This document shows positions 1 through 50,759 of a stretch of DNA of 50,759 bases, one piece after another. Within the stretch, counting starts at the first letter, position 1. The number at the start of each line of letters is the position of its first letter. The DNA is taken from IMG/VR virus record IMGVR_UViG_3300012201_000005, positions 1 through 50,759 of that record. One strand, written 5' to 3'. The translations under genes were made by a program, and so were the position numbers. Origin of the DNA: a virus. Taxonomy: Duplodnaviria > Caudoviricetes. The notes under the pieces are model-generated. The model saw only the letters and a program-made list of their open reading frames with translations. It was not told the origin of the DNA and searched no databases.

Positions 1-429
1 ATCGCCAACACGAACTACCGGACTTGGTTGCGGACGGACGACTCGAACGCAACTTCGACCTCGATTACCAACTGGTTTTCTCAGGTCGTTCTCTCTTCGA
101 GTGCGGACCTCGGCGCTTTGTCGGCTGTCGTGGCCAAGAGCACTACGAAGGCGACGTTTACCTTCACCAAGGTTGGCGGTGGAAACATCACTCTGACCCA
201 GTCGAACTTGACCACGGCTACGTTGCCCACCTACAAGAGCACCAATGCCGCTCCGATTGCGGGTGCCTACGTCATCACCAATAACGGAACGGCGACTGTG
301 ACGGTCACCTTCACGCCCGCTGTGGCCTATGGTGCAGTGCCTGTCGGTGGATCGGTCGAGAAGAACGCCGTCTACGACCAGAATGGTGTGTTTTGCGCTC
401 AGACCGGTGCCGTCTGGACTTCGGACTAG
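1..429 (+). CDS. Major tail protein, C-terminal part (continues from 50258 across the circular junction)
   Basis: Frame 1 is open from base 1 (IANTNYRTWLRTDD...) to TAG 429 and joins in frame to ...AVQLIA at the window end via the 7-nt overlap ATCGCCA; Thr/Val-rich beta-type C-terminal extension. Confidence 0.85.
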   Translation: MANTNYRTWLRTDDSNATSTSITNWFSQVVLSSSADLGALSAVVAKSTTKATFTFTKVGGGNITLTQSNLTTATLPTYKSTNAAPIAGAYVITNNGTATVTVTFTPAVAYGAVPVGGSVEKNAVYDQNGVFCAQTGAVWTSD

Positions 430-436
430 CATCCAA

Positions 437-467
437 GCCCCGGGGATTCGCTCCGGGGCAACTTTTT
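437..467 (+). terminator. Intrinsic terminator after major tail protein
   Basis: GCCCCGGGG-ATTCG-CTCCGGGGC hairpin followed by AACTTTTT. Confidence 0.7.
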
Positions 468-486
468 GATCCTGAGGAGGACGAAA

Positions 487-984
487 ATGGGCTTGAAGAA
501 TCTTGTTGAACAGAAGAGTGAGATTGAACTTGGGGGCAAGAAGTTTTTGCTCAGATTCCCCAACCGAGCAACCAGAGAATTGCAAGAGACATATGGCGGA
601 TGGGTCAAGGCATGGGCGAAAATGACCTTCCAGGAACGAGCGGAGCCCATGCTCAACGAAATCGACTATGACATCCTGGCGGATATCTTGGTCATTGCCA
701 TTCATCAGGAAGGCGTTGATCGAAGCAAAGTGGCCACCTGGCTGGCAGACCTGATGCAGGATGAGACCATCGAAATCATCAATGCTCTGGTTGCCTGTCG
801 GAACCGGTATGGTCCTGAGCCGAAAGATTCTACGGTCGAGGTCATCAGCCATCTTGAGGCGGCAAAGGCGTTACTTCTGGCTGACAAGCGAGAGGCGGAG
901 GTTTCGGCCTTTGACGAGTTGCTGGACGCCCTGAAAGAAGAGGTTGCAGACAACGAGGATGACCCTCCGAAGCAGACCGCCTAA
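487..984 (+). CDS. Tail assembly chaperone (gpG-like)
   Basis: GAGGAGG SD, ATG 487; between MTP and tape measure; EIELGGKKFLLRF motif typical of TACs. Confidence 0.75.
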   Translation: MGLKNLVEQKSEIELGGKKFLLRFPNRATRELQETYGGWVKAWAKMTFQERAEPMLNEIDYDILADILVIAIHQEGVDRSKVATWLADLMQDETIEIINALVACRNRYGPEPKDSTVEVISHLEAAKALLLADKREAEVSAFDELLDALKEEVADNEDDPPKQTA

Positions 985-995
985 ACGGTGAAGAG

Positions 996-1250
996 TTGCC
1001 ATGGGACTATTTGTTCTACATGGCGACGGTTCCTCTTCAGCGGTCGGAGGAACAGTTCTGGGAGATGAGTCCGCGTCTTCTTGTGTCTCTGATTCGAGAA
1101 CACGAGAAAATGGAACGGAACAAGGCGAAGGCAGTCGGGTATATGACGGCATGTTTCATGAATGGCAAGACCCCCGACGGTGAAACGGAAATGATCAGCC
1201 CTAAACGCCTTCGAAAGAAGGAGTTGGAAATGGGAAATGCGATGTGGTAG
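996..1250 (+). CDS. Tail assembly chaperone C-terminal extension (gpT-like)
   Basis: PWDYLFY...EEQFWEMSPR motif typical of gpGT second halves; -1 frame relative to the upstream gene; weak independent start. Confidence 0.7.
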   Translation: MPWDYLFYMATVPLQRSEEQFWEMSPRLLVSLIREHEKMERNKAKAVGYMTACFMNGKTPDGETEMISPKRLRKKELEMGNAMW

Positions 1251-1260
1251 GAGGTGAGCT

Positions 1261-4200
1261 TTGAGTGTCCTTGGAGAACTGCTAGTCCAAATCAATGGGG
1301 ACAACTCTGGGCTGAACAAAAGCCTCAATCAATCTTCCAAGACGGCTGGTGAATTCGCCAATTCGATTGTTCAGAAGTTGGGTGGGGTGGCCCTGGCCTA
1401 TAAGGCCCTCCAGGTGGCCATAGATGGCATCCAATACAACGCGATGAGGGAACAGGCGGAGATAGCCTTTGGCGTGTTCCTGGGATCGGCTGACAAAGCC
1501 AAGGCCATGATCAAGAGTCTCCAGCAGGTGGCCATTGATACGCCGCTTGAGTTTGCCGATGTCCGCGACGCTGGTAAGCAGTTGTTGGCCTATGGTGTAG
1601 CTGCTGAGGATCTGGTACCAACCATCAAGACATTGATCGACGTTTCAGCTGGCTTGAACATCCCAATCAAAGACCTGTCCTATCTCTATGGCACGATTAA
1701 GACTCAGGGTCGGGCGATGACGGTAGACATCAACCAATTTGCCAATCGAGGCATCCCGATTTGGGAAGAGCTGGCCAAGGTCACGGGCAAGAATGGCCAG
1801 GAACTCAGATCCTTTGTTGAGGCTGGTCAGGTCGGATTTCCGATCATCGAGAAAGCTTTCCAGGGCATGACTTCCGAGGGTGGGAAGTTCTTCAATATGG
1901 CTGTGAAGCAGATGGACTCTTTTGTGGGCACCCAATCGAACCTTTCCGATGCCACGGGGATCTATCTTTCAAACCTTACAGCAGGAATGATGGGGCCCTT
2001 AAAAGAGGGAATGATCAGCATCACGAAATCCATGAATGATGCGACTGTAAGTTCTCATGAATTCGGGGCAACTCTTGGGAAAGTCTTTGATATTGCGGTT
2101 GCCGTCGTCGGTCCAGTTTTTGACGTTCTGAGCAAGATGCCCGGTGAGTTCACTGCGATAGGAATAGCGGCTGGGATTGCCTTTGCCGTCTTTGGACCAT
2201 GGGGCGCGCTTGTGGCTGGTATTGCCGTAAGCATCGGGGCTATCGGGAAATATCTTGATGACCTGGACAAGTCAAAGACAGAGGGTTTGAAAAGTTCATT
2301 CTTAAGTATTGCCGAAAGTTCGAAGATGACAGCGGATCAGACTAAAACGTTCCTTGCTTCGGCTGATAAGGTTGAGCAAAACCTCATCAGCTGGTCAGGC
2401 GATTCCAGTAATGTGGCGACTGCTTTCGGTAACATTGCAAAAGCATCGGGAATGACGGCTGTCCAGGTGGCAAACATTGCCATCAATTCGGATAAGATGA
2501 GCCAGGGTCAAAAAGATGTTGCTCAGCAATTTCTCAAGCAGAATGGACTTACTGCCATAGGTTCTTTGAATACTGAACAGATAGCTAAGAACCAAGCCGC
2601 CATTGTTGCAAGAGTAAAAGAATCCTCTGATCTATATGCAAAACAGCATCCATTGGAAATAGCAGCGGCGAAATTGAAGGCTCAGGCTGACAAGGACGCA
2701 GCAGTCGCGGCTAAAGCTCAGGCCGATGCTCTGAGAGGATTGCTTGCCAACCAAGAGGCATTAGAAAGGGGCATCCTTGCTACAAATGCCATCAATAAAG
2801 CTGGTAACAAAGACGTTGTGGACTCATTGTTGGATCAGAACAAACTTAGAAGTGAATACCTTGCAAAACTTGAAAAAGAAGGTATAGAAGGCAAGGCCTC
2901 TCTTTCCTTTGTTGAGTCGGAAACTGCTCGAATAACCGGATTGAATAATGATAATTTGACCATCATCAAGAATCTTGGAATCGCTCAGGCTGGGGTGACG
3001 ATCAAGCTACAGGAACAGAATGATACCTCTTATGAATTCCTACAGGGTCTTGTTGAGACGGGAACGACAGTAGCCCATATTAATGGCCTTTTTTCTCTTA
3101 CCAATTTAGACCTAACAAATATAGGAACAAAACAAAAGATTGTTGCTGATACTCAGGAAAAGGTATTGACGGCCACTGAGAAGACTAGGAAAGAACTTGA
3201 AAAGATAGGCATGGGTAAAATCTTCGATGAAATATTGACTGATTCCGAGGATTGGAATGGGAGGATCAAAGATGTCTATAATGGAGTAAGGGCTGTCTGG
3301 AAAGATGGATTCGAAAGAATGGGAGAATCTCTCGTTACAGGCAAAGGTAGCTGGCAAGGATGGGCCGCCGCCGCTGATAAAGCTCTTGCTTCCGTACTCG
3401 AGGGGCTAGGGATGCAATTGGCGGCCATGGCAATCGGGAAGGCCCTTATGAATGACTGGACTGGCGCAGCACTTGCTACTGCCGGATCTATTGCCGCTTT
3501 TGTAGGAGCTGGGGTTCTTAATGCTTTATCAGATCAGTTGTCCGCAGTAGTCGAGCAAGAAAAGAAAACAGGGACTACGGCGCATGTTGTGGCAAAAGAG
3601 GTGGCGGCTACTGTCACTTCAGTGCAGTTGCTCGCAGAAGCAGTAAAGAAGGCAAAAGAACAGATTGATAAAAAATCAGATACCAGTTCTTATGCTACAG
3701 AACTCATAAAACAAACCGATGCAGTAAGGCTTCATTATCAGAAATTAGAAGCTGAAGCAGCGAATGCGGCAAGACGTACAGTCTCAGCTATGCATGATAC
3801 AACTAAGGCGGCTACGAGTCATACAAGTACCTTCGCCCAGGATATTGCTTTCTATACAGAGCAAGGAAAGCATAGCACAGGAGCGCTTAGGGAATATTAT
3901 TTTAAGCTTGCAAACGAAGTTATAGATGCAAGAGATAAAGCGGCAGCAAAAATTGCTGCCGATGGGAAAGTAATTCTCGACGCCCAAATGCAGAAAGAAA
4001 TCGACGATCTTGGATACAACATGGCTCTTTTCCAACAGAGAGCTGATGAAGCCGGGTCAAACCTTTCAAGTTCATTTGCCGATGCTCTGAAAAAAGGCAC
4101 GTCTGAGACTGACTTCACCAAAAGCATCATGGATATGCTCCGTGGTATGGCGATAGACGCCGCGATCCTGGCAGGGGGATTTGCCGACAAGTTCAAAGCC

Positions 4201-4608
4201 ATTGGGGCTCAGATTGCGGCAGCGCTTCAAGATGGGTTTCAGGCTGGAGAAGTCGACACCCTCAAGACAACGATTTCTGACCTCTATTCTCAGGCCACTT
4301 CGGCAGTCACTCAGATCAATACGCTGTTCCCAGGATTCGCATCTGGTACCGATTGGGCTCCCGGTGGCATCGCCTTGGTAGGTGAACAGGGCCCTGAGCT
4401 GATGAACGTCCCTCGAGGCTCACAGATCGTTCCTGCGGCCCAAACCAGACGACTTTTACAATCGACTCAGAATAACCAAACCAACAATACCTCGACAAAG
4501 GGGGATACCGTGATCAGCATCCAATCAAATGCACCGCTTGACCCATTGCAGACGGCTAGAGCTGTGAGAGAGACTATGGAATCCTTGGCCTTTGCGGGAG
4601 TGGCATGA
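1261..4608 (+). CDS. Tape measure protein
   Basis: 1115 aa, Ala-rich helical; N-terminal LGELLVQINGD, tape-measure domain (TPLEFADVRDAGKQLLAYG...GIPIWEEL), C-terminal GFASGT...VGEQGPEL motif. Confidence 0.95.
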   Translation: MSVLGELLVQINGDNSGLNKSLNQSSKTAGEFANSIVQKLGGVALAYKALQVAIDGIQYNAMREQAEIAFGVFLGSADKAKAMIKSLQQVAIDTPLEFADVRDAGKQLLAYGVAAEDLVPTIKTLIDVSAGLNIPIKDLSYLYGTIKTQGRAMTVDINQFANRGIPIWEELAKVTGKNGQELRSFVEAGQVGFPIIEKAFQGMTSEGGKFFNMAVKQMDSFVGTQSNLSDATGIYLSNLTAGMMGPLKEGMISITKSMNDATVSSHEFGATLGKVFDIAVAVVGPVFDVLSKMPGEFTAIGIAAGIAFAVFGPWGALVAGIAVSIGAIGKYLDDLDKSKTEGLKSSFLSIAESSKMTADQTKTFLASADKVEQNLISWSGDSSNVATAFGNIAKASGMTAVQVANIAINSDKMSQGQKDVAQQFLKQNGLTAIGSLNTEQIAKNQAAIVARVKESSDLYAKQHPLEIAAAKLKAQADKDAAVAAKAQADALRGLLANQEALERGILATNAINKAGNKDVVDSLLDQNKLRSEYLAKLEKEGIEGKASLSFVESETARITGLNNDNLTIIKNLGIAQAGVTIKLQEQNDTSYEFLQGLVETGTTVAHINGLFSLTNLDLTNIGTKQKIVADTQEKVLTATEKTRKELEKIGMGKIFDEILTDSEDWNGRIKDVYNGVRAVWKDGFERMGESLVTGKGSWQGWAAAADKALASVLEGLGMQLAAMAIGKALMNDWTGAALATAGSIAAFVGAGVLNALSDQLSAVVEQEKKTGTTAHVVAKEVAATVTSVQLLAEAVKKAKEQIDKKSDTSSYATELIKQTDAVRLHYQKLEAEAANAARRTVSAMHDTTKAATSHTSTFAQDIAFYTEQGKHSTGALREYYFKLANEVIDARDKAAAKIAADGKVILDAQMQKEIDDLGYNMALFQQRADEAGSNLSSSFADALKKGTSETDFTKSIMDMLRGMAIDAAILAGGFADKFKAIGAQIAAALQDGFQAGEVDTLKTTISDLYSQATSAVTQINTLFPGFASGTDWAPGGIALVGEQGPELMNVPRGSQIVPAAQTRRLLQSTQNNQTNNTSTKGDTVISIQSNAPLDPLQTARAVRETMESLAFAGVA

Positions 4609-6443
4609 TGAGCAAAAGAGCTTTTATCTTTACACAAGCCAACTCTTCGCCATTTGCTGGACTTGATGGATCGGTGACATTCTCCAATGGCACTCAGACT
4701 GCGGATAAGATCCTGCTCATTTCTGCCGATGGACTAGGGGCTCCGGCACTCAGCACTCAGACTCAGAATGCCCCGTTCCAGCAAGGCGCTTCCTTGATTA
4801 GGACATTATTCCAGCCCAGGACTATTACCCTGGAATGTGCTATCTCGGTTCCTGCCGCGAGTTCAAGCGGTCGTGCCGAGGTGACCACGATCAAGCGTCG
4901 TTTATCAAAGTATCTTTCACCAGTTGGCATGGGGTTCCTTCCTGACACTTCCTTGACCTTGTCGAACTATTCCACTTGGATCGGAAAGCTTTCCTATGCC
5001 TCGAATGGGACGACCTTTGACCGGTTCATTGACTGTGTACCGATGACCGTTGAGTTCCCGAATGCCTTTTATCAGGATGGGTTCCAGAAGATGCGGGTCG
5101 TGTTCTTCTGTCCTGATCCATTTTGGTATGGCGCAGATCAGACCCAGACTATGGCTAATGTTTCCTTAGCCATTTCTGGAATTTGGGCTTCTATTGCATG
5201 GTCACCAACGTTAAGATTATTCTGTTCTCCAGAATATGGAACAACACGTATCCAGACATCCCCCGATGGAATTAACTGGACTCTCCATAATACAGCAGGG
5301 GCGGCAGGGGCCCAATGGTATGTCACGGTATGGAGTCCGGAATTAGCATTGTTTTGTAGTATAGCTACAACCAATACAGCCATCCAAACATCCCCAGATG
5401 GATTGGTATGGACATTGAGAACAGGAGTATCGGCTGTTGCATGGGTATCTCTTGCTTGGTCTTCTAAGCTGTCATTATTCTGTGCTGTAGCTGTTTCCAG
5501 CACAAATATTCAGACATCCCCCGATGGGATTAACTGGACATTAAGGACAGGGGTATCTTCTGTTTCCTGGTTTTCAGTATGCTGGTCAGAGGAACTAAAC
5601 ATTTTTTGTGCTATTGCTCAATCCAGCACAAATATTCAGACATCCCCCGATGGAATTAACTGGACATTAAGGACAGGGGCTTCTTCTGCTCAATGGTATT
5701 CCATGACATGGGCTGCTGGACTTGGACTGTTTTGTGTTTGTGGAACAAATGCTATTCAGACATCCCCCGATGGGATTAACTGGACATTAAGGACTAGTGC
5801 ATCCTCGGCTGAATATCGTCGGGTTAAGTGGGCTCCTGAGCTTGGGTTATTATGTTCATTTGCCGCAAATTCTAGCACAGCCATCCAAACATCCCCAGAC
5901 GGAATAACGTGGACATTAAGGGCTGGATCTGGCTCAATAAATAGATTTGACATGGTATGGGCCAATTCAATTGGCATGTTTTGCATTGTTGCCAATTCAG
6001 CAGGGCAATATCCTGAGATCAGCTATGATGGCATCAATTGGGTACAAAACTCAGCCACAACAGACTGGTATGCCACAATCAACAATCAAGGCGACATTTC
6101 AGCTACATTCGCCATTACTATTCCCATTGTCGGCGGAGAAACTGGAAAAGTTGTCGCCATAGGTGAAAACTTCCTTTGGGCAGGGTCGGGCGACCCTCCA
6201 TCCGACCACAACATAGTGTTTTCCACTCAGGGACTCAAGACTGGATCAGTGATTCTTAATACGAAGTTTGGATCGAAGACCATCACCCAGTTCGGAAACT
6301 CGGTCATGAACAACTTCGTAGGCGGCACATTCTTCGCGCTCTATGTTTCTGGGTCACAGTCGAACATCCTCTATCTCAGGAATACCGGTACACCAGCGGC
6401 AGCTCCATCCATAACTTATCGGAACAGGTATATTGACGTATGA
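4605..6443 (+). CDS. Distal tail protein (Dit) with inserted Asp-box/BNR repeat domain
   Basis: Follows TMP; Dit-like motifs PRTITL and FFCPDPFWYG, C-terminal YRNRY; six QTSPDGxxWT repeats plus one degenerate copy inserted. Confidence 0.8.
   Translation: MMSKRAFIFTQANSSPFAGLDGSVTFSNGTQTADKILLISADGLGAPALSTQTQNAPFQQGASLIRTLFQPRTITLECAISVPAASSSGRAEVTTIKRRLSKYLSPVGMGFLPDTSLTLSNYSTWIGKLSYASNGTTFDRFIDCVPMTVEFPNAFYQDGFQKMRVVFFCPDPFWYGADQTQTMANVSLAISGIWASIAWSPTLRLFCSPEYGTTRIQTSPDGINWTLHNTAGAAGAQWYVTVWSPELALFCSIATTNTAIQTSPDGLVWTLRTGVSAVAWVSLAWSSKLSLFCAVAVSSTNIQTSPDGINWTLRTGVSSVSWFSVCWSEELNIFCAIAQSSTNIQTSPDGINWTLRTGASSAQWYSMTWAAGLGLFCVCGTNAIQTSPDGINWTLRTSASSAEYRRVKWAPELGLLCSFAANSSTAIQTSPDGITWTLRAGSGSINRFDMVWANSIGMFCIVANSAGQYPEISYDGINWVQNSATTDWYATINNQGDISATFAITIPIVGGETGKVVAIGENFLWAGSGDPPSDHNIVFSTQGLKTGSVILNTKFGSKTITQFGNSVMNNFVGGTFFALYVSGSQSNILYLRNTGTPAAAPSITYRNRYIDV
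5250..6045 (+). repeat. Tandem ~126-bp coding repeats (IQTSPDGINWTLR)
   Basis: Near-identical DNA such as CAGACATCCCCCGATGG(A/G)ATTAACTGGAC recurs at ~5252, 5511, 5637 and 5757, with variants at ~5384 and 5885. Confidence 0.9.
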
Positions 6444-7783
6444 GCACATTGCCTTTCGAACAACAACCGGTCAATCTCTATGCTTCTGGTTTGATCAATA
6501 GCGACATTCCGACAGATCCTGTTGATGGATCTTTCTTGGACTTCATCGCTATTATAGATGATTGCCAGACGATCCGATTCAAACGTGGTTGGTACCAGCC
6601 AGGAGACTTTGAACTCACGATCAACAAAAACACGAACTATGCCGGATTATTCGAACGAAAGAGAATCATCCAAATCGGAACCGATGTCCATAAATGCGGC
6701 GTGATCGAATCTGTTGAAAACAAGATCGGACCAACGGGCGCTTTGTCGGAATTGATCACGGTGAAAGGTCGAGAATTGACTTCCTATCTCGACCGGAGAA
6801 ATATCCTCCCCCCGGCCGGTCAGGCCTATTATGCGCTTGCCTCTACGACACCCGCCGAGACGGTCATAAAAACCATTCTGGACTCTTCCTTAGGCCCTGG
6901 AGCTTCGGCCAATAGAAAGGATGCAAATCTCACTATCGAAGCCAATGCGGCTCTAGGCAATGCTTATGTGCTATCAGCACGATATGACAATCTCCTGACT
7001 ATTGTTGGCAATTGTTGCCTTGCTACCAACTCGGGAGTTTTCGCCTATCTGAATCATACCACGAAGAAATGGGTTTTTGGATTTAGTCTCGGAATCAATC
7101 GGACCACTTCGCAATCAACAAATTCCCAGGCCGTATTCTCTACTGACCGCGAGACAGTCCTTAAATCGAGCATGAAGGATGTTGATACTGGATTTAAGAA
7201 TCTTGCCTTCGTTGGGGGCCAAGGGGAAGGTGAGAACAGGACCATCATCACTGCCCCATCCATCGAACCCACAGGAATCGACCGGCGTGAGATGTTCGTA
7301 GATGCCAGGGATTTGACCCTTGCGGCATCATTGCTAAATCGAGGACTTCAGAAGCTTGCAGAGAACCAGTTTGTGAAGTTCATTTCAAGTGATGTTCTAG
7401 CCTATTCCCAACTGATCTATCAACAAGATTATGATGTTGGCGATCAAGTGACGATCATTCAATTTGGGCAGACCCAGGACGCGTTCATAACGAGCGCCGA
7501 AGAATACTGGGCGAACGGAGTCTATAATCTGACCATTGGGTTCGACCGGTCATCTCCGACATTGCCCAGCCAGGTTTCTGGGGCATTAAGTCAGATCCAG
7601 AAAACTTTGAACGCGACTGAATTTGTGAACCAACAAGCCGTGATTATGGAATATGAACCGGTCATTGTTCTGGATTACACTTTGACGGCTGGACGAAATG
7701 GAGTAAGCTTTTCTGACGTGACAATTGCTCCAGGGGTGACCGTGACGATACCGACTGGATACGACTGGAGGATTAGACCATGA
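6440..7783 (+). CDS. Baseplate hub / minor tail protein (siphovirus Gp37-like)
   Basis: WYQPGDFEL, N.AFVGGQGEGENR, GIDRREMFVDARD and DYDVGDQVT motifs; position after Dit. Confidence 0.8.
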   Translation: MSTLPFEQQPVNLYASGLINSDIPTDPVDGSFLDFIAIIDDCQTIRFKRGWYQPGDFELTINKNTNYAGLFERKRIIQIGTDVHKCGVIESVENKIGPTGALSELITVKGRELTSYLDRRNILPPAGQAYYALASTTPAETVIKTILDSSLGPGASANRKDANLTIEANAALGNAYVLSARYDNLLTIVGNCCLATNSGVFAYLNHTTKKWVFGFSLGINRTTSQSTNSQAVFSTDRETVLKSSMKDVDTGFKNLAFVGGQGEGENRTIITAPSIEPTGIDRREMFVDARDLTLAASLLNRGLQKLAENQFVKFISSDVLAYSQLIYQQDYDVGDQVTIIQFGQTQDAFITSAEEYWANGVYNLTIGFDRSSPTLPSQVSGALSQIQKTLNATEFVNQQAVIMEYEPVIVLDYTLTAGRNGVSFSDVTIAPGVTVTIPTGYDWRIRP

Positions 7784-8733
7784 GCAGTCAAATAATTGCG
7801 GATACATCAGGGGTTCGAATTGTCGCGGATGCTTCTGGAAACTTAACATTCACAGTTTCTGGAACCCTTACCTATGGAAAAGTGATTATTACTCAGCCAG
7901 CAACGGGATCGACATTAACCATTCTTGATGGGAAAACTGTGACCGAAAAATCCACACGGACCATTCAAGGGACTGATGGAAACGTGCTCGATACTGACGC
8001 GTTGATCCGGTCCTGCTACCAGGGATTGCTGATGACCTATGTCAGCACCACGTCATTCTCGGTCGGCGTCGGTGCAGTAGGAGATTCCACGTTTGTCTCA
8101 ACCATGGTCCTGGCAGCCACCACGACAAAGACCACGGCGGCATGGGCGGTTGGATCGGCTCAAGGCGGTCTGGACACGGGAGCTATCGCGGCCACGACAT
8201 GGTACTATGTCTATCTGATCAAGCGGGTTGACACCCAGGTGGTGGATATTCTGTATTCGACTTCGGCAACAACCCCGACAATGCCGACAAATTACACCTT
8301 GAAACGAATGATTGGGGCCGTTAAGACCAACGGATCAAGTCAGTTCATCCAATGGATTATGTATAATGACGGCACACAAATGTGGGTGACAACCCTGGCA
8401 GATGTTAATGATTCTACACTTACGACGGCACGAAAATCTTATACTCTTACGTCCATTCCACCAATCCAAGTCAAGGCTAACCTTTATGTTTATGCAAATA
8501 GTGCTACGGCTGCCGGTACAGGAGTTGAATTCTATGGGGATACAGGCATATCAGATAGTGCTCCAGGTACCTCGCCGCTCAACTTTGTTCTTAATGTACC
8601 TGTAGTAAATCAAGCTGCACAATCTGTAATCCCAATGTTTTTCCCTTCTGGGATTCTCTATGCCAGATCAAATCAAGCATCTACCACCATCATTGCCACA
8701 GCAAGAGATTTTAATCTTAGGCCATTTAATTAA
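7780..8733 (+). CDS. Tail fibre / receptor-binding protein
   Basis: Thr-rich beta protein; GGLDTGAIAATTWYYVYLI...PTMPTNYTLKRMIGAVKTNGS is a common tail-fibre motif. Confidence 0.7.
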   Translation: MSSQIIADTSGVRIVADASGNLTFTVSGTLTYGKVIITQPATGSTLTILDGKTVTEKSTRTIQGTDGNVLDTDALIRSCYQGLLMTYVSTTSFSVGVGAVGDSTFVSTMVLAATTTKTTAAWAVGSAQGGLDTGAIAATTWYYVYLIKRVDTQVVDILYSTSATTPTMPTNYTLKRMIGAVKTNGSSQFIQWIMYNDGTQMWVTTLADVNDSTLTTARKSYTLTSIPPIQVKANLYVYANSATAAGTGVEFYGDTGISDSAPGTSPLNFVLNVPVVNQAAQSVIPMFFPSGILYARSNQASTTIIATARDFNLRPFN

Positions 8734-8742
8734 GGAGTTGTC

Positions 8743-9138
8743 ATGTCTAAACTGAGAGATTTTATTGAGAGAGGCCCTGAACTCTGTGGGGCCAGGAATG
8801 CCGCCAGGTGGTCCAAAAACTTCCTTCTGCAATTCGACTGCGAGATCAAAGACCCTGTGTCTGAGTTTGCATCGAAAAAAGGAGAAGATCCATGGGACCG
8901 CCTTGAAACCCTCTACGGACTGACCGTGGCCGATGGTATCGATGATGACAAGGTCAATTACTGGATTGACCTGATCGGGCTTGCGGCTCATGCCTATGCA
9001 GTGAGCAAAGGTCATATTGCGCTTGAGTATGTGGTTTCGACCATGGCCGAGGATTTGGCGATTCAGGAATCCAGTTACCCAGAGTTCGCCTCTATCCTAT
9101 CGGTATCCGAAGCCTCAGTTATGTCCAACTGGGCCTAG
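8743..9138 (+). CDS. Hypothetical protein (possible fibre chaperone)
   Basis: AAGGAG SD, follows the fibre gene. Confidence 0.5.
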   Translation: MSKLRDFIERGPELCGARNAARWSKNFLLQFDCEIKDPVSEFASKKGEDPWDRLETLYGLTVADGIDDDKVNYWIDLIGLAAHAYAVSKGHIALEYVVSTMAEDLAIQESSYPEFASILSVSEASVMSNWA

Positions 9139-9139
9139 A

Positions 9140-9718
9140 ATGTTGCATAAGCGAATAGGCCTTGTCTTTATTTTATTCTCAGCCTTTTCGCTTATGATTA
9201 ACATATTCACCCCTAGCAACCCAGATCATTTAATGAACGTGATTGAACAAGCAATCCTAGTCATGGTCTTTTCTCTTTCATATTTCCTCCATCAGCCAAC
9301 CTCAGGGGCCCTTCAAATCCTCATCCTTATAGCTACAGCCTTCATTCCCATGCATTTGAATGATTCCCCATTTTTCGGAGCTGTTATTGCCGTCTTCGCC
9401 TTGATCCTGATACATGCTTATGGGGGATATAAGACGCATGTGTGGTGGAAGCTCCCTGGCACATTTCTCACCCTCTTTGCTCTTTGTGCGATTGCCAAAA
9501 GTAACTTTTCGTCACCATCCCCAGAAATGTATGTCAGTGCCTTTGCATGGACGATGTTTATCAGTGTTTTTTGCTTTGTACTTTGGTTAGTGGTAGCTGA
9601 TATGGAGCGACAGTTCCATACTGACTATGTTTCTGGTATCGTAAAACTCAACAGAATTCTTTTAGAGGAACTGAAGCAGAAAGACGGAGGTTGCACCGAT
9701 GGCGACACAAGAGGGTAG
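9140..9718 (+). CDS. Multi-pass membrane protein
   Basis: ATG 9140; about six hydrophobic segments; AT-rich. Confidence 0.65.
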   Translation: MLHKRIGLVFILFSAFSLMINIFTPSNPDHLMNVIEQAILVMVFSLSYFLHQPTSGALQILILIATAFIPMHLNDSPFFGAVIAVFALILIHAYGGYKTHVWWKLPGTFLTLFALCAIAKSNFSSPSPEMYVSAFAWTMFISVFCFVLWLVVADMERQFHTDYVSGIVKLNRILLEELKQKDGGCTDGDTRG

Positions 9719-10091
9719 GATTTCCGCTTTGGAGCAATGGCAGAAAAGTCATGAAGATTCCGAAAGGGAATGGAGAATGCAACATCAAGAAACAAATCAG
9801 AAATCAATTGAAAGTCTGACCTCTCTTTTTTCCCTTCGATTTGAAGCCGTTGAGGGGATCGCTCAGGAGGCAGTTATCATGGCACGACAAACGAACATCG
9901 ACATGGTGACATTGCCGGACAGAATCATCAAGGCAATCAAGGAAGAGGCAATAACAAATAAAGCCCATAAAACCCCGTGGGATATGTTTAAGGCAAAGAT
10001 GATTGAGTCCTTGGCAACGCTCATTGCCGGGGGCATCGTTGCGGGAGTAGGTTACATCATTGTTCAGGTGGTGGCAAAGGGGCATCTATGA
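9699..10091 (+). CDS. Coiled-coil protein with C-terminal TM (holin/antiholin-like)
   Basis: RISALEQW N-terminus, C-terminal hydrophobic helix, directly upstream of the putative endolysin. Confidence 0.5.
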   Translation: MATQEGRISALEQWQKSHEDSEREWRMQHQETNQKSIESLTSLFSLRFEAVEGIAQEAVIMARQTNIDMVTLPDRIIKAIKEEAITNKAHKTPWDMFKAKMIESLATLIAGGIVAGVGYIIVQVVAKGHL

Positions 10092-10576
10092 TCTTCCAAA
10101 ACGATAATCTACTGGCGGATTGGATTCAGCATTACGCCTGCTTGATCGACGCCGTGGCCTCCTATCGGGAGTTCGTCCAGGGTAAACCATGGCGGGTTCA
10201 CGAGTTTGCCGCAGCCGTACACCTGGCTGTTGACAAGGGAATCGTCTCAGGAGACCGGACCGATGACGACGACATGGATGACCCAAACGAGGCGCTTGTT
10301 CTGGACCTTCAGAAACTCGCTGACCATTTTGGCCTTCCGTTCAAATACCTGGGGAAGTTTGACCAATCCGATTCTGTGAAGTTCCAGGGCCCGAAATATT
10401 GGGTGGTAACAAGCTGGCGAAATCCCAGAAATGGATTCATCCACTGGGTCATCGGAAACACTCGTCCCGTTCGGTGGGACTCGATCCGGGGTGGTTCCGT
10501 AACGGTTGCCGAAGGTGCCCCATATCCTTTGCAAAAAGATGGGAGTGGAGGAATCCGCGTGTTCCAAGTAGTTTAA
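10088..10576 (+). CDS. Putative endolysin, C39/papain-like peptidase (resembles Borrelia DUF261 type)
   Basis: Q-N...IQHYAC (Gln/Cys), later HWVIG and WDS (His/Asp); in lysis-module position. Confidence 0.5.
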   Translation: MIFQNDNLLADWIQHYACLIDAVASYREFVQGKPWRVHEFAAAVHLAVDKGIVSGDRTDDDDMDDPNEALVLDLQKLADHFGLPFKYLGKFDQSDSVKFQGPKYWVVTSWRNPRNGFIHWVIGNTRPVRWDSIRGGSVTVAEGAPYPLQKDGSGGIRVFQVV

Positions 10577-10590
10577 TCAAGGAGGTTGGT

Positions 10591-10821
10591 ATGAATAAAA
10601 CCAAATGGTATGAGGAGTCGCCTGGGGTGACCTCGTCGAAACGAGGTTTCGGAGGGGTTGCGCTAGGGGCTGGGGTGGCCATGAAACTTATCATTTTTGT
10701 GTGGGCACTCGTTGCCCCCCTTGGCGACGTTGTCACCGCCTCGGCCCAAGCTGATGGTCTGTTGATGGCCGGAGGCGGTATCTTGTTTGGAACCGTATTT
10801 GACGTGTTCAAAAGGAGCTAG
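10591..10821 (+). CDS. Holin-like two-TM protein
   Basis: AGGAGG SD; GVTSSKR motif then two hydrophobic helices and a charged tail. Confidence 0.6.
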   Translation: MNKTKWYEESPGVTSSKRGFGGVALGAGVAMKLIIFVWALVAPLGDVVTASAQADGLLMAGGGILFGTVFDVFKRS

Positions 10822-10822
10822 C

Positions 10823-11293
10823 GTGTGCAAAAAATCATTGCGTGGTATTCAGGTCAAAACCCTTGGGTCAAAGTTATCCTTGCCCTTCCTATTGGGGCTC
10901 TTGTTTTTCTTGGTCTATTCACCCTTCGTCGAATCCCAGGCCCAACAGTCCCCGCAGACACCGCCATCGGATCAATACTCAAAGATGACGCAGGACGAGT
11001 TGCTGAAGCTGACCAAAGACAAGGACTGCTTACTCCTGGATTGGTTGAATTGGAGCGAGAAAGAGAAAGCCTTGAGGAAAGAACGAGACGAAGCCTCGGC
11101 GGAACAACTGGCAAGCCGTGACAAGCTGATCAGGGATCAAGCCATAGCTCTCAAGGCTGTCACCCAGGAGCGAGATGATGCCAAGGCTGAACTGGGACGT
11201 CAGCAGCTCATGGGCTGGCTAGAACGGGGCCTGTGGGGCCTTGGGGGCCTTGGTCTTGGATATGTTACCGGAGACTTGACACCGAAACGGTGA
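10823..11293 (+). CDS. Second spanin-like protein, overlapping in another frame
   Basis: GTG 10823; signal-like hydrophobic stretch, coiled coil, C-terminal GLWGLGGLGLGYV anchor. Confidence 0.5.
   Translation: MCKKSLRGIQVKTLGSKLSLPFLLGLLFFLVYSPFVESQAQQSPQTPPSDQYSKMTQDELLKLTKDKDCLLLDWLNWSEKEKALRKERDEASAEQLASRDKLIRDQAIALKAVTQERDDAKAELGRQQLMGWLERGLWGLGGLGLGYVTGDLTPKR
10825..11121 (+). CDS. i-spanin-like protein
   Basis: N-terminal TM helix followed by a charged coiled-coil region; end of lysis module. Confidence 0.5.
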   Translation: MQKIIAWYSGQNPWVKVILALPIGALVFLGLFTLRRIPGPTVPADTAIGSILKDDAGRVAEADQRQGLLTPGLVELERERESLEERTRRSLGGTTGKP

Positions 11294-11439
11294 GGGTGTA
11301 GATTCCTGTAATCCGCTAAGTGATCCTAAAAATCCATGTTAGGGATCAACGGTTCGACATCGACACCCGAGAAGGATAGAAGGCCGAGCGTCGGAAAAGG
11401 CTTGATAGAGTCGGGATTCTAGATGCCGATATCACTAAC

Positions 11440-11465
11440 CAGACTTCGCGGTCTGATTTTTTATT
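11440..11465 (+). terminator. Intrinsic terminator ending the late/lysis transcript
   Basis: CAGAC-TTCGCG-GTCTG followed by ATTTTTTATT. Confidence 0.6.
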
Positions 11466-11562
11466 CCCCTCTCTTGACAAAGCGATCCATCGGCATGATT
11501 CTTGAATCTACTGCTCACTGTGGGCAAAGTTTTTTCTACATCTTTTAAAAGGAGGATGCCCA

Positions 11563-11994
11563 ATGCTCAAACATTGGCTATTGGTCGCGCTGGCGGTCTT
11601 CGGACTTCTGGCGGTTGACCTATATGCTTCGCCCCCCGATCCCGGTGGCCAGATGGTTTCGACTGCCATCACCCCCAATTCCACTTTCCTGACCGGAGGC
11701 ACAATCGAACGTTCCACGGTCCCGGCCTTCGAAGCCTTCACAATTGCCCGAGGAGCGGCCTATCTGGCCGTGGGCATCGTCGGGGTTGGGCTTCTAGCTA
11801 TTCTGTTCGCGCTCACTTTGTCCCCTCTTTTCATAGGTCAGAGCGCCAACGGTCCTTCGAGGTACTTCAACACTGGCCCCGCTTCGCCGGTTCCTGACCG
11901 ATACGACAAGGCTGAAGTCGGTGAAATGTTTGGCGACTACCTTGGAAAGTTCAAGCAAACCAAGAGTCCCGTTTTGAAGTCCCATAGCGCATAA
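11563..11994 (+). CDS. Moron-like membrane protein
   Basis: TTGACA at ~11474, AGGAGG SD, signal peptide plus internal TM, own downstream terminator. Confidence 0.65.
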   Translation: MLKHWLLVALAVFGLLAVDLYASPPDPGGQMVSTAITPNSTFLTGGTIERSTVPAFEAFTIARGAAYLAVGIVGVGLLAILFALTLSPLFIGQSANGPSRYFNTGPASPVPDRYDKAEVGEMFGDYLGKFKQTKSPVLKSHSA

Positions 11995-12108
11995 TCCTTC
12001 AGGTCACTTGACCACGGAACTTGCAAGCGCCGGTTTGAATCCTTGCAAGTTCCCCCAACCAAGGGATATCGGACAAAACGAAGTCCATCCGTCACAGACG
12101 GTCCCGAC

Positions 12109-12136
12109 GCCCTCCACTACGGAGGGCTTTTTTTAT
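12109..12136 (+). terminator. Intrinsic terminator
   Basis: GCCCTCC-ACTAC-GGAGGGC followed by TTTTTTTATT. Confidence 0.85.
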
Positions 12137-12160
12137 TCCCAAAAAATCTTTCGATTCCTC

Positions 12161-12189
12161 TTGCTAAACCTCATAACCAACTGTATACT
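12161..12189 (+). promoter_or_regulatory. Sigma70-type early promoter with CAACTGTA box
   Basis: TTGCTA-17 bp-TATACT with TG extension. Confidence 0.65.
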
Positions 12190-12229
12190 TACTATAAGGC
12201 CAACAGAGAAGTTGGGAAAGGATCTGAAA

Positions 12230-12412
12230 ATGATCAAGCACACCGACGAAACGATAGCCGCCTTGATTGCCAAGCTCGATACCCTGGATATCAACAGCGA
12301 TGAAGCGGAAGTGCTGAGGCACGAGATTGCCAAGTTGTTGATCGAGGACAGCCGCAAGATTCAGCAATCGGAATTGTCGATGGTGTTTTGTCAGTTGCTG
12401 ACCTCAATGTAG
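12230..12412 (+). CDS. Small hypothetical protein
   Basis: AAGGA SD, ATG 12230, 60 aa. Confidence 0.6.
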   Translation: MIKHTDETIAALIAKLDTLDINSDEAEVLRHEIAKLLIEDSRKIQQSELSMVFCQLLTSM

Positions 12413-12442
12413 GTCATAAGTTTATGTAAGGGAGGAACTAAT

Positions 12443-12553
12443 ATGGTGCTTTTCATTGGTTCTGTTTTGATTCTTGTCATCGTTGTGATGGCTTGGGGAT
12501 CAGTGGTGATTCTCGACCTAGTGACCCGGGATGCTGACGGGTATCCCAAGTAA
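12443..12553 (+). CDS. 36-aa single-TM peptide (not in ORF track)
   Basis: GGAGG SD; MVLFIGSVLILVIVVMAWGSVVILDLVTRDADGYPK. Confidence 0.6.
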   Translation: MVLFIGSVLILVIVVMAWGSVVILDLVTRDADGYPK

Positions 12554-12576
12554 GAAGCAGCCATCTTCGGAAGGCC

Positions 12577-12629
12577 CTCCTCCATCGCTGTAAGCGGTGC
12601 TGATGATGACTCAAAAGAGTCGAAAGGAG
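12577..12629 (+). ncRNA. Type III hammerhead ribozyme
   Basis: CTCC-T-C^ stem I CATCGC/GCGGTG, core CTGATGA, extra T, stem II GACTC-AAAA-GAGTC, GAAA, stem III GGAG pairing with CTCC. Confidence 0.85.
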
Positions 12630-12635
12630 TTCGGA

Positions 12636-12758
12636 ATGAAGAATCGCAAACTGACCAAGGAACAGCAAATGGCCAAGCTCAAGAAGAGCAACGCCAAGTT
12701 CGGCGACTCGAACGGTGATAAGGCCGTGAAGCTGGCCAAACTCGCCAAGAAGTCCTAA
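12636..12758 (+). CDS. 40-aa Lys-rich peptide (not in ORF track)
   Basis: AAAGGAG SD 6 nt upstream; MKNRKLTKEQQMAKLKKSNAKFGDSNGDKAVKLAKLAKKS. Confidence 0.65.
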   Translation: MKNRKLTKEQQMAKLKKSNAKFGDSNGDKAVKLAKLAKKS

Positions 12759-12830
12759 CCCTGACCCAAGCCACCTAACTTCGATTTGGTGGCTTGGTAC
12801 GTGACTGAGGCTAAGTCAAAAGGAGTGAGA

Positions 12831-13160
12831 ATGAATCATCTGAACAGTTTTTTGATTGAGGGAAATCTGACGGCGACCCCCGAGTATAATTCTCTCAAGA
12901 ATCGCTGCATCTTCACAATTGAGTCGATGCGTTACTACAACCAAGACAATGAGAAGAAAGTCGAGGTTTCACGCTTTGACGTTGAGACATGGAACAATAA
13001 CGCCCAGCTTTGTATGAAAGCTCTTTCTAAGGGGCGCGGCGTTCGGGTCGTGGGTCGGGTCAAAGCGGTTGACGGGATTGCCATTGTTATCGGTGAGACC
13101 GTCGAGTTCAAGGCGAGGTTAGACAAAAAGCCTTCGGAGGTTGGCTATGACCGTCCTTGA
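12831..13160 (+). CDS. ssb: Single-stranded DNA-binding protein
   Basis: MNHLNSFLIEGNL...FDVETW...LSKGRGVRVVGR OB-fold motifs; no acidic DDIPF tail. Confidence 0.85.
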   Translation: MNHLNSFLIEGNLTATPEYNSLKNRCIFTIESMRYYNQDNEKKVEVSRFDVETWNNNAQLCMKALSKGRGVRVVGRVKAVDGIAIVIGETVEFKARLDKKPSEVGYDRP

Positions 13161-13389
13161 AAAGTGCCTTTACGAAGCCGACGTCAACAAAGTGTGTGCG
13201 AAGAAGTCCCCCACGAAGACGATAAAAGACCACTTCCTTGCCGATGCTGAACTCTGGAAAGCCAGAGCTAGACGGTTAACCCCGGAGCAAGCGGCAAAGA
13301 ACGTGAACGAGGTAAACTGGGACGAGATGTTCAAGCCACTTCCCAAACGGCCTGTTCTCATTACTACGAACGAAGAGGAGGAAGACTGA
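13147..13389 (+). CDS. Hypothetical protein
   Basis: GGAGG SD, overlaps the ssb end. Confidence 0.55.
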   Translation: MTVLEKCLYEADVNKVCAKKSPTKTIKDHFLADAELWKARARRLTPEQAAKNVNEVNWDEMFKPLPKRPVLITTNEEEED

Positions 13390-13571
13390 TGTTCATTTGC
13401 AAGCAATGCGTTCTTCCTAAGGCGAAATAGAGGTTTGACATCCCGATGAGCTTGAGCCTGGGGACTTGCGAAGTGTGCAGGACGAAACTGATGCCCTGCT
13501 TTGATGGGCCCCAGGTCATTGTCGATATAGAAGCAGTCACGAAGCCGAGACAGCAAGAAAAAGAAACGTGA
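13389..13571 (+). pseudogene. Small Cys-rich (zinc finger) ORF interrupted by in-frame TAG
   Basis: MFICKQC...AK*RFD...CEVC...PCFD; TAG at 13428-13430 lies between two CxxC pairs. Confidence 0.55.
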
Positions 13572-13620
13572 TTCCCTGGGATGGGGCCGGTGACAGGGCG
13601 GGGAAACTCGACTGAAGGTG

Positions 13621-13733
13621 TCCATGATGGCCTGAACGGTATCGGCACACTGATGATCAACGGTGGAACGCAGTTGCCCTAAGAACGGTGAAACCGGAAA
13701 AGGTGGTTAGGGGTTCGAATCCCTTTCATGGAT
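13621..13733 (+). tRNA. Non-canonical tRNA / tRNA-like RNA (113 nt)
   Basis: Acceptor TCCATGA/TCATGGA, D arm GCC..GGC containing GG, stem CACTG/CGGTG with 8-nt loop, ~43-nt extra arm, T arm AGGGG-TTCGAAT-CCCTT. Confidence 0.7.
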
Positions 13734-13755
13734 AAAAGCTCGTTGGGCAAAAGGA

Positions 13756-15036
13756 GTGAAAATGGAACGAATCGAGAAAAGGGCTGACGAACTTCATGCC
13801 CTGGGGTTGAAGTTTGACGGTGAGCAATACCACGGCACCTGGAACATGATTGACATCAACGTCCATCATATTGAGATGACAACCATGAACGAAGAGGACT
13901 GGGGCAAGATGGTGTCCGACCTCAAGAAAGTCATCATCGAGCATGGTCCATCTTTGCCGGTGGCTGAGCTTCCGGCATTGATCGGCACCATCGAGGACGT
14001 TCCTGCGGGAACGATCAAGAACGCGCTGGTCAAGTTGAACATCACAGACGTTGAGCTTGCCAAGATCAGAACGTTGGTCATATCGGCTGTTGAGAAATAT
14101 GACGGCACCAAGGCGTCCTATGAGGCCGTCAAGCGCGCCAGGCTCGATGTGGTGCCCAAGCGCACTTCGGTCAAAAAAGAGGCTGAGGAAGGCAGGGCCG
14201 AGGCAATCCAGGTGCAAAAGCTTTGGATCGGTGCCGAGAAGACCGTCACGAAGTTCTACGCCGACTTGGAAGCCCTTTGTGTCGCCAAAGAAGCCGAATA
14301 TGAAGCCGAAATCAAGCGCAAGGCCGACGAAGCCGAAGCCAAAGAAAAAGTTCGGGTGCAAGCACTTCTCGACCGGCTGACCCCGTTTGAGTGGGCAGGG
14401 AACCCATTTGAGGTTGCCCAGGACACTCCCGCCATGTTCGCCGAAAGGTTGGCTAAGGCTCAGGAGTCGTTTCGGCTGATCGAAGCGGGGCGCAAGGCTG
14501 AGGCTGATCGTTTGGCCCGTGAAGAACAGGAGCGCAAAGACGCCGAGGAACGCAACCGGATCGAAGCCGAACGTCTGGCCAAGATTCAGCGCGAACAAGA
14601 CGCCGCTGCCGCCAAGCTCAAGGCCGACCAGGAAGCCTTCGCCAAACAACAGCAGGAAGCCCGTGAAGCCGCCGACTGTGCCGAGCGTGAAAGACTGGCC
14701 AAGGTTGCCGCGGACGAACGGCAAGCACGACTCAAGGCCGAAGCGGAGACTTTGCGCCTTAAGAAGGAAGCTGATGCGAAGCTCAGGGCCGAGGAAGACG
14801 CGAAGCAAGCCCAGTTGAAGGCCGAAGCTGACGCCAAGGCCGCAGAAGCTGAAAAGGCACGGTTGGCTGCACTGGCCCCGGACAAGGAAAAGGTCAAGGC
14901 TTGGGCCTGGAACATCGAAGCTGAGATTGACGACGACCTTCCCGAGGTCCAGGACAAGGAACTCTTTGCCGCCATGGCTTCGACGAAGGTCCAGATCATG
15001 GACTTGATTCACGCCCTGATGGCACTCGCTAAGTAA
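13756..15036 (+). CDS. Long coiled-coil (A/E/K/R-rich) early protein
   Basis: AAGGAG SD; 426 aa with an extended charged helical repeat region. Confidence 0.8.
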   Translation: MKMERIEKRADELHALGLKFDGEQYHGTWNMIDINVHHIEMTTMNEEDWGKMVSDLKKVIIEHGPSLPVAELPALIGTIEDVPAGTIKNALVKLNITDVELAKIRTLVISAVEKYDGTKASYEAVKRARLDVVPKRTSVKKEAEEGRAEAIQVQKLWIGAEKTVTKFYADLEALCVAKEAEYEAEIKRKADEAEAKEKVRVQALLDRLTPFEWAGNPFEVAQDTPAMFAERLAKAQESFRLIEAGRKAEADRLAREEQERKDAEERNRIEAERLAKIQREQDAAAAKLKADQEAFAKQQQEAREAADCAERERLAKVAADERQARLKAEAETLRLKKEADAKLRAEEDAKQAQLKAEADAKAAEAEKARLAALAPDKEKVKAWAWNIEAEIDDDLPEVQDKELFAAMASTKVQIMDLIHALMALAK

Positions 15037-15078
15037 CAAAGAAAGTTGGACCGGCGCGGATCGACCGGAAAGGAAGGA

Positions 15079-15445
15079 ATGGTGAGAGTGTTCAATAAAG
15101 CGACAGCCTATTTGTTGGCGCTTGTGGCGTTCTGTTTTGCATGGTTCGCGGTTTTCCGATCAGATTGAAGGAGCCATTGAAAGTAAAGTGAAAACAGAGC
15201 AAGCCACCTTGCAGAAGCAATTTCAAGTCGCCTAGGCCCGAGCTGAGGCCGATATTCAAGTGGCACGGGCTACCGGAGAAGCTGCGGCAAACGTCATCCT
15301 TGCGAGATCCATTAGCCCGGAGATTTTGCAGCTCAAGGCACTCCAAAACCAGGAAGCATTTATCGAAGCTCTGAAATCTGGAAAGGCCACAATGCCGACT
15401 CCCTACGTTACAAGTGGTTCTCAGACATTCATCCCGCTCAAGTAG
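15079..15445 (+). pseudogene. SPFH/prohibitin-family remnant
   Basis: N-terminal TM ORF stops early; another frame gives AIESKVKTEQ...VA*ARAEADIQVARATGEAAAN...SISPEIL, the SPFH C-terminal coiled coil; core domain missing, TAG at 15233. Confidence 0.65.
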
Positions 15446-15466
15446 ATATCGGATTCGTTCTATCAA

Positions 15467-15491
15467 GACCCATCTTCGGATGGGCTTTTTT
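15467..15491 (+). terminator. Intrinsic terminator
   Basis: CCCATC-TTCG-GATGGG followed by CTTTTTT. Confidence 0.8.
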
Positions 15492-15567
15492 GCTTTACCC
15501 TTGCAAACCATCATTATCAACTATATACTATTTACAGGTGAACAAAGATTCCCAAAGGAAGGACAAG

Positions 15568-16423
15568 ATGACCGTGACCAGATACCAATACATGAAAAAC
15601 GAACTGGACAACGCCGAGTTGAAAGCGCAAACGCTGGAGGATCCAATCGACAGGGCGCTCTTTGCGATCCATGCCGACAAGGTTCGCGCTCGGATTGATT
15701 CGATGTCGGTGGCCGAGGCGTCGGTGGTTATGTTCGAAGAAGACGGTATTTCGGAATGATCGTATCCAACCTCAAAGAAAACGACCCCATCCAAATCCAT
15801 GGCAAACCTGATGATGACTGGCGATTCTACCGGAGACATCCCAGCGGCATGATTGAGCTTTGGCGACGGCGTAAGAATGGGTCCATGGATTTCAAGGTAG
15901 TGAAAGAGTCGGATATTGTTACGGTACCAACTGTACAAAACTAGCGTTATGCTATACAATACAGAGAGACGGAAAGACCTGAAGGTATGAAAAGGAGTTT
16001 GAAATGAAATGTCCGAAATATGAATACCACGTGCAGACATGGGGCGGCTTCTACAACAAAGAACATGCTAAGAAGCACAAGCTTAAAGAAGGAGACTTCT
16101 TCTTTGACACCAAAGAGGCCCGGAACTCTTTCATTGAGAACCGTCGGCGCATCGAGAAAGAACTAGACGCCCATGTCTTGATGATCGACACAACTGAGGG
16201 GTTTTGTTCAAGAATCAAGACGGTACTTCACCGCGTCATCGAGGTTGATGGCGTCCAGTACTACTCCCAAAGAGAAATGGGATTCAACTATCCCTTTGGC
16301 GCGGCCAAGTATCACATGGAATGGAAGTGGTACCCAGGATTCAATGACTATCCACTTGGGGAAGGCTTCGATTACTCCGGGGTCAAGATCGTGCAAGCGT
16401 GGATCACTGGAGCATGGCAATAA
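15568..16423 (+). CDS. Three small hypothetical genes (15568-15759, 15756-15944, 16004-16423)
   Basis: SD-preceded or stop/start-coupled ORFs downstream of promoters at 15501 and 15932. Confidence 0.6.
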
Positions 16424-16458
16424 CTGGATTTGAAAGACCGGTAAAAGGAGTCTAAAGA

Positions 16459-16590
16459 ATGAAAAAGATACTTTGGCTGGGCGTCAACCTCGGGGACAAG
16501 GCGCACACTGCGGAAGGTGACATTTTGGCCACCATTGAAGTTTGGAAGAAACTCGTCGAGCACGACGAAAGGATTGAAAAGAATGTCTGA
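16459..16590 (+). pseudogene. Internally deleted DEDDh (DnaQ-like) exonuclease remnant
   Basis: MKKILWL fused to GVNLGDKAHTAEGDILATIEVWKKL (ExoIII motif HxAxxD); only 43 aa. Confidence 0.5.
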
Positions 16591-17404
16591 CCATAACGAA
16601 TCCAAAGCCGAAGTCTTGGACTTTGACGAAGCGCGAACGAATGAAGTTGCCATCAAGGGCCATTCCGGTCCTGAGCATATCAATGTCCCCACGATGGTCC
16701 AGCCTCCCACGGTGATTTCCATGACCAGTCAGGAGCTTGTGACCTTCGCCGTCCTGAACGACAAACTTGACATGCTGGACCGGGTTATCGCGTTGAAGAA
16801 CGCCGAAGAAGACCGGGCGGCTAAGATCGAGTTTGACCGCCACTTTGCCGAGATGCAGAAGGACTATGAACCAGTCCGACGCTCTACCAATGGACAGTTT
16901 GGAGTATTCGCTGACTTGAACGCCATCTTGTCAGTCTATGGGCCAATCCTGGCGAAGCACGGTTTTTCAACTTCGTGGGAAGAAGAAGACATCCCGGAAC
17001 AGAAGGGTTGGAAGCGGATTTGGAACCTCATCAGCGGGTACGGGTACACCAAGCGGGTCAAGTTCGACTGCCCACCGGCTCCGTCCATTGATGGGGGGGC
17101 CAAGGGTGCCAACGTGATCCAGCTTCAGGGAATCCAAACCAGCTATGGAAAGCGCTACAGCTTCAATTCGAACGCTGGCGTAATCCTCACCGACGAGGAC
17201 AAGGACGGGGCTTCCTTTGAGGATGGCGTGAAACTGGGGCAAGCATTCCAGTTGATCCGGGAAGCCACTACGCAGGCGGCACGGAAGCAAGCGTACATGG
17301 CCGCGATTCAGGGCAAAGACCTGACCGAACGGGAAAAGATCCTCATTTCTGAGGAGTCAAAGTGCAAGGCAAAGGAATTGTTTGATGCTGGGGTGAAGGA
17401 ATGA
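16583..17404 (+). CDS. erf: ERF-family single-strand annealing protein
   Basis: FAEMQ...FADLNAI...PILAKHGFS...QLQGIQTSYGKRYS...DEDKDG motifs. Confidence 0.85.
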   Translation: MSDHNESKAEVLDFDEARTNEVAIKGHSGPEHINVPTMVQPPTVISMTSQELVTFAVLNDKLDMLDRVIALKNAEEDRAAKIEFDRHFAEMQKDYEPVRRSTNGQFGVFADLNAILSVYGPILAKHGFSTSWEEEDIPEQKGWKRIWNLISGYGYTKRVKFDCPPAPSIDGGAKGANVIQLQGIQTSYGKRYSFNSNAGVILTDEDKDGASFEDGVKLGQAFQLIREATTQAARKQAYMAAIQGKDLTEREKILISEESKCKAKELFDAGVKE

Positions 17405-18060
17405 TCGACCTTGCTACGAAACCCAACTGGAGATTTGACCTTATCCAAGGAACGGACGAATGGAAAGCCTGTCGTGCGGCCAAGGTCACGGCTTCAATGG
17501 TCAATGACATCTTTGCCGAGGGGACAGGGAAGAGCCGAGAGAACGCTATGGCGGCCCTTGTGCTTGAGCTTCTGACCGGAAGTCCAAGAGAGTCGTTCCA
17601 TAATAAACACACCGAACGAGGCACCGAGAATGAGCCCATGGGGAGGATTGCCTATGAGGCTTACGTTGGCGATGAAGTTGGTCAAGTTGGGTTTGTGGAT
17701 CACCGGACCATTGAACGGTACGGAGCCTCGCCGGATGGATTCCGGTGGGACAATGGGAAGTTCATTGGTTTGGAACTCAAGAATAGAACCGATGCAATCC
17801 ACATTGCTATCCTGAACGGGAAGAACATTCCGAAAGCCGATATGGACCAGATGCTCGCCCAAATGGATTGTTGCGAGTTTGAAGGCGTGGACTACGGGAG
17901 CTACAACCTCAAGTTTCCAGGGAAGATGGCCCTATTGATTCGGCGGGTATGGCGAACGGATGAGGTTGAAAAGACCATCAGAGAACGCCGGATCAAGATC
18001 AAGGAGTTTATCGAAGAGGCGGTGAATACTGCCGGAGACTTGCGGAGGAAATACGAATGA
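17401..18060 (+). CDS. YqaJ / lambda-type exonuclease
   Basis: QGTDEW..R..KVTAS, RGTENEP, GASPDG, LELK, Q..AQM motifs. Confidence 0.9.
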   Translation: MIDLATKPNWRFDLIQGTDEWKACRAAKVTASMVNDIFAEGTGKSRENAMAALVLELLTGSPRESFHNKHTERGTENEPMGRIAYEAYVGDEVGQVGFVDHRTIERYGASPDGFRWDNGKFIGLELKNRTDAIHIAILNGKNIPKADMDQMLAQMDCCEFEGVDYGSYNLKFPGKMALLIRRVWRTDEVEKTIRERRIKIKEFIEEAVNTAGDLRRKYE

Positions 18061-18326
18061 GTATCGACGTAAAGCAAGCCTACCGCGAAATGGTCCAGCA
18101 GCAGGAATCGATCCACGTAGCCCGAGCCAGGGCCAACCTAGCCATCCTTCGAGCGTCAACCATCCCTTTCATCGTCGAACCATCGGGGCTGGTAAAGGTG
18201 CGCTCTCTGGGCTATCCGGCCATTGACTTCGATCCGGGTCAAAACGTCTGGATTGTCGGGAATCGGAAGAGGATGGGCGATGGGCAATCGTTGATTGACT
18301 GGCTCAAAAGGAAGGCGATGAGATGA
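18057..18326 (+). CDS. Hypothetical protein
   Basis: ATGA-coupled ORF. Confidence 0.6.
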   Translation: MSIDVKQAYREMVQQQESIHVARARANLAILRASTIPFIVEPSGLVKVRSLGYPAIDFDPGQNVWIVGNRKRMGDGQSLIDWLKRKAMR

Positions 18327-18844
18327 GGGTCAAGATCATAGAGGTGTCAGGTACCATTGGCCGGGTTGTCATCGAGAGCAAGGAGACTCCTATAGTTGGG
18401 ACGACCTATGAGCTGGCCGACTATGATGACCCGACAGCGAGGCAGGGGCGAACCTTTGAAGCATTGGTAACCGAGTATTGGAGGTCCGGGGCCTGGTCCT
18501 ATCCTAGCTCCGGGTACCGTCCTGGATTGACGCTTTTTGAGTTCAGGAAACTGATCAAGGCCAAGTTGGGCCCTGCTTTTGAGAAGGTGATTTTCATCAA
18601 CCGAGAGACTGGGTTTTGGGATGAATGTGCCACACCTGCCGACCTTCCGGACTATATCAAGACGAGTCCAGATAAGGCAAAATTAGCCTATGGACGCCTC
18701 AAGTCCCGAACAGATTGGACAAAAAAGGAACTTCGCAATACAATTGACAACATCATCACCGAAGGAAACCAAGTGGGGGTGAACACGAAGAAATGGGGCG
18801 AGATCATCGAAGGCATGGAAAAGGGAAAGGAGAGTACAAAGTGA
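18323..18844 (+). CDS. NinB-like recombination accessory protein (tentative)
   Basis: TARQGRTF and KSRTDWTKKELRNTIDNI motifs resemble NinB/Orf-type proteins. Confidence 0.45.
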   Translation: MRVKIIEVSGTIGRVVIESKETPIVGTTYELADYDDPTARQGRTFEALVTEYWRSGAWSYPSSGYRPGLTLFEFRKLIKAKLGPAFEKVIFINRETGFWDECATPADLPDYIKTSPDKAKLAYGRLKSRTDWTKKELRNTIDNIITEGNQVGVNTKKWGEIIEGMEKGKESTK

Positions 18845-18965
18845 GCGAACAAACACATTCAGGCCATGTTGATATGCTATACTGATCATGTCGGGAGCTT
18901 TGCAAGGCTCGGGCGGGGGCTTCCCTCTCCGCCCATCCGACTTCAAATGGGAAACGGGAGTAAAC

Positions 18966-19433
18966 ATGGCCACAATTATGATCAGAGGATACAAAGTCCT
19001 GATTGATGATGAGGATTTGGATTACGTATCTAGTCGGAATTGGTATATATGCCAACCGAGAAAAGGTAACGTTGAATCTCCAATTTATGTAAGGGAGTCA
19101 CTTAACACTAGCTCATTCATGCATAGGATGATAACCAATTGCCCGAAAGGAATGGAAGTTGATCATATCAATGGCAACGGACTAGATAATAGAAAGGTGA
19201 ATCTTAGAATTTGCACTCATCATGAAAACAGCCTTAACAGTAAGTTATCCAGAAGAAACACCTCTGGCTTTAGAGGTGTTTGCTGGGATAAGGCAAGAAA
19301 GAAGTGGATTGCTACCATAGGATTTAAAGGCGTGCTAAGGAATCTAGGAAGATTCGATAGCCCTGAATTAGCCTCAGAAGCATATAAATCTGAGGCAAAG
19401 AAACTGTTTGGTAATTTCGTGAGAGCGGAATAA
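18966..19433 (+). CDS. HNH-AP2 homing endonuclease
   Basis: MHRMI...VDHINGNGLDNRKVNLR (HNH_3) plus NTSGFRGVCW...W.A.I...LGRF...A..AY (AP2); AT-rich. Confidence 0.93.
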   Translation: MATIMIRGYKVLIDDEDLDYVSSRNWYICQPRKGNVESPIYVRESLNTSSFMHRMITNCPKGMEVDHINGNGLDNRKVNLRICTHHENSLNSKLSRRNTSGFRGVCWDKARKKWIATIGFKGVLRNLGRFDSPELASEAYKSEAKKLFGNFVRAE

Positions 19434-19445
19434 AAGGAGACGAAA

Positions 19446-20417
19446 ATGAAAGAAAAAACTCATTCTGGTGGGAAACCTGGGAAACGATGCTTCACCTTCC
19501 TGAACAACGAAGTACAGTTTCACGGGAATATTTCGGAAGCAGCAGAAAGACTCGGGATCACCGGGAAACCTGGCGCAATGATCCGGGTCAAGCTGGCTTC
19601 GGAAGGGTTCTACCGGCCCCGTGCTGGCGGGGTGGCTTGGGAGGTTGACAAGCCATGGCCCGAGGAAGCGGTGCAAGCAATGATCCAATGGAAAAGGGAC
19701 AGCCTATGAAAGGGCGACGATATGGACGGTGGGGTGGATTCCCTCGTGGACATGCTGAGGACGTGACAAAGTGCGCCCTTGAGGTTTGCTCTCAGGAAAG
19801 AGGGGTATTGCCACACCAATGCAATAGAAAGCGAGGGCATGGACCAAGTGGCATGTACTGCAAGCAACATTCGACCTACACAGAGGCTCAATTGAAATTT
19901 TGGACACCGGAGGAAAAGCCATGAAAAAGGAAACTCAAGTCCTTATCGGTAAAGGCGTCTTAACTTTACTGGCCGCTCTCGTCTCATTCGTAGCTTTCTA
20001 TCTCCTCGGTGTTTTCATTAATCTATCCTGGAACGTTGCGACATGGGGAGGTGGAGCTAGATTTACCGTTGCCTATTTCGGTTTCTTTCTAGGGGCCGGA
20101 GCGGGTGGTGTTAGTGGGTATTTTTTGTATCGGAGGGACCAATGACCGCCCCGAAAACCTTCATGATCGCCACAACCCTAGACGGTCAAGCAAAGCGCCC
20201 CCATCCATTCGAGGAAGAGTTCCAGGCCCATGGTGAGTGGTGGGTCACCCATCGCCGCCTCTATGGAATCGGATTTTGCATGTCCCACCGTGACACCGGC
20301 TACAAAGTCCATGGCACCGACCGGGAACGCGCCATCGAATCCAAGGTCAAGGGCCTGGAACTGCTCGAAAAGAAGAAGGACCAGATTGACGCGATCATCA
20401 AGGGTCTGGCTAAGTGA
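19446..20417 (+). CDS. Four small hypothetical genes (19446-19709, 19706-19924, 19921-20145 membrane, 20142-20417)
   Basis: Chain of ATGA-coupled ORFs. Confidence 0.6.
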
Positions 20418-20794
20418 CTGGCCTAGACAAGTTGGAAGCCAATGAGTTGAAGCAAGAACTTAGGGCCAAAGCTGGGTTTCGGTGTGTCATCTGTGGTGAG
20501 GTTCTAGACCCCGAACTTTTCGACTTAGGCCATCGCGTCCTAAAAAGTCGGTCCATGATAGAGACCTACGGCCGCGAAGTGATCTTCCATCCCTTGAACA
20601 TGCTTCCGGTTTGCAACAAGAAACGGGCCGGGGTGAGCTGCAATGATCGGTGCAATCTCGCAGGGCAACGAGTCCAAGCCCATGAGCTACTTGACCGCAT
20701 CATTAGGATTACGACCGGCCGCGAGTCTGAGCCTGACATGGCCTACGAGTACGAATTGCTCCGTGAGGAATTCGCCGAATGCTGGAAACCTTGA
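20414..20794 (+). CDS. HNH-fold zinc-binding nuclease (NinG-like)
   Basis: CVICG...DLGHR...NMLPVC...CN. Confidence 0.65.
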   Translation: MTGLDKLEANELKQELRAKAGFRCVICGEVLDPELFDLGHRVLKSRSMIETYGREVIFHPLNMLPVCNKKRAGVSCNDRCNLAGQRVQAHELLDRIIRITTGRESEPDMAYEYELLREEFAECWKP

Positions 20795-20827
20795 CGCCGA
20801 GGCTTCCTTGTGGTAGTTTTCTAGAGT

Positions 20828-20952
20828 CCACTAGTTGCCGGGAATCACCCCCGCGGCAAAAGGTGGAAACGCTTTTTGGGCCTTAGTCGGTCATTCCGGG
20901 GTGAACACACGAAAGTGTGCTGGGATGGTCGGCTAGGGCCTTTTTCATTTTT
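20828..20952 (+). ncRNA. Structured leader / attenuator RNA upstream of the replication genes
   Basis: Promoter TTGACG-17-TAGTTT (20791-20819); 21-bp stem 20879-20899/20920-20940 with six G-U pairs followed by a U tract. Confidence 0.65.
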
Positions 20953-20962
20953 GGAGGTTTCC

Positions 20963-21310
20963 ATGTTAAAAGAATCGGAAAAGATCTTTATTTCGACTAT
21001 TCTTGATGAACTTCTTAGAAGTGGTGACGTCATGCTTGCTCTCCATTGTGGATATGGATGGGGAGAAATTAACGGGGCAGAGGTCGTGAGAATTCTTGAA
21101 GGAAATACCATAGGTGTGATCGTAGATGGATTGGGTATAACTCGAGAAGACTACCTCGCATGGCAGGCTCAAATGACCAATGAGCGAGTGCAATGCCGAT
21201 ATGATATCAGCCCCGGGAAGAGGTGTCGAAAGAACGCAGAGGTGCAATTCGATCTATCAACTTTTTCCCATGAGAAGATTGGTCTGTGTCGGATTTATGG
21301 TGGTAGATAA
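20963..21310 (+). CDS. Hypothetical protein with C-terminal Cys motif
   Basis: GGAGG SD, ATG 20963; QC...GKRCRK...LC. Confidence 0.6.
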   Translation: MLKESEKIFISTILDELLRSGDVMLALHCGYGWGEINGAEVVRILEGNTIGVIVDGLGITREDYLAWQAQMTNERVQCRYDISPGKRCRKNAEVQFDLSTFSHEKIGLCRIYGGR

Positions 21311-22053
21311 TGACGTTCACCATTGAAGGCTTTTCACAGGAAGAACTTGTGAGGCTCAAACTCGACAACACTGACGCCGTGATTCTTCGGTGGTTCATTA
21401 CGTTTCAACTCACTGGACGCATGGATGAAGAGAAAGGACCAGATGGAAAAACGTACTTTTGGGTTCGCTATCCGAAGGCGAGAGACGACCTGCCAATTCT
21501 TGGGTTGACTCCTGAAACCCTAGCCCGGAGATTCCGAAAGATGGCTGATTCTGGGGTATTGAAACACTACCACCACAAGGTGGGTGGGAGTTTTTCCATG
21601 TACCGTGTCGGGGATTGTTTCGAGGCTTTGGCCTTCACACCCCCTCTGCGTTCAAACGCAGACCCCTCTGCTTCTGAACGCACACCCCCTCTGCGTTCAA
21701 ACGCAGACCAAAATACTCTTCTCTTAAATAGTGATCAAAAAGAAAAGAGTCAGAAGAACACGAAACACAAACATGGGGAGTACAACCATGTTCTCCTTAC
21801 CTCTTCAGAACTCGAAAAACTCGAGAGAAACTTCCCTCTAGACTGGGAACACCGAATCAAGACCATGGACGAAGGAATCGAACTCAAGGGGTACAGGTAC
21901 AAGAGTCACTACCTAGCAATCTTGAAGTGGGCCGAGCGTGATCGAGCTACTTCAATACCCCTCTTCCCTGAGTCCAAGGAAGAACCCTACGTGGACAAGT
22001 TTGCGGAACGATGGTTCAAGAATCACCCTGAGGACCGGCCCCGTGCTCAGTAG
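21310..22053 (+). CDS. Replication initiator protein
   Basis: N-terminal wHTH-like region (YFWVRY...LPIL), internal iterons, C-terminal KHKHGEYNHVLLT...YKSHYLAILKW; precedes the helicase. Confidence 0.8.
   Translation: MTFTIEGFSQEELVRLKLDNTDAVILRWFITFQLTGRMDEEKGPDGKTYFWVRYPKARDDLPILGLTPETLARRFRKMADSGVLKHYHHKVGGSFSMYRVGDCFEALAFTPPLRSNADPSASERTPPLRSNADQNTLLLNSDQKEKSQKNTKHKHGEYNHVLLTSSELEKLERNFPLDWEHRIKTMDEGIELKGYRYKSHYLAILKWAERDRATSIPLFPESKEEPYVDKFAERWFKNHPEDRPRAQ
21636..21709. repeat. Replication origin iterons
   Basis: Three ~22-bp units CCCCTCTGC(G)TTC..AACGCA; two 29-bp exact copies at 21636 and 21681; AT-rich tract follows. Confidence 0.8.
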
Positions 22054-23287
22054 GGAAGACGCCGAAAAAGGCTACCTCTCAGCCTTCCTGCATGACAACG
22101 GGATTCTGGGCATGAGCCCGAAGGATTGTGGACAGCTCGACTCCGAAATGTTCACCACCTACCGGGTGATATTCGACCAGGCTTGCAAGCTGGCGACACG
22201 GGGCAAGGTTCGCAAGACTGACTTGCTGTCCCTGGCCAGTGCGAAGATTTCTGGTTTGGTGGCTGAGCTTGACCCCTACACTTCGGCGAACTGGGAGTTT
22301 TACCACAAAGTTATTTTCGAAGCATGGGCTCAGGAGTTGATCGAGCGAACTTGCAAGGAAGCCGCCGGGGAGACTTATCCCAGGAGCGTGGATATTTTGG
22401 ACAAGGGCCTGACCACGCTGAGCATGCGCGAAGGTGGAACAAAGACAGTCACGGGGGGTGAAATTCTTCCAGCCATATTGGCTAGAATCGAGGAGCGCAT
22501 AAAATCGGGAGGGAATATACCTGGGATCAAGACAGGTATGCAGTTAGTCGACCAAGCCACTCTTGGATTGGGAAAGGGACAATTCATCATCATCGCGGGG
22601 CGGCCATCATCCGGGAAAAGCGCTCTAGGCTGGCAATTGGCTCGTTTCATTGCGCGAAGTATGCCCATAGGCTTTATCAGTCTTGAAGATTCAAAAGAAG
22701 ACCTAACTATCAGAGGGCTGGCTGCCGAAAGTCAGATAGATTCCAGGGCCTTGATCACCGGCCAAATGGACCACGAAGAACTTGTGAAGTACCGAGACGG
22801 AATCTACAGTTACGACAAAATCAAAGACAATCTTTTAATTCATGAACATCCGGCGATGACGTTACATCAAGCGGAAGGTGAGATGCGGGCCATGGTTCGG
22901 CGTGGGGCTCAGGTTTTGTTCTACGATTATCTACAGCTTACCAATATCAAAGGCAATATGCCGAAACACGAACAGGTAGCGCTCACTTCAAATACGTTTA
23001 AAGCTGTAGCAAGAGAGTTGAATACACCCTTGATCTCGTTGGCACAACTAAGAAAACCAGAAGGATACGACAAGAGGCCATCAAGCAATAGTGGAGATAT
23101 ACAACACTCTGATCAACCCGGACAGGATGCTGACCAGGTATGGTTTCGATGGGACAAGCGAGACAAGAATGGAATCATTGAAGACAGTCTGTTGATCATC
23201 GACAAGGCCAGAAATGGGGCACCTCGAGACATCAAGATCGAGTTCAACCGTCCCACTCTGACGATCAAGGAGAAGTTTCCACAATGA
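22043..23287 (+). CDS. dnaB: DnaB-like replicative helicase
   Basis: AGRPSSGKS Walker A, FISLE, YDYLQL, SLAQL, QDAD, KARNG motifs. Confidence 0.93.
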   Translation: MLSREDAEKGYLSAFLHDNGILGMSPKDCGQLDSEMFTTYRVIFDQACKLATRGKVRKTDLLSLASAKISGLVAELDPYTSANWEFYHKVIFEAWAQELIERTCKEAAGETYPRSVDILDKGLTTLSMREGGTKTVTGGEILPAILARIEERIKSGGNIPGIKTGMQLVDQATLGLGKGQFIIIAGRPSSGKSALGWQLARFIARSMPIGFISLEDSKEDLTIRGLAAESQIDSRALITGQMDHEELVKYRDGIYSYDKIKDNLLIHEHPAMTLHQAEGEMRAMVRRGAQVLFYDYLQLTNIKGNMPKHEQVALTSNTFKAVARELNTPLISLAQLRKPEGYDKRPSSNSGDIQHSDQPGQDADQVWFRWDKRDKNGIIEDSLLIIDKARNGAPRDIKIEFNRPTLTIKEKFPQ

Positions 23288-23817
23288 GTGATATCTCACC
23301 TGATTTTCGACCGAACAAAAAGGACTCGGACTTCATGCGCCAGCTATTGCCTCTAGAAGTCACTCCGGAGGCCATCAAGTTCTTCGTCCGACATTCATGG
23401 AAGTTGACCGATTACGGATACTGGTTTTTTCTATCGACGCTCTGGGTTAGCTATACCGGATGGTCAAACCTCGGGCAATGGCGCTTGCTCTTTTCATCGG
23501 ATCGTCCCAAGAGGCACACAAGCATCATGAAGCCTTCCGAGGTTCTGGCCCTGGCAAAACTCCCTCCAATAGTTACGGCCTTTCGTGCCCATCGACCTGG
23601 AGAAAAGGATTGGATTGCCTATACCATCAGCCCCGAACGTGCGGCATTCTTTGCCAAGACCAGGGGCGTGGAAGAGGTTTCCGAGTATAGAATCCCTCTG
23701 GAGGACATTCTTTGCCTATTCTTACGGCGTGGTGAATTTGAAGTCCTGGTCCTAGATCAGTCGCGCATTGAATTTGTCCGAAAGGTCAAGATCGAAATCA
23801 TCAAGGTTCCACAATGA
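23284..23817 (+). CDS. Hypothetical protein, possible ADP-ribosyltransferase fold
   Basis: LP..VTAFRA, IAYT...A.FFA, RGEFEVLV pattern. Confidence 0.45.
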   Translation: MSDISPDFRPNKKDSDFMRQLLPLEVTPEAIKFFVRHSWKLTDYGYWFFLSTLWVSYTGWSNLGQWRLLFSSDRPKRHTSIMKPSEVLALAKLPPIVTAFRAHRPGEKDWIAYTISPERAAFFAKTRGVEEVSEYRIPLEDILCLFLRRGEFEVLVLDQSRIEFVRKVKIEIIKVPQ

Positions 23818-24071
23818 CGAAACAAACCGAGACCAAACTGGCCTCCCTGCTCAAAGCCATCCAGTCGTGGGGACTCATGGAACTAGTCAAGGAGTCCTAC
23901 TGCTACCAGATGGTTTGCCGAATCCTAGACACAGGGAGCGACCTTCAGCCAGCCGGAGAAGACACCGAGGCCGATACCGAAGTGAGTCTGGCCATCGTGA
24001 TCGAGCCGCTTCACTGGGGGATTGACGATCCTTTGTGGAGAGAATTCACGTTGGCGTGGGGCGAGGCTTGA
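23814..24071 (+). CDS. Hypothetical protein
   Basis: ATGA-coupled ORF. Confidence 0.55.
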   Translation: MTKQTETKLASLLKAIQSWGLMELVKESYCYQMVCRILDTGSDLQPAGEDTEADTEVSLAIVIEPLHWGIDDPLWREFTLAWGEA

Positions 24072-25190
24072 ATGGCATGGCACATTTCCCAAGCATTGAT
24101 GAACCAATACGAAAAAGCGAACTCTTTGCCGGTGCCGGAGGCGGAATCCTGGGAGGTCTCCTCCTCGGGGAAGTTACGGTCTGCGCCGTCGAGTGGGACC
24201 CATATTGCGCTTCTGCACTTGCCCAAAGACAGAATGACGGCTTTCTCGATCCATTCCCTATCTGGGACGACGTTAGGACTTTTGACGGATTCTCTTGGCG
24301 AGGACGTGTTGACCTGGTTTCTGGCGGGTTCCCCTGTCAGGATATCAGCGCAGCGGGAAAAGGCGAAGGAATCACTGGAGAACGTTCTGGACTCTGGAAA
24401 GAGTTTAAGCGGATTATTGGCGAAGTACGACCCAGTAGAGTCCGTGTGGAGAACTCCCCAATGCTCACTCTTCGAGGAATCGAGGTTGTACTCGGGGACC
24501 TGGCCGCGCTGGGGTACGATGCAAAATGGGGCGTTCTCGGAGCGGATGACGCCGGGGCACCTCACATCCGCAAGAGGATCTGGATTGTGGGCAAGCCCTG
24601 CGTCAGCGGATTCGGTCGGAAGCCACGGAGGCGGACAGGGTCGGAGTCTGAGGACGGACATCCACAATTGGAAGCGGAGGCTCTGGCCGACTCCAGTCGC
24701 GGACGGGGACAGGACGACGAACTATGCCCAGGGCGGGGAGAGCCTTGGGTTCGTCGTGAGGACATGGCCAACCCCGCGAACTCACGAATCGGGAACATAT
24801 CAGCGAGATCGCGGCGAGAAGGGCAAAGAACGCCCAACGCTGGCCGGAGCGGTCAAGTTTCCGACACCGAAGGCGAGGGATTGGAAACGGGCCGGAGGCA
24901 ACGGGAATACTCCGGACCTCAGTACGTTTGTTCATGGTGGGATGCAGACCCCGCCGACCTACCCGACGCCAACCTCAGTGACGAACAGCGGCGGGAGCGC
25001 GCTGAACAAATGGGGAGGGAGTGGGGCAAGGAAGGCGATGAACGCGCTCTTGCCTTCGGAAGAGATCAATGGGGCGTTGAATCCCGAGTGGGTCGAGTGG
25101 CTCATGGGGTGGCCGCTAGGGTGGACCGACTTAAAGCCATTGGGAACGGCCAGGTTCCAGACGTGGTGGTTCTCGCGGAGAGGTATGTGA
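24072..25190 (+). CDS. Overlapping alternative-frame polypeptide (MTase beta subunit with motif IX)
   Basis: 372-aa open frame with WPTP repeats and LNPEWVEWLMGWPLGWT (motif IX-like). Confidence 0.75.
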   Translation: MAWHISQALMNQYEKANSLPVPEAESWEVSSSGKLRSAPSSGTHIALLHLPKDRMTAFSIHSLSGTTLGLLTDSLGEDVLTWFLAGSPVRISAQREKAKESLENVLDSGKSLSGLLAKYDPVESVWRTPQCSLFEESRLYSGTWPRWGTMQNGAFSERMTPGHLTSARGSGLWASPASADSVGSHGGGQGRSLRTDIHNWKRRLWPTPVADGDRTTNYAQGGESLGFVVRTWPTPRTHESGTYQRDRGEKGKERPTLAGAVKFPTPKARDWKRAGGNGNTPDLSTFVHGGMQTPPTYPTPTSVTNSGGSALNKWGGSGARKAMNALLPSEEINGALNPEWVEWLMGWPLGWTDLKPLGTARFQTWWFSRRGM

Positions 25191-25195
25191 AATGA
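24077..25195 (+). CDS. DNA cytosine-5 methyltransferase, main (alpha) polypeptide
   Basis: Motif I LFAGAGG, IV GGFPCQDIS, VI VENSP, VIII HIRKRIW, X RLKAIGNGQVP; motif IX absent from this frame. Confidence 0.92.
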   Translation: MAHFPSIDEPIRKSELFAGAGGGILGGLLLGEVTVCAVEWDPYCASALAQRQNDGFLDPFPIWDDVRTFDGFSWRGRVDLVSGGFPCQDISAAGKGEGITGERSGLWKEFKRIIGEVRPSRVRVENSPMLTLRGIEVVLGDLAALGYDAKWGVLGADDAGAPHIRKRIWIVGKPCVSGFGRKPRRRTGSESEDGHPQLEAEALADSSRGRGQDDELCPGRGEPWVRREDMANPANSRIGNISARSRREGQRTPNAGRSGQVSDTEGEGLETGRRQREYSGPQYVCSWWDADPADLPDANLSDEQRRERAEQMGREWGKEGDERALAFGRDQWGVESRVGRVAHGVAARVDRLKAIGNGQVPDVVVLAERYVK

Positions 25196-25398
25196 CCTGC
25201 GTACAATGTGGCAGACCAATCAGCAGCGCCGAGAGCATGGCAAGTGGTCTGGGCCCGCGGTGCCGCGAACATCGAACGGCGATAGACCAGCCCGAACTAT
25301 TCGGAGTTTCCGAAGAATTGGGAACGAAGCCGAAGAAAGAGGCGGAAGTGATTGACTTCGACGTTTTGACCGGGAGGAAAGGAGGTGCCGGAATCTGA
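25192..25398 (+). CDS. Small zinc-finger protein (DUF6011-like)
   Basis: CVQCGRPI...S..SGLGPRC. Confidence 0.7.
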   Translation: MTCVQCGRPISSAESMASGLGPRCREHRTAIDQPELFGVSEELGTKPKKEAEVIDFDVLTGRKGGAGI

Positions 25399-25442
25399 GG
25401 AGCGGGACTAGAATAGAGAACGAATCAAAGGAGATTCAAGAA

Positions 25443-25706
25443 ATGGCTACAGTACGAAAAGCATCGGGATCATTGCATCTTTCTGGATCGTGGGAAAACG
25501 GCAAGGTATTTTCCACGGCAGGGGGTGGCTATGCAATCACCTTCAAGACGGACGACGAACAGGCAATCAACTTGGTTGCCAGGTCCAGAAAACATGCTTC
25601 GGCGGAAATTGATATCGAGTTCTACGACATAGAAGATGTGCCGGACCCGAGCGATCCCGAAGACCCGAGTCAACTGACCCTGGGCGATCTGGAAGACAAG
25701 GACTAG
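25443..25706 (+). CDS. Hypothetical protein
   Basis: AAGGAG SD, acidic C-terminus. Confidence 0.6.
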   Translation: MATVRKASGSLHLSGSWENGKVFSTAGGGYAITFKTDDEQAINLVARSRKHASAEIDIEFYDIEDVPDPSDPEDPSQLTLGDLEDKD

Positions 25707-25708
25707 AC

Positions 25709-26263
25709 ATGCTCCCCAACCTCGACGAACTGAACATCGCGTTTGTAGATCCTAGCTTGAGGTCGTCGGGGATCTTTATCATCCGTCATGGCAAAATAGA
25801 GACATACGCCTTGCAATGGAGCTTGAAGGAATACCCGGATCGGATGCGAGTCCTGGCGAAATACGCCATTCACTTCACGAAACTTTGCAAGGGGACGGCA
25901 TTCGACTTGCTGGTGGTCGAAAATTACATGCCGGGATCGAAGGGCGCACAAGCCCGTGTGGCAGGTGAGGTGGGAGGCATCATCCGGGCAATATTCGCGG
26001 CGCACCAGGTGCCCATCATCGAACTAGACATTCAAACATGGCAAGGTCTTTTGAAGTTTAGAATGCCAAAGCAAAGCGTTTCTGAAAAGGGAGAATACAT
26101 CAATGAATGTTTGCGAAGATATGGTGTTCGATTCCAAACGGTCGATGAAGTCGATGCCTTCCTCTTCTTCCAAGCCCTCAAGAAATGCTCTCGGGGTGAC
26201 TTCGTGAAAGGAATGGGCTCAAAGATCCGTGATCAGCTTGAAAGATTGTACATTGACCTTTGA
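25709..26263 (+). CDS. RuvC-like Holliday junction resolvase
   Basis: FVDPSLRSSG, VVENY, GEVGGIIR, DEVDA acidic motifs. Confidence 0.8.
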   Translation: MLPNLDELNIAFVDPSLRSSGIFIIRHGKIETYALQWSLKEYPDRMRVLAKYAIHFTKLCKGTAFDLLVVENYMPGSKGAQARVAGEVGGIIRAIFAAHQVPIIELDIQTWQGLLKFRMPKQSVSEKGEYINECLRRYGVRFQTVDEVDAFLFFQALKKCSRGDFVKGMGSKIRDQLERLYIDL

Positions 26264-26327
26264 AAATTCTGGACAATTCTATGCATCAACTGTATAATGA
26301 GTCAAAGACCTTGAAAGGAGCGTGAAG

Positions 26328-29300
26328 ATGGACGAGATTCTGACCAACGTTATCGAGAAAGCGACAATGACTTTCAGAGGTAACATGAACCATGAACAAG
26401 AAGCCCACACCCTCGAAACATTTGTTTCCTTGAGGGTTTACGCCGCCGGCTACCGACTCGACCCCTACCCCAACGGCAAGAGTAAAGACGAACTGATCGC
26501 ACGAATTGAGGCGGTTGAGGCGGAACGGGATAAGACGAGGAACTTGCTGATGGAGGAGCATTACCGCAAGACCTCACATGGGGTCACCGCTGATGATGGT
26601 TGCCGCGTCTGTATCTTCCTCGCCGACACCTTCACGGTGAAGCCATGAGTCTTTACGGACCTGTCTACGACCAAGCGGCCAGGGAATATGAGCAAGAGCC
26701 CGAAGATGATTTCGAACCATCGGACGAGGACTTTGATGACATAGACATTGATGATGATTCCATCATGGAATGAAGGTAGTGATTCATGAAAACAATCTTC
26801 TGGACAAAATGGACGGGCTGTATTGTGGCCATCGTCGTCTTTTCAATAGGATTCCTGGCATATGCACGACGAGAACATGAACGCGAGATGGGTAAACTAG
26901 AAAAAAAAGAGCATCCTCATGTCTGATGCCAAAGACAACGGACAAGATAATGATTGCAATTGCCATCGTTGCCAAGAGCATCGCCGCCGCCTTGAATCTC
27001 CGAACTACTATCTAACAACTCCTGATGTTTTCGCCAGGGTTAAGGAACTTCTAGAGGTAAAGAAATGAAACGAAGCGAAGCCCTTGGAGTCGCCATTCAA
27101 GCCATCGGAGAATGGAAAAGACGACTCCAGGCCCAGGTCTATGGGGACCCAAAAAGTAAGGGGTTGCTTGATATCATTGCCGATATCAATCCTGTGATTA
27201 TTTATCTCATTGCCGAACTTGAGACTCATCCCGAGGGCTGGGAAACAACATTTGTACAAATTGATACTCGGTTGCCAGTTGATGGAATGAAAGAAGCCAT
27301 CCATCAGGCCATTTGGGATTGCACTCCCAGACTAGAGAAGAACGATATTGTCGTGAGGATGATTGAGTGAAGTTGTATCATATCCCAGTCGCCATATTGG
27401 TTTTTATCCTGGGCATCCTATATCAATATTCTCAAACCCACATCCTCATCTCCACTGTCTATATGCCGGTCAAGCTCGTGGACGCCGACATCGCCCATCT
27501 GATCGTGCTTGAGGAAACCGGCGGGACCTATAAGCGATATGCGATCAACACCCCTGGGATCATCGCTACGCGGCAGCTTGGAGAGATTTGGATTGTACCA
27601 TGCGATGAGAAGATGAAAGTTATTGGAGGAAAGAAATGAACCGACCAACAAGCATGGGTAAATTTATTAAGAAGATAGTTTTCTATGTTTGCAAAAAACA
27701 CGGATGTGATTCAAAATATGTATTTTTATATGTTGCTGCCGACCAAAAATCTTTTTCATATCTAATCAAACAAGGATCTATAAACATAGCCACGATGGAC
27801 ATAAGTAAAATCCCTCAAGACTTTGAAGAAATCACAGAGGATATAATCTAATGAACCAGCCAACCGACCGGGAAGTGATGATTCAGGAAATCAGGAAAAT
27901 AACGGGTAATATCATCCATACATATTCTGGAGATTATCTAGAAAGTAGGATTGCCGACCGACTTCTCTCCGCCAACTTCCACCGCACGGGATCGAGCGAA
28001 TTGACGGGGAGATTGATGGAAGTATTGGAGAAGGCTCATGAAGACCTGATTAGAAACTGGAAAAATATCGTCGTGAACCATCCTAAAGACGAATGCGATA
28101 CATGCACCTTCATCGCAGAAGCCGAGTCCGCTGAACCGGTGGACTTTGAACCCGGTGACGTTCTTTGCGAGAAAGGCCAACAGCCAGCTTGCTACCATGA
28201 AGGCGGAAGATGCCCAGCCGAGGCAGCGCCGGAACCTGTGGCGGGACGAATGATGCTTGATAATATCGAGTCTTTGATCAATAAAGCATCAAGACCAATG
28301 GATTGGAAGCCTGGGATTCGTGATATCTTTTCTGACGCGTTTACCGAGACTAGATATTTATGGAATCGGCTTCAGGATATTGAGGCCGAACTCACTATTC
28401 TCCGCTCCGCCCCCGTCTCTCAAGTTGCCACGGGGTATTCGAGGGAGCAAGTCAGAAAAATAATTGAGCATTTCTGGAAAATGGGGACGCCAGAAACAAT
28501 CGAGAAATATTTGTCCACCCTCACCCCCGAGGTGAATCCATGAGTGAACTGAAACCCTGGAAAATAGTCCCGTGGACCGACAAGGGGGTAACCAAGTACA
28601 AAGTGGAGGACCATCAGGGATACAACTTCTCATTTGATAGCATGGACGAGGCAAAGGATTTTTGTGATGCATGCGGCTTATATCTTGAGGAGATCGTAAA
28701 ACAAGAAAAGGCACGTGTGGCAAGATTCAAAGAGGAGCTTTATTCATGAGTGAACAGTTTAGACAATGGTTCAACGAACGTTGGAAATCGTCGGGACTCA
28801 CAAGCCCGAGACTCAAAAAAGTTGCCCTGGAGTTTTCACTTGACGCTTGGATTTCCAGGCCAGTCCAGGCCCCGTCCGCCGTGGATTTGTCAAATGTCCA
28901 GAGGTATCGAGTTCACAGCAGCAAAATATACGAGGTCAGAAACGGGAAAATAGACCATGGACAAAATCTAGCTTTTGCCAACTACGATTTCATAGCCGAG
29001 CCAGATTTGGTAAACTTATCCCCACTCCAGAGCGCAAGCGCAACCCAGGTGCCGAATGGTCTCAATAGGCCAACCTCATTGATCGATACCATGATTCGAG
29101 ATGACCGATATCCTGGATTGATTCGATACATCTACCGATTGGAAAACCTCTTGGCGCAAAAGGATGGAGCGTGATGACTCAAGACGAACACGATGCGAAA
29201 TGTTGGCGGGCTCTCAAGAGGGCAATCATTGAAACTATACCGACTCTAAGCTCACCGGCTCAAAATCTATCTAACGACATGCAAATCCTCATGGCCCATA

Positions 29301-30504
29301 TAGAGGTATTTGTCGAGGCGGTGAAGCCATGACCGAAGAAGTAAAGATCCTGCGGGATGGACTAAAGAAAATTGCTAATCCCGGTTCCGGACCATGGCAA
29401 CCTATGGATATCGCCCGTGAAACTCTCGCCAAGGCCGATGCTATTCAGCCAATTACCATATCCGAACCTGACCATATCGATCATTGCCGCATTGCCGCAC
29501 CTCATTGTGGAGACATTTGCACTTGTGATAAGGCTGACCTTGATAAAGGGGCGGGAGATGGGTGGTCCAGAGCCGACAATACGCAACTAGCCCCAGGTGT
29601 TCATGTGTTGGGATACAACAAGAGTCGACCGGAATGCGGCTTTACCGAGGTCTGGTTGAATGGCGCTTTTGAATGGTGTGCAAGGGGTGGATGGATCACA
29701 CTCACCCATTGGCAACGACTCCCTGAGGCCCCCAAGTGATCCCTAGTGAAATCTCCAACAAGATCATCACCGAGTGGCTTGCCGAAGTAGGAGAGCAAGG
29801 AATGGAATGGGATGACATCGCAGACCTTGAAGATAGGATTGTGAAGTCAATTTCTGGTCAATGGATTCCCGTTTATGACCGTCTTCCCGAAGTGATTTTA
29901 CCAAGAAAACCTTATGCCGGATTCTGGGTCTACCGTCCAGGAAGCAACGCCAAGACAATGTGGGAAATGATGCATCCCTCATGGTGGAATCATCCTGCTG
30001 CTGATGGTGAATGCCCCATAACCGCATGGCTCGATTGGCAACCTCCCGAACCCCCGAAGTAATCAACTGTACGCCAATCGAAAAACGTGCTATAATGGAA
30101 CGAACGAAAACGGCTGAGATAGGACCTAAAAGGACTTGAAAATGAAGATTGTCAATCGCAAGGAATTTCTTGCCATGCCTTCAGGAACGATTTACCAGTC
30201 GCTTACTCCAAACATCTTTGGAGGCCTCGAGATAAAATATGAGACATGGACCAATCTTAATGGGAAGCCAATAGACTTCATCTATGCCAGCCTAACGGGA
30301 GACTTCGCGACTCCCGAGGGAATGGACTGGGATGATGTACTTTTTGATATGGAAGAGAATGGAATCTCGGTCCCCGTCAGCTTTGAAGAGACCTCAAGGG
30401 ATGGTAGCTTCAAAGATGATGCTAAATATTTTGTCTGGGATGCTCAGGACATAAAAGGATTGATCGCCAAGCTAACGGAATATCTGCCCGAGGGATCGAA
30501 ATGA
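26328..30504 (+). CDS. Cluster of ~13 small accessory hypothetical genes (two with DUF551-like ends at 29329-29739 and 29736-30062)
   Basis: Tightly coupled + strand ORFs; LTHWQRLPEAPK and WIPVYDRLPE...ITAWLDWQPPEPPK motifs. Confidence 0.6.
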
Positions 30505-31583
30505 TTCACAGCGAACCGGCCAAACCCAACCGAAACATCTTGATCACCGTTTTGGTGGTGGCGCTCATCGTGAGTGTCTTGATGCTCCTGGTTTCCTTCA
30601 CTGGAATTGCCCCAGACCTTCCCACTAAGATCGGCATGGGGAGCATCGCCTTCATCGTCGGATTTTTCGGGGTTCAAGGGTGGATCAGTCGAACAGGACT
30701 AGGGTTAACGCTCTGTATCATCTTTGGGACAGCGGAAGTATTCACCCACATTTCCTTTGTGCTCATTTCCACGAACATACAGGCGAAATCAGCGAAGATT
30801 GCAGAGACGAAGATAGAAGATGACCCAGAGTACAAGCGTCTAGTCAAAAGGGCGGACGATATTCAGGGTACCGCCAATTCGCTGGCTTTGAAGGTGGCTG
30901 GGACATCTGAGGGATTCAAATCGGAAGTCGACATAAGGCAAGGCGGCGTCAAAGAACAAAACATCACGGCAAAAGAAGCCTCTGATGACGTGAAAGATTA
31001 TGTCAAGCAGTTTAGAATGGCCGTAACAAATGGGGCTGCCGACCATGGCGGCTCAGTTAGGATTGATGCCGACCAGTTCTTTACGGCCATTCCAGACGCC
31101 GTAACTTCTGGAATCCCAGCTAGATGGATAGAGTTTTTCTTTGCGGCCTTCATTTTTAGTGGCATACAAATAACCGTTCTAGTTGCCGCTGATTTGATGA
31201 TTCTCCTGGCCGAACAAAAACGGGAAGCAAAGAATCTTGCCGAACAAGAGGAAAAGACCGCTGAACTCCTGGCCGAAGAAGCGAAGAAACCGAGGACTGG
31301 CCGCGCCCCGGGTGTGGTTCGATCCATCCCTAAAAAAGTGGTATACGGGTGGGTAGAAGCCCTTTGGCATGACGCCAAGGTCGGCACCTCCGACAAGATC
31401 ATCAACCGGGCGCAGGCGGCTAGGTTCCTGACTGAAAAGGGAATCCCGATCACGAAGCTCCACGACGAAAAGTTGTACAATCTGGCCTTGAAACTTGGAA
31501 TTATTGCCGAGGATGGAACGATCAAGAAGACCGCAATCGAAGCAAAAAAACTATTAGACGATGCTCAGAAAAGGAAGGAATAG
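30501..31583 (+). CDS. Membrane protein with coiled coil
   Basis: Three N-terminal TMs, coiled coil, a further TM, soluble C-terminal domain. Confidence 0.7.
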   Translation: MIHSEPAKPNRNILITVLVVALIVSVLMLLVSFTGIAPDLPTKIGMGSIAFIVGFFGVQGWISRTGLGLTLCIIFGTAEVFTHISFVLISTNIQAKSAKIAETKIEDDPEYKRLVKRADDIQGTANSLALKVAGTSEGFKSEVDIRQGGVKEQNITAKEASDDVKDYVKQFRMAVTNGAADHGGSVRIDADQFFTAIPDAVTSGIPARWIEFFFAAFIFSGIQITVLVAADLMILLAEQKREAKNLAEQEEKTAELLAEEAKKPRTGRAPGVVRSIPKKVVYGWVEALWHDAKVGTSDKIINRAQAARFLTEKGIPITKLHDEKLYNLALKLGIIAEDGTIKKTAIEAKKLLDDAQKRKE

Positions 31584-31585
31584 AG

Positions 31586-32648
31586 ATGGAAAGAAGTGAT
31601 CAAATGAAGCTGTCTGAAGCGGAAATAAAATTCACGCAACGCAAACTGTGCGCCGCAACCCTTGCCTCACTAGAATATAACACGATGAAGGAAGTGACTG
31701 GATTCTACAAGGAATCTCTTATGGTCAGCTTGACTGGACTGGTCTATGAAGCATCCCTTCCGGAACAGAAGGTAATTCATACCGTTGCAAGGCCGACTTT
31801 TATTGAATGGCTTTTTAGGAAGGAGCGAGATGTTATATTGACAGTAAAGGTTAGTGGCCTATTGTTGGAGCCTCCCCCTCAAAGCCCTCCAACAATTCGG
31901 ATCATGACAATCGAAGCAAAGAAGGCGCTGGACGAAACGCAAAAGAGGAAGGAATGAGTAGCGTGTTTGCTCCAAAGGATATGAACGGGAACGATGTCAA
32001 GCTGTTACGTTTGACGATACATACTGAAGATGAAAATGTGAGATTTGATTTCATCAAGCCTATGGTGAGCGATTACGGATCTCCGTTCACTTTTGAAGAT
32101 ATGTGCAATTCTATCGGCGACGGATGGATTACTATGTACCTAGACAGTGTAAAAAAGATGTTGCTTGAACGATACAAAAGGAAGTAATATGCAAAGAGTA
32201 TTTTTTTTTATTATCATGATGTTTCTCATTGGTCTTTGGGGGTTGTTCTTGTTTGCCCCTCTTGTGAGGCATGTGCTGGCAACACTATGAAAACAACCTG
32301 TCCCCTCTGTCGAAAGGATTTCGACCTATCCCAAGTACCGGTGAAGTACAACAAAAAGCACGGACGCGAAGGGAAATGTCCTCACTGCGGGAAGAAACTG
32401 TTTTTCCATAGGTTTGTCAGGAAGGAAGCAAAATGAAAATTGTATTTGGCAACGGATCAGAAATCGAGCTTGAGTCTGTTAAGACTTTGCTTGTGGAATC
32501 ATGTGAAACCTTGATCCTATCTCTGAAGCAAGATCCTTCAATGGAACAGATAGAACGGTTCCAGAAAAGCCTAGGCCAGTATCTCGGATGTAAGGTTTTG
32601 GTCATGGGTCCAAATGTGAGCATGGTAAAAGTGAGTACGGAACATTGA
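31586..32648 (+). CDS. Small hypothetical genes (31586-31957, 31954-32187, zinc ribbon ~32288-32436, 32433-32648)
   Basis: Coupled ORFs; CPLC...CPHC in the zinc ribbon. Confidence 0.55.
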
Positions 32649-33274
32649 ACCCCTACGAACTGCTAGGAGTCCCCAAAGACGCCAACCTCGCCGAGATCAA
32701 GAAAGCCTACCGCAAGCTAGCCAAGGAGCGCCACCCAGACCAAGGTGGTTCAACTGAGGAAATGGCGAAGCTAGCCCGGGCATACTTGATACTTTCCGAC
32801 CCTGAGAAGCGCAAGCGATTCGACGAGACAGGGAGCGACAAGGAGCCTGATTTCTCAGGAGAAATGCACATGGCGTTCGCCACGATGTGCGAGAAGATAT
32901 TCTTTGCCGAGGAAGACCGAAACGCAAAAAACGCCCTTGAAGTCTTTTCCGCAACCCTGGAAAGGGAGTATAATGCAGGGAAGGAACGAATTGCAGCGCA
33001 GCGGAGGATTCTGGAACGGGCAAAGGGTCGCATCGTAAAGGCTCCGGAGTTCGACCTTTTGGGTGGCTTGATTGCTCAAAGGTTATTGGCAGTGAAAGGG
33101 CTTGAAGATCTAAACAACCGGGAGTACAAGACGCATAGCGAGGCTTTGAAGCTGTTGCAAGCGTATGTATTCAATGAACCGATGGAACGAAGCCAGTTCG
33201 TCAGAATGTTCGATGTCACGATCAATGGCATGAAAATGCCAGACATGCAAGGCTTTGTGGACCGAAAGAGTTAG
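32645..33274 (+). CDS. J-domain (DnaJ-like) protein
   Basis: NPYELLGV...EIKKAYRKLAKERHPDQGG...AYLILSDPEKRKRFD. Confidence 0.92.
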   Translation: MNPYELLGVPKDANLAEIKKAYRKLAKERHPDQGGSTEEMAKLARAYLILSDPEKRKRFDETGSDKEPDFSGEMHMAFATMCEKIFFAEEDRNAKNALEVFSATLEREYNAGKERIAAQRRILERAKGRIVKAPEFDLLGGLIAQRLLAVKGLEDLNNREYKTHSEALKLLQAYVFNEPMERSQFVRMFDVTINGMKMPDMQGFVDRKS

Positions 33275-33312
33275 AATGGCCACTTGAGAAAATCAGGGGC
33301 AAGGAGAAAGAG

Positions 33313-33915
33313 ATGATCGAATTGGGATTGACCGTGAAAGACAAGATTACCGGGCTAACAGGCGTTGCCGTTGCCAGGACCGAATATCTGACCGGGTGCG
33401 CTCGGATCAGTGTTCAGCCCACCGAGGTTAAGGACGGGAAAACGGCCGACTGGGTAACTCTAGACGAGGGCCAAGTCGACATTATCAATGCCAAGAAAAA
33501 GATCGTCCTGAACGAGATCAAGGCCGCAACTCCGAGGCAAGAACGCGGTGGTCCGCAACCTGCCGTGGGAAAATGGTAGGTGAGTATCATGGAAATCGGA
33601 ACAACGGTCATCAGCACCGAGGAATACATGGAACTGCGGGCCATGAGGGACAACCTTGAGGCCAGGAAAGCGGAGATCGAGGCGAATGCCGATAAGGTTT
33701 TCGTGAATGAGTTTGGGACATATTTCGCTTCTTCTCGATATATCCTAAAAGATGAGGCATTGAAGAAACTGACAGACGAAGCAACCAGAAGGGATGCACT
33801 GATCGATAACCAGAAGGAGAAAATATCAGAGCTGAACAGAATAGCCAATTCACACCCCAAAACCACCATTTCTAACCGTCTCCGTTTCCTCTTCACCGGA
33901 AACCTCGAATACTAA
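33313..33915 (+). CDS. Two hypothetical phage proteins (33313-33579, 33580-33915)
   Basis: First has the widespread LG..VKDKITG.TG...R.EYLTGC motif. Confidence 0.65.
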
Positions 33916-34076
33916 GCCACCGAGTAGACAATGTGCCACTCTTATCAAAAACATTTCATTCCTGATTGCTGGCCATCCGTTATCTACGGAGAATGGGCTT
34001 GTACTTGTCTCCGATTACAGAAATATATGGTCAAGCCAATGTCTGGCCTTATTATCGAAAAGGACAGGGATTAGCA

Positions 34077-34571
34077 ATGGCAGGCGGTAGACCAACATCC
34101 TTCGACGCCGAAAAGGCAAAAATCATCATAGATACTGTCAAGGCAGGTAATTACGTTGAGACAGCCGCCGCTTATGCCGGTGTGAACAAATCAACCGTCT
34201 ACGATTGGATCAAGCGCGGTGCCCGAAACGAGAGCAAAGAACTACACGAGTTTTCCAACGCATTGTATTCTGCAGACGCCGAAGCTGAGATTCGAGACAT
34301 CCAAACTATCGAAAATGCATCAAAAACCCAGTGGCAAGCGGCAGCATGGCGAAGGGAAAGAAGAGCGCCTCAACGGTGGGGAAGAAAGGACCATGTCGAG
34401 ATGAACGGCACGATGGACCTGAACCATGTGGCCCTGACAAAGCTTTCCCCACAAGAGTTCCAACAGGCCCAGGATGCTTTCATCATCAGGAACGCCGAAC
34501 GGATCGAAAGACTAAAGAAAGAGGCCGAAGAGCGGTTATTGCTTGAAGGGCCTGAAGAGGAATCTAAATGA
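34077..34571 (+). CDS. Terminase small subunit
   Basis: MAGGRPTSF, HTH (AAAYAGVNKSTVYDW), WQAAAW..ERR.P..WGRKD. Confidence 0.75.
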   Translation: MAGGRPTSFDAEKAKIIIDTVKAGNYVETAAAYAGVNKSTVYDWIKRGARNESKELHEFSNALYSADAEAEIRDIQTIENASKTQWQAAAWRRERRAPQRWGRKDHVEMNGTMDLNHVALTKLSPQEFQQAQDAFIIRNAERIERLKKEAEERLLLEGPEEESK

Positions 34572-35100
34572 TAATCGAGAGAGCCCCTGTCCATGTCACG
34601 CATGAGAAGGCGCAAGAGCAATACAGGCGATACTGCACCCTCACTGCGCCATTGGAGAAACTCTGGCACACCAAGGAGATGCGATACATATACGACAAGC
34701 CGATGACGTTCAAAAACTTCATGGATTGCAGCCAAATGGTGATTACAGAGGCCTCTCTTTGATTCCACTGTACGACCTCCACGACCTCACCACCTACTCA
34801 ACCGAACGCCTTGAAGGCGAACGGGACGAGGCAATCCTTGGCATTGGCGCGATTAAACAGAAGCTTTTGCGGCTCCCCAATGGCCTCAAGGATGCTCAAC
34901 TGTCGCTCCTCTCGGCAAAGCTCAACTATGGAGCAGTCCATCAACTCACGTCCTCAGAGCTAGGCAGGCGACGCCGTGCGGCCCGTTTGGAGCGTATTAA
35001 GGTGGTGGAGTCGGCTTTTGTTACCTTGGCGAAGGAACGGCTACCAGCTGATGTGTTTCAGGACTTGCTTGACGAGGCTGTCGAGAAAACGAGGGGGTAA
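34568..35100 (+). CDS. Two small hypothetical genes (34568-34762, ~34759-35100)
   Basis: Coupled ORFs after terS. Confidence 0.5.
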
Positions 35101-35147
35101 TAGGTATTTGTTTGACGAAATAGGTATTTACCGTTAAACTCGTATTT
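35099..35147 (+). promoter_or_regulatory. Promoter with direct-repeat operator
   Basis: TTGACG(35112)-17-TAAACT; AATAGGTATTT at 35099 and 35119. Confidence 0.65.
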
Positions 35148-35181
35148 ATGAAACGAAAGGACCTTGAAAAGGAGGCCAAAA

Positions 35182-35535
35182 ATGGCTGAAAAGTTTTATC
35201 CTGAGACGATCAATCACGATGACAAAAAGTACATCCGTGAAGACCTTGTCTCGAAGCAAATCGCCCGCGAGATCAAAGGAGCATGGACGGTTGGCGAAAA
35301 GTACATCATCCGAACGGTGACCATGATCCAGACCGGGCGACTGATCTTTGTGGACGACCATGAGCTTGTCCTTGAAGATGCCGCATGGATCGCTGATACG
35401 GGCCGATGGGCTGACGCGATTTCCACGGGAGTGCTCAACGAAATTGAACCTTTCGAGGATGACGTCATTGTGGGCCGTTCTGCCGTGATCGACGCTACCC
35501 TATGGAAACATGCGCTTCCCAGGACGAAGAAATGA
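35182..35535 (+). CDS. Sm/Lsm-like fold protein
   Basis: AGGAGG SD; VGEKYIIRT..IQTGRLIFVDDHELVLEDA (Sm1-like) and DVIVGRSAVID (Sm2-like). Confidence 0.65.
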   Translation: MAEKFYPETINHDDKKYIREDLVSKQIAREIKGAWTVGEKYIIRTVTMIQTGRLIFVDDHELVLEDAAWIADTGRWADAISTGVLNEIEPFEDDVIVGRSAVIDATLWKHALPRTKK

Positions 35536-35660
35536 TCCAGGCCATTTCTAGAACGGGCTTAGATATCGCGCGGTCGCGGTCGGGGTCGGGGTCGTGGTCG
35601 CGGTCGGGGTCGGGGTCGCGGTCGGGGTCGCGGTCGCGGTCGCGGTCGTGGTCAAAATGA
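35532..35660 (+). CDS. 42-aa (R/G/W-Ser)14 repeat peptide (not in ORF track)
   Basis: ATGA overlaps with both neighbours; MIQAISRTGLDIARSRSGSGSWSRSGSGSRSGSRSRSRSWSK. Confidence 0.75.
   Translation: MIQAISRTGLDIARSRSGSGSWSRSGSGSRSGSRSRSRSWSK
35571..35654 (+). repeat. 14 x 6-bp tandem repeat (C/G/T)GGTCG
   Basis: Directly visible; only the first base of each unit varies (last unit ends TCA). Confidence 0.97.
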
Positions 35661-35968
35661 CTAGGGCTCAGGTTGTTGCCACCATTGAACAGGCACGGAT
35701 AGATTGCCTTGAAGCTGGCCTAGTTGGAACGGCAAACGCCTTGAAACAAGTTCTAGACGAGTTTGATTCCATGCCATCCAAGGCCGCTTCGATCATGGGT
35801 TCCAAAGGAGGCACCCCTCCCCCGAAACCAGGATCAAGGCCGCGTGGACGACCGAGAAAGATTGTTGACGCCATGGCGGGAATGGAAGCGGTAATGTCGC
35901 CCGAGTCTATCAAGGCTTCGGACAGAATCTTCGAGCAACTGAAAGCGGACGACCGAGAAAGGAAGTGA
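35657..35968 (+). CDS. AT-hook-containing protein
   Basis: AASIMGSKGG...RPRGRPRK; true start ATG 35657. Confidence 0.65.
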   Translation: MTRAQVVATIEQARIDCLEAGLVGTANALKQVLDEFDSMPSKAASIMGSKGGTPPPKPGSRPRGRPRKIVDAMAGMEAVMSPESIKASDRIFEQLKADDRERK

Positions 35969-35972
35969 GAGA

Positions 35973-36191
35973 ATGAATAGTGATGTAGTTTTATTGAACG
36001 GAAAATGCTTCAAGAAGTATGATCCAAGATTGCATAGACGAAGTCCACTCAGAAAAGATCGGCGACGTCTAGAAATAGAGGAAAGATATAAAAATGGCAA
36101 TACTCAGGCAGAAATAGCCAGGGAATACGGTGTCACAAGACAAAGGGTTCACGCATTGCTAAAAGATCTGATTGTGAAGGAAGGTGAATGA
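35973..36191 (+). CDS. Small HTH DNA-binding protein
   Basis: GNTQAEIAREYGVTRQRVHALL. Confidence 0.8.
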   Translation: MNSDVVLLNGKCFKKYDPRLHRRSPLRKDRRRLEIEERYKNGNTQAEIAREYGVTRQRVHALLKDLIVKEGE

Positions 36192-36952
36192 TGAAAGGAC
36201 TGAACGAAGCTGAGAAGAAGGAGCTGCTTCCTTCTGACCTGATTTTCCTGGGATACCGGGGAAGCATTGCACATGGGATATATGTCCCAAACATCGACCC
36301 CAATAGCATCGACGACAAAGACGTAATGGGCGTTTACGTTGGCCCACCCTCTCACTACATCGGAACCAGGAAGGTCAAAGATGTCCGGGAAAGATGGTAC
36401 AACGAATGGGACTGCGTTTACTACGAGGTCTTGAAACTCGCGGGATTGCTTGAGAAAGGGAACCCCAATGTGCTTTCGTTGCTTTGGCTTGATGATCGCT
36501 ACATCATTCACAAGTCGCCCGAGTGGGACCTATTCAAGGAGAATAGGGACGCCTTTTCGAGCAAGGCTGTCTATCATTCCTTTTCCGGGTACGCTCATGG
36601 ACAGCTTCACCGCATGACCCGCATGGCCTTCGATGGGTATATGGGAGAGAAGCGAAAGGGGCTTGTTGAAAAGTATGGCTACGACTGCAAGAACGCCGCG
36701 CACTTGATTCGGTTGCTCAGGATGGGAATCGAGTTCCTGACTGAGGGGGTCCTCTACGTCGAACGAAAGAATGACGCAACCCAGCTACTCGAAATCAAGC
36801 GCGGGGAATGGACCCTTGAAAGCGTGAAGACCGAAGCTGCGAGACTGTTTGCTCTTTGCGAACAGGCGTACATCCATAGCCCACTCCCTGCCAAGCCTGA
36901 CAGCGAACGAATTAACGCCATATGCATGAACGTTCTCAGGAATAGGATCTAA
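36188..36952 (+). CDS. Pol-beta superfamily nucleotidyltransferase (YcgL/RlaP-like, Nuc-transf)
   Basis: RGSIAHG...SIDDKDVMGVY, KGNPNVLSLLW, GYDCKNAAHLIRLLRMGIEFL...LLEIKRGE. Confidence 0.85.
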   Translation: MMKGLNEAEKKELLPSDLIFLGYRGSIAHGIYVPNIDPNSIDDKDVMGVYVGPPSHYIGTRKVKDVRERWYNEWDCVYYEVLKLAGLLEKGNPNVLSLLWLDDRYIIHKSPEWDLFKENRDAFSSKAVYHSFSGYAHGQLHRMTRMAFDGYMGEKRKGLVEKYGYDCKNAAHLIRLLRMGIEFLTEGVLYVERKNDATQLLEIKRGEWTLESVKTEAARLFALCEQAYIHSPLPAKPDSERINAICMNVLRNRI

Positions 36953-36987
36953 AACCAGCCCGGCGTCATCCGGGAAAAGGAATAAAA

Positions 36988-37404
36988 ATGAATGCGATTT
37001 TTCAAGTCTTAACGCTGGCATGGTCATTTCAAGGCGGGGTTCTTCCTGAGTTGGATATGGGCAGTATCTTGCAACCTGTCTATTTGAACCATGGGCTTGA
37101 GTTCGTGGCCTACTCATTCGAGGCTACCTACCCAGTTTTTAGCGGTCGCAAGGATGACGTGGACGGGATGTACGTCGGATCATCACTCGAGAACGTATTT
37201 ACGAACGGCGTCCAGTTGCTTCGATTCTCACCCATCCAGGATACCTACAAGTTTTCAGCCGGTGTTCGATGGGGCGGTTTGACGCTTGGATGGGATCAGA
37301 TTTGCACCCACTCAATCGAGACTGTGAGGGATAACAAGGTTGCTAGTCAGTATCTTTTCGGGGACATGACTAGGGTCTTTTTGAAAGTCGAAGGAAAGAT
37401 GTAA
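36988..37404 (+). CDS. Putative exported / outer-membrane beta protein
   Basis: Alternating amphipathic strands (YKFSAGVRWGGLTLGW, RVFLKVEG). Confidence 0.45.
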   Translation: MNAIFQVLTLAWSFQGGVLPELDMGSILQPVYLNHGLEFVAYSFEATYPVFSGRKDDVDGMYVGSSLENVFTNGVQLLRFSPIQDTYKFSAGVRWGGLTLGWDQICTHSIETVRDNKVASQYLFGDMTRVFLKVEGKM

Positions 37405-37471
37405 ACTAAGGTCGCTCCGCGCTGGGAGAGTCCAGCGAGTGGCGTCTAGCCCTAGACTATTAGGGCACCAC

Positions 37472-37540
37472 GGGGCTTGCTGAAGGTAAGCACGATCTTT
37501 TGCGCGGATCGGTGAATGGGTTCAATCCCCATAGGGTCCA
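37472..37540 (+). tRNA. Degenerate tRNA-Ala(TGC)-like element
   Basis: 5' GGGGCTT, D arm GCT..AGC, CGATCT-TTTGCGC-GGATCG arm, perfect T arm ATGGG-TTCAATC-CCCAT, G3-U70; weak acceptor and missing positions 8-9. Confidence 0.5.
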
Positions 37541-37739
37541 AGTGTTTCATGGAAAGCCAACGAGGAAACCAAGATCGGCGACGACCTGATTACGGCTATC
37601 GAAGTCAACGACAAGAAAGGCGTCATATCCGACCAGGTGGCCAGGATCTTCTACAATACCAGTCAGCGATACGCCGAGATGCTGAGGAAACCTGAAAAAG
37701 TAAAACCGATCTGAGCGGTATCTCAGAAAAGGAAACGCA

Positions 37740-38624
37740 ATGTCAGTATTGGTAATCAACCCCAACGGGGAAATTATCGGCCACGGTATCAGCGCGGTAC
37801 GTGGAGACTTTCAAGGCGAGAAGGGCCTCATTAAGGTCACTGTGGGATCTGGAGAGTTTGACTTCCACTATATCGGCACGAACGACCGGGACAACTACAC
37901 CTTCGTTACCATGGACTTGCCCGGGGGATTCAATCCGGACAACTTCAAGGTGGTGAACGGAAAACTGAAGGCGAAGAGCTGACCATGGGTGTCAAGGTTG
38001 TAATCGTTCAATTTCCCATCCGAGAATGGAATGTTGCCGATGTCTGGGAAATCTCCCGAGACCATGGGTGTTCAAGAAAGTTAGTTCATACCATCAGTAG
38101 ATTCTTTCGGGTCACTGATGACGCCATTATCGAGGAGAAGGCCATCCTTGAATCTGGCGTCGGATACAAGCCGGGCGAGATTGTTTGGATACACTCGTTG
38201 ATCGGTAAGGACTTTGAACTCCAGACAGCCAAGACAGAGCGAGACGGCCCGTCGGAGGATAGCTGACCATGGAAATCACAGAGGACGTTGCCCTAGCACG
38301 GTTAGAAGCTTGCAATGAGTATGTGTCTCGAATCATGAACTATGAGGGAACAAAAGCCATGGTCTGCCTTGACGGAAACTTTGAGGTAGAAGAAATTGAA
38401 GCTATCTTGTGGTGTCTCAAGAATGACAAATGGACTAAGGACTGACCATGGCAAGAAAAAAGCAATTCAAGGAAGTCACAGTCTATCAGGAGTTCACCTT
38501 CTACATGGGCTCTTGTGGATTTCCTAAGGCCCCCATCCTGACTAACAAACCTCTTTCAAGGCCTGTTCATATCTGCTGGATTGAGAGGCTCATGCAAGAA
38601 TCCATGATGTACGGCGCGGTCTGA
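37740..38624 (+). CDS. Four small genes (37740-37982, 37985-38266, 38269-38445, 38448-38624)
   Basis: Each ends in the same CTGACCATGG stop-start junction; the last two (58 aa each) are below the ORF track cut-off. Confidence 0.7.
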
Positions 38625-38626
38625 CC

Positions 38627-40249
38627 ATGGAACTGGGCGTGGGCGATGACGAACTAACAGACGAAGAGTTCCACGCCCAGCTTGAAGAGTTCCGTATCGC
38701 GGAAGAGTGGCATGCTCACCAGGAGTCCCTGAAGCCATTCCGCGAGTCTCACTTGAAGTTCATGCAAAGTACCTGGATGACCGGGAACGATGGGCCTTTT
38801 GTCGTAGGATTCCATACCATGGAAATCTGCAAAGCGATTGATGAAGCCATGGTCAGGTTTCGACGGGGTGAATCAACATTCCTTCAAATCAAATGCCCGC
38901 CGCGCCACGGGAAATCCGACCTAGTTTCCAGGTATCTTGCTGCCCATTTCCTTGGTGAGTTCCCAGAGAAGAAGGTGATGCAAGTTGCCTTCCGTCAGGG
39001 GTTGGCTTCCCTGTTCTCGGGTTTTGGCCGGAACCTCATCCAGACGGAACCATACCAAGAGCTTTACCCAGGGGTTAGGCTTTCGAACGAATCAGCGGCC
39101 AAGGATCTTTGGACCATCATGACTCCCGAAGGTGTTCATACCGGGGGCGCTCTCATGGCCTCTGGCTTGACCTCTGGGCTCACTGGATCCGGGTTCTCAT
39201 TAGGTATCCTTGACGACTTCTGTGGCAGCCGTGCCGATGCTGAGAGTCGAACCATCCGAGACAACACTTGGAACGCATTCAAGGACGACTTTCTGACCCG
39301 TCGGGCCAAGGTGTCCATCGTGATCGTGTTGGCGACTCAGTGGCATTATGATGATGTACATGGTCGAATCCAAAGCATGATGAAGTCCGAGCCGAACTTC
39401 CCCAGGTTCGAAGACCTGACCTTTCCCGCTAAGGCTGAGAAGTTCAAGATACCAGGCGCATATGGGCAGGAGTATCTCTTTGAAGAGTTCTTCGGGAAGA
39501 AATACTACCAAGAGCAATATGCAATCCTGGGGCCATATTCGTCTGCCTCACTTCTGGACTGTTCGGCCTATCTTCGATCAGGTGGGCGATTCTCTGAGGT
39601 CGGTATAGTTTGGGAAGATAACATCGTGGTGGATACCTCGAAACGATGGGTTAGAGTTTGGGACCTTGCACACTCGGCGAAGCAGCGGGGCGGTGATGAC
39701 CCTGACTGGACCTCTGGTACCCTTCTAGCCTTTGAGGAACGCCCTGGTGACCCGGTTCGCCATCTTTACATCAAAAGCGTAAGAAGGACCCGGGCGGGGG
39801 CATTGGAGCGGGATGCTATGATTAAGGCGACCGCTGATAAAGATGGGCCATATGTTACCCAGGGGCTTGAAATCTCCCTAGATACCAAGGACGCCGCTGA
39901 ATATTTGGCCAACGCATTGAAAGACTATACCTTCACCCCGATTTCTGTGACTGGCGATAAGGGAGCCAGGGCAACCCCGCTAGAAGTGATGTTTGCTACA
40001 GATGGAAACAATCATGATAACCCTCACGTCCATGTTCAACGGGCCGAATGGAACGACGCCTGGCTTGATGAGGTTCTTCGATTCGATGGCATGGGTAAGG
40101 AACATGACGATCAGGTGGACAATATTTCAGCGGGATATATTCTACTTATTGGAGCGAAGGCCCCAGAATATGCATTCGCCTTCGGAGGTGCATCCATAGT
40201 CAAGTCAGCCGATGGGGATACCGTCGAACTCGACCCTAGTATCTGGTGA
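38627..40249 (+). CDS. terL: Terminase large subunit
   Basis: CPPRHGKS Walker A, GILDD Walker B, TQWHYDD, RVWDLA, HDDQVD nuclease motifs. Confidence 0.95.
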   Translation: MELGVGDDELTDEEFHAQLEEFRIAEEWHAHQESLKPFRESHLKFMQSTWMTGNDGPFVVGFHTMEICKAIDEAMVRFRRGESTFLQIKCPPRHGKSDLVSRYLAAHFLGEFPEKKVMQVAFRQGLASLFSGFGRNLIQTEPYQELYPGVRLSNESAAKDLWTIMTPEGVHTGGALMASGLTSGLTGSGFSLGILDDFCGSRADAESRTIRDNTWNAFKDDFLTRRAKVSIVIVLATQWHYDDVHGRIQSMMKSEPNFPRFEDLTFPAKAEKFKIPGAYGQEYLFEEFFGKKYYQEQYAILGPYSSASLLDCSAYLRSGGRFSEVGIVWEDNIVVDTSKRWVRVWDLAHSAKQRGGDDPDWTSGTLLAFEERPGDPVRHLYIKSVRRTRAGALERDAMIKATADKDGPYVTQGLEISLDTKDAAEYLANALKDYTFTPISVTGDKGARATPLEVMFATDGNNHDNPHVHVQRAEWNDAWLDEVLRFDGMGKEHDDQVDNISAGYILLIGAKAPEYAFAFGGASIVKSADGDTVELDPSIW

Positions 40250-40259
40250 GGTTCTAGGT

Positions 40260-40288
40260 TTGACAAAAACGTAGGATTGCCATAACCT
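40260..40288 (+). promoter_or_regulatory. Promoter upstream of portal
   Basis: TTGACA-17-TAACCT. Confidence 0.6.
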
Positions 40289-40305
40289 AACCCCAGAGGC
40301 ACCGC

Positions 40306-42435
40306 ATGGGATGGTTTACGAACATAGTTTCAAAGGCTTTGCCAGCAATCCAGACCAAGCTGCGAAATACGTTTATGCCAAAATGGGTAACCGTAAGTCG
40401 TAGGGCATCTACTGCCTATTCCGACCTTTTCCATACTTCCCCGCAACTAGACGCCGTTGACATCATCTCCACCGACTATGCAAATGCTGGATTCAAGATC
40501 TTCAACAAACATCATCTACGCACCGATGAAAAGAACGCTGAGGCCCTTGGAGATCATCCGGCCTATGATGTTCTGGAAAATCCCATACCAGACAATCCCA
40601 GTTTTGACGGGTTCTCGCTTCGATACCTGACAAACGTCTATCTTGAGATCCATGGGGAATGCTTTTGGTTTGTCCTTCGCGATATTCATGGTATCCCGCG
40701 AGAAATCTATCTGGCCCCGACCACGTGGGTCATTCAAACGCCGTTCGTAAACCATCCCGTCTTTTTGCTCATGCCTTTGGGGAACAATTCTTCGATGACA
40801 ATGGAAGTTCCGAAAGAAGATGTGGTTTACTTTAAGATGCCCAACGCCGTCCAACCTTATGACCGAGGCAGAGGGCGAACAGAGACTATAGGTACCGAGA
40901 TTGAGGCCTATGAATATGCCATGAACTACGCCAGGAACTTCTTTTTCAACGATGCCACCCCCAGGACAATCGTTACGGCACCCGGAGCTTCGGAAGACCA
41001 GGTCAAGGCTTTCAAGGCCGCTTGGGACTTGAACTTCCGAGGGGTATCGAACGGGAATAAAACTGGATTTGTTGGATGGGATTCGAAGGTCCTCAAGCTC
41101 TCGGATAATCCTCATGAGATGGACTTTATCGAATCCATGAAAGCCCTTGCCGAAAAAGCCCGGTCCCATTATCAGATTCCTCCGGAAATCTTCGGTATCA
41201 TGAACGACGCCAAACGGGCGACGGTTGATGCTGCACAATACCTCTATGCCAAGAATGTCCTGGTGAAGCGATTCGCTCGACATGAGGCTGTCCTGAATCG
41301 TCAGTTCATGCCGATGTTCGGGAATAAGGACGAGGTCATCAAGTTTGATAACCCTGTTCAGGAAGACCTTGAGTTCAAGCTCAAGGTTGCCAATGACGGA
41401 TGGGAAAATGGGGCTTTGATCAGGGATGAATGGAGAACTGCCAATGGGTACAAGGCTCTTGGCGGAGAGACTGGAAATGAGTTGAAGATTTCCATGGGTG
41501 AGACCGCCCTCTTGGCCACCGGAGCCATCCCCAAGCGCCTAGCAGTTATAGAGCCTGTCGCCGAACCTTTGGCGATTGTCCCCGGGGAGGTCGGCAATGT
41601 ACCATCTTCCAAATCCATGCGTCAAATTGTTGATGATATTTCGACCAAGGCGCTTTCCGATTCCGAGAAGGAAGCCGCATGGCAAGAGTTCTACAAGATC
41701 GAGCAAGCCAATTGGCCCGGATTCATCCAAGGAGCCAAAGCTATCGCGGTCGCTCAAAAGAAACAATTCAGGAACCTGTTTGACGCCTACATTGGGGATG
41801 AGGAAGATCCTGTTAACGCCCTGAACAAAGCTACGGCGGAAATCTATGGTTCAGCGGTGACCAATGGTCAGACCTTTGCCAAACTCGCTCCGGCATGGGC
41901 TAAAGCACTTCGGGACGGGTTCGACATTGCCGACAAGATGCTAGGCGGTGGGATTGACTGGAAACTATACAATCCGAAGCTGACAGAATGGCTAAAAACA
42001 CATGGACTTGAGGCTGCCAAGGAAATCAACGGTACGACGAAGAAAGAACTCTTGGCACTGGCTCCAAAAATCGAAGAAGCCTTGGCGAATGGCAAGAGCA
42101 TCGCGGATATCGGGCGAATGTTGGACAAAGTTTACACGAAGCTGGGAACGACTCGAGCAAACCTGATCGCCGAGACGGAAAGCATGACTTCGATCAACAA
42201 TGGGCAGTTCCTGGTTTACAGGGGCGAAGGCGTGATCAAGAAGACATGGCTCCATTCCATGCTTCCAAACGGTCGAGACAATCACAAGGCTCTGAATGGG
42301 GTAACCATCGGGATTGACGAGAAGTTCAATATGGGCGGAAATGTTCACATGCTCCATCCCGGAGACCAGGAAGGTGGGGCTAGTAACATAATTTCGTGCC
42401 ATTGTACGATTGTTCCAGGCGATCAAGAGGAATAA
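40306..42435 (+). CDS. HK97-type portal protein fused to MuF (gp7-like) domain
   Basis: Portal motifs (GECFW, FFFNDATP, EMDFIES, YQIPP) then RANLIAETE...KKTW...RDNH...HPGD...ISCHC. Confidence 0.9.
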   Translation: MGWFTNIVSKALPAIQTKLRNTFMPKWVTVSRRASTAYSDLFHTSPQLDAVDIISTDYANAGFKIFNKHHLRTDEKNAEALGDHPAYDVLENPIPDNPSFDGFSLRYLTNVYLEIHGECFWFVLRDIHGIPREIYLAPTTWVIQTPFVNHPVFLLMPLGNNSSMTMEVPKEDVVYFKMPNAVQPYDRGRGRTETIGTEIEAYEYAMNYARNFFFNDATPRTIVTAPGASEDQVKAFKAAWDLNFRGVSNGNKTGFVGWDSKVLKLSDNPHEMDFIESMKALAEKARSHYQIPPEIFGIMNDAKRATVDAAQYLYAKNVLVKRFARHEAVLNRQFMPMFGNKDEVIKFDNPVQEDLEFKLKVANDGWENGALIRDEWRTANGYKALGGETGNELKISMGETALLATGAIPKRLAVIEPVAEPLAIVPGEVGNVPSSKSMRQIVDDISTKALSDSEKEAAWQEFYKIEQANWPGFIQGAKAIAVAQKKQFRNLFDAYIGDEEDPVNALNKATAEIYGSAVTNGQTFAKLAPAWAKALRDGFDIADKMLGGGIDWKLYNPKLTEWLKTHGLEAAKEINGTTKKELLALAPKIEEALANGKSIADIGRMLDKVYTKLGTTRANLIAETESMTSINNGQFLVYRGEGVIKKTWLHSMLPNGRDNHKALNGVTIGIDEKFNMGGNVHMLHPGDQEGGASNIISCHCTIVPGDQEE

Positions 42436-42451
42436 CCCGAGGAGGGGTATC

Positions 42452-42991
42452 ATGAGTCAGATGAGACTTGAAGGCGGGTTCGCCGACCCGATTGCCCAGA
42501 AGTGCAACAACAACTTCGATGAGCTGTATGCCACTAAGCTTATTGATGAAGCGGCCATCGTCGCCGCTCAAGCTGATGCTACTGCCGCCTTGAGTGCTGG
42601 TAGGCCATTCCGAGTAACGGGAACCTTGACAGCCGCCGCCGCTGCCACTGCAATCCACGTCCTGCTTGATGCTACTGTAGGGACCGGTAAGAAGGCATAT
42701 CTTACCCATATGATTCTGAACGTGAATGGTGCGACTGCTTGGACGGATGCTACTGCTACCCTGGTCAAGGTTCAGGATACCAATGGGACGCCCTTAATCG
42801 GACCCACAGTACCTAAGGCACTTCTGATCGCCAACGCCAATATAGGGCTTACCAGCATATCGGTAACACTCGGCAATGCGGTTGCTCGTGGGACGGGGTT
42901 TACAACTGCAAAGGGCCTAGACATCATAGCTGATGCCAACTTTGCCGCCGGGTCTGATATTTACGTGACATTGGTCGGCTACATCGCTTGA
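42452..42991 (+). CDS. Putative head fibre / decoration protein, paralog 1
   Basis: KCNNNFDELY N-terminal motif; C-terminal domain closely similar to 43535-44011. Confidence 0.55.
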   Translation: MSQMRLEGGFADPIAQKCNNNFDELYATKLIDEAAIVAAQADATAALSAGRPFRVTGTLTAAAAATAIHVLLDATVGTGKKAYLTHMILNVNGATAWTDATATLVKVQDTNGTPLIGPTVPKALLIANANIGLTSISVTLGNAVARGTGFTTAKGLDIIADANFAAGSDIYVTLVGYIA

Positions 42992-43026
42992 GTGGCCTAG
43001 ATATTCACTTCTGAGGAGGCATATAG

Positions 43027-43365
43027 ATGGCAAAGCCCAATGGACTTATTCCTGGTTACGGTTCTCAGTATCGAGAGGATGGAACTCAAAGCAACTTGGC
43101 CGACCGAGAGGATGAGTCTCTTGGCCGTAAGGGAATGGTTATCATTTCCGATACCAACGCTCATACGCCCGCGGTAGGGGCTTGCTTTGCGGCAATCGAG
43201 GCGACTTCTGACACGGTCATCGCTGCTGCAACGGCAGACTCTAGCGCCCCCATCACCGGTACTATTGCAGGCTTGGCAATTCCAGCGGGTGGCGTGATCT
43301 ACGGGAAGTTTGTTTCTGTCACATTGACCTCCGGTGCTGTGATCGCCTATCTCGGGACAATCTGA
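43027..43365 (+). CDS. Putative head spike base protein
   Basis: Small beta-rich protein (AIPAGGVIYGKFVSVTLTSGAVIAY) coupled to an LGLGL peptide gene. Confidence 0.5.
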   Translation: MAKPNGLIPGYGSQYREDGTQSNLADREDESLGRKGMVIISDTNAHTPAVGACFAAIEATSDTVIAAATADSSAPITGTIAGLAIPAGGVIYGKFVSVTLTSGAVIAYLGTI

Positions 43366-43523
43366 TGCGCCAAGTTCTTGGACTTGGCTTGGCTAGAATC
43401 GGAAGACTGATTAAAAGGATTCCTGAACTTTGGCTTTTGACGGCCGGAGCGGCTAGTCCTGACTTTGCCTATGTCTGGGATGACACTCAGACATGGGACG
43501 ATACAAAATTCTGGACAGATTGA
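43365..43523 (+). CDS. 52-aa LGLGL/WDD adaptor peptide (not in ORF track)
   Basis: TGATG overlap; MRQVLGLGLAR...VWDDTQTWDDTKFWTD. Confidence 0.65.
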   Translation: MRQVLGLGLARIGRLIKRIPELWLLTAGAASPDFAYVWDDTQTWDDTKFWTD

Positions 43524-43534
43524 AGGGGTAGAAT

Positions 43535-44011
43535 ATGGCACAATCAACGCTTACCAATGGGCAGTCAGCGGCAAGTTTTAGGGCTGCTCTTAACGCGATG
43601 TTCGGAGACCTCTATGCCACCATTCCATTTGAAGTGACTGGTACTCTGACCTCTGCGGCGGCCGGGACTGCGGTTCACGTCCTTCCTGCCGCCAGTATCC
43701 CAGCAGGAAAGAAAGCCTATGTCACGGGCATGCTTTTGAATGTCAACGGGGCCACTGCTTGGACCGATTTGACAGCAACAGTCCTGACCCTTCAAGATAC
43801 TGCTGGCACTCCCATTGTCGGAATTACGATCCCGAAGGCGGTCCTATTAGGAAATGCCTTGATCAATCTTTTTACTGCGACATTGACCTTGGCAACCTTG
43901 ATCCTCCGGGGGATTGGTTTCACTACGGCGAAGGGAATCGACATTGTGGCCGATGCGAATTTCGCGGCTGGATCAGATATCTATGTCACGCTGACCGGAG
44001 TCATCAAGTAA
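43535..44011 (+). CDS. Putative head fibre / decoration protein, paralog 2
   Basis: TNGQSAASFRAALNAMFGDLY N-terminus; shares PFxVTGTLT...LNVNGATAWTD...ADANFAAGSDIYVTL with paralog 1. Confidence 0.55.
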   Translation: MAQSTLTNGQSAASFRAALNAMFGDLYATIPFEVTGTLTSAAAGTAVHVLPAASIPAGKKAYVTGMLLNVNGATAWTDLTATVLTLQDTAGTPIVGITIPKAVLLGNALINLFTATLTLATLILRGIGFTTAKGIDIVADANFAAGSDIYVTLTGVIK

Positions 44012-44203
44012 ATGGAAGTCACTGCCGACCTGATGGAAGACATCAAGAAGGGCCTCGAAAGCATCAGTTTCGGCAAGGTGACAATCTCGGTCGATTCCGG
44101 AGGTGATGTGGTGACTGCTGATGTATCGGTGGAGAAGCGAACCCGGCATAAGCTCAAGAAACGGGAAGATGCGGGAACGATTGTAAAGGCTGGACAGAGA
44201 TAG
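44012..44203 (+). CDS. Small protein, DUF2292/YezD-like
   Basis: IKKGLESISFGKVTISV...VEKR pattern. Confidence 0.5.
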   Translation: MEVTADLMEDIKKGLESISFGKVTISVDSGGDVVTADVSVEKRTRHKLKKREDAGTIVKAGQR

Positions 44204-44212
44204 GAGGATGAT

Positions 44213-44787
44213 ATGGGATTCGGAAAAATCGAAAAGGCAAGTTCCCATCATCCTCGTCGAGCCAGATATAAGCAGTTCTTGAAGAAAGCCATTCACCGCC
44301 GAGAAAGGCAAAGGGTAAGAATTGAATCCGAGGTCAATCCGCAATATCGGAGATTCGGAGGTTGGGAACTATGATTAATTCAGTTCCAGGAACCACCGAA
44401 TACGCCATCTCCGCCTACCAACGCGAAATGGACAGGGCCTTTGTTGAATGGCTGAGAAAGCGCATGATCGAAAAGAAGGGGTAGAGAATGGCCAGTAAAT
44501 ATCTTTGTTTCAAAGCTGATCAGGCAAAAGAAGCTGTCCCATTCATAGGAAAATTGGGGTGGTATTATGTTCATCGCAATGATTTGTTCGATGGGGTGAA
44601 TGGTGAAACACCTCCAACAACCCCTCCCCGACGATTAACTGAAATCGATCTTCACAAGAGGCATATCCCTTTCGTCTCTCAGGGGATGAACTTCCCTCTA
44701 TTTGTCACTCTCAACCCTAATCGGTTTTCATGGCCCATTCTGAACCATATAGCAATGGCGCTTGACAAAATTGTAGGACGTGCCTAA
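44213..44787 (+). CDS. Three small ORFs (44213-44374 Arg-rich, 44371-44484, 44488-44787)
   Basis: AGGAGG SD for the first; ATGA coupling. Confidence 0.5.
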
Positions 44788-44790
44788 GCT
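44762..44790 (+). promoter_or_regulatory. Promoter upstream of the protease/capsid operon
   Basis: TTGACA-17-TAAGCT. Confidence 0.6.
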
Positions 44791-44840
44791 ACTCTTACAA
44801 GCAAGTAGACATTTCGATGTGCGGAGACTGACTTGAATGC

Positions 44841-44882
44841 GGCCTCCTCTGGGATCAAACCCGGGGGAGGCCTTTTTTATTT
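44841..44882 (+). terminator. Terminator/attenuator in front of the protease gene
   Basis: 13-bp stem GGCCTCCTCTGGG/CCCGGGGGAGGCC followed by TTTTTTATTT. Confidence 0.8.
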
Positions 44883-44894
44883 CCCGGAGGGGTC

Positions 44895-46229
44895 ATGGAC
44901 AAGAATCAAATCGGCTCTTTTATGGTCAAACAGATCGGAGACGAAGCTGCCAGGATTCTTGAGTTTGTCGGAACTGACGAATCCCCCGACCGAATGGGCG
45001 ATATCATCAAGGCCGATGGTTGGAAATTTGAAGACTACCAGAAGAACCCTGTTTTCATTTGGGCCCATGATTACTATTCCATCCCTCTCGGTAAATGTCT
45101 TGAGATTACCCGTGCCACCGGTTCAACCGGGACCAAGTTCAAAATCAAGTTTGCTTCCATCGAAGAACTCTGCAGCAACCCAGATATTCCTTCGGAAGAA
45201 GCCCAGTTCGCAGATACCGTTTACATGGCCTACAAGAATGGTTACCTAAGCGGGGTTTCCGTTGGTTTCCAGGGACTTACCTCAGAAGAGCGAGATGACC
45301 AGAAGGATTTGCCATCATGGCAGAGGGGTCGAGTTTTTACCTCTCAAAACCTTCTCGAGCTTTCTGCCGTTGTCGTCCCAGCAAATCAAAACGCCTTGAT
45401 CCAGGCTCAGAAGTCCATGGCACCTGACCAGTTCAAGCAACTTGAATCACTGCTCAAAGCAGTCACTGAAAAGGGAGCAATTCCTTTCAAGAAATTTCCC
45501 CTCGCTGAAGAGGGCACTTCTTGGGATGCTGGAGCCGTTGTCAAGGAAGCTGATATAGATGACCTCAAGGTTATCTGTGCATGGTATGACTCCGAAAACG
45601 CCGACGTGAAGGGAAGCTACAAACTCCCCCATCATGAGGGAAGCGCAGGTGGGCATAGGACGGTGTGGAAGGGTGTAAGTGCTGCTATGGCTGCTCTTCT
45701 TGGCGCTCGGGGTGGCGTTGATATTCCCGAGGCAGACCGAAAAGCTGTTTACAACCATCTGAAGAAGCATTACGCCGAGTTCAAGAAAGATGTTCCCGAG
45801 TTCAAGGCGTATTCACCTTCCGAACTCAAATCCATGTTCAGGGAGGATTCTGATATGGACATGAAGACTGTTCAGAAAATGATCGAAGAGGCAACCGCGC
45901 CTCTGTTGGCAGAAGTCGCGGCGCTCAAGGCTATGGGATCGGTTTCGACCGTGACTAGATCTGGGGCCAAGTTCAGTGCCGATACCAAAGCCAAAATGAC
46001 CAAGGCCATGGACGACATGCAGATGGCTCTTGATGGGTATGAAACCCATTCGAAAGCCTTGAAGGGCGTCATGACCGCCATCAAGGGATTGATGGATGGT
46101 GACGGGTCACAGCCCGATGGACAATCCAGTTCTGAGGACAAGCCCCAGCCCGGTGAAAATGGTGACGTACCCGCCCCAGTCAAGGCACTCGGGGACTTCA
46201 TTGACCTTGACACGTTTGTTTTGAAGTAA
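44895..46229 (+). CDS. HK97-family prohead protease with C-terminal extension
   Basis: DRMGDII...NPVFIWAHD, GVSVGF, LLELSAVVVPANQNA; extra SYKLPHH...NHLKKHY domain. Confidence 0.92.
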   Translation: MDKNQIGSFMVKQIGDEAARILEFVGTDESPDRMGDIIKADGWKFEDYQKNPVFIWAHDYYSIPLGKCLEITRATGSTGTKFKIKFASIEELCSNPDIPSEEAQFADTVYMAYKNGYLSGVSVGFQGLTSEERDDQKDLPSWQRGRVFTSQNLLELSAVVVPANQNALIQAQKSMAPDQFKQLESLLKAVTEKGAIPFKKFPLAEEGTSWDAGAVVKEADIDDLKVICAWYDSENADVKGSYKLPHHEGSAGGHRTVWKGVSAAMAALLGARGGVDIPEADRKAVYNHLKKHYAEFKKDVPEFKAYSPSELKSMFREDSDMDMKTVQKMIEEATAPLLAEVAALKAMGSVSTVTRSGAKFSADTKAKMTKAMDDMQMALDGYETHSKALKGVMTAIKGLMDGDGSQPDGQSSSEDKPQPGENGDVPAPVKALGDFIDLDTFVLK

Positions 46230-46266
46230 GACCGCGAGGGCGGTAAGAAACTAGGAGGTTTCAAGC

Positions 46267-47520
46267 ATGGATCAGAAAGATTTTGATGCTCTTGTGGCCA
46301 AGGGTGTCGCAACCGCCCTTCCCAACGAGATCGAGAAGGCGCTTCCGGGGGCCATCGAAAAGGCATTGAAGGACGAAGGCGTCCGCAAGTCCTTTATGGG
46401 AGGAACCCCACTCGTCAAGCTGTCCAGTGAGCCGGTGAACGGCGGCATTGTGGCAGCTCGTTACATCAAGGCTCTGGCGGTTTCCGGGCTCAGCCGGGAG
46501 TCAATGGCCCCTCGGTCACCTCTTGACGTGGCCAAGGCCATGTATCCCCGGGACGAAGCTCTGGCCGAAGCCCTTGAACAGCGGGCCAGTGGCGGTGCCG
46601 TGCATAAGGCTTTGAGTGCGACCATCCTTTCCGATGGTGGATCAACCGTTCCCGAGGTTCTGTCCAGTGAGCTGATTTTGCCGCTCTACATCAAGATCGG
46701 CGTGACCAAGCTCGGCGGCCGGCGCATCCCTCTTGTGAATGGCAATATGACCATTCCCAGGATTGACACCGCTTCGTCGGTTTCGTGGGTGGGTGAGAAC
46801 AAGAGGGTTACTAAGAGCCAGCCGGTAACCGGCGACATCAAGCTCAACGCGAAGAAACTCGGTGTTGTGGTCCCCATTTCGAATGACCTTCTGAGGTCCT
46901 CGAATATGGCGGCTGACCAGTGGGTCTTGGATGACATCCGAAACCAGATGTTCGTGGAAATGGATCGTTCGATGCTCTACGGATCGAACACCCAGTACCA
47001 GCCTGGTGGTCTCGACACCTTGCTCCCTGCCGCTCAGAAGCAGGGGTCTAGCTCGACGGCCTTCACCACGACCCTGATTTCCCAGCTCTACGGTGCCCTT
47101 CAGCAGGCCAACGTCATGATGCTCCAGCCGGGCATCATCATGAACGCCGTGACCGAAGCGTACCTTATGAACCTGACCACCTCGACCGGTGCGTTCTTGT
47201 TCTACGCTGAGATGGTCGAGCGTGGCACGGTCCGAGGCATTCCCTACGCCGTTTCGAATAACTGCAACTTCACCGATACCGGGACCTACTCGACCTCGAG
47301 CGTGGACTTCTTCATCGGTGACTGGAGTGAGTTCGTCATCGGTGAACAGCTTCCCTTGAGCGTGGAGATGAGCCGCGAGGCCAGCTACTATGATGGTTCG
47401 GCCACCGTTTCCGCTTACCAGAACGACCAGACCCTCATCCGGGTCTTGAGCCTGATGGACTACAACATTCGGCATACCAAGTCGTTCATCAAGTACACCG
47501 CCAAACTGGCGACGAGCTAA
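46267..47520 (+). CDS. Major capsid protein (HK97 fold)
   Basis: DGGSTVPE, WVGEN, LNAKKLGVVVPISNDLL, GDWS, AYQNDQTLIR motifs. Confidence 0.95.
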   Translation: MDQKDFDALVAKGVATALPNEIEKALPGAIEKALKDEGVRKSFMGGTPLVKLSSEPVNGGIVAARYIKALAVSGLSRESMAPRSPLDVAKAMYPRDEALAEALEQRASGGAVHKALSATILSDGGSTVPEVLSSELILPLYIKIGVTKLGGRRIPLVNGNMTIPRIDTASSVSWVGENKRVTKSQPVTGDIKLNAKKLGVVVPISNDLLRSSNMAADQWVLDDIRNQMFVEMDRSMLYGSNTQYQPGGLDTLLPAAQKQGSSSTAFTTTLISQLYGALQQANVMMLQPGIIMNAVTEAYLMNLTTSTGAFLFYAEMVERGTVRGIPYAVSNNCNFTDTGTYSTSSVDFFIGDWSEFVIGEQLPLSVEMSREASYYDGSATVSAYQNDQTLIRVLSLMDYNIRHTKSFIKYTAKLATS

Positions 47521-47534
47521 GGAGGGCTTGAGAT

Positions 47535-47984
47535 ATGTTTAGCAAGTTTCTTGAACGGACCCAGGGAGTCGCCGAAGTCCTTCCCGTGATCACGATCAGC
47601 ACTGCTACTGTGAAGGGCGTTGCCGTTGATCGCCTCGGGTATTTGTCGGCTTGTCTGGCTTATATCGCAGGAATCAACCCCAGCGTTCCTACCGGGTTCA
47701 CCGTGGCTACCACGGTCCAGCACTCGGACACGACCACGGATGGGGACTTCGTTGACTTCATCACGACCATCCCCACCTTTGGAACTGCGTCGACCCTGGC
47801 CGCTGCCTCGGTGGCGAAGTACTGGGACCTGGATTTGACTGGGGCCAAACAGTACATCCGGAGCGTAACCGTGATCACCTTCACCGGTGGTTCTAGCCCA
47901 TCTTCGATCTGGGCCGAGTTCTTCATTCTTGGTGATAAGAATATGGAATCTGTCGGGAACGCCGTAGTCTATGGCCCTAGCTGA
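47535..47984 (+). CDS. Capsid cement / decoration protein
   Basis: Follows MCP; GVAVDRLGY...VQHSD...KQYIR beta-sandwich pattern. Confidence 0.65.
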   Translation: MFSKFLERTQGVAEVLPVITISTATVKGVAVDRLGYLSACLAYIAGINPSVPTGFTVATTVQHSDTTTDGDFVDFITTIPTFGTASTLAAASVAKYWDLDLTGAKQYIRSVTVITFTGGSSPSSIWAEFFILGDKNMESVGNAVVYGPS

Positions 47985-48058
47985 GCCTGACTTCGACAGG
48001 ATGATTCGAAGGCCGGAGGTCCAAAAGGGCTTCCGGCCTTTTTCAGAAGGAGGACGAG

Positions 48059-48730
48059 ATGGGAAACTTGACGACGCTGGCTCAAATGAAACTCATGCTT
48101 GGGATTCCTTCGGCAATAACGACCAGCGACGCACTTCTAAATGTTCTGATCGCCAGCGTTTCCAGTCGCATTGAAACCTACCTGAATCGAACCCTTGGAC
48201 TTGCCACCTATACCCAGAACCTTGCCCCATCCTACGACCAGGTTTTGCAGATGGCGCAATGGCCCATTCGAACGGTCACTTCCGTAACTTCTCAGGGTGA
48301 TCCTTTAACCGTGAATGTGGACTACTTCCTTTATGACCAATACACCCGTTCGGGCCAGATTTACCGGGGCCAGATGTGGACCGGGGCTACCTATATCCGG
48401 GGGCTGACCGGAGACCCTTATGCTGGCGTCATAGAAATTGTTGTGGTCTATTCGGCTGGCTACAACCTGCCAGACGAAGCAACTCAAACCTATCCACTTC
48501 CCGCTGATATCGCACTTGTGTGCCAAATGATGGTGGCCCAGCTCTACAACAACATCAAGCGCCAGAACTTGAGCGGAGATCTTTCGAGCTACTCGGAAGG
48601 CGGGATTTCGATGTCTTGGGGCCATGCGGTGGCTGGGGCTGCCGGGCTTGAGATGTTCGGGGTCAATGCTGGGATGGATACGCAGTTTGCCAGCATCTTG
48701 AACGCCTATAAGAAATGGGCGGTGGCATGA
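48059..48730 (+). CDS. Head-tail adaptor (gp6-like)
   Basis: LTTLAQMK..LGI...D.LL..LI..VS..IETYLNR, YSAGY, LPADI. Confidence 0.85.
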   Translation: MGNLTTLAQMKLMLGIPSAITTSDALLNVLIASVSSRIETYLNRTLGLATYTQNLAPSYDQVLQMAQWPIRTVTSVTSQGDPLTVNVDYFLYDQYTRSGQIYRGQMWTGATYIRGLTGDPYAGVIEIVVVYSAGYNLPDEATQTYPLPADIALVCQMMVAQLYNNIKRQNLSGDLSSYSEGGISMSWGHAVAGAAGLEMFGVNAGMDTQFASILNAYKKWAVA

Positions 48731-49311
48731 TGGTCAATGTCAGCACTTTGAAACTGTATCAGAAGGTCACCACGAAAGCCGCGAATGGTCAGGTCATCAA
48801 CACATTTCCAGTGGTCACAGCACGAATCCAAGCTGATGAACAAGCGTCCATGCTCACCAAGGAAGAGGCTTACAAATGGGGCCAGACTGACCTTTCCGCA
48901 AACTCGAAATGGGTTTCTATCGACCCGAATCCTTTGGTCAGGATGCTGGATAGGATTGTGGATGAGGCTGGTGGATATTTTGAGATTCGGGGCGTGAATT
49001 CTTGGCCCATCCACAATGAAGTTCTTTTAGTTCCGGTTGTCGGGGAAGTAGCTCCGGTTTCAGTCGATGGAATTGCAGTTACCCCCGCGACCGTCTCCCT
49101 GGCCATTTCGGGTACCCAGCAACTCACGGTCACTTTCACTCCAGTAAGCCCGACCAATCAAGCGGTATCATGGGACTCCTCGAATCCGGCCAAGGCAACG
49201 GTCAGTTCGACCGGGCTGGTTACGGCGGTTGCATCTGGCACTTCGGTCATCACGGTCACCTCAACGGATGGCGGTTTCACAGCGACTTGCATAGTCACGG
49301 TGACGCCATGA
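48727..49311 (+). CDS. Head closure protein fused to Ig-like (Big_2) domain
   Basis: Stopper-like N-half; VSWDSSNPAKATVSSTGLVTAVASGTSVITVTSTDGG. Confidence 0.8.
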   Translation: MMVNVSTLKLYQKVTTKAANGQVINTFPVVTARIQADEQASMLTKEEAYKWGQTDLSANSKWVSIDPNPLVRMLDRIVDEAGGYFEIRGVNSWPIHNEVLLVPVVGEVAPVSVDGIAVTPATVSLAISGTQQLTVTFTPVSPTNQAVSWDSSNPAKATVSSTGLVTAVASGTSVITVTSTDGGFTATCIVTVTP

Positions 49312-49862
49312 GTACTAAGACAATGGCGGCTCAGATTGCTGACCTGAAGAAAAACTTCGCTTTGGCTGGGGTGGAATTGAAGACGGCACTAGGAAAGGGT
49401 TTGACGAATGCCGCCTTGATCGTTGAGCGGGACTACAAGGTTCGGTTGACCAAGGGGGGGCATGTTGCATCGGGATTGCTCCGAGCTTCCGCATCACACC
49501 GATTGATTGATCCTTCTGTGGGCTATCCATTTGCTCAGATTGGCCCCTTGGCTGATTATGGCAAAGAACTTGAACTCGGAAGTGCCCCTCATCATGTCCC
49601 CATTGAAGACTTGATTACTTGGGTTCGAAGAAAAGGATTGGCTGGTGAAGGATATGCCAGTAATAGGTCTGGACGATCATTCAAAAAAGGCGTTGAGAAA
49701 TCTATCGCCTATGAAATTCAGAAACATATTGAATCCTATGGAACAATGCCCCATCCCGCATTGCTACCGGCGCTGCTTTCCAACAAGGAAGCCATTTTCA
49801 AGGCCATCGCAGCGCCCATGAAAGCCGAACTGGCGAAAGGCAGGGGGCAAGGTGCTACTTAA
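49308..49862 (+). CDS. HK97 gp10-like tail component
   Basis: SGLLRAS, YGKELELGS, GTMPHPALLPA. Confidence 0.8.
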   Translation: MSTKTMAAQIADLKKNFALAGVELKTALGKGLTNAALIVERDYKVRLTKGGHVASGLLRASASHRLIDPSVGYPFAQIGPLADYGKELELGSAPHHVPIEDLITWVRRKGLAGEGYASNRSGRSFKKGVEKSIAYEIQKHIESYGTMPHPALLPALLSNKEAIFKAIAAPMKAELAKGRGQGAT

Positions 49863-50241
49863 TGCAGACGTTTGGGTATATTCGGCATTGGCTACCGATG
49901 CTGCAGTGAGTGCATCTCTGACTGGTGGGGCTGGCGTGGTCCTGATTTTTCCTAATGACTTTGAGATATTGCCCGTTCTGACCTATACAGTGACTCAGAG
50001 CGTTTCGACGATGGACATTTGGGATGACCAGCCTCATGGCAATGACGTAGTTGCGACCTTGGACATCTATACTAGGAACGATGCCCTGACCAGGGCTATC
50101 GAGGTCGCTGTTGATGCGGTGATGGTTGGGCTTTTGTTCAACCTAGATTTCCGCGAACCGTTGGGTGATCCGAGTGCGAAAACCCAGCATGTGAGTTTGA
50201 GATATTCCCGTTCGGGAGTACTAGCAGAAGATGTGGCTTGA
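49852..50241 (+). CDS. Tail terminator / completion protein
   Basis: Position before MTP; VYSAL, LPVLTY, LDIYT, VDAVM. Confidence 0.75.
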   Translation: MLLNADVWVYSALATDAAVSASLTGGAGVVLIFPNDFEILPVLTYTVTQSVSTMDIWDDQPHGNDVVATLDIYTRNDALTRAIEVAVDAVMVGLLFNLDFREPLGDPSAKTQHVSLRYSRSGVLAEDVA

Positions 50242-50257
50242 CCACAGGAGGTAAATT

Positions 50258-50759
50258 ATGGCTTACGGAGCCCGTCCGCGTATCGGACTTTCCAATGTGG
50301 TCTTCGCCGTCCTTGACGAGTCCACAGATGTTTCGGGGGGAACCCCTAGTTACGGAACCATCACGCCGTTGGCGAATGCGATGGAACTTTCCTTTGACCC
50401 CGCTGGCAATGAGTCCATGCTCTTTGCCGACGACGGTCCCGCTTTCTTGGCTGACAACGTCGGTGAGATGAAGCTGTCCTTTGGGATTGCGGACATTTCT
50501 CCCGCGAACTTGGCAACTCTGTTGGGTCATACCTATGCCAATGGGATTACCACGGAAGCCCCGACCGATCAGAGCCCCTATGTCGCCATCGGGGCGAAGA
50601 AGCTACGGTCTGGCAAGGACGGAGCTGCCCTTGTCTATGACTATTTCTGGCTGTTGAAAGTGAAGCTCATGAAGCCGAAAGAAGATGCCAAGACCAAGGG
50701 TGCAACCATCGAGTTTCAGACCCCGATGTTGGAAGGCATGGCGGTCCAGCTCATCGCCA
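50258..50759 (+). CDS. Major tail protein (phi13-like), N-terminal part
   Basis: AGGAGG SD; MAYGARPRIGLSNVVFA...LFADDG...PYVAIG...YFWLLKVK...TKGATIEFQTP; runs off the window end. Confidence 0.9.
   Translation, partial: MAYGARPRIGLSNVVFAVLDESTDVSGGTPSYGTITPLANAMELSFDPAGNESMLFADDGPAFLADNVGEMKLSFGIADISPANLATLLGHTYANGITTEAPTDQSPYVAIGAKKLRSGKDGAALVYDYFWLLKVKLMKPKEDAKTKGATIEFQTPMLEGMAVQLIA

What the first reader, a model, noticed from the sequence alone, without database searches (positions are those of the whole stretch)
12577..12758. Hammerhead ribozyme whose stem III is the Shine-Dalgarno of a small basic ORF
Seen: a complete type III hammerhead (CUC cleavage after 12582, stem I CATCGC/GCGGTG, CUGAUGA, extra U, stem II GACTC/GAGTC, GAAA). 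The 3' strand of stem III (GAAAGGAG) is also the SD 6 nt before ATG 12636 of a 40-aa Lys-rich peptide, and it pairs with CTCCT on the other side of the cleavage site. Established: an extra base between A9 and stem II is tolerated in natural hammerheads. Inference: self-cleavage releases the anti-SD strand, making a natural cleavage-activated translation switch. It would also separate the upstream TM-peptide mRNA from the ssb/recombination mRNA.
Basis: partly seen in the sequence, partly recalled or inferred. Interest (0 to 1): 0.8.

Follow-up and report, generated by a model that had tools for sequence, protein, structure and literature searches.

The report
Phage hammerhead ribozyme overlapping a ribosome-binding site
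A self-cutting RNA of a well-known kind sits between two small phage genes, and one of its helices is built from the next gene's ribosome-binding site, so cutting the RNA may be what lets that gene be translated.

Summary
Window 12577-12629 (+) holds every core nucleotide of a type III hammerhead, plus one U after A9. Motif statistics alone are weak, at about 0.002-0.003 chance hits per window, and Rfam gives no hit. Comparison settles it. An abundant IMG/VR phage class shares this architecture: 7-bp stem I with a GUGU or GUA loop, the extra U, and a 5-bp stem II with an AAAA loop. In that scan, 87 of 95 pattern rows fold fully. A covariance model built from 50 class members, without the window, scores the window at 54.6 bits and hits nowhere else in it.

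Stem III's 3' strand (AGGAG) is the only Shine-Dalgarno sequence for a 40-aa ORF that is conserved in another phage. The same design recurs in five other distinct phage sequences, one of them Tetrasphaera phage TJE1. That self-cleavage unmasks the SD is plausible: modelled unpaired probability rises from about 0.05 to 0.47. It is untested, and only 3 of 6 cases model this way. Most class members keep their SD about 30 nt downstream instead. It has no sensor, so it is not a "switch". Verdict: a new variant of a known kind.

The parts
12109..12189 (+). Context: a terminator-like hairpin with a T-run (12109-12127), then a sigma-70-like promoter match (12161-12189). This is the probable start of the transcription unit that carries the ribozyme.
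   Evidence: Consensus scan only. Such matches are not evidence of function.
12443..12553 (+). Upstream cistron: a 36-aa hydrophobic (membrane-type) peptide ORF. Its stop codon lies 23 nt before the ribozyme.
   Evidence: ORF list. It has no Pfam or PHROG hit. An analogous tiny hydrophobic ORF precedes the orf40 homologue in L081.
12560..12575 (+). cUUCGg-type hairpin directly 5' of stem III. After cleavage it would become the 3'-terminal hairpin of the upstream mRNA fragment.
   Evidence: Sequence and fold of the 5' product. Across the class, the 30 nt upstream of the ribozyme fold more stably than random 30-mers: mean MFE -6.56 against -2.87 kcal/mol, Mann-Whitney p 8e-8.
12577..12582 (+). 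Stem III 5' strand CUCCU (the anti-SD, 12577-12581) and C17 (12582). The predicted cleavage is between 12582 and 12583.
12583..12599 (+). Stem I (12583-12589 paired with 12593-12599) with a GUA loop.
   Evidence: Three other class sequences have a GUA loop 1 (L430, L466 and two copies in L397).
12600..12607 (+). Core C3-A9 (CUGAUGA) plus the inserted U at 12607.
   Evidence: The inserted U is a class signature. One member carries an A instead (L469:338-397).
12608..12621 (+). Stem II GACUC/GAGUC with an AAAA loop and a G10.1-C11.1 pair.
   Evidence: It is identical to the commonest stem II of the class. AAAA fits the RNnA loop-2 motif described in PMC2632901.
12622..12629 (+). G12-A13-A14 (12622-12624) and the stem III 3' strand AGGAG (12625-12629). 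The latter is the Shine-Dalgarno sequence of orf40.
12636..12758 (+). orf40: a 40-aa Lys-rich protein. AUG lies 6 nt after GGAG, and the stop codon is at 12756-12758.
   Evidence: It is 53% identical over its full length to L081:217-333, which sits in the same two-gene arrangement. It has no family hit.
12831..13160 (+). Downstream context: the SSB gene. Further downstream are an Erf-like annealing protein (16583-17404) and a YqaJ-type exonuclease (17401-18060).
   Evidence: PF00436 at E 5.9e-12, phrog_155, and PF09588.

Best explanation
This is a genuine type III hammerhead ribozyme. It belongs to an abundant phage-borne class with a 7-bp stem I capped by GUGU or GUA, a U inserted between A9 and G10.1, and a 5-bp stem II capped by AAAA. 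It lies in the 82-nt spacer between two small genes at the head of the ssb/recombination operon of a roughly 51-kb soil phage.

Proposed course of events. Once transcribed, the RNA folds into the three-way junction and cuts itself between C12582 and C12583. The upstream fragment ends in a cUUCGg hairpin followed by CCCUCCUC with a 2',3'-cyclic phosphate. The downstream fragment begins with a 5'-OH, carries stems I and II as 5' structure, and then reads GAAAGGAG, 6 nt, and the AUG of orf40.

The strand that pairs with the SD is on the other side of the cut and is held by only 5 bp. It therefore dissociates, and the SD becomes single-stranded. On this reading orf40, and perhaps the genes after it, are translated mainly from processed mRNA. 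The effect is constitutive and coupled to processing; it is not ligand-sensing.

Shown here: the motif, class membership, covariation within the class, the identity of the SD with stem III, the reality of orf40, and recurrence of the design.

Inferred: self-cleavage, dissociation of the 5' fragment, any effect on translation, and any effect on mRNA stability.
For: - Class membership. Model R1, built without the window, scores the window at 54.6 bits, and this is its only hit there.
- Size of the class. The pattern CTGATGATG-N4-AAAA-N4-CGAAA leaves stems I and III free. It gave 87 stretches in IMG/VR, and 87 of 95 rows fold as full hammerheads.
- Covariation. In alignment A3 of 50 members, 18 of 22 pairs change on both sides and 99.6% of cells are paired, against 33-48% when partners are slid by 1-3 columns. 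None of 500 shuffles reached the observed covariation score.
- The Rfam miss is not informative. RF00008 scores clear relatives only below its 48.5-bit cut-off: L157 at 32.1 bits and L400, which has the extra U, at 37.8 bits.
- The SD. GGAG at 12626-12629 is 6 nt from AUG.
- orf40 is conserved. It matches L081:217-333 at 53% identity. In L081 the two ORFs overlap (GTGA) and there is no spacer, so in the window the spacer consists of the hairpin plus the ribozyme.
- Recurrence of SD-in-stem-III. The other cases are L248, L269 (identical to Tetrasphaera phage TJE1), L258, L185/L263 and L498. Their stems I and II all differ, and each has a start codon 5-10 nt after GGAG followed by an ORF of 64-218 aa. 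The L498 ORF length was not measured. The L185 ORF matches phrog_5722 at E 1.7e-32.
- Modelling. The unpaired probability of the SD rises from 0.02-0.06 in uncleaved RNA to 0.44-0.49 in the 3' product. The cofold gain of the two products is only -6.8 kcal/mol.
- Class context. 45 of 63 unique ribozymes have an SD and start codon within 45 nt downstream, against 596 of 5000 random same-strand positions.
- Loops. AAAA as loop 2 and a 5' U in loop 1 fit the tertiary-contact motifs in PMC2632901 (passages read).
Against: - There is no experimental or RNA evidence of cleavage.
- Rfam gives no hit for the window even at E<=10, although it does score relatives at 32-38 bits. I cannot fully explain this difference.
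- The thermodynamic z-score is weak, at -1.28.
- Modelling shows little or no unmasking in 3 of the 6 SD-type cases: L258 0.63 to 0.60, L185 0.49 to 0.71, L498 0.30 to 0.64.
- In the scan that left stem III free, only 2 of 87 folded rows, plus the window, have CUC/GGAG. The usual SD lies 29-32 nt downstream. SD masking is therefore not what the class does in general.
- A 5-bp helix is a weak barrier to a 30S subunit.
- Natural hammerheads usually cut fast, so the uncleaved state may be too short-lived to matter.
- The homologous gene pair in L081 works without any ribozyme.
- In TJE1 the GenBank annotation places a hypothetical ORF (orf18) on the opposite strand across the ribozyme. The sense of transcription there is unresolved: GC3 is only weakly informative and neither strand's ORFs have family hits.
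- No close relative of this phage was found, so the element's conservation at this particular locus could not be tested.
- The A3 sequences were chosen with a descriptor that demands pairing, which inflates the percentage paired.
Confidence: 0.55

Rival explanations
1. The hammerhead is real and active, but its job is only mRNA processing: separating cistrons and setting different stabilities through the 3' hairpin on one product and the 5' structure on the other. On this view the overlap of stem III with the SD is mere compaction and has no measurable effect on translation.
For: - Most class members have their SD 29-32 nt outside the ribozyme.
- Upstream hairpins are enriched across the whole class.
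- L157 and L540 show intermediate forms in which the SD abuts stem III without lying inside it.
- Modelling shows no masking in 3 of 6 SD-type cases.
- The 2019 review PMC6765202 (passages read) names processing of polycistronic transcripts as the suggested role of bacterial hammerheads.
Against: - Six distinct sequences place the SD inside stem III at a start-codon spacing of 5-10 nt.
- For the window, L248 and L269 the model predicts roughly 6- to 150-fold lower SD accessibility before cleavage.
Confidence: 0.3
2. The coupling runs the other way. Binding of a 30S subunit to the nascent SD would prevent stem III from forming and so block self-cleavage. Only mRNAs that are not being initiated would then be cut, and the ribozyme would act as a translation-status sensor that triggers mRNA decay or operon uncoupling.
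For: - The SD is the last ribozyme segment to be transcribed, so folding of stem III and 30S binding compete for the same 5 nt (sequence).
- Stem III is short, at 5 bp.
Against: - No data bear on this directly.
- Local RNA helices generally form faster than 30S subunits bind (general knowledge, recalled).
- The upstream ORF stops 23 nt before stem III, so a terminating ribosome probably does not cover it (inference from the spacing).
Confidence: 0.08
3. The sequence is a chance look-alike or a decayed, inactive relic that has no effect on the transcript.
For: - The motif alone is expected about 0.002-0.003 times per window.
- Rfam does not hit it.
- The fold z-score is -1.28.
- No homologous locus shows the element conserved in place.
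Against: - The independent class model scores it at 54.6 bits and hits nothing else in the window, with no hits in 502 kb of control loci.
- Every core position is consensus.
- It lies exactly in an intergenic spacer on the coding strand.
- Stem II with its loop is identical to the class's commonest version.
Confidence: 0.07

Closest known systems
Type III hammerhead ribozymes of phages and bacteria (Rfam RF00008; Perreault et al. 2011, PMC3088659)
   Same: The core, the three-helix junction, loops on stems I and II, intergenic location in phage DNA, and frequent occurrence of several copies per genome.
   Different: The window's copy has a U inserted after A9, a CUC cleavage triplet, and a stem III made of the anti-SD/SD pair. 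Rfam does not report it. The main text of PMC3088659 contains none of 'Shine-Dalgarno', 'ribosome binding' or 'translation' (term searches). Its supplements could not be seen.
HHphage of haloviruses HF1/HF2 (Perreault et al. 2011)
   Same: A hammerhead only 13 nt upstream of the start codon of the first ORF of an early polycistronic transcript. The mapped 5' end lies within 3 nt of the cleavage site, and a gene-control role was proposed (Discussion passage read).
   Different: It comes from an archaeal virus, its core insertions are near C3, and the proposal concerns salt dependence. No pairing of a ribosome-binding site within a ribozyme helix is described.
CChMVd (+) viroid hammerhead with an extra A between A9 and G10.1 (De la Pena & Flores 2001, J Biol Chem 276:34586)
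   Same: A natural extra nucleotide at the same core position.
   Different: It is from a plant viroid, the extra base is A rather than U, and there is no coding context. I saw only the title in reference lists and a figure legend in PMC3705267; the paper itself is not held. That a U at this position raises the rate is my recollection of its abstract and comes from no call.
Synthetic hammerhead devices that hide the SD in a ribozyme helix and release it on cleavage
   Same: The SD is paired inside the ribozyme and freed by self-cleavage, which turns translation on. The 2025 review PMC12192606 describes such a sensor with the Schistosoma N79 ribozyme placed in a 5' UTR (passages read).
   Different: These are engineered and ligand-gated through an aptamer. 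The SD is usually placed in an extended stem I; this detail, and the names Ogawa & Maeda 2008 and Wieland & Hartig 2008, are recalled and come from no call. The phage element has no aptamer and uses stem III.
[quoted passage not shown]
   Same: A viral ribozyme placed just upstream of a coding region and linked to translation (abstract and passages read).
   Different: These are eukaryotic RNA viruses carrying type I hammerheads, and no SD/anti-SD logic is involved.

Membership tests
Hammerhead ribozyme, type III | Conserved core C3 U4 G5 A6 N7 G8 A9 and G12 A13 A14 | tested here: met
   CUGAUGA at 12600-12606 and GAA at 12622-24. One U is inserted after A9, as in at least 87 related phage copies.
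Hammerhead ribozyme, type III | A15.1-U16.1 pair and a non-G nucleotide 17 at the cleavage site | tested here: met
   A12625 pairs with U12581, and position 17 is C12582.
Hammerhead ribozyme, type III | Three helices around the core, with I and II closed by loops and III open | tested here: met
   This is the minimum-free-energy structure. It persists in 107-nt and 161-nt contexts and in the alignment to model R1.
Hammerhead ribozyme, type III | Helices supported by covariation among relatives | tested here: met
   Tested at class level: 18 of 22 pairs change on both sides in 50 sequences (the sequences were preselected for pairing). No orthologous copy at this locus was available.
Hammerhead ribozyme, type III | Loop 1 / loop 2 tertiary-contact motifs (UNmYN and RNnA; PMC2632901) | tested here: inconclusive
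   Loop 2 (AAAA) fits RNnA. Loop 1, read as UGUAA, has the 5' U but no penultimate pyrimidine.
Hammerhead ribozyme, type III | Score at or above the Rfam RF00008 gathering threshold (48.5 bits) | tested here: not met
   No hit at all. Clear relatives also fall below the threshold, at 32.1 and 37.8 bits, so the threshold misses this phage class.
Hammerhead ribozyme, type III | Site-specific Mg2+-dependent self-cleavage | not testable with these tools
   No RNA data were available. No listed sequencing run is on record as RNA.
Phage 'extra-U' hammerhead class (defined here) | 7-bp stem I with a GUGU or GUA loop, U after A9, 5-bp stem II with AAAA, and a strong score with model R1 | tested here: met
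   54.6 bits with a model that excluded the window.
Cleavage-released SD device (works-like comparison with synthetic designs) | The functional SD is paired within a ribozyme helix and its partner strand lies across the scissile bond | tested here: met
   AGGAG at 12625-29 pairs with CUCCU at 12577-81, and the cut follows 12582. GGAG is 6 nt from the AUG of a conserved ORF.
Cleavage-released SD device (works-like comparison with synthetic designs) | Translation depends on cleavage | not testable with these tools
   Only thermodynamic modelling was possible: SD unpaired probability 0.057 to 0.47 for the window, with mixed results across the six cases.
Riboswitch / aptazyme | A ligand-binding aptamer domain that controls the ribozyme | tested here: not met
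   The 53-nt element consists only of the minimal three helices with 3- and 4-nt loops. No riboswitch family matched.

The most novel reading that the evidence does not exclude
Phages may carry a portable three-part RNA cassette: a 3'-protective hairpin, a hammerhead, and a Shine-Dalgarno sequence. In one sub-form, the ribozyme's stem III is itself the anti-SD/SD duplex. Translation of the downstream cistron would then be gated by self-cleavage. This would be a natural counterpart of the engineered SD-release ribozyme devices. It would also be the first mechanistically defined role for the many hammerheads of phages: turning a translationally coupled gene pair (as in L081) into two separately stabilised and separately initiated mRNAs.
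Probability: 0.3. Interest if true: 0.75.

Novelty: new variant of a known kind. Interest (0 to 1): 0.55.

Why it matters
Thousands of hammerheads are known in phages and bacteria, yet their biological role is still described as open (reviews PMC6155905 and PMC6765202, passages read). This locus and its five counterparts offer a concrete, cheap test. If a catalytically dead core silences the downstream gene, and an anti-SD mutation rescues it, then self-cleavage acts as a translation-licensing step.

One counterpart is a cultured phage, Tetrasphaera phage TJE1, so the test can be done in a real infection.

Three class-level observations suggest a general mRNA-processing cassette:
- The ribozyme typically lies about 30 nt upstream of a start codon.
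- A hairpin typically lies just upstream of it.
- The extra U goes with a 5-bp stem II.

Such a cassette could be useful as a natural insulator part. The results also show that Rfam's type III threshold misses this large phage class.

Tried and rejected
- **Rfam.** There was no hit at the gathering score on the whole window, at E<=10 on two slices, or for RF00008 over the record. There was also none at E<=1 on 11 loci that hold clear hammerheads. Small-slice controls then showed that the model does see relatives, at 32-38 bits. I treat the window's miss as uninformative, but I could not explain why it falls below about 7-10 bits.
- **Orthologous loci.** I looked for them through the neighbouring SSB gene.
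  - The single protein found nothing in IMG/VR.
  - A 12-sequence alignment gave 80 metagenome loci and 37 viral loci.
  - None of these 117 loci holds a hammerhead by my descriptor, and none of the 100 searched holds one by model R1 (L101-L117 were not searched with R1).
  - Conservation at this locus therefore remains untested.
- **Exact core pattern.** The window's exact stem II and core pattern is absent from IMG/VR.
- **BLAST against GenBank phages.** The 2.5-kb region gave no match, and a class member also gave none.
- **orf40.** tblastn over the fetched loci gave one credible homologue, L081. Pattern searches with the two-sequence alignment found no confirmed relatives in IMG/VR or in genome contigs.
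- **Sequencing runs.** No RNA holder is listed. Contigs of X2, X3 and X4 cover 12464-12654 with no differences; X5 does not cover that stretch. There is therefore neither population variation nor RNA ends to read.
- **Bacterial genomes.** The best R1 score at a site I checked against its pattern coordinates was 20.4 bits, in L320; the five lower hits were not checked.
- **Coding strand in TJE1.** GC3 and PHROG tests were inconclusive.
- **Claim of 'not in print'.** The natural SD-in-stem-III design did not surface in searches, or in term searches inside PMC3088659. Subscription journals are not covered.
Full report
**What is there.** The window is a 50,759-bp IMG/VR virus record rated 99% complete. 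Near-identical DNA is held in soil metagenome runs from several studies. All long ORFs lie on the + strand.

The finding sits in the 82-nt gap between two ORFs. Upstream is a 36-aa hydrophobic ORF (12443-12553). Downstream is a 40-aa Lys-rich ORF (12636-12758). Just beyond lie an SSB gene (PF00436, E 5.9e-12), an Erf-like annealing protein and a YqaJ exonuclease. A terminator-like hairpin (12109-12127) and a promoter-like site (12161-12189) suggest that the transcription unit starts about 400 nt upstream. This rests on a consensus scan only.

**The motif.** The sequence gives the following parts:
- CUCCU at 12577-81
- C17 at 12582
- stem I at 12583-89 / 12593-99
- CUGAUGA at 12600-06
- an extra U at 12607
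- stem II GACUC-AAAA-GAGUC at 12608-21
- GAA at 12622-24
- AGGAG at 12625-29
- 6 nt, then AUG at 12636

The minimum-free-energy fold is exactly this junction. It persists in 107-nt and 161-nt contexts.

**Is it more than chance?** The motif by itself does not settle this.
- A descriptor that allows 0-1 inserted base found 1 hit of equal stem quality in 60 Mb of random sequence, and 2 hits with at least 17 bp. That is about 0.002-0.003 per window.
- The fold z-score is -1.28.
- Rfam reports no hammerhead at any threshold tried.
- No close relative of the phage exists in the collections searched.
- 117 loci found through the SSB gene contain no such element.

**The comparative evidence.**
- *First scan.* A scan of IMG/VR for CTGATGATG-N8-24-CGAAAGGAG gave 52 stretches. 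Five of them (four distinct sequences) have the whole architecture, with entirely different stems I and II: L185/L263, L248, L258 and L269.
- *Second scan.* This one left stems I and III free: CTGATGATG-N4-AAAA-N4-CGAAA. It gave 87 stretches, against the handful I estimate by hand for chance; that estimate comes from no tool. Of 95 rows, 87 fold as full type III hammerheads. Their cleavage triplets are GUC 64, AUC 20, CUC 2 and GUA 1.
- *Consequence.* The 'extra U' is therefore the signature of a large phage class, not a defect. The class has a 7-bp stem I capped by GUGU (sometimes GUA, as in the window), the U after A9, and a 5-bp stem II capped by AAAA. The window's stem II and loop are identical to the commonest version.
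- *Covariation.* In an alignment of 50 unique members, 18 of 22 pairs change on both sides. 99.6% of cells pair, against 33-48% when partners are slid. These rows had been selected for pairing, so the percentage is inflated, but the diversity of pair types is not.
- *Model test.* Covariance model R1 was built from those 50 and excluded the window and every SD-type member.
  - It hits the window once, at 12576-12630, with 54.6 bits.
  - It gives 71.7 bits for L269 and 67.1 for L248.
  - It finds nothing at E<=1 in 502 kb of control loci.
- *Rfam controls.* RF00008 scores a canonical phage copy (L157) at 32.1 bits and an extra-U copy (L400) at 37.8 bits. Both are below its 48.5-bit threshold. 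The Rfam threshold simply misses this class. Why the window's copy is not listed at all remains unexplained.

**The Shine-Dalgarno overlap.** GGAG at 12626-29 is the only SD ahead of AUG 12636, at a 6-nt spacing. The ORF is real. L081 encodes a protein of the same length that is 53% identical, and it is preceded by a tiny hydrophobic ORF. In L081 the two ORFs overlap by GTGA and have no spacer. In the window the spacer is filled by a cUUCGg hairpin (12560-75) plus the ribozyme.

The same overlap occurs in five other sequences:
- L248
- L269, whose ribozyme region (a 400-nt stretch compared) is identical to Tetrasphaera phage TJE1, NC_019930 complement 12324-12379
- L258
- L185/L263
- L498, which is a canonical copy without the extra U

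Each has a start codon 5-10 nt after GGAG, and the ORFs measured are 64-218 aa long. The L498 ORF was not measured. The L185 ORF matches phrog_5722 at E 1.7e-32. L157 and L540 have the SD directly abutting stem III.

Across the class, 45 of 63 unique ribozymes have a strong SD and start codon within 45 nt downstream, most often at 29-32 nt. Random same-strand positions give 596 of 5000. The class is thus a 5'-leader element, and the SD-in-stem-III form is its most compact variant. That variant is a minority: 2 of 87 rows, plus the window, in the scan that left stem III free.

**How it most likely works.** The steps are given under Best explanation. Only the anatomy is shown; the rest is inferred.
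- *Modelling for the window.* The unpaired probability of the SD is 0.02-0.06 before cleavage and 0.44-0.49 in the 3' product. The two products gain only -6.8 kcal/mol by staying together, so dissociation at cellular concentrations is expected.
- *Other cases.* L248 and L269 behave like the window. L258, L185 and L498 do not. This may reflect the limits of secondary-structure modelling, or it may be a real difference.
- *Why not a switch.* Natural hammerheads usually cut quickly and there is no sensor domain. The effect would therefore be constitutive licensing.
- *Upstream hairpins.* They are enriched across the class (mean -6.56 against -2.87 kcal/mol, p 8e-8). This fits a processing cassette that leaves both products with protected ends.

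**Against this reading.**
- The TJE1 record annotates a hypothetical ORF on the opposite strand across the ribozyme. Neither strand's ORFs have family support, and GC3 is only weakly informative.
- No RNA data exist for any of these phages in the runs offered.

**Comparison with what is known.** Hammerheads in phage intergenic regions are well known.
- Perreault et al. 2011 noted one 13 nt upstream of a start codon in haloviruses HF1/HF2 and proposed gene control (PMC3088659, passages read).
- An extra base after A9 is known from the CChMVd viroid (figure legend and reference titles).
- AAAA is one of the two commonest loop-2 sequences of natural hammerheads (PMC2632901).
- Hiding an SD in a hammerhead helix so that cleavage releases it is an engineered design (PMC12192606).

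I found no description of a natural case in three full-text searches. Reviews still call the function of prokaryotic hammerheads open.

**Verdict.** It is a real member of a known ribozyme family and belongs to a populous phage subclass that Rfam's threshold misses. The new part is the recurrent use of the SD/anti-SD pair as stem III. It is plausible and easy to test, but its functional consequence is not shown. Interest 0.55.

Noticed in passing
window 12560-12575; also the 30 nt upstream of the ribozymes in L248, L258, L269 and others: A stable hairpin sits 1-3 nt before stem III. In the window it is a cUUCGg hairpin; in L248, L258 and L269 it is a G/C-rich 5-6 bp hairpin. Across 63 unique ribozymes the upstream 30 nt fold at a mean of -6.56 kcal/mol, against -2.87 for random 30-mers from the same loci. 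After cleavage this hairpin would be the 3' end of the upstream mRNA.
   Followed up: partly
loci (for example L397, L400, L407, L413, L443, L452): In the same phage contigs, all 8 canonical copies (no inserted base) have a 4-bp stem II. Copies with the inserted U have a 5-bp stem II in most cases; a few parse as 4 bp. In both kinds stem I is usually 7 bp (5-8). The extra U may compensate for helix length in loop-loop docking.
   Followed up: no
L397:10419-11243; L410, L432, L436, L456, L461, L473, L479: Several phage contigs carry two or three hammerheads in series. L397 has three within about 0.8 kb, each ahead of its own SD and start codon. This recalls the triple arrangement reported for Agrobacterium (PMC3088659).
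   Followed up: no
L269 / L545 = Tetrasphaera phage TJE1 NC_019930, record 11974-12738: The annotated hypothetical orf18 (+ strand) is antisense to a 71.7-bit hammerhead and to two plausible small ORFs (88 aa and 80 aa) that flank it on the other strand. orf18 may be a mis-call. GC3 (0.57 against 0.71 and 0.62) and PHROG searches do not settle it.
   Followed up: partly
window 12443-12758 and L081:138-336: A pair made of a tiny hydrophobic ORF and a roughly 40-aa Lys-rich ORF is shared by two otherwise distant phages. The basic ORFs are 53% identical; the hydrophobic ORFs showed no detectable sequence similarity. The ORFs overlap (GTGA) in L081 and are separated by the ribozyme cassette in the window. 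Neither protein has a Pfam or PHROG family.
   Followed up: partly
window 12766-12797: A perfect 10-bp inverted repeat (12766-12775 with 12788-12797) with a 12-nt loop lies right after the orf40 stop codon and before the SSB gene's SD. No T-run follows, so it does not look like an intrinsic terminator. It may be an mRNA-stabilising or processing hairpin.
   Followed up: no
window 12109-12189: A strong terminator-like hairpin with a T-run is followed by a promoter-like site. The listed 134-aa ORF 12008-12412 spans both, so its true start is probably the ATG near 12230.
   Followed up: no
window 13726-15039: A 426-aa Glu/Ala/Lys-rich ORF (+) is mirrored by a 437-aa antisense ORF of almost the same extent. 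The antisense frame is probably an artefact of the low-complexity repeat. A GCC insertion variant at 14838 appears in three runs, carried on short contigs that match the stretch for only about 36 nt and may not belong to this phage.
   Followed up: no
L333:165-217 and L320:4249-4295 (bacterial MAG contigs): Model R1 gives 26.4 and 20.4 bits at these sites. They may be hammerheads in Oscillospiraceae and Clostridia genomes or prophages. They were not examined.
   Followed up: no

Follow-up and report, generated by a model that had tools for sequence, protein, structure and literature searches.

A phage gene pair encoding a predicted Sm-type small β-barrel protein and a leader-(X-Ser)n repeat peptide

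In uncultured phages, a gene for a small protein with a predicted Sm-type β-barrel is accompanied by a short gene for a peptide composed of a leader and a tail of Ser residues alternating with Trp, Arg or Gly (X-Ser, or XS, units), and both genes are real and co-inherited. The pair was recognized in a viral DNA of 50,759 nucleotides (IMG/VR record IMGVR_UViG_3300012201_000005), the whole of which is referred to here as the window. A leader-(X-Ser)n ORF follows the barrel homolog in 62 of the 67 viral loci with full flanks, as against an XS run in 2 of 63 control windows located far downstream. In the five exceptions, the peptide lies upstream (L049, L056 and L068) or only a remnant is found (L026 and L028). 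The same arrangement was seen in 29 of 31 genome or GenBank loci, with partner identity as low as 32%, and a downstream repeat ORF was present in 46 of 53 metagenome loci, so that the expectation that homologs carry such an ORF was confirmed. When arrays were collected by DNA pattern alone, 55 of the 63 testable ones adjoined a barrel gene; for five XS-peptide loci, no recognized partner lay nearby although upstream sequence was available. These counts are to be read with the overlap of the viral, metagenome and pattern-derived sets in mind, as they share source contigs (for example, the L026 contig recurs as L184) and contain duplicate loci (L005/L006, L011/L015, L031/L033/L034, L039/L050, L053/L055 and L058/L060). 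The next most widespread conserved neighbor cluster is found at 6 of 81 loci. The proposal of a dedicated pair is thus upheld in both directions, with no other conserved neighbor.

The geometry of the two genes is also shared. Of the 75 viral loci for which a peptide ORF was reported, 51 have its start 4 nt ahead of where the partner stop codon ends; some starts at other offsets have probably been set too far upstream because ORFs were called naively from the first ATG, GTG or TTG after a stop. Some loci carry tandem peptide genes, up to four per locus. The leader type changes with the barrel subfamily, and a distant barrel subfamily, A4 (hhalign probability 92%, E 6.5e-7), is accompanied by different leaders.

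In the window, the cassette lies on the plus strand between terS and terL. A σ70-like promoter match, TTGACG-17-TAAACT (35112-35140; 9/12 matches in a consensus scan), has its -35 hexamer flanked by exact copies of an 11-bp direct repeat, AATAGGTATTT, at 35099-35109 and 35119-35129, which possibly serve as an operator. Promoter-like sites of the same grade number 4 in the region versus 1.4 expected, and AATAGGTATTT with at most one mismatch has 3 matches in the window versus 0.35 expected (the two exact copies and a one-mismatch copy elsewhere). The promoter and operator claimed in the initial annotation thus correspond to a consensus-level match with flanking repeats. A Shine-Dalgarno sequence, AGGAGG (35170-35175), can be read 6 nt ahead of the ATG at 35182, which opens the 117-aa partner gene (35182-35535, ending with TGA). 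The 42-aa peptide gene (35532-35660) overlaps its neighbor at either end by ATGA: its ATG overlaps the partner TGA (35532-35535) and its TGA overlaps the ATG of the downstream gene (35657-35660), exactly as had been described. No tRNA genes were found in the window.

The peptide begins with a 13-aa leader (35532-35570), followed by an array of 14 hexamer units (35571-35654) encoding (R/G/W-S)14 and by a single Lys. The first bases of the units are, in order, C,C,G,G,T,C,G,G,C,G,C,C,C,T, which yields 7 Arg, 5 Gly and 2 Trp, with a Ser after each. The leader and the 14 units with this composition were correctly read in the initial annotation, and its uniform NGG-TCG formula applies to 13 units, the Ser codon of the last one being TCA. 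Its statement that the first base is never A is true of this locus and fails at other loci, where AGG replaces CGG for Arg. Tandem Repeats Finder reported the array at 35569-35653 (period 6, 14.2 copies, score 121), and none of the remaining period-6 rows among its 19 rows for the window exceeded 3.2 copies. The exact 42-aa peptide is absent from a collection of 15 billion proteins, where 0 of 5 XS peptides looked up were found; a word search for longer or fused versions of the peptide gave no match, which is a weak result for a low-complexity query. In Logan contigs from two soil metagenomes, probably not independent of each other, both flanks are identical to those of the window, and the match breaks at 35563 and resumes at 35661. 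Two RNA runs (X15 and X19) gave no match, an outcome that carries no weight as to expression.

It is the peptide itself that is under selection. From locus to locus, the Ser codons switch between the TCN and AGY families (TCG 894, AGC 301, TCA 235, TCT 47 and AGT 31 in 68 distinct arrays), and variation in the leader is concentrated at third codon positions (mean entropy of 1.0, 0.69 and 1.62 at positions 1, 2 and 3), both of which indicate selection at this level. The leader, about 11 aa in the family, has the consensus MNAAxLRxGFDxS; the invariance of Arg7 and Gly9 in the canonical leader set reflects their use as selection criteria for it. Both CGN and AGR codons occur for Arg7, and all four GGN codons for Gly9. 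The stop codon follows the array after a median of 1 aa, and 80 of 95 peptides end no more than 3 aa beyond it. In 2669 units of these 95 distinct peptides, X is Arg in 31.8%, Trp in 29.9% and Gly in 29.9%, and the order of the units is near-random (observed/expected ratio of neighbor pairs, 0.84-1.11). The peptides comprise 7-51 units (33-122 aa), with a median net charge of +10, almost no acidic residues and about 12% Trp, and no signal or transmembrane segment could be read from their sequences. The array turns over rapidly, being part of a 42-aa peptide in the window and of an 83-aa peptide in the closest relative, where the partner is 77% identical. Selection thus acts on the composition of the tail, with Arg, Trp and Gly in roughly equal thirds and a charge of about +10, and leaves the order and number of units free. 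At the DNA level, the arrays evolve in a concerted manner: synonymous positions are uniform within each genome and vary from one genome to another, the Ser codon being homogeneous within a locus and also within multi-copy genomes. NGG makes up 89% of X codons, a bias that may be explained by the homogenization of units together with the fact that TGG is the only Trp codon. Hypermutation of the first base of the unit was considered and rejected, since Arg is written as CGG at some loci and as AGG at others, the two seldom occurring together, a pattern that points to three maintained unit types rather than random bases.

The same codon data bear on two readings in which the XS peptide would be incidental. 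It is extremely improbable that the repeat belongs to another frame, either as a Val/Ala/Gly N-terminus of the downstream gene or as an (Arg-Gly)14 extension added to the 117-aa protein by read-through. The variable base does fall at the CGN wobble position in the frame of the 117-aa protein, so that this frame reads as a perfect (RG)14, and a GTG at 35594 opens a 124-aa ORF continuous with the downstream gene. However, the RG frame in the window is blocked by TGA and TAG and lacks a start codon; elsewhere it becomes AG, GL or GH/GQ or contains stops (L007 and L010), and the downstream gene is not conserved among the loci. As the Ser codon shifts between loci, the other frames read RG, GL, GH/GQ, AG or EL, while the XS frame is conserved in relatives through TCG, TCA, TCT, AGC and AGT. 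The Val-rich frame, translation of which alone would have spoken against the initial annotation, is not conserved because Ser is written with different codons. A -1 frameshift close to the end of the partner gene would fuse it to the peptide frame, and inspection by eye revealed no obvious slippery site there. Action of the repeat as a nucleic acid, for example as a periodic GG element or an mRNA hairpin bound by the barrel for autoregulation, is very improbable as well. In its favor, GG is maintained at period 6 with the NGG bias described above, proteins of the Hfq type are binders of periodic RNA motifs, and TCN-type arrays form long hairpins (-38.9 kcal/mol, z -2.35 in the window; z -5.4 in L010). 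AGY-type arrays, on the other hand, are unfolded (z +0.85 in L004; MFE 0 in L062), Ser is kept across two unrelated codon families, an in-frame conserved leader with a coding signature begins at the partner stop codon, and the frame closes directly past the array.

The partner is predicted to consist of an N-terminal β-hairpin and a linker, followed by a conserved Sm-like small β-barrel core (approximately residues 34-117). The AF2 model of the 117-aa protein has a pLDDT of 92.4. When it was compared with known structures by VIA, Sm, LSm and Hfq proteins filled the top 13 rows, the best match being yeast SmF (rmsd 1.9 Å over 65 residues) with a Z of 9.1, a modest margin over the background of 7-8 stated for the tool. 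The top Foldseek matches were all LSm/Sm (best E 1.9e-3). An Sm-type small β-barrel is thus supported at the level of the predicted fold. At the level of sequence, Pfam gave no family at E≤1, LSM and Hfq included, and the profile of the partner family (A1) had 0 matches at E≤10 among all PDB sequences. The initial assignment to Sm/LSm proteins accordingly stands for the fold, while the Sm1/Sm2 and Pfam LSM/Hfq signatures were not found by these searches. The family comprises 1401 proteins, and at least 1953 cluster representatives at 50% identity. Its barrel core is mildly acidic, with a median net charge of -2 in the family and -5 in the window; a role as a neutralizer of the cationic peptide would thus fit at least as well as an RNA-binding face. 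Natural two-domain fusions of the barrel exist, and the model of one barrel protein, P0123, has a pTM of 0.79 although its linker is of low confidence, which hints that barrels may oligomerize. A search for longer forms of the partner returned one 207-aa protein, apparently with an N-terminal extension. A search of a protein atlas gave only unnamed viral clusters and a weak lead to DUF6948 (score 0.86); a BFVD search also returned some DUF6948 proteins, but Pfam gave no match to the partner.

The pair is widespread among uncultured phages and apparently undescribed. The partner family occurs in phage or prophage DNA binned with many bacterial phyla, and the barrel-peptide module is found on large MAG contigs of Chlorobiota, Acidimicrobiia and Isosphaeraceae. 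Among 50,697 GenBank phage records, one (MW202573.1) has a member of the partner family, and the equivalent peptide ORF in this record is annotated as a hypothetical protein. A blastn search with positions 33000-38000 of the window gave no match among GenBank phages, and no description of the pair was found in the literature searched. Literature matches to six-letter strings were nucleotide barcodes or unrelated. Of 114 nearest-neighbor PHROGs, the 25 most frequent include, as families with a description, helicase, polymerase, primase, clamp loader, methyltransferase, ParB and integrase, none of them a lysis or structural family.

The reading that we prefer, tentatively and with less than even confidence, is a two-gene accessory cassette in which a barrel hub docks cationic, Trp-rich disordered peptides and binds or condenses nucleic acid. 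The cassette would be self-contained and transcribed from its own promoter-like site. Its first gene would supply the small β-barrel with an Sm-like fold, and its second gene, translationally coupled through the stop/start overlap, would supply a short conserved leader with a disordered tail of Ser alternating with Trp, Arg or Gly. The leader presumably docks the peptide on the cognate barrel protein, which probably oligomerizes as Sm-like proteins do, and a hub with several sticky cationic and aromatic arms may then bind and compact RNA or ssDNA in the early or replicative phase of infection. In function, this would parallel eukaryotic Sm/LSm proteins with Arg/Gly-rich tails. The breadth of the module across host phyla fits a universal target such as nucleic acid. 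In one report (PMC10630377), bacterial nucleic acids are condensed by cationic peptides. In the appraisal of the nucleic-acid hub, the neighbor families (helicase, polymerase, primase, clamp loader and others) were counted in its favor; counted against it were the placement between terS and terL in the window, away from replication genes, the mildly acidic core, the assignment to Sm by fold only, and the five XS loci without a partner. In a more specific and rather doubtful form of this reading, the oligomeric barrel with several leader-docked peptides would be a multivalent particle driving nucleic-acid condensates in bacterial cells, for example replication or RNA-sequestering compartments. 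Arg and Trp would act as stickers and Ser and Gly as spacers, and rapid turnover of the repeat would tune the length and mix of the array.

Other functions have to be weighed against the nucleic-acid hub. The pair might encode, although this is unlikely, a toxin with its chaperone or antitoxin, in which the Arg/Trp peptide harms membrane or nucleic acid and the barrel holds or neutralizes it via the leader until it is needed for host shut-off or exclusion or as an addiction module. Arg/Trp richness is typical of antimicrobial peptides, and the cassette has two small genes with a 4-nt overlap, its own promoter-like site with direct repeats, signs of mobility in its variable contexts, and a mildly acidic upstream protein with a strongly cationic downstream peptide. 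Blocking of transcription and translation upon nucleic-acid condensation by cationic peptides is likewise reported (PMC10630377). A toxin encoded by as many as four tandem genes at one locus, with 7-51 units in each peptide, would nevertheless be unusual, the peptide has neither a signal nor a transmembrane segment, phages of hosts with very different cell envelopes carry the pair, which argues against an envelope-specific target, and no toxin, antitoxin or defense model matched. The variable genomic contexts, the own promoter-like site and the fast turnover of array length and order would also suit an accessory counter-defense decoy or sponge, whose many Trp/Arg-centered motifs occupy or mis-assemble a host immune protein on the barrel as a scaffold; multivalent Trp motifs flanked by small residues serve some eukaryotic viral silencing suppressors. 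This is quite improbable, since only a universal target would account for an unchanged composition in hosts of many phyla, no host target can be identified, and no defense or anti-defense model matched (PADLOC, 0 families for 6 proteins at E≤0.1). Decidedly improbable is a RiPP-like precursor whose leader is recognized by the barrel and whose Ser/Trp-rich core is modified by an enzyme encoded elsewhere. Its layout of a leader with a hypervariable core, the tandem precursor genes at some loci and the co-variation of leader type with partner subfamily would agree with such a precursor, but no modifying enzyme or other neighbor is conserved (at most 6 of 81 loci; the 25 most frequent of 114 PHROGs), no precursor or recognition-element family matched, the leader is only about 11 aa long, and the cores are compositional copolymers and not defined sequences.

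The DNA array is a clear case of concerted evolution constrained by a single Trp codon, and the XS peptide is an extreme natural sequence, in which periodicity is strict, composition is selected and order is free. If the nucleic-acid hub is correct, the pair would be a minimal, genetically separable system for nucleic-acid-binding assemblies in bacteria and would represent a novel class of small phage proteins that often escapes gene callers.

Several known systems resemble the pair in part. Like type II toxin-antitoxin systems, it has two small overlapping genes, a promoter-like site with repeats, and mobility, but its second gene is a repeat of variable length, sometimes in multiple copies, and no Pfam, NCBIfam or PADLOC match to known toxin or antitoxin families was obtained for partner or peptide. 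RiPP precursors are similar in their leader/core layout, in tandem genes and in a leader that co-varies with an adjacent small protein; they differ in that no conserved modifying enzyme is nearby and the core of the phage peptide is a dipeptide copolymer. Strict X-Ser periodicity is also found in the Ser-Asp regions of MSCRAMMs (SdrC/D and ClfA/B) and the Ser-Gly region of serglycin, models of which gave the sole database signal for the peptide (E 0.0026-0.34, failing the cut-offs). In those cases the repeats are acidic or Gly-based and belong to long proteins that are secreted or anchored, whereas the phage peptide is 33-122 aa, of cytoplasmic type and built with Trp, Arg and Gly. Arg/Trp-rich antimicrobial peptides are similarly cationic and aromatic, and nucleic-acid compaction by such peptides has been demonstrated (PMC10630377). 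The phage peptide, in contrast, is encoded by the phage inside the host, has a dedicated partner, and is much longer and periodic. Unlike SR proteins, it stands alone, only one third of X is Arg, and no RRM match was obtained in partner or peptide. Hfq is of similar core size to the partner, and Hfq chains are among the structural matches of the model (Z 7.3-8.5). The partner differs from Hfq, which has a disordered C-terminal region, in the absence of the Hfq signature, in its acidic core and, according to the model, in a helix between strands 3 and 4 and an added N-terminal hairpin. Eukaryotic Sm/LSm proteins such as SmB, SmD1, SmD3, LSm4 and Scd6/LSm14 have Arg/Gly-rich low-complexity tails, and the phage pair would likewise join an Sm-type barrel with an Arg/Gly-rich disordered segment. 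The phage pair is phage-borne and shares no sequence homology with these proteins; its tail is encoded by a separate, apparently translationally coupled gene with its own leader, strictly alternates with Ser, and has Trp at one third of the X positions.

The cassette in the window, an entire IMG/VR virus record of 50,759 bp and 99% CheckV completeness, opens on the plus strand with a promoter-like match, TTGACG-17-TAAACT, at 35112-35140 (9/12 consensus matches). Two identical 11-bp direct repeats, starting at 35099 and 35119, bracket its -35 hexamer. By sequence reading, an AGGAGG lies 6 nt 5' of the ATG at 35182, from which the 117-aa partner is encoded. The TGA of the partner ORF (35533-35535) forms an ATGA overlap with the ATG (35532) of the 42-aa peptide ORF on the same strand, and the peptide TGA (35658-35660) in turn overlaps the ATG of the next gene (35657). 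The peptide consists of a 13-aa leader, 14 dipeptide units of a variable residue X followed by Ser (35571-35654; X is Arg in 7, Gly in 5 and Trp in 2), and a terminal Lys. All the elements that the initial annotation described within 35099-35660 are found in place, and its count of 14 NGG-TCG units is correct except that the last unit ends in TCA. Tandem Repeats Finder assigns this array a score of 121, with a period of 6 and 14.2 copies, and the rest of its output for the window contains no comparable hexamer array. At 5388-5874 (+), inside a 612-aa ORF (4605-6443) that is possibly a tail or fibre gene, tandem repeats with units of 126 and 120 nt (2.0-2.4 copies, 73-77% matches) look like a repeated protein domain, and another repeat with a period of 22-23 nt (~3.2 copies) is located at 21636-21709. 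In two soil runs, unitigs assembled from short reads end exactly at the hexamer array (35564-35660), and such arrays are probably often lost or truncated in metagenome assemblies.

A word-indexed search finds 1401 relatives of the 117-aa protein, all without a Pfam domain, and a full profile search of the family finds 1953 cluster representatives. Among 50,697 GenBank phage records the family is present in one, MW202573.1, in which the partner and peptide genes are both annotated as hypothetical proteins. Genome-contig matches derive from MAGs labelled as many phyla, including large contigs of Chlorobiota, Acidimicrobiia and Isosphaeraceae. Eighty viral, 30 genome-contig and 80 metagenome loci were compared together with MW202573.1. 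As the initial annotation proposed for homologs, an ORF with a leader and X-Ser units lies 3' of the partner gene in 74/80 viral loci and in 62 of the 67 with a full 700-nt flank, compared with 2/63 control windows of the same size taken 1.5 kb further downstream. It also follows the homolog in 29/31 genome or GenBank loci and in 46/53 metagenome loci having at least 150 nt downstream. The full-flank exceptions are three loci with the peptide gene or genes upstream of the barrel gene (L049, L056 and L068, the last with four in tandem), one retaining the leader and three units (L028), and one with a degenerate peptide (L026). The peptide start overlaps the partner stop by 4 nt, as in the window, in 51/75 viral loci. 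Two to four back-to-back peptide genes occur in some phages (L068:2007-2840; also L031, L030 and L012), and one locus (L011) has two whole partner-plus-peptide modules.

In an all-against-all comparison of forward-strand ORFs from 81 loci, the barrel gene is present in 81/81 and the next cluster in at most six. In the reverse direction, IMG/VR was scanned for seven TCG-type units as a DNA pattern, and the 80 loci listed were analysed. A barrel gene is found on the same strand and no more than 1.2 kb away in 45 of them and a second protein type of ~88 aa (A4) in 10; 17 with less than 600 nt on the 5' side were left out, and the 8 with neither protein are three other kinds of repeat and five X-Ser peptides. 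These five (L202, L222, L241, L248 and L271), in which no partner is recognised within 1.2 kb, include one with a canonical leader (L202) and one with two peptide copies separated by 2 kb and close to an ORF resembling a DNA polymerase (L248); their partner may lie in another part of the genome or have diverged beyond detection. The A4 protein is a distant homolog of the window partner (hhalign probability 92%, E 6.5e-7, 44 columns), and X-Ser peptides with different leaders follow each of its members (L198, L205, L213, L234, L235, L238, L250, L266 and L270). Therefore, the module is broader than the family of the window protein, and the short conserved leader varies with the partner subfamily. 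Such tracking would be expected if the leader docks; common descent by itself could, however, give the same result. At the level of sequence the two genes are a co-inherited and translationally coupled pair, and comparison of loci in both directions supports the dedicated pairing envisaged by the initial annotation.

In this phage the cassette is within a block of small accessory genes that extends from terS (33966-34571) to terL (38627-40249), and the portal gene is at 40306-42435. The 103-aa product of the gene ATGA-coupled to the peptide stop (35657-35968, +) has a basic Pro/Gly/Arg segment, AT-hook-like by eye; it matches no Pfam, NCBIfam or PADLOC family, and the gene is not kept beside the cassette in other loci of the 81-locus comparison. 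Of two further accessory genes at 35973-36952 (+), one encodes a 72-aa HTH protein resembling sigma-70 region 4 (E 8.2e-7) and the other an RlaP-type nucleotidyltransferase of 254 aa (E 2.8e-21 in Pfam, E 2e-44 for phrog_388). When the nearest ORF on each side was compared with PHROGs for loci across the family (129 ORFs), the described families among the 25 most frequent of 114 were DNA helicase, DNA polymerase, primase, clamp loader, methyltransferase, ParB and integrase, with no structural or lysis family among them.

Depending on the forward frame, the window array reads as (R/G/W-S)14, as (RG)14 or, rich in Val, as (A/G/V-V)14. When it is read as (RG)14, the base that varies falls at the wobble position of CGN, so that its changes first looked synonymous; this frame was dropped after comparison with relatives. 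The Ser codon is TCG, AGC, TCA, TCT or AGT according to the locus; the other frames consequently differ between loci (RG, AG/EL, GH/GQ or GL, with stops in L007 and L010), whereas the X-Ser reading is constant in all compared loci. The leader (consensus MNAAxLRxGFDxS) varies mainly at the third codon position (mean entropy 1.0, 0.69 and 1.62 at positions 1, 2 and 3), using both CGN and AGR for Arg and all four GGN for Gly, and the ORF stops a median of one residue past the array. The constant reading, the third-position variation and the closing of the frame after the array together indicate that the peptide frame is the selected one; it is preserved in relatives as the initial annotation anticipated, and the Val-rich frame is not.

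Among 2669 units of 95 distinct peptides, X is Arg in 31.8%, Trp in 29.9% and Gly in 29.9%, in near random order (pair observed/expected 0.84-1.11). Median values are 74 aa for peptide length and 28 for the number of units (which ranges from 7 to 51), +10 for net charge and 12% for Trp content. In the closest relative found, the partner is 77% identical yet the peptide has 83 aa as against 42 aa in the window, so that length and order change rapidly and composition is maintained. By sequence evidence the peptide is translated, composition-selected, polycationic and Trp-rich, and it looks disordered. In 68 distinct arrays with 1516 X codons, 89% of X codons are NGG (TGG 29.5%, GGG 27.4%, CGG 18.2%, AGG 14.1%), and Gly, unlike in the leader, is encoded by GGG 415 times against 20 for all other Gly codons. 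Within a locus the Ser codon is near-uniform but it differs between loci, and Arg is encoded at each locus by CGG or AGG, seldom both. Where one genome has several peptide genes, all of them use the same Ser codon and the same Arg codon. The simplest reading of these codon patterns is that slippage or conversion would homogenise the units, neutral sites drifting to uniformity, while three unit types (W, R and G) would be maintained by selection; GG would be frozen because Trp has TGG alone, and a spreading third-base change would make TGA or Cys. A variant array (L030:2244-3740) has Ala, Cys and Val also at X (codons GCG, TGC, GTG, CGC and GGC), and G is no longer constant at the third position of X.

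The AlphaFold2 model of the 117-aa partner, made from a 75-sequence alignment, is confident (pLDDT 92.4); in it a linker joins an N-terminal hairpin to a barrel made of strands and a single short helix (residues 38-107). The top Foldseek matches in the PDB are all LSm/Sm domains (best E 1.9e-3), and the top 13 rows of an exhaustive VIA-align search are Sm, LSm or Hfq (best Z 9.1, rmsd 1.9 Å over 65 residues), a consistent signal that exceeds background by a modest margin only. The model and both searches support, at fold level, the Sm fold claimed by the initial annotation, whereas a sequence link is absent: a Pfam scan gives no match at E<=1, and PDB sequences searched with the partner profile give none at E<=10. 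The partner is best described as a member of a new sequence family with a predicted Sm-like small beta-barrel. Its core is mildly acidic (median net charge -2; -5 in the window). It is essentially never fused to other domains, the one 207-aa match probably having an N-terminal extension. Natural two-domain tandems of the partner exist, and the model of one (P0123), which reaches pTM 0.79 although its linker is poorly predicted, gives a weak hint that barrels pack side by side.

Our preferred reading, held tentatively, is that the leader would dock the peptide onto the barrel, which would oligomerise as other Sm-like proteins do, and that the assembly would display several Arg/Trp 'sticker' arms binding and compacting RNA or ssDNA. 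Cationic peptides condense bacterial nucleic acids and block transcription and translation (PMC10630377). The main rival, which we consider unlikely, is a toxin-plus-neutraliser pair; the acidity of the barrel and the arrangement of the operon fit it well. Less likely still are a counter-defence decoy, a RiPP-like precursor, use of alternative reading frames, and an element acting at the RNA level; as to the last, RNA structure is not conserved, since arrays with TCN Ser codons fold but those with AGY codons do not. Family scans give no toxin-antitoxin, RiPP, defence or repeat-protein match for the cassette, the sole signals being sub-threshold matches to Ser-Asp and Ser-Gly repeat regions.

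The initial annotation is supported in its core claim of an undescribed two-gene system in which a protein of Sm fold is paired with its own X-Ser repeat peptide; the leader-docked barrel with nucleic-acid-binding arms is a mechanism proposed for it. Literature searches gave no account of such a barrel and X-Ser peptide pair. The pair appears new as a system, with the reservation that it could prove to be a toxin-chaperone pair of an unusual kind. Sm/LSm proteins with Arg/Gly-rich tails are known in eukaryotes, and in them the pair would have its nearest functional analogy.
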